DNA of 64,000 nt from Zygnema circumcarinatum SAG 698-1b (taxonomy: Eukaryota > Plantae > Zygnematophyceae): assembly GCA_037447605.1 (NCBI GenBank), contig CM074813.1, positions 1,426,001 through 1,490,000 on the forward strand, given 5' to 3'. Within the stretch, counting starts at the first letter, position 1. Each line of letters opens with the position of its first letter. Positions 1-64,000 of the stretch are shown one piece after another. The notes under the pieces are model-generated. The model was given only the letters and a program-made list of their open reading frames with translations, did not search any database and was not told where the DNA came from. The position numbers and the translations under genes were made by a program.

Positions 1-83
1 CTGGCTAGTGAGCAAGTTTTCTTGGTGAAAAGTAGGTTAAGTCTGTGAACGTGAATGAATTCGTCTATGTGCTCATTCTGCAG

Positions 84-3000
84 GATGGGAAAAGAGTAGC
101 GGTTGGAGCAAACGGTGCCGTGACGCCATCAGCAGGGAGTAGAGATGCTGGAGGGGAAAAGATAGTTGAAGTAGGTGTTAGGCCAATTCCTGACGGACAC
201 ACGGGAGCTTCGAACAGTGGTTTTGGGGAGCAGATTCAGGGAGGTGATGGGAAATCAGCTGAACATGGAGTGGCGGATTGGAATGGGGCTGAGGCTGGGA
301 GTGGTGCAGCTGAAGAGCATCATGTTGTGGATGCAGTGAAAACGAATTTTGTAGGAAAACCCCATGGAATTGCGTGCATGGTGGAGATCTTTCACTTGCT
401 ATGCTCTCTGCTCAGCTTAGAAGATCAGTATTTGGGAGAAGGATCTGGTGGAGAAGAAGATATGCCACTTTTTGCGCTCGGTCTTGTGAATTCTGCCGTG
501 GAGCTTGGGGGAGAAGATATTGCAAAGCATCCCAAGTTATTAAGCTTAGTTCAAGACGAGCTATTTCGAAACCTCATGCAGCTGGGCTTATCTTCAAATG
601 TGTTAGTTTTGTCGCTAGTCTGCAGCATTGTTCGGAACTTATTTCACACTCTTCGAGTTCACCTGAAGCTCCAAATTGAAGCCTTTTTTTCTTTCGTTGT
701 AGTTCGTTTAGCACAGGGAAAGTATGGAGCTCCTTTTCAACAGCAAGAAGTTGTGCTAGAGCTCCTTGTGGACTTTTGTCGACAGCCAAGCTTTATCATC
801 GAAATGTTTGCAAACTACGATTGCGACATAACGTGCTCCAATACATTTGAAGAACTAACTAGCCTCTTGTCGAAAAGTGCTTTCCCTGTCAATTCTCCTC
901 TTTCTACTCTACATGTTCTCGCGCTGGAGGGCTTATTGGCGGTGGTTCAGAGTATTGCAGATAGGTTAGAAGCTTCACCTCCAGGTCCAGCTCCTTCCAG
1001 TTCATTCGACATATCAGAGATTTCTCCGTTCTGGACCATTCAGATGGAAAAATTCGAGAATTCAGCGAGATGGGTGGAACATGTAAGGAGGCAGAAACAT
1101 ATCAAGCGACGGCTGATGCTGGGTGCTGATCACTTCAATAGGGATCCGAAGAAAGGACTGTTATACTTGCAGAATGCGAAGCTTTTGCCAAAGGACTTGG
1201 ACCCGCATAGTGTAGCCTGTTTCTTTCGCTATACGCCCGGCTTAAACAAGACACTTCTAGGAGAGTATTTTGGAGACCCCAACGATTTCAATGTGCATGT
1301 GCTACATGAGTATACAAATCTGTTCGACTTCAAAGACATGACTGTTGATGCGGCCCTTCGAACATTTTTAGAATCCTTTCGGCTGCCTGGAGAAGCGCAG
1401 AAGATTTCAAGAGTTCTGGAGTCCTTTGCAGAGAGATACCATAAGCAGTGCCCGGCGGTCCTAGCCAACAAGGATGCTGTTTTTGTTTTCTGCTACTCAG
1501 TCATCATGCTTAATACAGACCTGCACAATGCTGGTGTAAAGCGCAAAATGACGGAGGAGGAATTTATTCGCAACAACCGGGACATCAATGATGGCAAGGC
1601 CCCTCCCAGGGAGATGATGACTGAGTTGTATCATTCAATTGCAAAGAATGAGATTCGAATGTCGCAGGATGGAGTTTCTGGTGTTCCAGAGATGACTTAT
1701 AGTCGTTGGATTGATTTAATGCGACGATCTCGTACATCAATTCCTTACACGATTTGCACGGCGGTTCCGTTGTTTGACCGTGACATGTTCGCTTCCATAT
1801 CAGGTCCAACTATAGCGGCGATTTCAGTGGTCTTTGACCATACCGAAGATGAAGAAATTCTGCAGCAATGCGTGGATGGATTTATGGCAGTTGCAAAAAT
1901 TTCAACCCATCATCGATTGGAGGACGTGCTTAACGATCTTGTTGTGTCCCTTTGCAAGTTCACCACTTTGCTCAATCCAACTGGGACAGCGGAGGAACCA
2001 TCGGTAGCTTTTGGAGAGGACGCTAAAGCACGTATGGCTCTATCGACTGTCTTTGCTACAGCCAACAAGCATGGAGACTTTATTCGGAATGGGTGGCGGA
2101 ACATTCTAGACTGCGTGCTTCGGTTGCACAAACTGGGGCTCCTTCCAGCCAAGATTGGAAGTGAGATGGATGATGCTGTAGAGGGTGAGATAGGAGGAGA
2201 CGTAAAAGCCCCGATGACATCGGTTACGGTTTTGAATCCCCTTAGTATGAGGCGGCGTCCGTCCGGCATAATGAGCCGTTTCAGTCAGCTCTTATCTCTG
2301 GATAATGATGATCAACACGAGCAGCCCACAGAACAGCAGCTGGCAGCCCATCGGAGGACATTAAGTACGATTGAAGCGTGTCATATAGACACCATTTTTG
2401 CGGATAGCAGGTTTTTGCTTACGGACTCTCTGATGCAGCTTGTAAATGCCCTGATTTGGGCTGGAGGTCGGCCGCAGCGAGGTGGCAATAACTTCTCTCA
2501 AGAAGACGAGGACACTGCTGTCTTCTGTCTAGAGCTTTTAATCTCAGTGACACTGAATAATCGTGACCGGATTCTGCTGCTGTGGCCAACTGTCTCAGAC
2601 CATATCGCAGGAATTGTGCAGGGGGCTTCCACTCCAGGGCCTTTGGTAAAAAAGGCAGTTTTGGGGCTCCTTAGGATTTGTCAACGGCTTTTGCCTTACA
2701 AGGAGGAACTTGCAGACGAGTTGCTCCGCTCCCTGCAACTCATTCAGAAACTGGATGCCAAAGTAGCAGACCTTCTGTGCGAGAAGATAACACAAGAGGT
2801 GCTGCAGCTTGTTAGGGGAAATGCGGCTCATATTCGTTCGCCTCAGGGATGGAAAACTGTTTGCTCACTTCTTGGAATTACGGCCCGGCATCCAGAGGCT
2901 GCTGAAGCCGGGTTTGAAGGACTGAGTTTCATTATGGCAGAAGGCGCACATGTCACACAAGCTAATTATGTTCCATGCCTTGATGCAGCTAGAGAATTTG

Positions 3001-3860
3001 CTGAAGTAAGAGTTGGAGGAGTTGAGAGATCTGTTTGGGCACTCGATCTTTTAGCCGGGTTATTGATTTGTCTCCAGAAGTGGTCAGTGGTAGCGGAGGA
3101 GGCAAAGGGGACTCAGCAAGTGGGAAATGAGAGTGAGTCTCCGGTGAGATATAGGAAAGAGGAGCAGGAATTGGCGGATATGTGGCTAAGACTGGCTCAG
3201 GCAATAAGGAGAGTCTGCGGAGAACCTAGAGAGGAAGTCCGGAACCATGCAGTAATGTGTCTTCAGCGCTGCTTGTTGGCTGCCGAGAGCATCAAGCTGC
3301 CTGCGGTGGTATGGGGACCTTGCTTTGATCAAGTCATTTTTGTCATGCTGGATGATCTTCTTGACATAGCGATGAGAGAAAAGCCCAAGGAGTACAAGGG
3401 AATGGAGGGGACACTCTACCAGGCGCTGAAATTACTTTCGAAGGTTTTTCTGCACTTCTTGGGGCAGCTCAGTTCCCTCCCCGGAGCAGGGTTCAGAGCC
3501 CTCTGGCTTGCAGTTTTGAGCCGAATGGAAATGTATCTTAAAGCGAAGCTAAAGGCGGGAGTGAGTGAACAACTACAGGAGAACATCCCGGAACTGCTGA
3601 AAAATATGCTGCTTGTTATGCATGCTAAGGGCATATTGAAGGAGGAGCAAAGTTCAGGAGGAGACAGTCTCTGGGAACTGACTTGGCATCATGTGCATGG
3701 AATATCACCAACATTGAAGAGAGAACTATTTCCTCCTCCCCCCCCACCTGAGCCTGTTACCCAAACGCAATTACCTGGGGGAGGTGTGTCTGAGGGAACG
3801 GAGAACCAACAAAAGGCAGAAGATCCACCTCATAGGGAGAGTGCCCCAATTGGTAGTTGA
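84..3860 (+). CDS. GNOM: ARF guanine-nucleotide exchange factor, GNOM/GNL (GBF1) family; large terminal exon, 5' exon(s) upstream of the window
   Basis: Sec7 domain motifs FNRDPKKG, FRLPGEAQKI (glutamic finger) and YSVIMLNTDLHN, plus HUS/HDS-like flanking regions. A ttctgcag|GAT acceptor at 83/84 is in frame with the 1271-aa ORF. Stop is TGA at 3858-3860. Confidence 0.93.
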   Translation, partial: DGKRVAVGANGAVTPSAGSRDAGGEKIVEVGVRPIPDGHTGASNSGFGEQIQGGDGKSAEHGVADWNGAEAGSGAAEEHHVVDAVKTNFVGKPHGIACMVEIFHLLCSLLSLEDQYLGEGSGGEEDMPLFALGLVNSAVELGGEDIAKHPKLLSLVQDELFRNLMQLGLSSNVLVLSLVCSIVRNLFHTLRVHLKLQIEAFFSFVVVRLAQGKYGAPFQQQEVVLELLVDFCRQPSFIIEMFANYDCDITCSNTFEELTSLLSKSAFPVNSPLSTLHVLALEGLLAVVQSIADRLEASPPGPAPSSSFDISEISPFWTIQMEKFENSARWVEHVRRQKHIKRRLMLGADHFNRDPKKGLLYLQNAKLLPKDLDPHSVACFFRYTPGLNKTLLGEYFGDPNDFNVHVLHEYTNLFDFKDMTVDAALRTFLESFRLPGEAQKISRVLESFAERYHKQCPAVLANKDAVFVFCYSVIMLNTDLHNAGVKRKMTEEEFIRNNRDINDGKAPPREMMTELYHSIAKNEIRMSQDGVSGVPEMTYSRWIDLMRRSRTSIPYTICTAVPLFDRDMFASISGPTIAAISVVFDHTEDEEILQQCVDGFMAVAKISTHHRLEDVLNDLVVSLCKFTTLLNPTGTAEEPSVAFGEDAKARMALSTVFATANKHGDFIRNGWRNILDCVLRLHKLGLLPAKIGSEMDDAVEGEIGGDVKAPMTSVTVLNPLSMRRRPSGIMSRFSQLLSLDNDDQHEQPTEQQLAAHRRTLSTIEACHIDTIFADSRFLLTDSLMQLVNALIWAGGRPQRGGNNFSQEDEDTAVFCLELLISVTLNNRDRILLLWPTVSDHIAGIVQGASTPGPLVKKAVLGLLRICQRLLPYKEELADELLRSLQLIQKLDAKVADLLCEKITQEVLQLVRGNAAHIRSPQGWKTVCSLLGITARHPEAAEAGFEGLSFIMAEGAHVTQANYVPCLDAAREFAEVRVGGVERSVWALDLLAGLLICLQKWSVVAEEAKGTQQVGNESESPVRYRKEEQELADMWLRLAQAIRRVCGEPREEVRNHAVMCLQRCLLAAESIKLPAVVWGPCFDQVIFVMLDDLLDIAMREKPKEYKGMEGTLYQALKLLSKVFLHFLGQLSSLPGAGFRALWLAVLSRMEMYLKAKLKAGVSEQLQENIPELLKNMLLVMHAKGILKEEQSSGGDSLWELTWHHVHGISPTLKRELFPPPPPPEPVTQTQLPGGGVSEGTENQQKAEDPPHRESAPIGS

Positions 3861-5973
3861 ATTCCAGCAGCAAGGTGAGAGGACTTTGAGTTGAATATGA
3901 CTAATCTTATTTGTCTTCATCATACTCAACGAGGTCATGTATTGTGATTGAGAATGCCGGAGTCCTGTGGAGTCCTTTACTGAGTTTCGTGTAACATTAT
4001 AAGCAGGCTTCATCACTGCCACGTCTACCTCTCTTCCTTTCTTTCTTCCTTTCTTTCTTTCCCACTTCTACCATCTGAACGTAACTCTTGCTTACAATTT
4101 TGGGAATCGTTGTTTATTTGGGTGACCCTTTGTACCGAGCAAATAAGTGAATGTTGTATCGTTGTCTAAGTTGTAAGTTTTACTTCTGAACGTGTATGGG
4201 GACTAAAAAACATAAGTCAATGCAAGGTTTTCAAGAAGGTTGTCATCGATGTATGTCCAGGTATGTATAAAAACTGGAGGTTCCAGATTTAACCGTAGGA
4301 CTTTGCGAGGGAACTGCAATTTGTTGTGAACCATTTAATCTTCCATTGTCAATGGACATCCTGTTCATCGATCATGTCTGGACACTTTTTGTTCAAATGG
4401 TGACTGGTTCGTGTTTATTGTGTTTTTGCAGGATAACGTATTATGTAGGCAATGATTTAACCACAGTTTGCAGCTTCCTCTTTAGAAACTTGAAGCTTAT
4501 TTCTTTTTCCTGTATTGCCCGATTTTTCCTCCTTTATTTTAGCGTAGATTATTTCGAGGATAGCTTCTGGCTATCAAGTCCTAGTCAGGGGTTACGTAAC
4601 CAATGTGGCAACTGAATTTTTGGAGCGTTTGAAGGAAGCGAAGGCGGCCTCAAGAAGGTAGTCTTTTACTTCGTCCTTTGGTAGTGAATAGGAGATGGTG
4701 GAAATCTCTCAATGGTGATGTGACGGTGATAAGAGAAAATGATAGCTTCGCATGATTAATGTGGGGAGCACAGAGGGCTCAGAGAGCAGATCCTGAATGG
4801 GCATACTAATGTAAGGAAGGTTAAACATCTTTAGTGTTCTAGGAGAGCGGTGGGATGGCACTTCATAGCCGCTTCTTTGGGTGCATTATGAGTCAATTTC
4901 TCTGAAAGAAGCACACTGGTCCGTAATTCTGAGCGTTTACAGCTTCACATTGCCGGTGTCTTTTCTTCTTGCCATGTTGAGGTTCACAGCTGCTTGGAGG
5001 TCTCTTTCCCGGGAAGTTGGGCAGATTATGGAGGAATGGAGAGAGCTAGAGGGGGAGGGGCGAGTGTTGGGGAAGGCAGAAGACAGAAAATCCTGCAAGG
5101 CCCTAGAGGAGTGCTGACATGTTCTTTGGCTGGGGGTGGCTGCAGGGCTGTAGACTGAGGTGAACAGGGAGGGACGGTAGGCATTAGTTTGACTCTGTTG
5201 TTTCGTTTTTCTCCACTCAAAGCTGATGATAACGTTGCGGTATTGAACTGACCTCAACTCAACTCAACTGCCAGCGAATAAGGTTGTCCGTTATTTAACA
5301 CGTGCATGCCGCATGCATGCTATGGCCCTGACGTGGACCGCATTATGACCCAATGCCCTGCAGAATTTTACCAAGAAAAATGTCGTCGTCGGGTTCACTA
5401 GGGTTGTTAGGGACGGGGACAACGCAGGAACGGGAAGATAGTGGGAATGTGAATCTGCTTTCGTACGACTAAGCTTTTTTTTTCTCATTTCCTTTTTTTT
5501 CCTTTTCTTCACGTAGTGGAGAGCCGGTCATGAGGATGATGATGCCGTGTGGCATCATTAATATGTTGATTTAGCCAGCGATCTGTGGTGTCAACATGTA
5601 AACTCCCAAGCCTTCTGACAAATTTGTGACCAAAGGTTGTCAATGTACCAGCCGGGATCCGCTGGCCACGCCTAAATTCCTACAGGCAAGATTCCAGCAA
5701 CGTAAATATTACCACTCGATAGCTGTAGCCAGTTACTACTGCTGGTCCAAGAGTAGTAGTCTGCAAACTTCGACATCCTCAGACATCCTTTGACATCCCT
5801 CCCATTCCGAAAGGCCTGGCAAGCGTTTTTGACACATTGCATACTTTCAAATTGGCCACACTCCTATCCCCACCCTCCCTTAATCCCCGCGGTCTCAATC
5901 CTATCATACATTCCAGGTCACGACTGCGAACCTCCCAACCCGGTCTGATATCACGCCGGGCAGTTCCTGGTTC

Positions 5974-6134
5974 CTGCAAAGGTCGGACCATTGGATCAAT
6001 CATTGCAATGGTTGTGAACCATTGGAACGCAAGCCAGCCAACCGTTGCAATGGTTGCAAACCATTGGATCGGCCGACCATTGCCATGCCAATGGTTGTCC
6101 AATGGTTGCCGATGCAATGGTCCTACCTGTGCAG
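5974..6134. mobile_element. Small non-autonomous TIR element (MITE-like) with internal CAATGGTT/AACCATTG repeats
   Basis: Left end CTGCAAAGGTCGGACCATTG versus reverse complement of right end CTGCACAGGTAGGACCATTG (18/20). TTC flanks both sides. Internal repeats resemble those at 54476-57847. Confidence 0.55.
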
Positions 6135-7013
6135 TTCTGACAAAGAAGTCAGTCGTAAAATGTGCTCAATTCGTTAGCAGAAGTAAAATAACCACACTGT
6201 CATTCAGTATGCGTGCTTAGGATTCTGTTCGTTAGCTACTGCTACCCGTGGATAGAAATCACATTCAAATGTGTACCGTATCCGGACTATGTATACTTGA
6301 CATGGAACTGATTATTTCAAGAAGGAAGACGAATTGGCACACCATATTATATCATTTCGTTGAGACGTTTGGTTAGGAGTGTTCCAGTTCATTTTTCGTG
6401 ACTATCTTCTGATAATAGGATAGGACCTAAAACTCAACTGAGTTTCAGTCAGATGACTGGTCTCAAATTTCAGATGGATGATACTGTTAAGTTTGATCTC
6501 CTCCAAAAGTCCGATGCACCAGACTTTGTCAGCAGGCCCTTCAGATTTATATGGAGGTCGGACTTAGAAAAAGTTTCACACTTTTGGAATTCGAAATCAG
6601 TACACACTTTCCCACGAAATAAGAGGTAACAGCGAGATCGAGAGGCTTTCCTTCAGGAACAAATTCCACAATAAATTGTTCGAGTCTGAAACCCACTTCT
6701 ATGGGACTCGTTAGCTTTCGCGTTACAGATTTGAAAATCAGAACCTTTACTGTTCGTACTCTGATCTGCATTCGAAAACAATGAGTTCGATTCTGCTTTT
6801 TACGTTCTTTTGCTAGGAATGATTCCCTGTTATTGGGGGTTGTAGGGCTTGTCCGAGGTCTCATACAGAACGCCGATCTTTTGCGGTCTCCGCATATTGC
6901 AGTCGTCCATACACAGGAAGCGTTTTATTCCGTTTCCGTTCTAATTTCCGAATTGGGGCCAACCATACATAGAACCTCCTCCTCCATGTTGTACACTCTC
7001 CGCACAAAAGCAT

Positions 7014-19125
<12,112 letters not shown>

Positions 19126-19502
19126 GGCGTCCACTGCCTCGTCGGCAGCGCGAGAGGCGCAGAGAGAGGGAGACGAGCCAGTAGTAGCGGCATAGAGAGG
19201 CAGCAGCGGTGGAGGGAGACAGACGCGCCTGCCCGGAGAGGGAGAGGGAGAGGGAAGGGACGGAGGGAGAGCGCGCGCTTTTGCGTTTGAAGTTCTCTAG
19301 CGCCTTCACGTGCACACTCCTCCCCGTTTAGCGTGCCTTGAAACCGGGAACAGCCACATGGAAGCAGCATAAAAACGTCGTCAGATCGTCCGCCAACCGT
19401 GCACGGGGGCCGATCTTTACTAGCGGTGAACTGGAACTGCGTCCAGTTGACAGTTTCAGTTTGAGTCACGCTCTAGCTGCTCACTTGGGTGCGCCCTCTT
19501 CC

Positions 19503-19584
19503 TGGTGTGGTGTGGTGTGGTGTGGTGTGGTGTGGTGTGGTGTGGTGTGGTGTGGTGTGGTGTGGTGTGTTGTGGTGTGGTGTG
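19503..19584. repeat. (TGTGG)n pentanucleotide array in the RTEL1/UBP intergenic region
   Basis: About 16 tandem TGTGG units with one TGTGT variant. Confidence 0.95.
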
Positions 19585-20059
19585 AGCATCCAATCAGAGA
19601 TGTCCACGTAGGACATAGGGCCTGCGTGGCAGCGTTGCCCACGGCAACCCTTGGCAAGCTGGCATGCCTTCCAACAATGCATGCATGCATGTATGGTATG
19701 GCCGAACGCTCCCTCCACCCTTGCACTCCTGCAGCTGCACTGCACAGTTAGATCTTTTTTTAGCTTTTATATATAGGCTTACACATATATATAATTAGTT
19801 TTACATGCGGCGATAGGCTTATTCGCTGCTTGTAGGAAGGCTTCGTTCTTTCGCTGGAAGGAGTGGCGGTGACGCATGTACATTGTCCGCAGCATGCGAT
19901 GGCACAACTTTTGAATGATCAAGCGCTGTTTTGGCTTTTCAGTCTTCATGCCTCGGTGCGCTGCTGAAGCGCCACTCGTAGCAGCTTTCCTCGGGATTCC
20001 TCGCTTGCTCTCGCAGAAAGGCCACAGTTTTTATTCATTCTTCTCATAGCCAGACCTTG

Positions 20060-23000
20060 ATGGCCAAAAGGCCCAAAAAGAAGGTGCACTTCCCTACAAA
20101 TGCGCGAATTTCAAAGGCTGCTGCAGCTTCCCCTCCTACAGAATTTCCTGCAGATGACTTAGCCGAGAAAGAAGCGACTGTCCCGCTCGCCCCTGTCCTC
20201 TCTCCTGTCTCTCAAAATGGTGTTCAGGAGTTAGAATTTACAAAAGCAAGCGGGGTGTCAGAATCGCCAGCGGTATCTGATGCTCAATTGCAGAGTAATT
20301 CTTTCAACAACGACGCTGGAGTAGATTCAAAGAGAGGAAGTCCAGGGTGTGCAAATGAGGAGGAGATGCAGGATGAGGAGAAGAAGAGGAAGAAGAGATG
20401 CTTTCATCGTCCAAGCGAGAAGGATATTGCCAAGCTGGAGAGGGCTTTGAAGAAGAAATCTTTAGGTGATTGCGATGGCTGCAAGCAGGGCAAGGCTGGA
20501 AACATTAAGAAGAAGACAGGGAAGGCTTCAAGTAGGGGTAAAGATATCGCAGGCGGGGGAGAGGATGTGAGATGCCAGCCATGGATATGCTTGAGCTGCG
20601 GGCATGTAGGCTGTGGGGGGCAACTCAACGATGAAAATTTAGGGCCGGTGGAACCTTTAGGGCATGCCAAGCAGCATCATAGTCAATGGTCGTCCCATTC
20701 GGTGGCTATGCATTTCCCGTCAATGAATAGCTGGTGTTTTAAATGCCAGCGTCCGATCATTTATAAGACTGTTCCAAGTAAAGGATTGGTTGAAAACGCT
20801 GAAAGTGTAATTGCTGAGAGCGGACATCAGGACAGTGTGGGCGGAGAAGGTGAGATCAGAGCTGTTTCAGGCAATGGAGCGGAGGAGGAGGGGGAGGGCA
20901 ATAGGGATGGGCTGGGAGTGAGAGAGACAGGAGGAGGTAGAGTGGGAGATGACATTCAGAATGACGCAGATTGTCTGACCATAGCTGCAGCACAGAACAA
21001 TACAGATACAGCTGTTTGCCGACCGAGAGAAGGAGGGGAAGGGGGAGTGGGAACGAGGTCCAGAGGGTTAGAGGGCGTTAAGGAACAGAGTTCAAGAGCT
21101 ACCTGTGCGACTGATGGGAGAACTGAAGTTCTGCAAGACTGTGCTTCTATTCTTACTGCAGCTGCAGCTGATTATGCGAAGAGTTTAGCAAGCAGAGGGG
21201 TCAGCAGTGGCGAAGGTATTCGAGCAGGAGGTCATGAGAAGAGCAGAAATCATGGGCCTTCCACAGAAAGTAACAGGCGTCAGTCGGGCGAAAGTGGGAC
21301 AAGCAATGTAGAGAAAACCAGTGGAGGTGCAGTTGTTGAAGTGATGGAGGGAAATTCCAATGCTTTTGCAGAGAGCACGGAGAGCTCAATCAAAGTAGAA
21401 AAAAGGTGGTGTAGAGGGACCCCTAGGCGCGTATTTGGACTGATGAACCTGGGTAATACTTGCTTCTTTAATTCTGTTATGCAAAATTTAGCTGCAGTAG
21501 ACCTGCTCCGGGAACATCTTCTCACTCCCACTGCATTCGGAACTCATTATGATGCACCGTTGACATCCTCCCTTCGGAAATTTTATGAGGAAACAAAACC
21601 AGAAGGAGAGGAAAATGGTCCTTCAGACGTCGGGCGCAGTACTAGTTTAAAGAAGGAGAAGGGGGCAAAAGCAGGGTATCAAGGGGGTTCAGCGGCGGGG
21701 GGTTCAGGGTTCAAAAAGGGTTATTTTGGGAAGTCAGGGAAGGGTAGTGCAGGGGGGCTAGACTGGGATGTGGGAGGGGCTTACAATCCGAGAGCGCTCT
21801 TTGGTGCGATTTGTCAAAAAGCACCTCAGTTTCGAGGATTTCAGCAGCAAGACAGTCATGAATTGCTGAGATGTCTTTTAGACGGGTTGCAAACAGAAGA
21901 AGAAGATGCAAAAAAGCCAACCTCCAAAGCTAAGAGGGGGGCAAAAGAAAGACTCGCAAAGGCTAGTTTGGAGTCTTCTTCGCTCGCTTCGCAAGCTGCA
22001 CAACCGCCATTCGCACCTCCGCCGCCTCCTCCCCCACCTCCTCCTCCTCCTCCGTCTAAGCGTAGTCAGTATAAATCTACTCCTACCATTTCCGCTCCCC
22101 CTCCCCCTCCTCCTATTCTTCCTCTTCCACAAGTAATCTTTCCTATTTCATCTGAGCCGTCCCCGCCAGCCTCCGCTGATGCAAGTAGACCTTCCATAGT
22201 GGCAGAGGTAACGGATGGATGTGTCGATACTGTGAATAATTTCACGCACGACAAGGCTGTGCCTCCCACAGACCATGAAGTGGAGGAATGGGAGCTGTTA
22301 GCCGAGGAAGGATCCAGTCTAAGTTCGCTCGATGTGAAACTGAAACAGTCTTTTGAAGATGTATCTCCTATTGATTCCTCAATCGGGCTCAAGGAGGTTC
22401 AGGATATTGCAGGTCCTGAAACGTTTGAAGAGTCTTCTGTTTTAGAGGTAGAGGGCTCTGTGAAGCCTTCCTTGAAAGAAAAAATTCAGGAAGAAGCAAG
22501 TTGTGAAGCCGAGCCGACCATTGAACTAATGAACAAGAAAGAAGGTGAGATTAAGGACTCCATAAGTGCTAGTGATGTTGGAAACGATGAGGCCAATAGT
22601 GAAGATAACTGTGTCCAGCCTGTTGCAGAAAAGGATGAATTCCGAATGAACGGCATGGAAGGAGAGGGTGTGGGACCCAGTTCTTCCGAGGCAGCATTAC
22701 AAATACAGATGGAGAAGGAAGACTCCACTACAGCAGCAGAGAGTAAGAAGACGCCCACTTTTGTGGAGACCATCTTTGGTGGTCAGCTAGCGAGCACTAT
22801 TAGCTGCTGTGAATGTGGGGAGACTTCAGTAGTCTATGAACCCTTTTTGGACCTCTCTCTTTCGATTCCAGTGCAAGAGGCTTCCCCAAAAGCGCCCCAC
22901 GAAAATCTGAAGTTACCCGCACTGAGTGTTAGAAAGAAAGGAAAGTCTCCAGTGGACAGAATACACGCGGAAAGACAGAAACTATCGTCTGATGTGGCGA

Positions 23001-25891
23001 GGCTGGGGGTTATAGGCGCTGAACCCTCAACCTCTCAAGAGACCAATTCTGGGTTCAGGAGCAGTCCTCCGCAGGCGCCAAGTTCGAGTCCTTTATCCAG
23101 TCCAACCAATGGTGGAAATTGTCAAACAACTGTAGCAGATGCTTCTGCGACGGGTGAATTGAGTGTTTATTTGCCTGTTACGAGCGCATTTGACCTGCTG
23201 TTTGAGGAAGATTTGGAAGGGATGGACTTTGGAGACGACGAGAGAGGAACTGAAAGGAAGGATGTGAATGGATTAGAGTGGAGTGGAATGGACGGGTTAG
23301 AAGATGCGGATATGGTGAGGGGGTTGTCGCCAACAGGGGATGAGATGGAGAGAGGGAGAGAGGCCAGAGAGGGAGCAAGTTGGAATACTGACAATGAGAA
23401 GATTCCGGCAAGTGTGCAAAACTTATCAGAAGAATTTGGGCTGCTTTCAATGGAAAGTGGAGAGGAAGTAGCGGAGCAGGCAGAGTCCTCTAGGGCAAAT
23501 GTGTCGGCCCTTGAGCTTGAAGAAATTAAAGCAATGTTTGCTGATATTCCTATGGACCGGAAGGTGGGGACAGCTATAGAGGTCGAGGAGCATATCAGTA
23601 CAGGTATTTCGTATGGAGATAGGGGCGAGGAGGTCGAGAGAGGAGACGATAAGGCTAAAAGTGATGGAAATAGTGGAATCTGCCTGTTGGATGCTGAAGA
23701 AAGGCAAAACGACGAGGAGCCGAGAAGAGTAGAAAGTGACAACGGTACAATGGAATCTATGGTGAACGGAGAGCCGCAGGAGGATGGAGCAACAAACGGC
23801 AATTGTGCAGCAGATGCTGTTCATGGTGAAGAAGCACTGCCAAATGCAGCAGGTTACTCACCTAATTCTCAATGTAGTACTGTGTCGAGCACGGTGCATA
23901 AAGAGGAGGTTGCAGATCGGAAATCTAGAAGTAAAGCCCCCAAACTTTGTATTGATACTCAAAAGAAGGCTTCGTTATCTTTAGAGGGATGCCTGCAAGT
24001 CTTCACTCGACCAGAACTTCTCACAGGAGACGATAAATGGGGTTGTCAGGGATGCACTAAAATCGCTGAAGCAAAGCGGAAAGCGCAGCATCGGAAATCT
24101 GTTTGTTGCAGTGATTGCGAGAGTGTGTCTGGAGGGTGTGATAATACCTACGTATTAAGTGGGATAGAACAACAGTCAACGGATGATGAGGGAATTGCTA
24201 GAACAAGAAACGGAGTCACGGCAGAGGGGCACAAAGAGGAAGACACTGGACCTATTCCTGATGGTGAAGCAGAATCATCGGAGAAAGATGAGAGTAGAGA
24301 AACGGAGAATTTGGAGGAACCAAGAATGGTGCTCAATGAGGAATGCAGGCTTTCTGGTAATGAAGAATTAAAGACTTCGAAAGGAGGCCAATATGGAACG
24401 TTAGACGATAACACTGAACTGGAAATTAAGTTGAAGGAAGGTGAAAGTAAAGAGGAGAACGACTCTGGTGGGCCTACAAATCAGCTTCGCATCACTAGTG
24501 AGAGATATGTGGGAGATGGAAATGGGGCCACAGCCGACGAGTGGGAGGAGGTGAAAGAAAACAAAGTGAAGTCTTTCGCAGGGCGGAAACGACGAGAGAA
24601 GCACGGAGGGAGAGTGACCACAGAAAAGGGAGAAGAGCGGAAAATCGAGGGAAAGAAGAGTGGATTGGGACAGGCAGAAGGCAGCGGAGGACATGATGCA
24701 GTAGACGGACAAGTGAGAAGTGGAGAGGGGGAAGGAGAGGAGAAAGTCGGGGACAAGTTGATCAGATCAGAGGCAAAGAAGCAATATCTTGTGAGCAAGT
24801 TGCCTCCTATCTTGACAATCCACCTGAAACGTTTCAAGCAGGACATGAGGGGAAGGCTTACAAAAATTGGAGGCCACGTGGAGTTCTCCGAGTGGTTGGA
24901 TGTGAGACCGCACTTGGTGCCGTCGATGTGAGCCTCTTGAAACTCTGCTTTCGGGTATAGGTTGCTTGCTTAAAGGCTAGGAATATCTCTCTCGTTCTGT
25001 TTCTCTCGGTCACCCCCCTTCTTCCTCTCCCCCTCCCCCTTCCCCCCTCCTCCTCCCCCTCCCCCTTCCACCCTCCTCCTCCCCCTCCTTCTCCCCCTCT
25101 ATTTCTTTTCTCTGTCCACTTCTTCCCTTGCTTCCGCTGCAGCTTCGACTCCGTCTTCATCACCCCATATCCGTTTCTCTTTCCACTCCACCCCACCCAA
25201 CTCCCACACCCCCCGGTCCTCCCTTCCAGCCTTTCTCGCCCTTCTCTCCCATACATACGCACACTTTACAAAAACAAGGATATTGATAATGAAAGGGAAG
25301 AGACAAAGTGGATTTTTTAAGAAGAGGTAGGACGTAGGACGCGAGCAAGGAGGTGCACATAAGGATAGAGGGTGACGTAGTGACAGAGAGGTAGGCTGGA
25401 TAACGGGACGACAAGGATGGGAAACAGGTAGGGGGGCTATACAGCTGAGATGAGAGATGTCAGGAAATGAATAGGAATGTACAGTTGAAACGAAAGGCAC
25501 AAGTCATAAGACCTTTTGGCTTTTATATGTCTCCTTTATACTTCTCTTTGTGTCGGTTAATGCATAATTCCTCACTCTACTAAACGAATTTCGGGTGTGG
25601 TGCCGTCATGTCAGGCTCACTGAAACTATCAACAGCTGGCGATACCGACTGATTGGAGTGGTCGAACATAGAGGCACTTTTAGAAGTGGCCATTATGTGG
25701 CGTATGTGAGAGGACCACCACAAAAGGGAGAGAACGGCGAAAGTGAAGGATGCTTTCTGTGGTACCTCATCAGCGACTCTGATGTCGACCGATCCAGTCT
25801 GAAAGCGATGTTGAGCTGCGAGGCTTATCTCTTATTCTATGAGAGAGTAGAAGTGGAGGAGGCTAGAAGTGAAGCGACAGCTCACGCGTGA
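20060..25891 (+). CDS. Ubiquitin-specific protease, USP16/USP45 (plant UBP1/UBP2)-like, with ZnF-UBP domain; 2 exons, about 1714 aa
   Basis: Exons 20060-24927 (AT|gtgagc) and 25615-25891 (tcag|G). ZnF-UBP motifs [22 protein letters not shown]. Cys box [50 protein letters not shown]. His box [31 protein letters not shown]. Confidence 0.92.
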
Positions 25892-26848
25892 AATAATCAA
25901 GAGACTGGGCAATTGGGTCTTTTCAATTTTTTTTGGTATGTGTTCATTTTCGCCACCGTGGATTGCGTCCCTTTCAGTATGAAAGCCCAAACGAAAAAAG
26001 ACAGAAGGAAAGGAAAGTCAGAAAAGAAGGACAGACTCTGCCTCTACCCTCATACCGCTGCGCCGTCCAATTCAAAAAGTTAACCCTTATCATTTGTATC
26101 GCTCTGTATCGCCTTCCTTCTTTCCTGTTTTGCTGTCTGAAGGGCTGTTGGTGGGTGGATTCTGACTAATTAGAGCTTTGTCTGCTGTATAGAGAGATTT
26201 TCTGTATGTGTTAAATTATGATGTGCTGTGAATGGACTGTTGGACGATGTTGCAGTGCATGGTTGGCAACCATGCATCGTTTTGCTGATGTTGTCGGCAA
26301 CCATGTGGAGCGGTTTTCAATTGCAACACCAGGAGCCATTGGATGCGTCGTGCGATAAAGAAAAAGAGCAACCGAATTCCACTTGTGGGGCCCATGTTGT
26401 CCGAACACATTTCGTGCGACAAGAATTTGAAAAGATGGTTGGAGGAATCGGGCTGCAATTCGCAGTCTTGTTGCGATACTCCTTTGGGGCTGCACTGCAG
26501 CGTGGCGCGCGGCTGTAGGGAGACTGGTTTGTGGGTTTTTCAGTATCACACTCTTCATGCTTTGGCCACACCTTCCAGCCCGTAACCGCCTCTCGTCTAC
26601 TTGCAGTAGCAGATAACAGTGTCGTTGTTTAAGCGAGCTTAACTGTGGCAGCTTCAGTTTGCACATGGAACAGTCCCCGTCTGCTCCGTTGAATAGCGCA
26701 TGAGCCAACCCCCTCCCCTTCGTCTCCGCTTCCTTCAACATGCCAGCAATGATGATGGATGGATGGCATCATCGCCATCCTAAGACCCATGCCACATCCT
26801 CCATCCGCGACAACATGGGCGACTCCTAATGGACTCTAGTCCTATGAC

Positions 26849-26872
26849 TTTAGGGTTTAGGGTTTTTAGGGT
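26849..26872. repeat. Interstitial plant telomere-like repeats (TTTAGGG)/telo-box
   Basis: tttagggtttagggtttttagggtt. Confidence 0.6.
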
Positions 26873-26877
26873 TGTGA

Positions 26878-27254
26878 CTATAGATCCGTATGTATCAAAC
26901 GCGTGTATTAATACACTGTATAATACATGCGTATTATACAACATTTTAAAAATACAGTGTATTTTTAATGTATTTAACGTATTTTTTTTATTTTCGTGGT
27001 TAGTTGAACAAAATTTGATTATAATATTGAAATTCCAGCACTTGCCAAGTCACGTCACTTGCCAAACACTCAACACGTGTGACTTGCTCCGTATATGTTC
27101 GTACACCCATTCCGTACATAATTTCCGTACGGGTCTATGTTCCGATTGTACGGCTGTTAACAGTTGCGTTAAGGTATTATACAGTGTATAATACAGTATT
27201 AATACTGTATTATACATTGTATCGAACCTCAAAGTGTATAATACGGATCTATAG
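26878..27254. mobile_element. 377-bp AT-rich MITE with 14-bp perfect TIRs and 6-bp TSD
   Basis: Ends are CTATAGATCCGTAT and ATACGGATCTATAG. TTGTGA is duplicated at 26872-26877 and 27255-27260. Confidence 0.8.
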
Positions 27255-27427
27255 TTGTGACCCCCGCAGAGATGTCTGTCATGCGTCCCAACCCTGCAGG
27301 CGACCATCTTCCAATGGCGGCGAGTTGTCATTGGGCGGGAGGTCCCATGGGGAAGCTGCGCGAGTTCCAGAGACGCGGCGACACGTGTCCAGGTGGCGGT
27401 CAAAATGTGGTTGCGCGAAACGGAATG

Positions 27428-28070
27428 CGCCACGTGGCGCAATGTGGATAAAAGGTTGGGAGAATCTGGGGATCAGCGTCACGTCATCCACGTGGCAAAA
27501 CGTGGCTGGTCCATCTGGTAGACGATCTTCCGCGGCCCGCCACGTGGTACCACGTCAGCTACCTGCTCATCCCCAGCGGTCCGCCACGTGCCGTCGGGTT
27601 CTCCGAACCCGGTCAGCCGCGGTCGGACCAAAAAAATATTTCTGGGCAGGGGAAATACTCCTTATACCCAATGGAAAAACGTCACGTGTCACACATATCT
27701 TTTTTCGGGCAGCCTGAGCCATGTTCAAGAAAAAAACCTGTCCGAATTCTGGCAATAATGGACGAGATGCGATTTTTTCCGGCCAAGTACGGCCAACAGA
27801 GATTACGTCACATTCGTACGGTACGGCGCCCGAGGCGGCGCCGGCGGCCGCGTGCCTTCCCCAGGAGACGCGTGACGTGACAGCCCGCAGCCCTGAACCC
27901 CCATTGGCTGGCGGCCCGGACCACACACGTGCCTGGCAATATCCAGAACTCGGGGTGGGACCACTTTCTTGTCACCACCTGACGTGGCGCTCTTTCCACG
28001 CGCCATGTGGCAACGTCCAGCTCAACTCCAAGCTTGCCGCGTCAACCCGACCCATGCAGCTCGCCACGTG
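27428..28070. promoter_or_regulatory. Cluster of G-box/ABRE-like motifs (CACGTG, ACGTGG/TC) upstream of the GH3 gene
   Basis: CACGTG cores near 27430, 27489, 27541, 27584, 27683 and 28065, within 0.8 kb of the ATG at 28222. Function is inferred only. Confidence 0.4.
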
Positions 28071-28221
28071 TCGCCGGGCGGCGCTCTTATATGGGCCCCT
28101 CCCTTCAGGGGCTCTCTCCGTCCGCCTCTCTTTCCGCCTCTGCAAATTTTTGGACTTTCGCCTTCTTGGAGCGCTGCGCAGGGAGGGAGGGAGTGAGAGA
28201 GGGAGAGGGAGAGAGGGAGCC

Positions 28222-31122
28222 ATGGAGCCCACGGGGACCTATATTCAGCTGAACGGCTTCCCGCTGGAGGAGGGGCGGGCGGGCCTCCCAGAGAGGAAGG
28301 CATGGCGCTGCATACCGGCGGTCGGGGCGGCGGTTTTCGCTGCTGCGCTGGTTGCAGCGGCAGTGTTTGGCGTGGTTTCAAGCGACTTGGCTAACAAGTG
28401 GATGTTTTACTGGGAAGAAGAGCCGGAGGTGCCCACGTGGACGCCTGAAAGGTGTTTCCCCGAGGCAGTTCAAGGTGGGGACTTTTTCCTTTTGTTGTTT
28501 TCATCATTTGCAGTTGTGAAAACTGCAGTTTTTGCTTTCAAAAAACTATTGTTGTGCTCTGTGGCTTATTTTTTTTTTCCCTTTCTTGTATGCCTGCAGT
28601 GCCTCGGGTGGAAGACATGTCTTTGGAGGAGAAAATTGGGCAGATGACCCAAGTGGACCAGCTGGCCCTTGGCAACGGAGATGACGTCACACGTTACTTT
28701 ATTGGCTCCGTTCTCAGGTTCTTTCCTTTGCTCTGTTTGGAACATTAATCCTGATTGCGACCAGTAGTAGCTTTAAAAGTATCACCTAAACCAACGCTTC
28801 CAATCAATTTAAGCCAATTTTTCGTAATGGTTTCATAATTTCTCGAGTTAACGAACTGTTTTTTGGCGCCTTTCCAGCTTTGGTTTCCTATTTCTTAGCT
28901 TGCTTTTGTCCATTTTTTTACTTACCTTTTATTTTTATTTTTTACTTAATTCAATCACAGAATCCTCACTCGCACAAAAACTAGAGACTATTAGCAATGT
29001 CTTGCAACCCCCGCCGCTCGTTTAATTCCTTGTTGTGCTTAGCCTCTATAGCTCAAACATGTCACTAACCCTTCCCCCCTCGGTCTGCTTTTCAGTGGAG
29101 GAGGCGGCTCTCCTTATTGGGGTAACAAACCGGAGGACTGGGCTGATCTGATTGACCACTTCCAAGCGAAAGCATCCAAAACCCCCCTTCAAATCCCCAT
29201 AATCTACGGAATTGACGCTGTTCACGGCCACAACAACGTCTACAAAGCGACCATTTTCCCGCACCATGTGGGACTTGGCGCCACGCGAGACCCCTCCCTT
29301 GTGCGGGAAGTGGGCGCTGTGGCCGCGCGCGAGACGGCGGCGACGGGCATTCGGTGGGCCTTCTCGCCGGCCGTATCCGTGTGCCGCGACCCGCGCTGGG
29401 GCCGCTGCTACGAGAGCTTCAGCGAACACACGGAGGTGGTGCAGGCCATGACGGCGGAGATAGACGGCTGGCAGGTGAGCTGGGCAGGCACCTCTTCGCT
29501 TTTCGCTGCTTTGGGGATGGGAATGTTGGGAGTGGGAGGATGGGAGGGGGATTAGTTCGTTTTGAGAGTTGAAGGGGGGTTGTTTTTGCGGTTTGTTTCG
29601 TGGGTTTCCTAGATAAGGGGTGTGTGTGTGTTGCTGGAACTGTGATACGCAGGAGAAAGTGAACGCAGCAGTGCACAACTTAGAAAAGGCAAAGCATTTT
29701 TTGTTTCCCTTTTGGTTTGATTCTTCCAACGCGTTTGCCTCTGCTGTCATTAATTTCTTACCGATAAATTTGAGCACATCAAGAAGACGTAAGCATTACC
29801 ATCTTTGCCTAAGACATAGTTTTCCATCTCACTAATCAAGGCTTTTTTCGTGGCTTTCATTCTTGCAGGCGCGACCGACCGATCCTCGTGATTTTGCATA
29901 TAATGTGAGCGGTGAAATCTTTGTTGCGGCCACAGCGAAACATTTCATTGGCGATGGGGGCACACAGGGCGGGCAAGACCAGGGCAACACTGTGATCAGC
30001 GAGGAGGAGCTGAGGAGAGTGCATCTTCCACCGTACATTGATGCGATTCGCAAAGGAGTGCAGACTCTAATGATCAGCTACAGCTCATGGAACGGACTAA
30101 AAATGCACGGGAACTATTACCTTATCACGAAGGTTCTTAGGGACGAGCTCGGCTTCGATGGAGTGGTGGTGTCGGACTGGGAGGCCATCAACCAGCTGCC
30201 CGGAACCTACGCAGATCAAGTTCGAACCTCAGTAAATGCAGGGTTGGATATGATAATGGTGCCAACTACATATAAGGAGTTTATTACGACCTTGAAGCGG
30301 GAAGTGTTGGAAGGCCGCGTGGCAATGTCCCGCATCGATGAAGCAGTTCGGCGAATTCTGAAGCTAAAGACTGTGTTGGGTCTCTTTGAAAACGCGTGTG
30401 CTCCCAGGCAGCTGCTCCCCTTAGTTGGGTCGGAGCAGCATAGAGCCGTTGCCCGACGGGCTGTACGAGAGTCCTTAGTTCTGCTGAAAAATGAGGACCG
30501 CCGAGGAGGAGGTTCTATGTTCCCTTTGCCTTTGGATGGTTCCCGTATTCTGGTGGCAGGAAGTCACAGCAACAACATTGGCCTACAGTGTGGTGGGTGG
30601 ACAATCGAATGGCAGGGGGGTATCGGCAACATCACTCTGGGCACCACCATACTCCAAGCCATTCAGAAAGCTGCGGAGGGCCGAGCTCAGGTGGAGCATG
30701 TGGAGCAGCCCACGGGAGAGGAAGGAGCGGACTTTGGAGTGGTGGTAGTGGGAGAAGAGCCCTATGCTGAAACCAGTGGAGATCGCGCGGCGCTTCATCT
30801 GACTGCCTCGTCTCATGAAGCGATCGAGAGGGTCTGCGACAGCATGCCATGCATTGTCATTCTGATCTCAGGAAGACCTTTGCGGATAAAGCACCTCCTT
30901 CCGAAAATTGATGCTCTGATTGCCGCGTGGCTGCCGGGGTCTGAAGGAGATGGCATTGCAGATGCCCTTTTTGGAAACGGAGACTTTGAGGGGCGCCTCC
31001 CTGTGACGTGGTTTCCGGAAGCCGCGGAGGCGGCGAGGTCGGCAGACAACGACCCGGCAATGGCGCTGTTTCCGTTCGGGTTCGGTTTGAACAAAGAAGG
31101 CGAACAGTTGTCGCAGTTGTAG
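28222..31122 (+). CDS. Glycoside hydrolase family 3 beta-glucosidase / beta-D-glucan exohydrolase; 4 exons, about 667 aa
   Basis: Exons 28222-28474, 28600-28717, 29096-29474, 29869-31122, phases consistent. Motifs MSLEEKIGQMTQ, YGIDAVHGHNNV, CRDPRWGRCYESFSE, AKHFIGDGGT, VVSDWEAI (nucleophile Asp), VGEEPYAETSGD (acid/base Glu), AAWLPGSEG, LPVTW, LFPFGFGL. Confidence 0.93.
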
Positions 31123-33489
31123 ACGGGTCACAGCTGCAAGTATTGGAGGAAAGTGGGTTTTTTTTGCTATTGAGAATTGAGAGATGTGTGATTTTTTAAA
31201 AATTCTCTCGTCTGATTCGAAATATGGCCCGGTAGTAGGGATATGTGACACGATAGGAAGCAACCAATTCTTTATTATATAAAATAATTATTATTTTTGT
31301 TTAGGGGACGAGGGAAAACGATGTGCAGTTTTAGGATAAGTCCAACCACATCGATGTAAATGTCAGCCTTTGTGCACATTTTTATATGAACATGTGGCGA
31401 ATACTTTGACAGCTTACAGCTCTTTCGAGGCATGTGATGTGAATGGTTCAAATGGGCGATACAGTATTCAGGACACAAATAATTCTCTCTCTTTGCTAGA
31501 ACGAACATGACAAGGTACATAAGCGTTCTTTTGTTGAACCAGAAAGCAATGCCTTCAAAAAAATTATATCCAGACCAGACATGATCAAAATGCAAGCAAG
31601 CGAAAGATGGGGACTTGGAGAGTGAAAATTAGATTTTTTTCAAACCAAGTATAACTTTCCAAAGGTGGTGGCAGAGTAGCAGACCTGAAGGTCTCTCTGT
31701 AAATGGGTACGCTGTACTTATTTTAAGGACATCATTTGAGTACAACATTGTACTCATTTAGAGGTGCCCCCCCGGCTGAAGACTTAACTATAGCCCTACA
31801 TTGTGCAGAAATAACAAAATGATGTGGCATTGATTGCATACATGGCTGGCGATGCCATCAAATGTACATGAACAAAATCATCATCTTCGGGAACCACGAG
31901 GAACTGGCCACAAAGGATCCAAGAACAAAAGGAAAAAAGCTATGAGCGCAAACCACGTCTTGGCCCAACAACTCTTCAGCCTTCCTACAAACAGTTCCAA
32001 GTGGAGGGTGGATGGATCTATGTTTCCTAGTTAATGTACGTCATTTACGGGAAAGTTACGTCACTGGGCTGTGACGTTCTGTTTCACGGCGCGGACGGTC
32101 CGCGTGTTCATAAAACTCCGTCCGCTCGGCTTCCCCCCTCCCACTCTCGCAAACCTCCGTACAACTCGTACGGTCGAGACAGCAGATTATTCCAATACCG
32201 TACGGTTCACAAACGACAGACAAATATACGGACATTGTCTGTACGGAACCTGCCAACCGTCACCTTGTAGTCCGCGGCCCGTGAGCCCCGGCTGTAGATT
32301 CGAACGGGATGTCAAGCGTGGGAAGTCACTCCACCCCTGTAGCGCCGCTACAGCCGCACCATTTGCCGCCTTTGTCTTGCCGCCTGCCCGCCGGCGGCCA
32401 AAATTTGTCACATCGGACGGCTGGGGACGTCGCGCCTGGCGGCAGCCAACGGAGGGCCGTCGATGGTTCGCCCTCTGACAGACAAAACGGACCCATCGTT
32501 CAGCCTTTCTCTGGGGTTGGAGGCACACGCATCAGGGAGGGGCCCTGCTTGGCTCAGAGAAATGGAAGTGGCATTGATCACCTCTTCAGAGAGGTTTGTT
32601 TCACAGCGTGAGAATGTGCCGATAGCGGGTTCAAGAGAGGCTTCAGATTACACAGTCCCACGCACAGCAAGCAAAGCAAACTTTCATATCGCACGACCAT
32701 CACGTTTGGTTTCATTAGTACGAAGGAAGACAATTGGCTAATAAGCGGTTTGCATGTGCGCCGTGTCTCAAGCCGTAGCTAATCCGCATCCCCTCCCCAT
32801 CCTTTTTCCCCCTTCCTCTTCCTCCCCTCTCGGAAGAAAGGAAAGGCGCCGCTCCTGACTCCCAGAACTGAACTGAACTGAACTGAGGCAGACTTGAGTC
32901 TGCCTCAAGCAAAAAGGCTGACGAACTTTATTGAGCTTCTCGCTCGGACTTCTGGGAGCGATCCCGCCGCTGCTCCCTCCACCCTCTCTGCCTTTCAGCC
33001 TTACATGGAGGCAGCTCCACAGGCTATATATATATATATATAAGTACAGTGCCCAGAGCTGGTTCCGCAGAATCGACTTCAGCCTCTCCTCCCTCGTTGC
33101 AACACAACCCCCCCCCCCCCCCCCTCCCCAATATTTCCTATATCTATCCAGATATATCTATCTTCCCCTGCCCTTACACTAAAGTGGATGCATCTCCACA
33201 CCTTATTCCCGACTGGCTGGGTGCGCAGCACTCCAGCTCCAGCAATGAAGGTAAGACAGCTCTCCTCTCTCTATGCACATCCTCCCTGTCCATCGTTGGG
33301 AGCACTCAAACCCTAATTTTGTCCGCCCCTTTCTGCACAGCCTACACGCACCTTCACAGCCGTCCTCACGCACTGCCAATATCTACACGACAGGTCCCAA
33401 AGGCTACAGCTGGCCGGGGCGCTACTGCATTCTCTAGACTGAACTGAACTGATCCGTTGAACCATAACTGAACTGAAACTCGAGGGCGT

Positions 33490-36400
33490 CTATTCTCTAC
33501 AGTCGGACTCTTTGTTTTTTCGTTGTGCCAATCGCAACAAAAAATCTGTGAAAACCAGCTCGTACTCCGGCATCTTTCCATAGCCTGCCTCCACGCCATG
33601 AACAGAGAGACAAAAACACCCATCAGAATAGCAACAAACCCTTCAACTTCGTGTACTTCGACGGACCTGAACCCTCTTACGACAAAAGGCAGGCCGATCC
33701 AAAGCTTATCAAAGCTAACCAAAAGCAACTATAGTTCAGATAAGACCCGTTAGCAATTGGAATTCAAACGAACCTTGAGCAGAGCAAAGCAATGAGGATG
33801 GAGAGAGGTGGGACGAAGGGAGAAAAGGCTTAACGAGATGCCATCCTCACCTGGAAAATAATTGATGTCAATAACATAATAATCATCTCCAGAACCGTCT
33901 TTGCGGATAATGTCCATATTAAAAAGCCTTAAACCCTGCAGCCATATCATGTCAATGAGTTCAGAAACTCGTTCCCTCATTGCAATAAGTTTCTCCCTTT
34001 CTACCCAACCACCAATCCCCTCCCTTCCCCACTTTCTCACATGCTCGCAACACACAACACGAGAACAATAGAACCCGGAATTCGTCCGTGGACTATTATA
34101 AAACAACACAACCTTTTTTCAGACATCACTTCAAGAGTAAGTTGTGCCCCTTACCAATCTTCGACGGACCTCCGCAGCCAAAGCATGTAGTAATCGCTCC
34201 GGGGGAAGCTCTGTCAGGATAGAAAGATGAAATTTGCCAGCCAGGTTAGACATTGGAATCCCACACTTTATGCCTCTCCCGCTCCACTATCAGAACAATT
34301 TTTGTTTCCCAATGCATTTTCAATATTCCTGCGTCATTTCCCCTCGTAAAGATGCAAGAAGGACAGACCACACGGCAGACAGGCTCAAACTATGTAAATG
34401 ATCACACCACCCAACGTGCAGTCTAAAAAACCAACTACGATCAGCCCCATGGCACTGAAACGTGCGAGAGCTAAGACAAAAGATAGTCAGAGAGGTGAGT
34501 GAAGAGACTGTTCTAACACACCTGCAGCTTCATTCAACTTCCATCGAGCTGCTGCAGCCGCAGCATTGCTCGATACGCGAGCGAAGGGCATGAGAGCATG
34601 ATGACATCGCTGCCCTTCATGGACATCAGGAAGTGATAATCTTCGAACCACTCGCACCGAATCACCTATTACATATACTTTGAATAACACGCCTCCTGCA
34701 CTCCAGGATTTACAACAAAAACTTTGTGATTCATGGGCTTCCAAACCACCAACTTCATTAGCATTAGGCATTCCACATCCATCAAGCAAGATCGTCTTTC
34801 CAGACATATACAAACTTAAACGAACTGTAGCAAGCATGCTCCGCATGCCAGGCTGACAGAAGAAGCACTATGTATGCAACTAGTTAATATAGTTCAAATG
34901 CAAAAATGGATGTCGAGAGCTACCGAATGCACCACCTGTCAGCATGTTGAGGTCAAAATGATAAGCACACTAACCGTGATTGACAAACTCTTGAAGGACA
35001 AGGGGCGGGTCTAGGGTAGGCAGACAGCTTTCGTCGTGAGCCAGCCACATTGCATGTGATTTGGGACTGCCGTCTGCTACAAGGGGCTTCACAACTGCAG
35101 ACAGACAACCAAAAAACATAAGCATCATGAATCACTGACCTATACACTCACATGAGAGGGAAGAAAGAGGGAAAGAGCTACCATCAAGAGAAGGAGATGT
35201 GGAAAACAAGGGAGCTAAGAAGATATCGGATCAGGAAGGAAGAGCTGCGTGCAACACTAAAGTTAAAAGCTGCGCTTTTCAGACGGACGATGACACATGC
35301 TCTCGACATATCCACAGAAAAATAACACTAACCTAGAGGGAACTTCAGTCCTGCTTTATGCACAAGAGACGGAATGGTGGAAGGTTCTCCAACCACGACC
35401 AGCTGCTTAGGCACCCCCACTTTTCCTGTAGCCATAGAGTCACAGCCAGTACACTAGTCAGAATAGGAAAGCCAGAAAAGGACAGAATCTGATGTCCAAT
35501 GTACAACACCTTCAAGGCCAACGAAGAAACTGAAAGAACGCATACCTAGGACGCATTTCTAACATAGGAAAAAAGACGGCAGTGGTTCGTTTCTCTGTAA
35601 AGTCGACGACAGGAAGCTGAGGCAATTTGCAGGCTGGAGAACTAACCACCATAATGTCGGAGGTCCACATCAGCTACTGCTTGTAGCATGGACTGCCGAC
35701 TGCGAAGGTGCTGGATTGCCTCTGGCGAATCCAGAACTGTGGAGGAGGGGTACTTGTTCACGTAGTCCTGAGAAAGCAAGAAACATAGAACCAGGAATCA
35801 GATATTCGCCCAGACTCGTTCACATCTTGGTAAACCTCCAAGAGGTCCGGCCCCCAGCCAATACATTACCTCACCGAGAAGTCGAATCCCCAAATTACCC
35901 AACTCTAAACACGTATAATTCTACCAACGGTCGTGAGTATCACGAGACATCTACCCTAAGATTTCAGGTCCTCTGCTTGAGCTAAACTACACGCGACAGG
36001 ACATAGAACTATTTGCTCAGAATGGCAGCATGTGCACGAATTGCTTCCATACGATGTCGGTGGCACCCCTTTCAGAAGGAGCATTCAAACTGCGCCCTTC
36101 TGTCACATTTAGCCATGGACGGCAGTGTGTGACCCTACAATTACGCACAGCTCTTTAAACAGCAGAGGTTCCATACGACCCTTCCCACAAGTAGAGACAA
36201 ACGAGTACAAGAAGACCAATCAGCATGAAGGAGAAGGAAGTGCATTACTTACTTCGAGCTCTTGTCGCCATTCCTTTCCAGTCAGCTGTATCCAACAAAA
36301 ACACATTCTCGAGTTTAGACTGCCGAACAACCAAAACTAGCCCAAACGGTAAAGTAATGAACTTGACTTCTCTCACCAATCCTTCCAAGGATCCAGCTGG

Positions 36401-37074
36401 TCATTTGTAGCCCTCACCTTGTGGAGAATAACGTCAAACGGCCCCTGCTCTACGAGAGGAATGCTGCGATCAATCTCGACCAGGCTAATACCCTTACTCC
36501 TGCAGTCAATACACCCGAAACTCGTATAAATACGGCGACATCGTAAAACCATGTCCAAAAGCCTACTCACGAAGTTACTGAACCAAAACAAGCATTCGCG
36601 CAGACCTTCTCCCCTCTCCCTCTCCCTCCCTCCTCTCACACCCTTGTCCCCGCCCTTCCCTCCCCACTCGCCCTCCGCTCCCATTTCCGACGCCTCCCTC
36701 TTCCTCTCCTTCATCCCACCTTCCATGGCCCTGCCCTCTCCATGCCTTTCCTCTCCTTCCTCTTTCCGTCCGTACCCAAGGCACTCCACGCAGTACTAGA
36801 AACATGCCTTCATCAGTCTCTCCTTTCCATTGCAGACATTCTCTGACCTTGTGAGCGCGAGCAGCTTGGGCTGAATGAAGCTCTTCGTCTTCTTCTTGGT
36901 GAGAGCAAACCCGACGACGAAGCCGCGCTGCTCCGCCGCCGTGTCGTGCGGAGGGCCCGCCTCGGAGCACGGCGGAGGCCTCCGCATCCTCCCGTCGAGG
37001 TCAGCGCGGAGAGGAGCCACTCTTGCTGATGCGGATCTCCCCTTGGCCATGGCGTCTCCTACGACGAGGCGCAT
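33490..37074 (-). CDS. ITPK: Inositol-tetrakisphosphate 1-kinase / inositol 1,3,4-trisphosphate 5/6-kinase (ATP-grasp); 10 exons, about 361 aa
   Basis: Exons 37074-36848, 36499-36418, 36285-36253, 35767-35647, 35425-35333, 35094-34975, 34695-34522, 34210-34155, 33935-33851, 33584-33490, phases consistent. Motifs [73 protein letters not shown]. Confidence 0.93.
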
Positions 37075-37425
37075 GGCATTCTCAGCGTCTCCTTCCTGCT
37101 GGCCTTTCTTTCCACTCTTTCTGCCTCCTTTCAACTTTCTCTGCTTCAATTCCGTAACCGTTCCTTAAAACAGTGTTCAGCCGAGCAATGTCCCAAACGC
37201 TGACAACGAATTGCGCTGACTCTGCGCCTTTCTTTCGACAAAAGATGATCCGTTTCGTGCACAAACCCTAACAAATGAACCCTGCTCTGCTCTGCTTTGC
37301 CTGCCTGCCACGAGTACTTCCACCTAACGCTCCCCCAAGAGGCTCTATCTATCTATATGAGCGCAGGAGGCACAGCCATGGCTGCTCCCTGTCCCTGGCA
37401 GCCGCGGACGACCTGCAGACTTGCG

Positions 37426-37510
37426 AGCTTGCAGGCTTGCAGGCTTGCAGGCTTGCAGGCTTGCAGGCTTCAGGGCCTGCACCTTCCCTGCCTGCCTGCC
37501 TGCCTGCCTG
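37426..37510. repeat. (GCTTGCAG)n and (CCTG)n short tandem repeats upstream of ITPK
   Basis: About five 8-bp units followed by CCTG runs. Confidence 0.85.
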
Positions 37511-40289
37511 CCAGGGGATACAAATAAAACCCTGTTGGCGTCCGCCAAAAATATATACCGCGGTGCGCGCCTGCAAATGAAATTCGGAAAATATCGACGG
37601 CGGCGCTACCAGAAAAAGCGGATATTCGCCCTAAAAAATCCACCGAATTTAAAAAAAGATCCGCCGGCGACTGGGAGGGCACCACGTGGCTGCAGTTGGG
37701 CGGAGATCTCCGTGGCGTGCCGCGGACGACAGGCCGATCGGACGGCTCATAGCGAAGGATCGGGCCTGGTACGGGGACCAGGAAGATCGGACGGCTGGGA
37801 GGGACCGGTGTGGCGAGTGGAACCGGCATTCCGCGATGCTGTTTGGAACAAGGCGGTGGTGAAAAATGTGCGCTCGGGTTGACATGAATTTTTGAGCTGT
37901 TCGAGTTTGGGTATAAAGGGGATGTATGCGTATTTCGGGCAGATGAAAAAGGTTCCACTCTTGCTCGGGCAGTTTCCTTTCAAGAGTGCGAACAAAATTG
38001 AAGTCTTTTTGATTTGTCTTTTTTATTGCAAATTCTTTCCCCTTTCACGGTTTTTCACGGGCAGTTCTTGACCGAGGCGCGCAGATGAACGGCCGGAATC
38101 TCTCGGGGAATCGGAAAGGCAGGATGACCAAATGCGTAATAACTTACGTACTTTTTTTCATTGCATTATTTCGCTGCCCGCAATCCCTTCGTTGACGCCA
38201 AACGCCCCTTGCTCCCTTCCAATCATTGGCGTGCCACGTCGGATTCGTACATTCGCGAGGGGCAGCGCTCGCATTATACCATTTTGATACGCTCCGCCTT
38301 TCCCCAGCCACTCACAAACCGCCACGTGTGTAGGCGGCGGCGCTAGCTGCCAGTTTCCGCGAATCGGCGCCGCCCGCCCCCGCCTGTCCGTTTGGCGCAC
38401 GTGGCCGCCAAGCTGACGATGGCGATTGCGCATTACTCATTGGCGTCGGCGCGCAGAAAGTCCCCATGTGACGTGACGATTTGCAAGACGTGGCAGAGGC
38501 TCCTGCCTGGGATTGTGCGTACGGACGGTCGAGATGGCAGGCTGGACATGCGCCCTCGCTGGCCGTACGACGGCTCGGTACGGTCGGCGACATCCTGCCA
38601 TCCGTACCGGTAGCGTGCCCGAAAGACCGTACCGTACGGCAACAGAACGAGGTGCAGTTTAGTAGGCTCTCGCTTGAGGCTGTGATTGGCGCGGAGGGTG
38701 CGCAATGAAGCTCCAATTGCGCTTATGGCGATGTGGTGGTCCAACGACGTGGTTATGCCCCGAACTTTTTGGTGTTGGGAGGGAGCGAGGCCATCCATCG
38801 CATGCCGACGCTGGCAAAAACCCTAAAAACCCTCCGAGGCCCTGCATTGCGCGACAAGCGGTTGACCGGCTGTGCGCGCCGCGCTTCCTTCCGCAATCAT
38901 CCAGCATCCTCCGCCAGCCGCTCACCCTTCTTCCACTCCCCTCGCCCACCGGCGCCATCTCTCTCTCTCTTACAAGGGGCGCGAGCTGCAAGCATGCTCG
39001 CTTTGACTAATTGCCTCGCGAGCGAGCGAGCCAAGCCGGCCGTCCTGCCCGGCCCCGGCATAGGGCTCTGCGCCGTACCGTACCGTACCGTACTCGTCGG
39101 CTTCGAGCTTCGAGCAAAAGCAAACGGGCAGTGCGTCACGTCACGCTGAAAGTCCAGTCCCCTTCAGCACCATACGGCGCTGCAGAAAGCCGTCGATCCA
39201 GTGCATCCAACGGTCGATATCGGATTTTTCATATCCGTCACGTGGCCGACACGTGGCCTGCCCTCGGCTGCCTTTTCCTCCAATCTTATTCTCTCACGAT
39301 GTGCGACCAATTGTCAAGCGCCACGTGTCGCACCTTACCTCTGTCGACTACTGTTCGGCCGGGCCGGCCCCCTCTGGCTCGCCGGCCGAACCAAACCCGG
39401 ACACGTGACCAGCGCAGGTCTATACATGGGCCAATCCCATCATGCCACGTAGAGCAAGAAACTTGTCGTTTCATTTTGGCTCTGTACGGTGGATTTTGAA
39501 GGGGTACGGTACGACAGCGCAAGATAAGGTTTCGTACAGTCTACAAGACGACAAGCGGCATTCGACTTGTTCCGCGTGCAAGATTCGCACAATCTGATCA
39601 GATTCCCAAGAATCTTTTCCTTTTTAATCATTTTTTTAGGGGCACCAAGCACCTTTGAAGTTGAACTCTGGAATTTTGGGACATTGGAGGTGAAAAGGAC
39701 AGCTTGCTGACGCAATACCAACGTCACACTTTCCGGTTTCTGGTGGAAAACCCGCGGGAGCAAGTTACAAACTTTGGCTTTTTCGTTCTTCCGACCTTAA
39801 ACCATGACCTAATTTGCCTTAGAGGACGACAGGACCAGGTTTCCAGGCTCCCAAAAAAGGAGGGAAAAAAAATGAGAATGATACTGCACCCCCCAAATTT
39901 GAATATCCCACCCCCCATTTTGAAAAAATTGCTCTCCCATTATGGTTACCCCGCCCCCTTATTTTGGATACTTCACCCCTATTAGGGGGAGTCAGACCTT
40001 GACCATCGCCCGCGGAATTGAAAGATTCCTCCGGCGGAAAGGTATTGATTTCGATTTCAGAATTCGGATCGGAAACCGCGGCTCCCCCCGAACCTGTCTG
40101 TCCCGTCCGTACTTCGAAATAGGTTACAAAAATGAGATACAGGCTCGGCGCCCGAGCCTGTCGAAAGTCCAATTTTGGCGAAAAAGGCCTGCCGTACAAC
40201 GCGGAATTGGCCCGACGGCCTCGCGGAATTGGTTTGGCGCTGGTCAAGGTGAGTCAAAAACCCTACAAACCCTGTAGCAGTAATAGCAT

Positions 40290-40800
40290 AAAAGCAAAAG
40301 CAGAAAAAGCAGCACCACAAAAAGCAGCAGCAGCAGCATCAACTATAGCAGCAGCATAAACAGCAGCAACAGCAGCAACAGTAGAAAAAGAGGCAATAGC
40401 AGCAGCAGCAGCAAGAGTAACAGCAACACTGCAATAGCAATAACAGCAAAAAAAGAAGCAGCAGCAGGAGCAGCAGCGGGAGCAGCAAGAGCAGCAACAT
40501 CAGCAACAGCAGCAACAGCAGCAATAGCAGCAATAGCAGCAATAGCAGCAATAGCAGCAGGAGAAAAAGCAAGAGCAGAAAAAGCAGCAACAGTGTCAAC
40601 AGCAACAGCAATAGCAGAAGAAAAAGCAGCAGCACAAAAAACAACAACGACATCAACAGCAGCAGCAAGAGCAGCAGCACGAACAGCAGCAAGAACAGCA
40701 GCAGCAGAAATAGCAAAAGGAGCAACAAAAAAAGCAGGAGCAAAAAAAGGAGCAACAACAGCAACAACAACAACAGCAGCAACAGCAGCAAGGGAGACAA
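40290..40800. repeat. Degenerate (CAG/CAA/GCA)n triplet low-complexity block
   Basis: Run of agcagcaacagcaata-type units. It gives only poly-A/L/Q/C pseudo-ORFs. Confidence 0.9.
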
Positions 40801-40988
40801 GGGAGGCATGGGCAAGGGCAAGGGAGGCAGGAGCAGGGGCAATATGGTATACAAGGTATTCAAAGTTTTGAAAGAAACACAAAAAACAAAAAAAGCAACT
40901 AAGATAAATAACCACAAATATTTTACATCAAATGCACAAACACAAACACTATATATGAATCAAAATAAACAAATGAAAAAATAGTACG

Positions 40989-41059
40989 AGTCGAAGAGGG
41001 GATTTGAACCCCTTTATTACTGTTTTGCAACAGTTGCATAACCAATTTGCCACTTCGAC
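40989..41059 (-). tRNA. tRNA-Cys(GCA)-like gene or pseudogene with an abnormal anticodon loop
   Basis: GTCGAAG-TG-GCAAATTGGTTATGC-A-ACTGT-TGCAAA-ACAGT-AATAA-AGGGG-TTCAAAT-CCCCT-CTTCGAC-T. It has a perfect 7-bp acceptor stem, a D arm with GG, a perfect T arm, a U discriminator base, A- and B-box-like motifs, and a T6 run about 8 nt downstream. Confidence 0.72.
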
Positions 41060-42052
41060 TTAATGGGGAGGGGGAGGAATAACACACAGTCATACACGCA
41101 ACAAAAGCATAAGCGAAGGAACAAGAGGCACAAGCAAAGGAAGGGAAGACTGAGGCAAAGGCAACATAGCAAGGGGCAAAGGCAAAGGATGTCGGGGCAG
41201 GGGCAGGATGTCGGGGCAGGGGCAAGGGAGGTAAAATACGGAACGTGGAATGCGGAATGCAGCAAATAGCAGCAAACAGCAGCAACAGCAGAAGCAGCGG
41301 CAACAGCACAACAGCAACAGCATAAATAGGATATGAAGAAGAAGAAGAGGAAGCAGCAGGAGCAGAAAAAGCAAGAGCAAAAGCATAAAAAGCAGCAGCA
41401 GCAGCAATAGCCAAAAGAGCACCAAGGGATACAAGGGAGGCATGAGCAAAGGCGCGGGAGGCAGGGGCAGGTGCAAGAGAACAGGAGGCAGGGGCAAGGG
41501 CAAGGGAGGAAGGTGCAAGGGCACGGGAGGCAGGGGCAAGGGTAAGGGAGGCAGGGGCAAGGGCAAGGACTCACCGCTGCTCAAGTCCGCCGTCGTCCCT
41601 AAAAACCGATCGCGCTTTTGCCGTGGTCGACGGCACACCGCTCACCGTTCACCGTTCACTGGGGTGAGGCGAGAGGACGCTCTGCTCGCTCCGCTGCAAG
41701 GATGGCTCGGGTGGAGCCCTATACCCTAAACCCGAGCTGATCTGAGCTCGCTGAGAGCGAGCAGACGGGCAGGCGGCGGGCGCGAGGCGCCGCGGCGGGA
41801 CGCCGCTCGCGCGGTGGTGACGCGCATGGCGACAAAACGGAGGGCGGCGGGCGGCGGGCGGCGGGCGGCGGAGGGAGCGCGTGGGGCCGAAAAGGGGGGA
41901 GTCAGACTTGGCCCGGAGATACGGAGGCAAAATAATTACTCTCTGGAATTCGTGACGCCCGAGCCTGTCGAACGTCCACTTTTCGCGGAATTGGGCTGCC
42001 GTACAACGCGGAATTAGGGTCGGGGGCTTTCTGAATTGATTTGGCGCTGGTC

Positions 42053-43364
42053 TAAGGGTGGGTTTCCATCAGCCCGTTTCGTAACGAGCTTGTTACGGTC
42101 CACGTAGGATGCCGTTTTCAGATGGAACGACGAGTTCCATCAGAACGCCGTTGGCCAGCGTGGCAGTCGCACGCTGGCGGATCTTCGGTAGCCACGTGGC
42201 GGAACGCGAATGGTCGTAATGGCGTTACACCACCTCCGGAGCAGCATCCTGTGGAACGGTGCCTCGTTACCACGTGGCGCCACGTCGGCGCCACGTCGGC
42301 GGAAACGGCCTCATGGAACCCATGGGTCGTCGTCCATTACGACGCCACGTCGGAATAACGGGCTGATGGAACCCCACCCTAAGGGTGGGTTTCCATCAGC
42401 CCGTTTCGTAACGAGCTCGTTACGGTCCACGTAGGATGTCGTTTTCAGATGGAACGACGAGTTCCATCAGAACGCCGTTGGCCAGCGTGGCAGTCGCACG
42501 CTGGCGGATCTTCGGTAGCCACGTGGCGGAACGCGAATGGTCGTAATGGCGTTACACCACCTCCGGAGCAGCATCCTGTGGAACGGTGCCTCGTTACCAC
42601 GTGGCGCCACGTCGGCGCCACGTCGGCGGAAACGGCCTCATGGAACCCATGGGTCGTCGTCCATTACGACGCCACGTCGGAATAACGGGCTGATGGAACC
42701 CCACCCTAAGGGTGGGTTTCCATCAGCCCGTTTCGTAACGAGCTCGTTACGGTCCACGTAGGATGCCGTTTTCAGATGGAACGACGAGTTCCATCAGAAC
42801 GCCGTTGGCCAGCGTGGCAGTCGCACGCTTGCGGATCTTTGATAGCCACGTGGCGGCACGCGAATGGTCGTAATGGCGTTACACCACCTCCGGAGCAGCA
42901 TCCTGTGGAACGGTGCCTCGTTACCACGTGGCGCCACGTCGGCGCCACGTCGGCGGAAACGGCCTCATGGAACCCATGGGTCGTCGTCCATTACGACGCC
43001 ACGTCGGAATAACGGGCTGATGGAACCCCACCCTAAGGGTGGGTTTCCATCAGCCCGTTTCGTAACGAGCTCGTTACGGTCCACGTAGGATGTCGTTTTC
43101 AGATGGAACGACGAGTTCCATCAGAACGCCGTTGGCCAGCGTGGCAGTCGCACGCTTGCGGATCTTTGATAGCCACGTGGCGGCACGCGAATGGTCGTAA
43201 TGGCGTTACACCACCTCCGGAGCAGCATCCTGTGGAACGGTGCCTCGTTACCACGTGGCAGCCACGTCGGCGCCACGTTGGCGGAAACGGCCTCATGGAA
43301 CCCATGGGTCGTCCTCCATTACGACGCCACGTCGGAATAACGGGCTGATGGAACCCCACCCTAA
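42053..43364. mobile_element. Tandem array of four 324-bp Tourist (PIF/Harbinger)-like MITEs joined by shared TAA
   Basis: Units 42056-42379, 42383-42706, 42710-43033, 43037-43361. Each begins GGGTGGGTTTCCATCAGCCCGTT and ends AACGGGCTGATGGAACCCCACCC. TAA lies before, between and after the units. Period is 327 bp. Confidence 0.88.
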
Positions 43365-43424
43365 GTCTGACTCCCCCTATTTTGGATATCCCACCCCCTG
43401 TTTTGGATATTTCGGGAGGAGATA

Positions 43425-44270
43425 TCCCCTGCCCTCCCCTGCCCTGCCCTCCCTTGCCCTGCCTTCCCCTGCCCTCCCCTCCCTTGCCCTCCCCTCCACT
43501 CCCCTGCCCTGCCCTCCCTTGCCCTGCCTTCCCCTGCCCTCCCCTCCCTTGCCCTCCCCTCCACTCCCCTGCCCTGCCCTCCCTTGCCCTGCCTTCTGCC
43601 CTCCCCTCCCTTGCCCTCCCTCCCCTGCCCTGCCCTCCCTTGCCCTGCCTTCCCCTGCCCTCCCCTCCCTTGCCCTCCCCTCCCCTCCCCTGCCCTGCCC
43701 TGCCCTCCCTTGCCCGGGCGTCCCCTGCCGTCCTCTCCACTGCCCTCCCCTGCACTCCCCTGCCCTGCCCTCCCTTGCCCTGCCTTCCCCTGCCCTCCCC
43801 TCCCCTCCCCTCCCCTCCCCTCCCTTGCCCTCCCCTGCCCTCCCCTCCCCTGCCCTCCCCTCCCTTGCCCTCCCCTCCCCTCCCTTCCCCTCCCCTGCCC
43901 TGCCCTTCCCTGCCCTCCCCTCCCTTGCCCTCCCCTCCCTCCCTCCCTCCACTCCCCTGCCCTGCCCTCCCTTGCCCTGCCTTCCCCTGCCCTGCCCTCT
44001 CCTCCCTTGCCCTCCCCTCCCTTGCCCTCCCCTCCCTCCCCTGCCCTGCCCTCCCTTGCCCTGCCTTCCCCTGCCCTCCCCTCCCTTGCCCTCCCCTCCC
44101 CTCCCCTGCCCTGCCCTCCCTTGCCCTGCCTTCCCCTGCCCTCCCCCCCTCCCTTGCCCTCCCCTCCCCTTGCCCTCCCCTCCCCTCCCCTCCCCTGCCC
44201 TACCCCCTGCCCTCCCTTGCCCTACTCTCCCCTGCCCTCCCTTGCCCTACTCTCCCCTGCCCTCCCCTCT
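43425..44270. repeat. About 850-bp pyrimidine-rich pentamer array (CCCCT/CCCTG/CCTTG)n
   Basis: Almost purely C/T with periodic G. The opposite strand has dense GGG tracts. Confidence 0.92.
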
Positions 44271-45400
44271 TCTTCTCTCCTCTTCTCGGTTTGCAATGTC
44301 CACTGAAATGCTACCGACTGAGTACACCCGCGATGAACTCGTACAGCTCGCCTTAATTAGTGGGTGTACAATCCTAACCGCAAAACGAAGAGTAATGGTT
44401 GCCCCACATCGGTGACCTTCGCGGCTGCTTTTAGGGCTGCGTTTTTGCGCTTAGGCCTGGCCTAGTTTGGTTTTTTGTTTTTTTCTGCTCCTAGTTACTT
44501 TATTTTGTGCTTAGGTCCTTTGCGACCAGTTACTCGTGGTTGCGACTAGTTTCTCGTGGTTCCCCAAGAGAACCACGAGAAACTAGTCACAAAGGATCTT
44601 TGACTTTGTCCATGTTCATTTGATGGCCTCACCATCGTGAGATCAATGCAAATCCCCTTATCTTTTGTTGCACAATGTTGGAAGTTCAGTAGTGAAAAGG
44701 AGAAAACAAGGGGGTGGGATATCCAAAATAAGGGGGTGACATATCCAAAATATGGGGGCAGGATAACCAAAATGGGAGGGCAATTTAAAAAAAAAAAGGG
44801 GGGGGGGCTGAGATATCCAAAATAGGGGGTGCAGTCAGATTCTCCAAAAAAAAGTGGCAGTCCGACATAATAATATTCACATACCATCCCATGCTTCAAT
44901 CCAAGGAGACGTCCTTGTCTGAAAACTACCTACAAAGATAGCCTCTATCTAAGATCCCTCCCTTCTTCACATGTATCCGCCGCGAAATGTGAGCGCCTTG
45001 CTCTCTGCGAAAAGAATAGAAAGAACGAACATATGCCAAACCAACCTAAGTTCTAACAAAATTGAAATGTACGCCTCCCTTTCCAGCCCCTACTTACAAC
45101 AGCAACACACATCCATCTCATGCTCACCCCCAAACTTCCCCCCCCTCCGCTCCAACTTGCCGGGTTCTATGTCCAACCCGTTCCGACCTTTACACCCGCG
45201 CCCCCCGTCCACCGTCCACCAGCGCCGCCCTGCCTCTTGCTACAGCTCCCTCCCTCTCTCTCTCTCTCCCTCTCTCTCTCTCGTTGTCTGTAGTGCTGGT
45301 TTCCAGCGAGAGCTCCACGAGCTCGCCAATCCCCTCCCCTCCGCTCCCCCCCCCCCTCTCTCTCTCTTTCTCTCCCTCTCCCTCTCCCTCTCCCTCTCCC

Positions 45401-45410
45401 NNNNNNNNNN
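45401..45410. other. Assembly gap (10 N) within a (CTCTCC)n tract
   Basis: nnnnnnnnnn. Confidence 1.
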
Positions 45411-45453
45411 TCCCTCTCCCTCTCCCTCTCCCTCTCCCTCTCCCTCTCCCTCG

Positions 45454-48400
45454 CTATATGAGCGAGTCCGGCGCGTGGCCCTTGTGCAGTCCGGAGGTGA
45501 GGCCGAGCGGCGCGTCCGGGAGGGGGCGCCGCGTGGCGGAGTCGAGCGGCGGCAGCACGCAGCACTGCGCGAAGTGGGCGCCGTCGTACGAGTACGTGTA
45601 CGGTAGCGCCGTCACCACCTGCACCCACAGAGAGACAGAGAGACAGACAGACAAGAAGCTTCAGCTACCTTCTAGAGTTCAACTTCCGATATATTTTGCA
45701 AATATTCTTGATTACATCAACAAAGTTTTTGCCGGGAAAAAAAAGCTGGAGTTTGCCGGCGCAAGAGTGGCTACCTGCAATCTCAACATCTCCGCATGCG
45801 AAAGGCCGCTGAGGCTCGAGATGATGCAACGGAGCACATTTCCATGCGCCACGAGGAGCACATTATGACCCTCCTTCAAGCGAGGAGTTATTGTATTCTG
45901 AAAGAAACCGACGCTGCGGTCCCACGTGTCCTGTCATCCCCTCCAGCAGACAAAGAAAAAAATCACTCCACCGCGAAAAGCCTGCACTACATGCTTCTTC
46001 ATAATAGAAAAAACTGTCCTCCCCCCTTCAACCTCTCCTCCTCCTCCTCCTCCTTCTGACCTCACATACTTCTCCACGAACTGGCTAGAAGGAGGGTCGG
46101 TAAAGGAAAAGCTTACAAGCAAGCTCTCCCCTCGAGGAGGCCTTGTATCGTGACTTCTGCGCCACATCTGCACCATCTCCTCCCCAAATTCTCGAGCAGC
46201 TGCCTCCTTGTTAAGGCCCTGCAGCAGCAGAAAAGGAACCATTTATTTGAGTTTAGATACTTAGAACCAATCTGCGCTTCCCCTACGTTCTCCCGTCCAT
46301 AGTTCTGTCCTCTTCATTCTCAAAGCAGCATAGTTTCACTACCACTCACACGATGCAATTGTAGCAAACGATAAACCAAACCCTAAACCAAACTGTGAGG
46401 TACATAGACATAGTTCTCAAATACTTCCACATTTCAGACTTGGCCCTTCTCCCCAATAACAGCAGGACCACCAACAGACCCAAAACTCAATTTCTGAGAC
46501 AGCTGAAAGGAAAGCCAATCACAATCACAATCACTCAACATGGCGAATCAACCATTGGAAAGATCTCATCTCCCTCATCGTTCCCTTCAAAAGTGGATGG
46601 AAAAGGACCCCCACCTGCAGGTCCCCATAGCATCGCTCATTGAGAGAGGGATCTGCGTATACAGGAATCATATGGCAAGCTGCCTGCCTCAGCGCTTGAG
46701 CCGCAGCTGCTCGAAGCCTTAAACGATTCTCATCTCCCGTCTTCCCATTACCATGATATCCTCCTCTCACAATTACAGGCACAGCCTTTCGAACACTCTG
46801 CAAGCAAAGGTAGCAGCAGCAGCAGCAGCAACACTATAAGACTTCACAGAAAAATGTAGATCCCATTCTAGATATTTTCGATTTCTAGTATGTACTTGGA
46901 GGAGTTGCTGAAACGGCCTTCAGTTGAGTTGAGTTTCACCGCACACGTGTTTACAGGAAACCTCCAGATTGAGATTTTGGGTGTCAACTAAATAATAGGG
47001 ACGGTAAAAGGAGAAATGGCTCCGGGCAGATTCTGTTGTCTCCAGGAAATGCTGCTTAAGCTGTGCATCAAAGCTTCCGGTCCTAACATGATCTCCTCCT
47101 CTAGCCCAAGAAAGCGAGCAAACCCGCAGGAAGTCATCCTCATTTGAAGAAAAATTCTCTTTTTTGCTCAAAGACACCTTGTCGGAGTGCGAGAAATGCT
47201 ACTCCTGTTAATCTGCATTTCTTGCAGTGCTTTGTTCTATCAAAAACCTTTCTGCATGCAAACGACCCTTACATGAAGTATTATCCTTTGCATCGTTACC
47301 TGAGTCATAGCCAGCAGAGCCGTCTGCTTTGATCGCATGAGCCGGCTTGTGAAGATCATATCAAAATCAATTTTTGCAACTGCCCTTCCTCCAGCCAACG
47401 CCTCCATCACGCCCTTCTCTGTGAGAGGAATATCGACATCCCTGTCTCATCAACAAACTAAACCAAAGATCAATGACATAACCATTTGTCGCCTTTCAAT
47501 GGAAATAGATGTCAAATCGCAATATTCTTCAACAAGGCGTGCCAATATTGCATCCAGATTGAACCCATTCATTTACATAATCTAAACCGGAAAGTTTTCA
47601 GGGATTAACAGAACTGTCGCTTGTCCTTTAAAGAACGATCGTGATGGCAGTACTGAAACAATATCGTAAAATAGTTTGCAGCTTACCCAGTAAAGAGCTT
47701 CATGTCATTCCACATGCTTTCTCCTGCAAAGACGTACATATTGGATTTTGTTAAGATGGGTTTCTTAAATTTAACGTATTTGGAACTACCATTAGGTAGC
47801 AGAAAGTTCAACCTTATGACAAGTCTATTTCTGCTTCCCCTGCTACATGAACCAAGTACAATATAGCTGAAAACTTTCTACCGCAGCTATCTCATGGTTA
47901 GAAGCAACTATCTTAGACATTAGCGGAAGGAGGAAGAGGGAAGGAACGGAGGCACGCAAAGGATAGAACGGGAAGAATAATAAGGAGGCGTGTGCAGAGG
48001 GCAAGGAACGGAGGGCAATATAGGAGGGAAATAGGGAGTGTGCGAGAGGCGATATGGTAGTGAGCTGCGGGGGAACTGGACGTCAAGGAAGAGTGACCGC
48101 CTCAACAGTGCACCACCTCAAATTCCGAACTACATGCCATAATCTGACCCGCGTTACTGTTTAAGTACGGGAGAGAAATAGAATTCATTCATGCTCGAGT
48201 CAATGCCATCTTCTCTGGCTCAATCGAAAAATGATTAAAGGTACAAAACGAGCTTCCGTTTCCTCCTCCCCTCCAAATCCGCACATCTGCCACTCTATAC
48301 CTCTACTTCCCTCTCGCTTTCCCCTCTCTCCAACCTTCGTCTCCGTCCGTCTCCATATCTCGTCATCACTCCCGATGACCAACTCCTTCCCTCTCACAGT

Positions 48401-49182
48401 CTTCCTCGCTTCGTCTCTCTCCGCCTCCTCCTTCCTCTCCCTTCTCTCCTATTTCCGCGGCCCTGTTTCTCTCCGGCCCTAACTTCATCACCCCCTCCAA
48501 ACCTTACTTCATACATCCTATGCCGCTAATACATCCTTAACATAATCGAGTTCGGCCAAAAAACTGGAAAGGGCGTCGAACCTCATCCAGCATCTCGAGT
48601 ATTCAAATAAATTCGAGCAAATAAAAGACATATTCAGATATATTCATGCGTATACTGACCATGCCGCATAAGCACAAGCGTTGAAGTCACTTTGGAACTC
48701 CCCAAGACTTCGCCGCTTGAAGCTCCATCACCCTCCTGAGAGGCGGACCAATTGCGCAGATGTAGTCGTTCGGAATTTTCGGAGAATGCATCGGAAACCT
48801 CCTCAGAACTGCCCCTGTTGTCGCAGCTGCTGCTCTCGGCTTCCTCTCTCTCGCTTTCGGGATTCTCCGGTTGGGACGCAAAGTCCCCCTTCCGCGTTAG
48901 AGGCGGCGCCTTCAGGATCGCCACCGCGGTTCCATGTGTGAAATGCGATTCAGGTTGACGAATTCCAGCAGAGAATGGTTTCAGAGAGCGAAAGGAAAGC
49001 GAGGAGTGCGGCGAATACGAGGACGAGGCGGACAGAGCGGTGGCGGCGCGCGCGCTGTTGCCGCAGAAACTGGCTTCGAGGGGCCGCGAGGCGCAGCCGC
49101 CATCGCTTTGACGGAGGTTGGCCCCAAACTGCGCTGGCGGGCAGGCGCGCGCCACGGGCGGCGTGGGCGCGAGGGCGGCCAT
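45454..49182 (-). CDS. 2,3-bisphosphoglycerate-dependent phosphoglycerate mutase (histidine phosphatase superfamily, gpmA-like) with probable plastid transit peptide; 7 exons, about 435 aa
   Basis: Exons 49182-48660, 47723-47687, 47441-47300, 46797-46615, 46218-46117, 45930-45775, 45618-45454, phases consistent. Motifs [56 protein letters not shown]. The N-terminus is Ser/Ala/Arg-rich. Confidence 0.9.
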
Positions 49183-50914
49183 GGTGCAGGGAGGGAGAAA
49201 GGAGAGCGGGAGAGAGGGAGAAGGGGGGGGACAGACGGGGAGGGGCAGAGAGGTGAAGAGGGAGGGCGAGGGAGGTTAAGAAAAAGTTGACCAGCGGAGA
49301 TCCAACATCCAACGGAGTTACCGGCAGCGGGCGGACCAGGAAAGTTATTATATATTGGTGGCAGGGCCTGCTCCGGGACGAAGGAAAAACATCAGAGCCG
49401 AAAAAAATATGGTTGTGGATAAGCCACACGGTAGGAGGTTCTGAACTGTCGGATCGGAACCAATCTGCGGCGCAAATTGTTCGTCGGAGTTTTTTCTTTT
49501 AAACAATTATTTTTTAATCTGGCCTAATCGGAAATGGAAATCTGAGTCTCGGAAAATCGATCCCGTCGCTTTCTCTGGTTGGTTGATGCTGACGTGAAAC
49601 TCCTGTCGTGGTTCAACTCCCCCCGGTTGATCTCATATCTTGAACCGGATAGAAATCAGCGCAAAACAAGGACCAACCTCGACAACACCGACGGGATCCA
49701 CTAGATCCACTAGTTTGACCTGGTCCCCGGGCATATCCGCCGCGTTGATCCTGTGGTCCACACGATCGCTTTTCTGACGGCACCTTTTTGTTTTGTGGTT
49801 GAACGCGTCCGTTTCGTCCGCTGCCGACGTGGCATTCTCTGGTGGTCCCAACCGGCCCGGACCTGCCACGTGGCGCATATTCCTCGCCCTGCGCTCCCAG
49901 CATCCCGCGCCTGAGGCCCTGCTCCGCCAATCAGCGCCTCCCGCCCAAATCTAACTTCCGGTTCCCGGTCGGGCCCCGATTCGCCGAGTGCGGCGGACGG
50001 CCGCGATCGCCCCCCGCCGGCGGGGCGGGAAATATCGGGCCGAATCTGCCTTCAGGCCGCCTTCGATCGCCGGGCGGGGGGGGGGGCGGACCGTACGAAG
50101 GGAGGTACGGCACCTGCCGGGCGGTAAATGCGCGCGTGCAGCGGTCGGCTGCGATTGGCCGCTTCTGCCGAGTTTCCTTGTTGGCGCACTGCAGCCTCCA
50201 GCCATTTGCGCTGCGCCACGTGGCCCCCTTTTGTCCGGGTTGCCCGGCCAGTGGCTAGGCCAGAACGTTGTTCGGCTGCAACCCAACTAGCCAGCCAGCC
50301 AACCAACCAACCAACGGTTGGAACCCGCCAGTTGTACGGACGAACGGTACGGCATCCATCCATCCCCGCGGCGGTGCCTGCGGGTGGGTCCCACCGGCAG
50401 GCAGGGAGGCAGGCAAGCAGGCAGCTGTTTGTTGCTGACTGCTCTTGCATGCATGCATGCATGCATGCGTCGAGGAAGGGAAGGGAAGGGAGGCGAAGGG
50501 CCTCATAGCGTAGTTGGGGGGGCCTAGACGGAGACTTCCGCTCATGTCCTTGGGTCCTTTGTGACTGGCTGGTTCCTCGTGGTTCCCCATGATGTTGATG
50601 CACATTTGGTGGCCTCGCCATGCGTCAGACCAACCAACGCCATTCTTTGTTGTAAATGTGCCAATTTACATTTTCCGAAATACGTAGTGAACAAGAGCAG
50701 AGGTACAGACAGCTGTCTCTATACGGAGCCCGAAGCTTTGCATGCCTGCATGCCTGCATGCATGACTGCGATCTGCAGCGACAGTATTCTCAAAACTTCC
50801 CTATCTTTATCACCAAATATTTAATAAACTAACATTAACTCTACAAACTAAAGAATGTACTTGCAATTCAATAATCTCTGTCTGTCTCCATCCCAACGCG
50901 GCCCGCGCTGACTA

Positions 50915-53900
50915 CTAACAAGGTCTGAAGGCCGAGGAGGCGGTGTGGGGCTGACTCGCTGATGAGGATGATGATGATGATGATGATGACGTCACGAGGA
51001 AGCGGAGGAAGGAGCCGGAGGCCTCCGCCGGCGCTTCTCTGTACACGGGCGGGAGAGGCTTCTGCAGGGGACGAGGCGACGGCGGAGGGGTAGGCGTCTC
51101 TTTGTTGGCGGCTGCGGGAGAAGGGAAGGAGAGGAGAAAGAGAGGGGAAAATGAGTCAGGTAAACGATTTAGAGGAGGGGAGGGGGTAGGAGGAGAAGGA
51201 GAGTGAGGGAAAGAGGGAGGGAGAGAAAGCTTCAAGGAAGAGGAGGACGAAAGGGAGGAAAGCAGGTGTAGGAAGAGGAATACGGGGCGTTTCGGAAGGG
51301 AAGGATTTGGAGACTGGCGGAGAAGGGAAAAAGGAGGTAAGGGAAAGGCGGAAGAAGAGAAGGAAGTAATGAAGGTTCTCCCTTACCGTTCTGCGTCACA
51401 TGCAGGTAAATGACCATAGCGCTGAGAATTACAATCAAAAGTAAAGCAGCACCACCTCCTACAGCAGCCGTAATAACTGGAGCATTGCTGCTGCTGCTAC
51501 CGCTACCGCTGGGACCTGCACACGGAAAAAAATGAACAATTTAATTGATCGACCACCTTTCAAAAATGACGAGGCTCCTGTGAATTTATGCAAGAAAGAG
51601 TATCAAACATGTACAGGGTTCCACACTATGATGCTGCATGGTGAGGTCTCACCATGGTCCTTACGAGCTTGAGGAGGGCTGCATCACGTTACCTGGCGGA
51701 GCAGGTGGTATTGAAGGGGGCGGCCCCTTTCCATCTTCGATTCGTGCAGGCGGAGCTGCACATGCGACCGTTCAACGAATTATTTCAGCGTTGCAAGTAA
51801 AAAACGCTCCCTCTCTTAAGAAGTTATTTTTACACATGCAAATAAACGCTACAACTCTATGCAATGCAGAGGCAGCAGCATCTGAAAGCAGATTTTTTTT
51901 AAAGGTGTACCTTCCCAGATCATGACCTGCGACATGGCTGCAAAACAATCCAAATCACGTCGACCTCCTCTAACAAGCTCACTCCTTGTGTGTCAGTTAT
52001 CGCTACAGAATGATGCTACTGTTTTTGCCTCTATCTCCACGGACCTGTGAGAGTTACATTTGCGAGTGAGAGAGCGCATGTCCCCGCGGCATGGTCCCAT
52101 GCAGGCACGACCAAATACTTGGCCCCATCGTTACCGAACACGTTGTAGACACCTGCAACGGGAAAAGTTAGTTCCATTTGAAAAAATGAAGATTAAGTTC
52201 CATTTGAGAAAATGAAGATTTTTCCATTTTCCATTGCCATTTTTTCCATTTTAGACTTAGTTCCATTTGTAATACCATCAATTCATAGGAACGAAGGGGG
52301 CACCGTGACCTAGGTATAGTAAGGCCTTGGTTGAGCATGGGATCAGCTTTGGAAGCAGCGATCGTATCAACATGCAAGCGAGACATGCAACATATTCTCG
52401 CCATACATAAAAACATGACAATCTGCTCGTCTTTCAAGTGAAGTGACTCACCCTTATCTGCATCAAAAATTACATCCGAGAAATTTTTGTAACAATAAGT
52501 TCCGATGCTGTTATTGAAAGGATCATGCCATCCGTTGCTCAGCGGATTCGTCATAATGTTGAGCAAATTGTAGCTTATTTCATATATTGTGCGATCAATT
52601 ATTGGACTCCCTGTAACTCGCTGAGCTGAAATGGCGTAACTGTAGCCACAGGAAGAGCAGCCGGAAGTATAAACCATCGAAATTTTTAGCGCAAGATTTT
52701 TAGTTTCGTCCATATGAACAGTGTGCTTGCTACAGGAACAAGCGTCCTCAACCTGCTTCACGATGAGGGGGGAGTGGTAGACGGAGTTGTAGTAAGTTGT
52801 CAGAAAGACTGGGAAAGAAAGAGGTGGGAAGAAGGGGAGAGTGAAGAGAGGAGGCGACAAAAATAGAGAATAAACAATAAAAAAAAAAAAAAAAAAAAAC
52901 CTCGTCCGCCCTCTTCCGTCCCTCTCTCTGTCGCTCCCTTGCCTTGTCTTAAAACAATTTCTTCGCATTCTCTCTGTCACCCGCCCTACTCACATTCTCT
53001 CCCCTCTCTCCACCCTCTCATCACTCTCTTCCTTCGTCAATCACCATTCCGATGCCTTGTTTACTTGCCTCGTTCTTCTCCCCACTTCCCTCTTTCTTTG
53101 CTGTCCCTCTCTCCCTCCCTCCCTCCCTCCCTCCCCCCTCGATTCCAGACATTCCCAACTCTCTCCCCAAATTATCCTCCCCTTGTCCCTCACCTCTTCC
53201 AATTCCCCCCTTCCACACTCGCTTTCACCCCCCCGTTCCTCTCCTTTCATTAATTGTTATAATTAATAACTTATTTCACTCACCCACGTTCCTAGCTACT
53301 GCCGCCCCTCCTCTCTCCCTCTCTCCTCTCTCCCTCTCTCCCACTATCCCTCTCTCCCTCTCTCTCCCCCCTCCAAGGGGCAGCTGCAGCTGAAGCTTCA
53401 CCTGAACATCGTCGCTTAGAAGTATGAAATAGATGGCATCCTCCTCCCACAAAAATCGATTCCCATTCGAAGCATTCTTCGCATTTTCGATAATCTTTAT
53501 CGTGGAATCCTCCATGCCCTTCACCGTGAAATTAGCGCCCCTCGAATAAGCATCATCCGCCGTGCCTGCCAAATTCACGGAAGGAGAAATGCGCCCATCG
53601 CTCGAACCATACCGCTCGAGCACGGCCCACCAATCTCCCAAATTAGGGTTTTGAGAGCTCACGCTTCCTGAACCCAGAGATAGAATAAACCCTTCTATGG
53701 CCTCTTTCTCCTGAGCAGCCCAGAGGCCGTAGAACACTAAGTAGATGCGCACTCCCCCGCCCATCACCGGCCCGCCATTGTACGATATGGGGCTCCCCAA
53801 AAACGAATTCTTATGATTTCCGTTCTTAATATTCGTCTCTAAATATACAAATCTGTTGTGGCCGAAGCCTCCCGCCGCCTCGAGGGGCCGCCCGGACGAA

Positions 53901-54115
53901 CCCTCCGTTCTTCTCCGCGGCTCCATGTGCCACGTGGATCCATCCGCCACGTGTCTCAATGCAGAAGAAGATCCTGCCATGGCGCACAGGATAAGGAGGA
54001 GGCTCCACGTGGCCACGTGGCGCGCCCTGCGGCAGCCCCCCCCGAGCTCCCCCGCCATGGCTGCCGCCTCCCCCCCCAGAGGGCGCCCGGGCGGACGGGC
54101 GGCTCCTCCCTCCAT
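50915..54115 (-). CDS. EXORDIUM/phosphate-induced protein 1 (Phi-1)-like protein with predicted C-terminal transmembrane segment and cytosolic tail; 5 exons, about 482 aa
   Basis: Exons 54115-53402, 52752-52452, 52152-52045, 51515-51387, 51111-50915, all phases consistent. Phi-1-like motifs ISYNGGPVM, IYLVFYG, FILSL, DWW, IYFILLSDDV, MTNPLSNGW, YNVFGNDGAKYLVVPAWD. Signal-peptide-like segment WSLLLILCAMAGSSSA. TM segment VITAAVGGGAALLLIVILSAMVIYL. Confidence 0.78.
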
Positions 54116-54475
54116 CCAACTGCCCGTTCTTTTGTCGCGTCCGGCCGTACCTTACGAAGCCAGTGGACCATATGGGATGACCGTTGCTCGTTGACCACCG
54201 ACCTACTTTAACAAGCTATTCAATAGTGAGTTTAGTGGCTAGATAGCTAGATCTAGCTCTAGGGCGTACCAAACCGTACCTGTTAACCATCAGCCTTGGA
54301 AATTGTTCGAAGCGGTATTCGAACCTGATATCGAGTCCAAACCTGCGATCTTAGCAATTTACATCGGACGGCGGCGAGTCTCCGCCGAACCTTTATTTCG
54401 AACCCCGGGCCTTTCAGATTCAGCTAGTCGCACTGAAGACCGTACAGTGGACAGCACCCTCATATTTTCGCCATG

Positions 54476-55005
54476 GTTTCACAGTTCGGACCAGTGGATC
54501 GGCAACCATTGGACAATCATTGGATAGCAATGGTTGGACGTCTACTGGTTGGCAACCAGTCGACTGGTTGCCAACCAGTGGCATCCACTGGTTCCAAACC
54601 AGTCGAATGGTTGCCAACCAGTGGCATCTGGATGGCAACCAGTCGAATGGTTGTTTCGGTCCGCAATCACTGGTTGGCAACCAGTCGAATGGTTGCCTAC
54701 CAGTTGATCCACTGGTTGGCAACCAGTCGACTGGTTTGGAACCAGTGGATGCCACTGGTTGGCAACCAGTCGAATGGTTGTTTCGGTCCGCAATCACTGG
54801 TTGGCAACCAGTCGAATGGTTGCCAACCAGTGGCATCCACTGGTTCCAAACCAGTCGAATGGTTGTTTCGGTCCTGAGCCACTGGTTGGCAACCAGTCGA
54901 ATGGTTGTTTCGGTCCTGAGCCACTGGTTGGCAACCAGTCGAATGGTTGTTTCGGTCCGCAACCACTGGTTGCCAACCAGTCGACTGGTTTGTCTAATGG
55001 TCCGA
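54476..55005. mobile_element. Non-autonomous element built from palindromic CTGGTTG(G/C)CAACCAG modules (copy 1)
   Basis: Starts TTTCACAGTTCGGACCAGTGGATCGG and ends ACTGGTTTGTCTAATGGTCCGATCTG. It contains many 15-bp palindromes and near-tandem units of about 42 bp around 54880-54965. Confidence 0.7.
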
Positions 55006-55645
55006 TCTGCGCATGGTTTTGGCAAATATGGGGCGAAAATCTTGGATTTGCAAATATAAGGTTCGTGGCGGGCGGTATTATGTTAGAGTTCATGTATGTC
55101 CGTACGTATCGTACCGTAACATATCGTGATGCATAGTACCGTCGTGCCGTATCATATTGTACCGTATCGTATCGAAGCCATAAATGTTTATGACCAAAAG
55201 CATGATTTGGAACCACGAGGGACTGGTCGCAAAGGACCTAAGGACAAAAGAAAAAAGGTAGTGAATCGTTCGTCTCATTGATGATGCTACAATTGTTCAG
55301 ATCAGTCTGGTCAAGAATGTCGCCGTCAACGCCAGCACCCGAGTTGAGTTGTCGCCGAAGATTGCACTATCCGGCATGCATGAGGTTTGGACCGTCCAAC
55401 GACCCATCGAAGTCCATGGAGCTAAACAGTTCGTCTTCAAAGTCTTCATCGTCACGGGCGTCATTGCCATCAGCTCCGTTCAAACCCGCGTCTTAAGGCA
55501 CCCACTTCCTAAACACTCAACACGTGCGTGTAGTTTTGGGAAAATGATACAGCCGCCCCACTTTTTGGATATCTGCGCCCCCTTTCGGGAAAAAATGTTA
55601 CTTTCATTTTGGCTAATCACGCCCCCCCCCCCCCCCCCCCCCCCC

Positions 55646-55655
55646 NNNNNNNNNN
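55646..55655. other. Assembly gap (10 N) within a poly-C tract
   Basis: nnnnnnnnnn. Confidence 1.
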
Positions 55656-55700
55656 CCCCCCCCCCCCCCCCCCCCTTGGATCTTTCGGGAGGAGAGATCT

Positions 55701-56130
55701 TGTAGACAATCGGACCCCGCGCCTCGCGCGCAGGAACCGACCGTGCACCGACGTACGGCGCCGCGCATCGCGGCGTGGCCCGCCAGTTGCGGCGAGCCTA
55801 CGGAAACGGCATGAAAAAAAAAACAAAAAAAACAAATAAACGGCATGGCGGACCGGAAGCAGCGATGTCTAATGGAAAACTGCCACGTGGCAACCTCGAC
55901 CCAAATCGGTCAGGTGAGGACAACGTTTCCGTAGGCTCGCCGCATCTCGCGGGTGGTATTTCCAATGGCAGACTGCCACGTGGCAACCACTGACCAAAAA
56001 GGGTCCGGTGAGGATAACGTTTCCGTAGGCTTGCCGCATCTCGCGGGCCACGCCGCGATGCGCGGTGCCGTACGTCGGTGCACAGTCGGATCCTGCGTGC
56101 GAGGCGCGGGGTCCGATTGTCCGACTTACA
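55701..56130. mobile_element. About 430-bp foldback/MITE with long (about 110 bp) terminal inverted repeats
   Basis: GACAATCGGACCCCGCGCCTCGC...GCGAGCCTACGGAAACG (55705-55807) is the inverted copy of CGTTTCCGTAGGCTTGCC...GCGAGGCGCGGGGTCCGATTGTC (56018-56121). No TSD is evident. Confidence 0.7.
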
Positions 56131-56153
56131 CCACCACCGTACTGTACAAAAGT

Positions 56154-57847
56154 TTCACAGTTCGGACCAGTGGATCGGCAACCATTGGACAACCATTGGA
56201 TGGCAATGGTTGGACGTCTACTGGTTGGCAATCAGTCGACTGGTTGCCAACCAGTGGATGCCACTGGTTGGCAACCAGTCGAATGGTTGTTTCGGTCCGC
56301 AACCACTGGTTGGCAACCAGTCGAATGGTTGCCTACCAGTGGATCTACTGGTTGGCAACCAGTCGACTGGTTTGGAACCAGTGGATGCCACTGGTTGGCA
56401 ACCAGTCGACTGGTTTGGAACCACTGGATGCTGTTGGTGGAGGGACTCCTCCACTGCTGCCGTCCGTTCCTCCATTCGGGTCACCCTCCATCGGAGTTCG
56501 CGTTCCAATCGACGATGACATCTTCAAATCTCTCACATTCACTCATAGCCCATTTTACTCACAGAGTGAATCACAGCAAATAATGCACAGCGGAATAACA
56601 GAGAGAAATGAATAGGAGAAAGCTCCTGGCTCTAAAACTCCTTAATAGTGAATTCACTCATACATTGAGAGACCCCCTCTCAAATCGGCCGCTCAGCAAT
56701 CTCACAGCTCACTACCTCACAGCACGAGTAAGTGTAGTGTCGCAACACGAGCGAACAGCATAACAGAGACTACAACAGCCTGAATGAATTGTTTGCCTAC
56801 AACAAAAACAATCCTTAAATACTATGTCACTACACACGTGACAACAACATGCTACGGAGCTAACAACATCGACTAGCGGCCTGCAAGGGCCCTATCCCGA
56901 TCCTAATCCTGCGCCGTCGGATCCTCGTAGACTCACACGGATCCAGCCCTTTGCTTCCGTCGGATCCGACTCAGCCTTCCGTTCAATCCACGTCTTGCGC
57001 CGTAGGATCTGACCTTGCCTCCAAGATAGATGACGCGTCAATCCTCGCGTCGTCTCACGCCACCGACAATTCGACGCAGCTCCGTACAGTTCTGAATCGC
57101 GTGCCGACAATCTGACGCCACTTCGCGCCAAGTCCAAATCGGCCAATCCAAAGGCTGACGCCGCGCCACGTCACTTCAAATTTGCGCGCAGTTTCGCGCG
57201 TCGCGTCACATCTTCGATTCGCTCCGCGTCCGCGTCCGCGCCACGTCACATTTCAAATCGTCGCGTCACGCCTCGTCACTTCTGACTCCGCCGCGCCGCG
57301 CCTCTCCACCGACCAAAATCCGTACCGCCGCTCGTCGGTCTAGGCGCACATCGCCGCCAAGGGCCACACACAACACGCACACAAAACTAATGTCCCAACA
57401 ACAACTTGTCTAGTGACTAACTACTATACACTAACGGATGCTACTGGATGGCAACCAGTCGAATGGTTATATCCATTAAATCAAATGGTTGGCAACCATT
57501 AAATCACTAGTTGTAGCGAACTGAACGCTACAGTTACCAAAATGTCGTCGGCATTTCGGAGAAAACTATTACGGTTCGGCCGTACAGAACCATCGTACAA
57601 CCGTACGATTCGGATGTACGAATCCGTACATATCTGTACGCATCAGGCTTGTTACACTAGTTGTCAACGGTTGGCAACCAACCAAAAAACACAAACGACC
57701 CATTTTTGCAAAAAGGCATAATTTTAGAAATTCAATGGTTGCCAACCATTGAATCCAGTTCGAACGGTCGAATGGTTGTTTCAGTCCTGCGCCCACTGGT
57801 TCGCAACCAGTGGAAACTGGTTTGTCTAATGAAGTCCGTCTGTGAAA
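56154..57847. mobile_element. Second copy of the CTGGTTGGCAACCAG-module element, interrupted by a solo LTR
   Basis: Same start as 54476 (TTTCACAGTTCGGACCAGTGGATCGGCAACCATTGG) and same ACTGGTTTGTCTAATG near its end. It ends GTCCGTCTGTGAAA, which is TIR-like. Confidence 0.7.
56432..57436 (-). mobile_element. Solo LTR of a Ty1/copia family with 5-bp TSD GATGC
   Basis: Both ends align in reverse orientation to the LTR at 59786-60814 (TGTTGGTGG...CATTTTACTCACAGAG at one end; CACAAAACTAATGT...CTAACTA..ATACACTAAC at the other). GATGC occurs at 56427-56431 and 57437-57441. Confidence 0.82.
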
Positions 57848-59785
57848 AGTTTTAAATGCGACTCTATGTCCGGGTTATGCGTTCACAGACAATGCATCAC
57901 GATTACCTCCCCTGGCCAGCACAAGATAAGTGGGGTTAAGAAGCTGGCTGAGCTAGTTGCGGTTGCTGTGTCGCGACCACTCCTTGGCGTCCGTGCTGAA
58001 ACTAATGAAGGTTGGGTTGAATGCGTGGAGTACGCACTGCGTATAGAGCGGTCCGAGAGGGTCCCAGTGCAGCCTTGGCGCAGGCGTAGGGATCCCCGAA
58101 TGTTCCCACCCGTGGTTTGGACCCGATCGCAAAGAATAGCCCCTTCCTTGGGGGCTCTCTTCCCTGTCCTCCTGCGGCTATTCTCTTAGCTAGGCTTCTA
58201 GTTATCATAGGTCGTGGGATGGCGTAAGGCGGGGATAGAACAAGATGGTAGCTTGGCATGGTGGCCCGGCAAAGGGAAAGCGAGGACTCAACTTAGATAA
58301 AGGTTGTATTTTGGAAAGTCACCCCAGCCAGCGGATGGCTGGGGATAGTCATAACAATGAAAGGATCTTCTCACTGAAATCTTTGTCTAGCAGGGCTGAA
58401 TGGGATGTCTAAATGCTATCAGACAAAGGAAACTCTTTCTCTCTCTCTCTCTCCCATCTATGGCATGGAACTCTCTCTCTCTCACACTTAGCATGCATTT
58501 AGCTGGGCGAAGAGGAAGAAAGAGAAGAACAAGACAACAAACCATACGGCAAATACAAATACTAAGCTGACACTAAAAGACAAACAAGCATCCAGCGACA
58601 TCCCATCTACTTAACAGCATTGATAGATCTTGAGCGCGGTGGCTTGAGGCCACGATTGGCCAAGCCTTGCTTGAGAACTTTGGCCCGACTCACGTGGAGG
58701 CAACCCGGATAGGTCAGCGAATGATGTCGGCGGCGTGGCGGTATTGTTCAGTGTATATTGGCGGATAGTGTGCACCGTTCCGTGGGCCCGCCAGCGCGTA
58801 GGCGCCGCCCTTCTCATTCTCGTTGGCGGCTCACGGATTCCGTGATAAAAATTTGACCGAGGAAGAGGCATATGTCAAGTACAATTGGCCCAGCCTTGGT
58901 CAGTTGAACACAGCTCGATTCTGCAGCTATATCACATGGCACATCGCAGGGGGAGAAAAACAAGCCTTGGCGCCCTAGCAGTACATAATGAAGAAAGACA
59001 AAGAGGCGAGGGGGAGGGAGACAATGATGTGGCGTGGGCCGAAGGGCAGCGTACGTGAAGACGAGAGTCGGCGTATAGAAACTTCGGCGTACATTGTTGA
59101 GAGAAATGAGGGGGTACTCCGGGGAGGACCGTGTCGGAAGAGCGGCCCATTTGGCAAAATATGGGCAAAAAGTGGCGAGGGGAAGTCTTGAGAGGTGGCG
59201 GTAGGGAATTAGAAATGGACCAATGAGGGAGTGCGTCATGGCGGTAAAGAAGAGGGGAGGCCCATTGTGTCGTGTGAGCAGTCAGCCATCAGCGAGGGGG
59301 AGGAACGGCGGCGTGGCGACGCAGTGTCGATCGGTGTGAGAGCATGGCGCGGGCGTTCCCACCCGTCGAGGGGCCCCTCGAGCGATGATGGCCCAACACA
59401 GGATCTCTCGGCGGACCGACACAAATGAAGGGGGCCCGACCACGGAAAGCCCGTTGAGTCGGTTTGGCGAGATTCACGAGGAAGGCCAAATGAGGCGGCA
59501 CCACCTGATTAAGGGAGGAAGCGGTAAAGCGCCTCCAGTCGGTAGGGATTTACATCGCACATGCTTGGCGTTAGAAGAATGAGTAAGGAGAGCCATAGGT
59601 CTAGGGTTTGAAGCGGAGGGCGAGGCTGGCGGCAGATCGGGGAAGGCGCGTCATAAAATTGGAAGAGGCTGGCGAGAGAGGAGGTCAAAGGAATCACGGG
59701 GCTTCGGCCATAAGAAGGAGCTTCGTAGGGAGAAGAAACCGTGGAGAGTGAGCGAGAGGTGTTATGCGTGAAGACCGGGGAGGGT

Positions 59786-60814
59786 TGTTAGTGTATGATA
59801 GTTAGCATGTTTTTGTTGGAACATTAGTTTTGTGTGTTTGTGTTGTGTGTTTTCTTGGCGGCGGTGTGCGCCTAAGTTAGTAAGCGTGAGGGAGATACGG
59901 ACATTTGGTGGCCGGGCCTTGGCCCAGCTGGCCCAGTGAGAAGTGACAGGGGCGGTAGCGGCCGAATCCGGAAAATGGCGATGGCGGCGGGGCCGGCGGC
60001 GGAGTGAAGATAATGAAAGCGGCCAGCGAATCGCCCAGTCGGAAGTGGCGGTGGCGGCGTCAACCTTTGGATTGAGCGATTCGGACTTGGCGATCGCGGC
60101 GTCAAAGATGTCGTGTAGCGGTCATCATTTATGCGGGCGTCGGATGCCGATGGCGTCGCGGCTTGGCTGGCCTTGAGTTTGGCCAGCGTCATCAATCTTA
60201 GGCCGAGGGTCCGGATCTGCGGTAGCGGGCGTGGATTAGCTTAGAGGCAGTGGTCGGCCCGGAGGAAGCATGCAGGATCCGTGTGGTAGAAGCGAAGGAT
60301 CAGCAGCGCGGGGATGAGGATCAGGATAGGGCCCTTGCGGGGCGCCTTCGCCCGATGTTGAGCCGTTGTATGGTAGTATCCTGGATGTTGTGACATAGTA
60401 TATAGTGTGTTGTTTTGTTTGGTTGTTAATCTTTAACTTCCTGATTATCAACGTAGCTATTATTGCTAGACTCTGAGAAGGCGTCTTCGTGTTCTTTGAA
60501 CATTACACTTCTTTGTCGCTGCTTGAGGTAGTGGGCTTTTGAGTTTATTGGGCTGTTATTTGAGGGGTCTCATTTTGTGTTGATAAGATTATTATTAAAA
60601 GGAGTTTTAGTAGAGCTTTCTCATCCTTTTCTCTCTGTTATTCGGTATTAAATGATGAGAGGTTCGCTCTGTGAGTAAAATGAGCTATGAGAGTGAAGAA
60701 AATGTAGAGTTTGGGAAATGTCATCCCATCTGATTGAGCCTTTGAACTCGATGGAAGGTACGCTGATCACGAGTGGAGAAAGCGGCAGCATACGGAAGTG
60801 GAAGTCCACCAACA
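59786..60814 (+). mobile_element. 5' LTR of Ty1/copia retrotransposon, followed by a tRNA-iMet primer-binding site
   Basis: TGTTAG...CCAACA termini. TGGTATCGAGAGC at 60820-60832 resembles the canonical TGGTATCAGAGC PBS. Confidence 0.8.
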
Positions 60815-60819
60815 AAAAT

Positions 60820-63800
60820 TGGTATCGAGAGCTCATGACGACAGGGAGGACCGCGTCAAGTTGATATACCGGCGTTTGATGGGGCGGGGATTACAAGGCA
60901 TGGAGATGGAGGTTGGTGCCTTTGCTTGTGAAGCCGAGGGTTGCTTGGGCATGTTGTTGGCGCATCAAGGCGCGGAGTTACGGTTGGAGCCTGGCGGGCG
61001 GCGGTCCGGAGCACGGCGGTAAGCTACGATGGAAGGCCAAGGACAACAAAGCCACGACGCGATTGTTATGGCGTAAGAGGAAGTCCATCCTCTATCTTTT
61101 GTATGATCACGAAAACCTCTCATGCTATGTGGAAGGAAGTGTCACAGGGAGATGTATGATGTGAAAGACAATGTGACTATAGTGAGTGGAGTCTTTACCT
61201 TCGGCCCCAGAAGCCGAATGAAGATGACGGAGGAGAAACTAGAAGCTTATATGAGGTGGGATTTGATGCATTGATGGAGAGGTTCATAGCACTTGGGAAG
61301 CGGATTAGATCACCGGACCATAAGATAAGAAGCCCCCGGTTCTAAGGGGTTTGCCGGAGATTCAGTTTAGGTGGCGGCCTTGAGGCGGTTAGAATACATG
61401 GCGGCGAGCGAGTTAGCGTAGGATAAAGAGGAGGGAGGATTGATTGAGGGATGTCGGCCAAGAGAAGAAGGTGCTGGCGTTGCACACGACCGAATCGAAG
61501 AGGAGGAGGCGCCCCGAAGTCAGCCCGAGGAGAACGCTCGAATGTGACATGCTTCACATGTGGCAAGACCGGCCCACTACCGGCTGACATTTCCGTTTCA
61601 TGATCGGAGAAGGGAGAGGAAACGACTTCATCCGGCAGAAGAAGGAGAAAGAGGCGTTCCGGTGGCGCTTGTTTGAAGTGCAAGAAGGAGAGGTAGCGGG
61701 GATTGAGGCTATGAGTACTTGATTGAAACGACCTACATCTTTGGCGAGAATCACGGAAACGCCGCGATTTTGTGGGAAGGATTGAGCGAGAGGGCTGGCG
61801 GCGTGGGCGATTGACTCCGGCGCGTCCTTACGTATGTCTTGAGGCGCATCGATGTTCTCAAAGCTCGACACCTTGGGCGGACTTCGCTGGAGTTCATTCG
61901 GCAACGATTGAAGGAGTCCGTGGCCGAGGTGGAAGTGAGGATGGTCACCGAGCGGCTGCGGTCATGGTTGAGCGGGAAAGCTGCGCGTGGTGATGATATT
62001 CTTCACCCACTGGCCTGCATCTGCGAGAATTTCATGTCACGTGAGCCAAGGGTGTGCAGGAATCTGATGTTACATTTGAGGGGAGAAGTCATGCGTGGCA
62101 TCTGGCTCCCGAGGCGGGAGGCAGTATTCGGGGGTTATGAGAGGAGGGCGTATTATCTTGATTATAAGAGGGAGAATCATGAGGGAGGTGAATGCGGTTC
62201 GAGGAGAATGCGTGATGTATGGCATGGTAGACTTGGTCCGAATTTGGTGAGGGAGGCTAGTCACAGAGTGGGCTGGGCAGGGTGTAGTGGAGAAGGAGTT
62301 GGGGGTTTCTTGAAATGTGTGGAGGGGAACCAAGGCCTGCCTGAGGAAATGACCTTGTGAGGTGAGCGAGGTCACATCGGCCAGCCGAGAGAAGTTGGGT
62401 GAGGTGCGTTCACGACTTGTGTGGCCCGGTTACGCGGCGACGGTGGCGGGCGAGGTACTTAGATCACCTTCGCCCACAGCGACTATTAGAGGGAAGATTT
62501 GGATTACACTCCTGAAGAACAAGTCAGAGGCCTTCGGAGCCTTTCGAGACTGGCTAAACGAGGCGGAGACAGAGACGGGACTGAAGCTGAAGGCTTTCCG
62601 CTCAGACAATGGTGGCGAGTTCAAATCGAAGGAATTCGCGGCGTTTCGGAAGAACCGCGGTATAAGGCATGAATTCTCGATACATTCCCCGCGAGTAATG
62701 GGCGGTGAGCGTGTGAATGGGACATTGGGGGCATGCTTGGAGACCATGTTGATTGATTCCCCTTTCAGGCTTCCTTTTTGGTGAGAGTTTCTAAAATTTA
62801 TTTACGTAGGGAAACGGTCGTAAGATGTACGTTACGAAAGGCAGAATCCCTGGCGGATGTGGAGTGGGAGGGAAGCCCAGCGATTTCCACACGAGGAAGG
62901 ACCTTTTGGTAGCGCGCGATCTTTGGGCTACGCGCCCCAAAGCGCGAAGAAGAATTCGGCCGGCGTGGGGAGACTCGTGCTTTCGGCTTCACAACACAGC
63001 GGCCCGCACATACGGGGTTTGGAACCCTCGGTGAAGAGTTCTCCGGGCGAGGCATTACGATTGATGAAGATATGAGTGTGGTTGGCGTGTTGCAGAACTC
63101 ACCAGATCTTACACACTCCGGCCGAGAAGACGACCTCGAGATGCATTATGCGAGGAGGGAAAGCTTGTTGATTGGAGAAGGGGTAGTGCTTTGTGCGGGT
63201 GCAGCGCGTCGGCAAAAGAGGAAACGTGGCGGCGACAAGTGGCCGGTGATGATGTGAAACGCCCGTGTGGAGGCGCATGCGAGGAGGAAACGCCGCGATT
63301 CGGCGGAGGCGATTCGCTCCGGTTGGTGAAAGGGAAGGGGAAACTTCGGTGGAGAGCGGTCAAGCGCAAGATTGAGAAGGGAAGGATCTTAGGCGGCGAG
63401 AGGGAGAACAATGTTAGCGAACATGCCCCAGTTTTGTTCCGGACTCTCTTTCTACGAGGGCAGTCTGCGAAACGTTGATCCGGGGCTGAACAGAGGCGAC
63501 GGTCGGTTTTCGCTGGTGCCGATCGGTCAGAGAGTGCCATCGGTCGGTGACCTTGTGGGGAGTTGCCCCTTGCTTGTTTTCGTGGTCCTGCAGAGCCACT
63601 GAGACCTTTGAGGAGGCGCCGCGGCTGGTGGAATGGCGATAAGTGGCCGGGTTGCGTTGTGCTTGAATGGGGCAGGCGTCGAAGGAAGCGACGCGTGGAG
63701 ATTGGAGGGCGCCTGAGGGGAGGCCCATTTGCTCCGGCGGTACACCGTGGTCTTCTGGAAGGTCAAAGAGGAAGGCTGGGGCGGGCGTGGACCCTAGGTG

Positions 63801-64000
63801 CAAGAGAGGCGGTTGAGTGGCGAAAAAGGATCTGACCAGCGGTATGGGATTGACTACACATGGAGACGTTGGCTCGATTGGTAAGTTCAATTCCACGAGA
63901 GCCTTGATTTCCATTCTGCGGCGAGGCTGAAGGAATGCACGTCCATCAATTGGACATCAAGACGACATTTCTGTATGGTGATCTCATAGAAGAGATTTAC
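60820..64000 (+). mobile_element. Degenerate Ty1/copia gag-pol (frameshifts and stops), continuing beyond the window
   Basis: Gag-pre-integrase-like WHGRLGP (about 62220). Integrase core KNKSEAF...KLKAFRSDNGGEFKS...GIRHEF (62500-62780). RT start EGMHVHQLDIKTTFLYGDLIEEIY (about 63930-64000). The integrase-before-RT order is diagnostic of copia. Confidence 0.9.

Follow-up and report, generated by a model that had tools for sequence, protein, structure and literature searches.

An intact five-exon gene (six exons with a candidate cassette) on the minus strand of the window, the 64-kb stretch of Zygnema circumcarinatum DNA analysed here, probably encodes a type I, single-pass, kinase-less, membrane-anchored PHI-1/EXORDIUM receptor-like protein that is non-catalytic. 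A signal-peptide-like start, an ectodomain, a helix and a short tail all lie in phase, with joins that we infer from exon phases and splice signals, and together they give a receptor-like layout; provided this splicing is real, the secreted, anchor-free layout of EXORDIUM (EXO) and EXL proteins does not apply here. We regard the anchored PHI-1 protein as a member of a known family with a new variant of its architecture.

EXO/EXL proteins stimulate cell expansion and couple growth to carbon status; we know of no biochemical action established for them. EXO is apoplastic and carries neither a GPI signal nor a membrane helix (PMC2661892), in agreement with the first-pass annotation of this DNA, which had described land-plant EXO as secreted without a transmembrane domain. 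In the searchable literature we found no description of a membrane-anchored EXO protein or of a protease-like EXO fold, an absence that is no proof of novelty.

Results

A Phi_1 domain in three colinear exons

The reading frame opens in exon 1 (54058-53402; 219 codons). Its start codon is placed at 54058, in a better context than that of an in-frame ATG at 54115, and the exon goes on to encode an N-terminus resembling a signal peptide, then some 55 residues of spacer and the first half of the Phi_1 domain. The putative signal peptide (residues 1-33; 53960-54058) has an Arg-rich start, a hydrophobic core (Kyte-Doolittle 19-residue maximum 1.59, residues 15-33) and S-S-A before the likely cut, which was judged by eye from the -3/-1 rule. 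Exon 1 ends at the donor CAG/gtgaag, and homologue alignments to it stop at 53399-53405 (tblastn). Intron 1 (52753-53401; 649 nt), in which GA and GGGA repeats are abundant, is followed by exon 2 (52452-52752; 301 nt, ending in phase 1), which encodes the middle of the domain including conserved Cys pairs. Exon 3 (52045-52152; 108 nt, phase 1 to phase 1) supplies the C-terminal Phi_1 motif, the last conserved Cys and an N-V-T sequon. GC3 is heterogeneous among the exons (0.35-0.67) and uninformative.

The first-pass annotation had proposed a Phi_1 ectodomain and a Pfam search as its check, and that search bears the proposal out. The Phi_1 profile (PF04674) matches exon 1 with an E value of 2.6e-15 and 57 bits against a cut-off of 25 (profile positions 2-122), and weaker matches to exon 2 (130-225) and exon 3 (250-274 of 276) follow in colinear order. 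A second profile, built in this analysis from 59 homologues and 252 positions long, gives E values of 8e-35, 2e-13 and 2e-6 for exons 1, 2 and 3 and covers, in order, positions 1-121, 127-218 and 229-252. In the alignment, the ectodomain Cys fall into the F-C, Y-C, C-P..C, A-D-x-C and final-C columns, with all six conserved positions intact. We counted five N-x-S/T sequons in the ectodomain, where several had been claimed. On this sequence evidence, the gene is a Phi_1 (PHI-1/EXORDIUM) member with a complete, colinear domain.

Loss of family motifs from the ectodomain

At 52543-52572 (alignment columns), exon 2 encodes the degenerate motif Y-N-L-L-N-I-M-T-N-P at the family position H-E-L-x-E-x-x-T-D-P, so that Y-N-L-L-N stands in the alignment where most algal and bacterial homologues carry H-E-L-x-E. 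Four candidate metal-binding or catalytic residues, H, E, E and D, are thereby replaced by Y, N, N and N. The E-N-x-D motif is lost as well, the gene having S-I-G-T-Y-C where the core algal and bacterial members have E-N-A-D-x-C, and the Glu before the last-but-one Cys, kept by nearly all Phi_1 members, is missing. All motifs are retained in 24 of the 59 homologue rows. The replacement of H-E-L-x-E had led the first-pass annotation to call the ectodomain divergent; the substitution stands, but the loss is not special to this gene, as the land-plant-type EXO rows also lack H-E-x-x-E. The zinc motif H-E-x-x-H of metzincins and other zincins occurs in no family member examined, the canonical members having H-E-x-x-E...D.

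A predicted membrane helix and tail encoded in phase

The donor of exon 3, CAG/gtccgt, is the weakest of the gene; read-through would add four codons before an in-frame stop at 52031. Downstream, exon 4 (51387-51515; 129 nt) codes for a Ser/Gly linker and then for a predicted 25-residue membrane helix (51403-51477), in which small residues form a G-G-G-A-A patch; the juxtamembrane region also begins in this exon. This exon has a strong acceptor (a T-rich tract, then cag) and the donor ACG/gtaagg. Its maximal Kyte-Doolittle 19-residue mean is 2.55, and the flanks of the helix are asymmetric: the 15 residues that precede it are free of K and R, whereas the 30 that follow include K, R, K and R. 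Exon 5 (50915-51111) would complete the protein with a 65-aa tail, Pro-rich and then poly-Ser, ending at a TAG stop (50917-50915) that is followed by an AT-rich, 3' UTR-like stretch. The tail has no Pfam match, and its Ser run derives from a (TCA)10 microsatellite at 50960-50989 (TRF). The tail also holds P-x-x-P and P-P-x-Y-like motifs.

All junctions of the five-exon model are GT-AG and in phase. The linker, helix and tail exons of the first-pass annotation are thus present in the DNA, with phase-compatible GT-AG pairs at 52045/51515 and 51387/51111. The idea, which it raised for checking, that gttagt at the stop is a donor to further exons is not supported: there is no downstream coding partner, the sequence after the stop is UTR-like, and the next gene on the same strand, which is His_Phos_1-like, starts near 49182, about 1.7 kb downstream. 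To gauge how rare such a helix exon is, both strands of the window were scanned for open, in-phase candidate exons bounded by AG and GT, which numbered 8425. Candidates scoring at least 2.5 are confined to three places, 28.3 kb, 41.3-41.6 kb and the exon 4 region, and the chance expectation of such a helix-like exon in the 1.13 kb after exon 3 is about 0.02-0.03.

The intron between exons 3 and 4 also contains a candidate cassette exon (51693-51755; 63 nt), phase-compatible, with a weak polypyrimidine tract and coding for a 21-residue Pro-rich stalk. Because the same intron has other open in-phase candidates, the cassette alone is not beyond chance.

No exon for a kinase was found across the window in a tblastn search with P0105, a homologue that includes a kinase domain, at E values up to 1, the Phi_1 exons being the sole matches. 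Together with the lack of a Pfam match in the tail and the nearness of the gene at 49182, this upholds the earlier description of the protein as kinase-less.

Homologues with a helix after the Phi_1 domain

Most homologues end 3-10 residues past the last Cys, and a helix after the Phi_1 domain is present in 2 of about 60 complete homologue clusters, P0038 and P0105. P0038 is a kinase-less protein of 397 aa that consists of a Phi_1 domain (86-329), a helix and a 30-aa tail, all encoded by a single ORF, flanked by UTRs, in an mRNA-like contig of 1642 nt (SRR8128906_52591). It is the most similar row for all three ectodomain exons (30, 29 and 34% identity). Like the gene described here, it combines Phi_1, a short linker, a single helix and a short tail, and it too has lost H-E-x-x-E and E-N-x-D. 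It differs in overall sequence (about 30% identity), in having a basic linker rather than a Ser/Gly one, and in its tail, which bears no resemblance to that of the gene; no similarity to P0038 was found in the helix and tail region.

P0105, from a EukProt transcriptome, joins Phi_1 and a helix to a Pkinase domain, and Phi_1 has been listed among receptor-kinase ectodomains (preprint 10.1101/2023.12.21.572927). These PHI-1 receptor kinases, as represented by P0105, share with the gene a degenerate-motif Phi_1 domain, a stalk rich in Ser and Ala and one helix that carries a G-G-G patch; unlike it, they have a cytosolic Pkinase domain, which is missing from this gene's window. The helix region matches that of P0105 weakly, with an E value of 0.014 in a single comparison that is too weak for use.

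In the exon-2 tree the gene is sister to P0038 with an SH-aLRT value of 84, in a grouping that unites the three longest branches, and a clade of the three helix-bearing proteins (the gene, P0038 and P0105) is not rejected (p-AU 0.58). The exon-1 tree is unresolved and does not group the helix-bearing proteins.

A full HMMER search with exon 1 returned 232 matches, the best 41% identical, and the gene's own protein was not among the library of 1.84 billion representative proteins searched. Word searches of protein collections with exon 1, and with the stop-free ORF that holds exon 2, gave no match; the sole match to P0038 in a word search was P0038 itself, and an ESM Atlas feature search with P0038 returned ordinary Phi_1 clusters only, with low scores. 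Of the sampled words, a share of 0.51-0.58 occurs in each of seven sequencing runs, which come from four studies; this share fits neither pure mRNA (about 0.45 from the exonic word count) nor complete DNA, and we do not count these runs as expression.

Metzincin-like fold of homologue models

Structural comparison of a model of the homologue P0033 returned zincin or metzincin catalytic domains as most of the top 25 matches, with Z scores up to 8.5 over 150-175 residues. The top match was ADAM22 (Z 8.5, 156 aa, 3.7 A), a value that belongs to the homologue model and not to this gene's protein. In the P0033 model, a long helix (191-209) carries the family motif at its C-terminal end. For the P0038 model, metzincin catalytic domains again came first (Z 6.4-7.7), and Foldseek on the homologue models reached an E value of 6e-3 at best. 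These fold matches are middling (Z of at most 8.5) and come from homologues rather than from the ectodomain of this gene; a search with the homologue profile found no match among the sequences of solved structures.

ADAM22 is a type I membrane protein with a receptor role, and its metzincin-type domain is without catalytic residues. Both homologue models have it as their best structural match (Z 8.5 and 7.7), and, like the protein proposed here, it is membrane-anchored and catalytically dead. The resemblance is an analogy of fold and layout, not one of membership. There is no sequence relationship, and the disintegrin, Cys-rich and EGF modules of ADAM22 are absent here. Because the H-E-x-x-E...D and E-N-x-D residues are lost, the ectodomain, to the extent that the homologue models represent it, probably has no catalytic activity and serves as a binding module.

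Discussion

The arrangement of the gene both recalls and departs from that of the known family. As in Arabidopsis EXO/EXL, a signal peptide would precede a single Phi_1 domain in which the Cys pattern is conserved; unlike those apoplastic proteins of about 300 aa, the product would gain a stalk, a helix and a cytosolic tail. Whether these additions belong to the transcript is the point on which an ordinary secreted PHI-1/EXORDIUM protein would differ, its transcript ending after exon 3 at the stop at 52031 and the helix and tail exons being in no mRNA. Such a product would end much as most homologues do, just four residues being added to a normal Phi_1 C-terminus by read-through of the gtccgt donor, and the join of exon 3 to exon 4 is itself read from the genomic sequence. 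We consider this outcome unlikely, though worth keeping in view: an in-phase helix exon with a strong acceptor and a Ser/Gly linker would arise by chance with an expectation of about 0.03, the closest homologue, P0038, has the equal layout in one mRNA, and the AT-rich, UTR-like stretch follows the stop at 50915, not that at 52031. The weak exon 3 donor with its immediate in-frame stop, and the phase-neutral candidate cassette within the same intron, would also suit a gene that makes both forms, splicing of intron 3 giving the membrane-anchored protein and its retention a soluble wall form, that is, a tethered and a free ectodomain. This scheme is conjecture, retention transcripts are often noise, and we think it quite unlikely.

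Decay would be another route to a kinase-less gene. A remnant of a PHI-1 receptor kinase that had lost its kinase exons, evolving neutrally or unexpressed, might show the very divergent ectodomain, long branches and low-complexity, microsatellite-bearing tail seen here, and PHI-1 receptor kinases do exist (P0105 and the preprint cited above). Yet every exon is open, no splice site is damaged, each of the six conserved Cys is still in place, and the reading frame ends in a clean stop with UTR-like sequence behind it; P0038, moreover, is a kinase-less form expressed elsewhere. Decay is therefore improbable. The metzincin-like fold modelled for homologues would be compatible with an active membrane-bound hydrolase, a sheddase-like relative of the metzincins; since all four candidate positions have changed, H, E, E and D to Y, N, N and N, and E-N-x-D is lost as well, we hold this to be very improbable indeed.

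The reading that we favour, an anchored, kinase-less receptor-like protein, would order the parts as a signal peptide, a motif-degenerate PHI-1 ectodomain with its five sequons, a Ser/Gly stalk that the Pro-rich cassette may lengthen, the helix, and a presumably disordered cytosolic tail of about 70 aa, Pro-rich and then poly-Ser. The metzincin-like ectodomain would act as a binding module at the interface of plasma membrane and cell wall, and the protein, receptor-like but without a kinase, might report or organise a ligand of the wall or apoplast. Signalling could pass through a partner, for example a PHI-1 receptor kinase of the same lineage that the helix would contact with its small-residue face; or the tail could itself provide docking and phosphorylation sites, in its P-x-x-P and P-P-x-Y-like motifs and its Ser run.

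A tethered, kinase-less form beside kinase-bearing forms would suggest that Phi_1 is a surface binding module, and it would offer candidate partners. The metzincin-like fold, together with the H-E-x-x-E...D of basal members, makes the ancestry of the domain a testable idea. A broader picture, possible but doubtful at present, is that streptophyte algae have a membrane-tethered PHI-1 family of kinase-less anchors and receptor kinases whose ectodomain descends from a metzincin-like metal enzyme now dead, and that land-plant EXO/EXL proteins form the soluble arm of an ancient module for sensing at the cell surface. If this were true, the EXO family would gain both a structural origin and a receptor context.

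Results

An exon chain was read on the minus strand of this eukaryotic, green-lineage window from 54400 to 50700, giving a five-exon gene with GT-AG borders and matching phase at every junction. Exon 1 (54058–53402, minus) comprises 219 codons, ends in phase 0 and has the donor CAG/gtgaag; exon 2 (52752–52452, minus; 301 nt) ends in phase 1 at gtgagt; exon 3 (52152–52045, minus; 108 nt) runs from phase 1 to phase 1 and ends at a weak donor, gtccgt; exon 4 (51515–51387, minus; 129 nt) ends at gtaagg; and exon 5 (51111–50915, minus; 197 nt) carries the TAG stop at 50917–50915. The start was placed at the ATG at 54058 on the strength of its context (purine at −3, G at +4); in the in-frame ATG upstream at 54115, position −3 is T. 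The joins 52045/51515 and 51387/51111, which we infer from sequence, fall at the very coordinates proposed in the first-pass annotation. The gene model was searched exon by exon. Seven sequencing runs from four studies contain 0.51–0.58 of the sampled words, a share that falls between about 0.45, computed for pure mRNA, and that expected of complete DNA, and that we do not take as evidence of expression. Part of intron 1 (53324–53364) is GA-rich, and just upstream of the gene lie two arrays (54540–54992 and 56216–56431) of a tandem repeat of roughly 42 nt with internal palindromic GGTTGGCAACC-type units.

The assignment of the ectodomain to Phi_1 (PF04674) was borne out by the Pfam model, which matches exon 1 with an E-value of 2.6e-15 (57 bits, cut-off 25; profile 2–122) and exons 2 and 3 weakly (profile 130–225 and 250–274 of 276), colinearly across the three exons. 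A profile of our own, built from 59 homologues, gives E-values of 8e-35, 2e-13 and 2e-6 for exons 1, 2 and 3, covering positions 1–252 of 252, and the inferred exon borders coincide with the ends of homologue alignments in tblastn. Cys stands in every conserved Cys column of the alignment to homologues. The N-terminus, judged partly by eye, resembles a signal peptide, with an Arg-rich start, a hydrophobic core (Kyte–Doolittle mean 1.59) and S-S-A ahead of the probable cleavage site; the several N-x-S/T sites claimed for the ectodomain number five. Its divergence, also remarked on earlier, lies at 52543–52572, where the gene reads Y-N-L-L-N-I-M-T-N-P. Canonical algal and bacterial members retain H-E-x-x-E-x-x-T-D-P, C-G-x-H and E-N-A-D-x-C, the last of which is S-I-G-T-Y-C in the gene. 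P0038 and P0105, two homologues described below, are degenerate at the same places; H-E-x-x-E is absent from land-plant-type EXORDIUM rows as well, so its loss is not unique to anchored forms.

A strong T-rich tract marks the acceptor of exon 4, which, as first proposed, codes for a Ser/Gly linker followed by a 25-residue hydrophobic stretch (19-residue Kyte–Doolittle mean 2.55). The predicted tail was also recovered: exon 5 codes for 65 residues, Pro-rich at first, with P-x-x-P and P-P-V-Y seen by eye, and then poly-Ser, for which a (TCA)10 microsatellite codes. The tail has no match in Pfam. To gauge chance, every candidate exon in the window that is open, in phase and bounded by AG..GT was scored, 8425 in all over the two strands; a helix score of at least 2.5 occurs at three places, namely 28.3 kb, a low-complexity block at 41.3–41.6 kb and exon 4, so that chance alone should put about 0.02–0.03 such exons into the 1.13 kb that follow exon 3. 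Elsewhere in the window, the only other non-repetitive open, splice-flanked strong-helix candidate (28292–28453, plus) may be a membrane-protein gene. Long low-complexity blocks at about 43240–44415 (plus) and 41300–41600 (minus), with L-P-S-P/L-P-C-P repeats in several frames, are, as far as we looked, repeat DNA and not genes. Short N runs at about 45400 and 55650 (X in ORF translations), within dinucleotide and Pro-codon repeats, are probably small assembly gaps, and an ORF at 62362–62781 (plus) holds part of a retrotransposon integrase core (rve, E = 1.7e-5, under the Pfam cut-off).

Intron 3 holds several open in-phase candidates, among them a candidate cassette exon (51755–51693, minus; 63 nt, phase-neutral) that would place a Pro-rich stalk between Phi_1 and the helix exon. 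Read-through of the exon 3 donor (52031–52045, minus) meets a stop after four codons. With the intron retained, the product would therefore be an ordinary secreted PHI-1 protein, and the gene could give both soluble and anchored forms. At the 3′ end, the suggestion that gttagt at the stop splices onward found no support: AT-rich, UTR-like sequence follows the stop at 50915, and a different gene begins downstream near 49182 on the same strand (45937–49182, minus). That neighbour has a transit-peptide-like start, its first ORF ends in an R-H-G motif (by eye), and it matches His_Phos_1 weakly (E = 0.012); from sequence it looks like a phosphoglycerate-mutase-type histidine phosphatase.

The gene's own protein was absent from word searches and from a HMMER scan of 1.84 billion representatives, which returned 232 relatives, the best a Closterium protein 41% identical. 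Among the matches listed, about 60 representatives have a Phi_1 match reaching the C-terminal end of the domain, and a clear helix follows in only two of these clusters, P0038 and P0105. In P0038 (397 aa), Phi_1 (86–329) is followed by a linker of ten residues, a helix and a 30-residue tail, all within a single ORF that 5′ and 3′ UTRs flank on a contig of 1642 nt; P0105 (914 aa), from a transcriptome, adds to Phi_1 a stalk, a helix and Pkinase. Each of the three ectodomain exons resembles P0038 more closely than it does any other row (30, 29 and 34% identity). A tree of exon-2 columns places the gene as sister to P0038 (SH-aLRT 84), and those columns are compatible with uniting the three helix-bearing proteins in one clade (p-AU 0.58), the same three being the longest branches; the exon-1 tree does not resolve this grouping. 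C-terminal Pro-rich, Cys-rich, CUB-like or FG-GAP modules occur in many other members from algae and lycophytes, so the Phi_1 domain is widely shuffled.

No sequence link of Phi_1 to any solved structure was found. In the AlphaFold model of the canonical Closterium domain P0033:100–380 (pLDDT 94.5), the top 25 PDB rows are mostly zincin/metzincin catalytic domains, led by ADAM22 (Z 8.5; 156 aa, 3.7 Å) and archaemetzincin (Z 8.2), after which come snake-venom, ADAM, ADAMTS, ulilysin and fragilysin-type domains. The P0038 model (pLDDT 79.9, helix 339–370) matches the same families at Z 6.4–7.7, and Foldseek on the homologue models agrees weakly. The family motif lies at the C-terminal end of a long helix in the P0033 model, with T-D-P right after it; zincins bear H-E-x-x-H at the corresponding place, and basal Phi_1 members retain H-E-x-x-E...D there. 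On these models, a metzincin-like fold seems to characterise the PHI-1/EXORDIUM domain in general.

Discussion

Arabidopsis EXORDIUM and EXORDIUM-LIKE proteins are described as apoplastic, about 300 residues long and without an anchor (PMC2661892), and EXL proteins are treated as wall proteins in zygnematophyte studies. By sequence the gene is a Phi_1 member, but its predicted layout departs from this soluble form. We found no paper describing an anchored EXORDIUM form or a protease-like fold for EXORDIUM, nor one linking EXORDIUM to zincins. Phi_1 does appear among receptor-kinase ectodomains in a preprint list (10.1101/2023.12.21.572927). The gene is not itself a receptor kinase: across the whole window, tblastn with P0105 matches no kinase exon, only those of Phi_1. 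Nor is it a metzincin, the H-E-x-x-E-type motif being replaced by Y-N-L-L-N.

The anchored architecture taken alone seems to us highly probable; joined to a non-catalytic, receptor-like reading, it is favoured with distinctly less assurance. Given the motif losses and the metzincin-like homologue models, we read the ectodomain as dead and binding-only, and it may descend from a metal enzyme. By analogy with inactive ADAMs, the whole protein would then be a receptor-like anchor that lacks a kinase and sits where membrane and wall meet.
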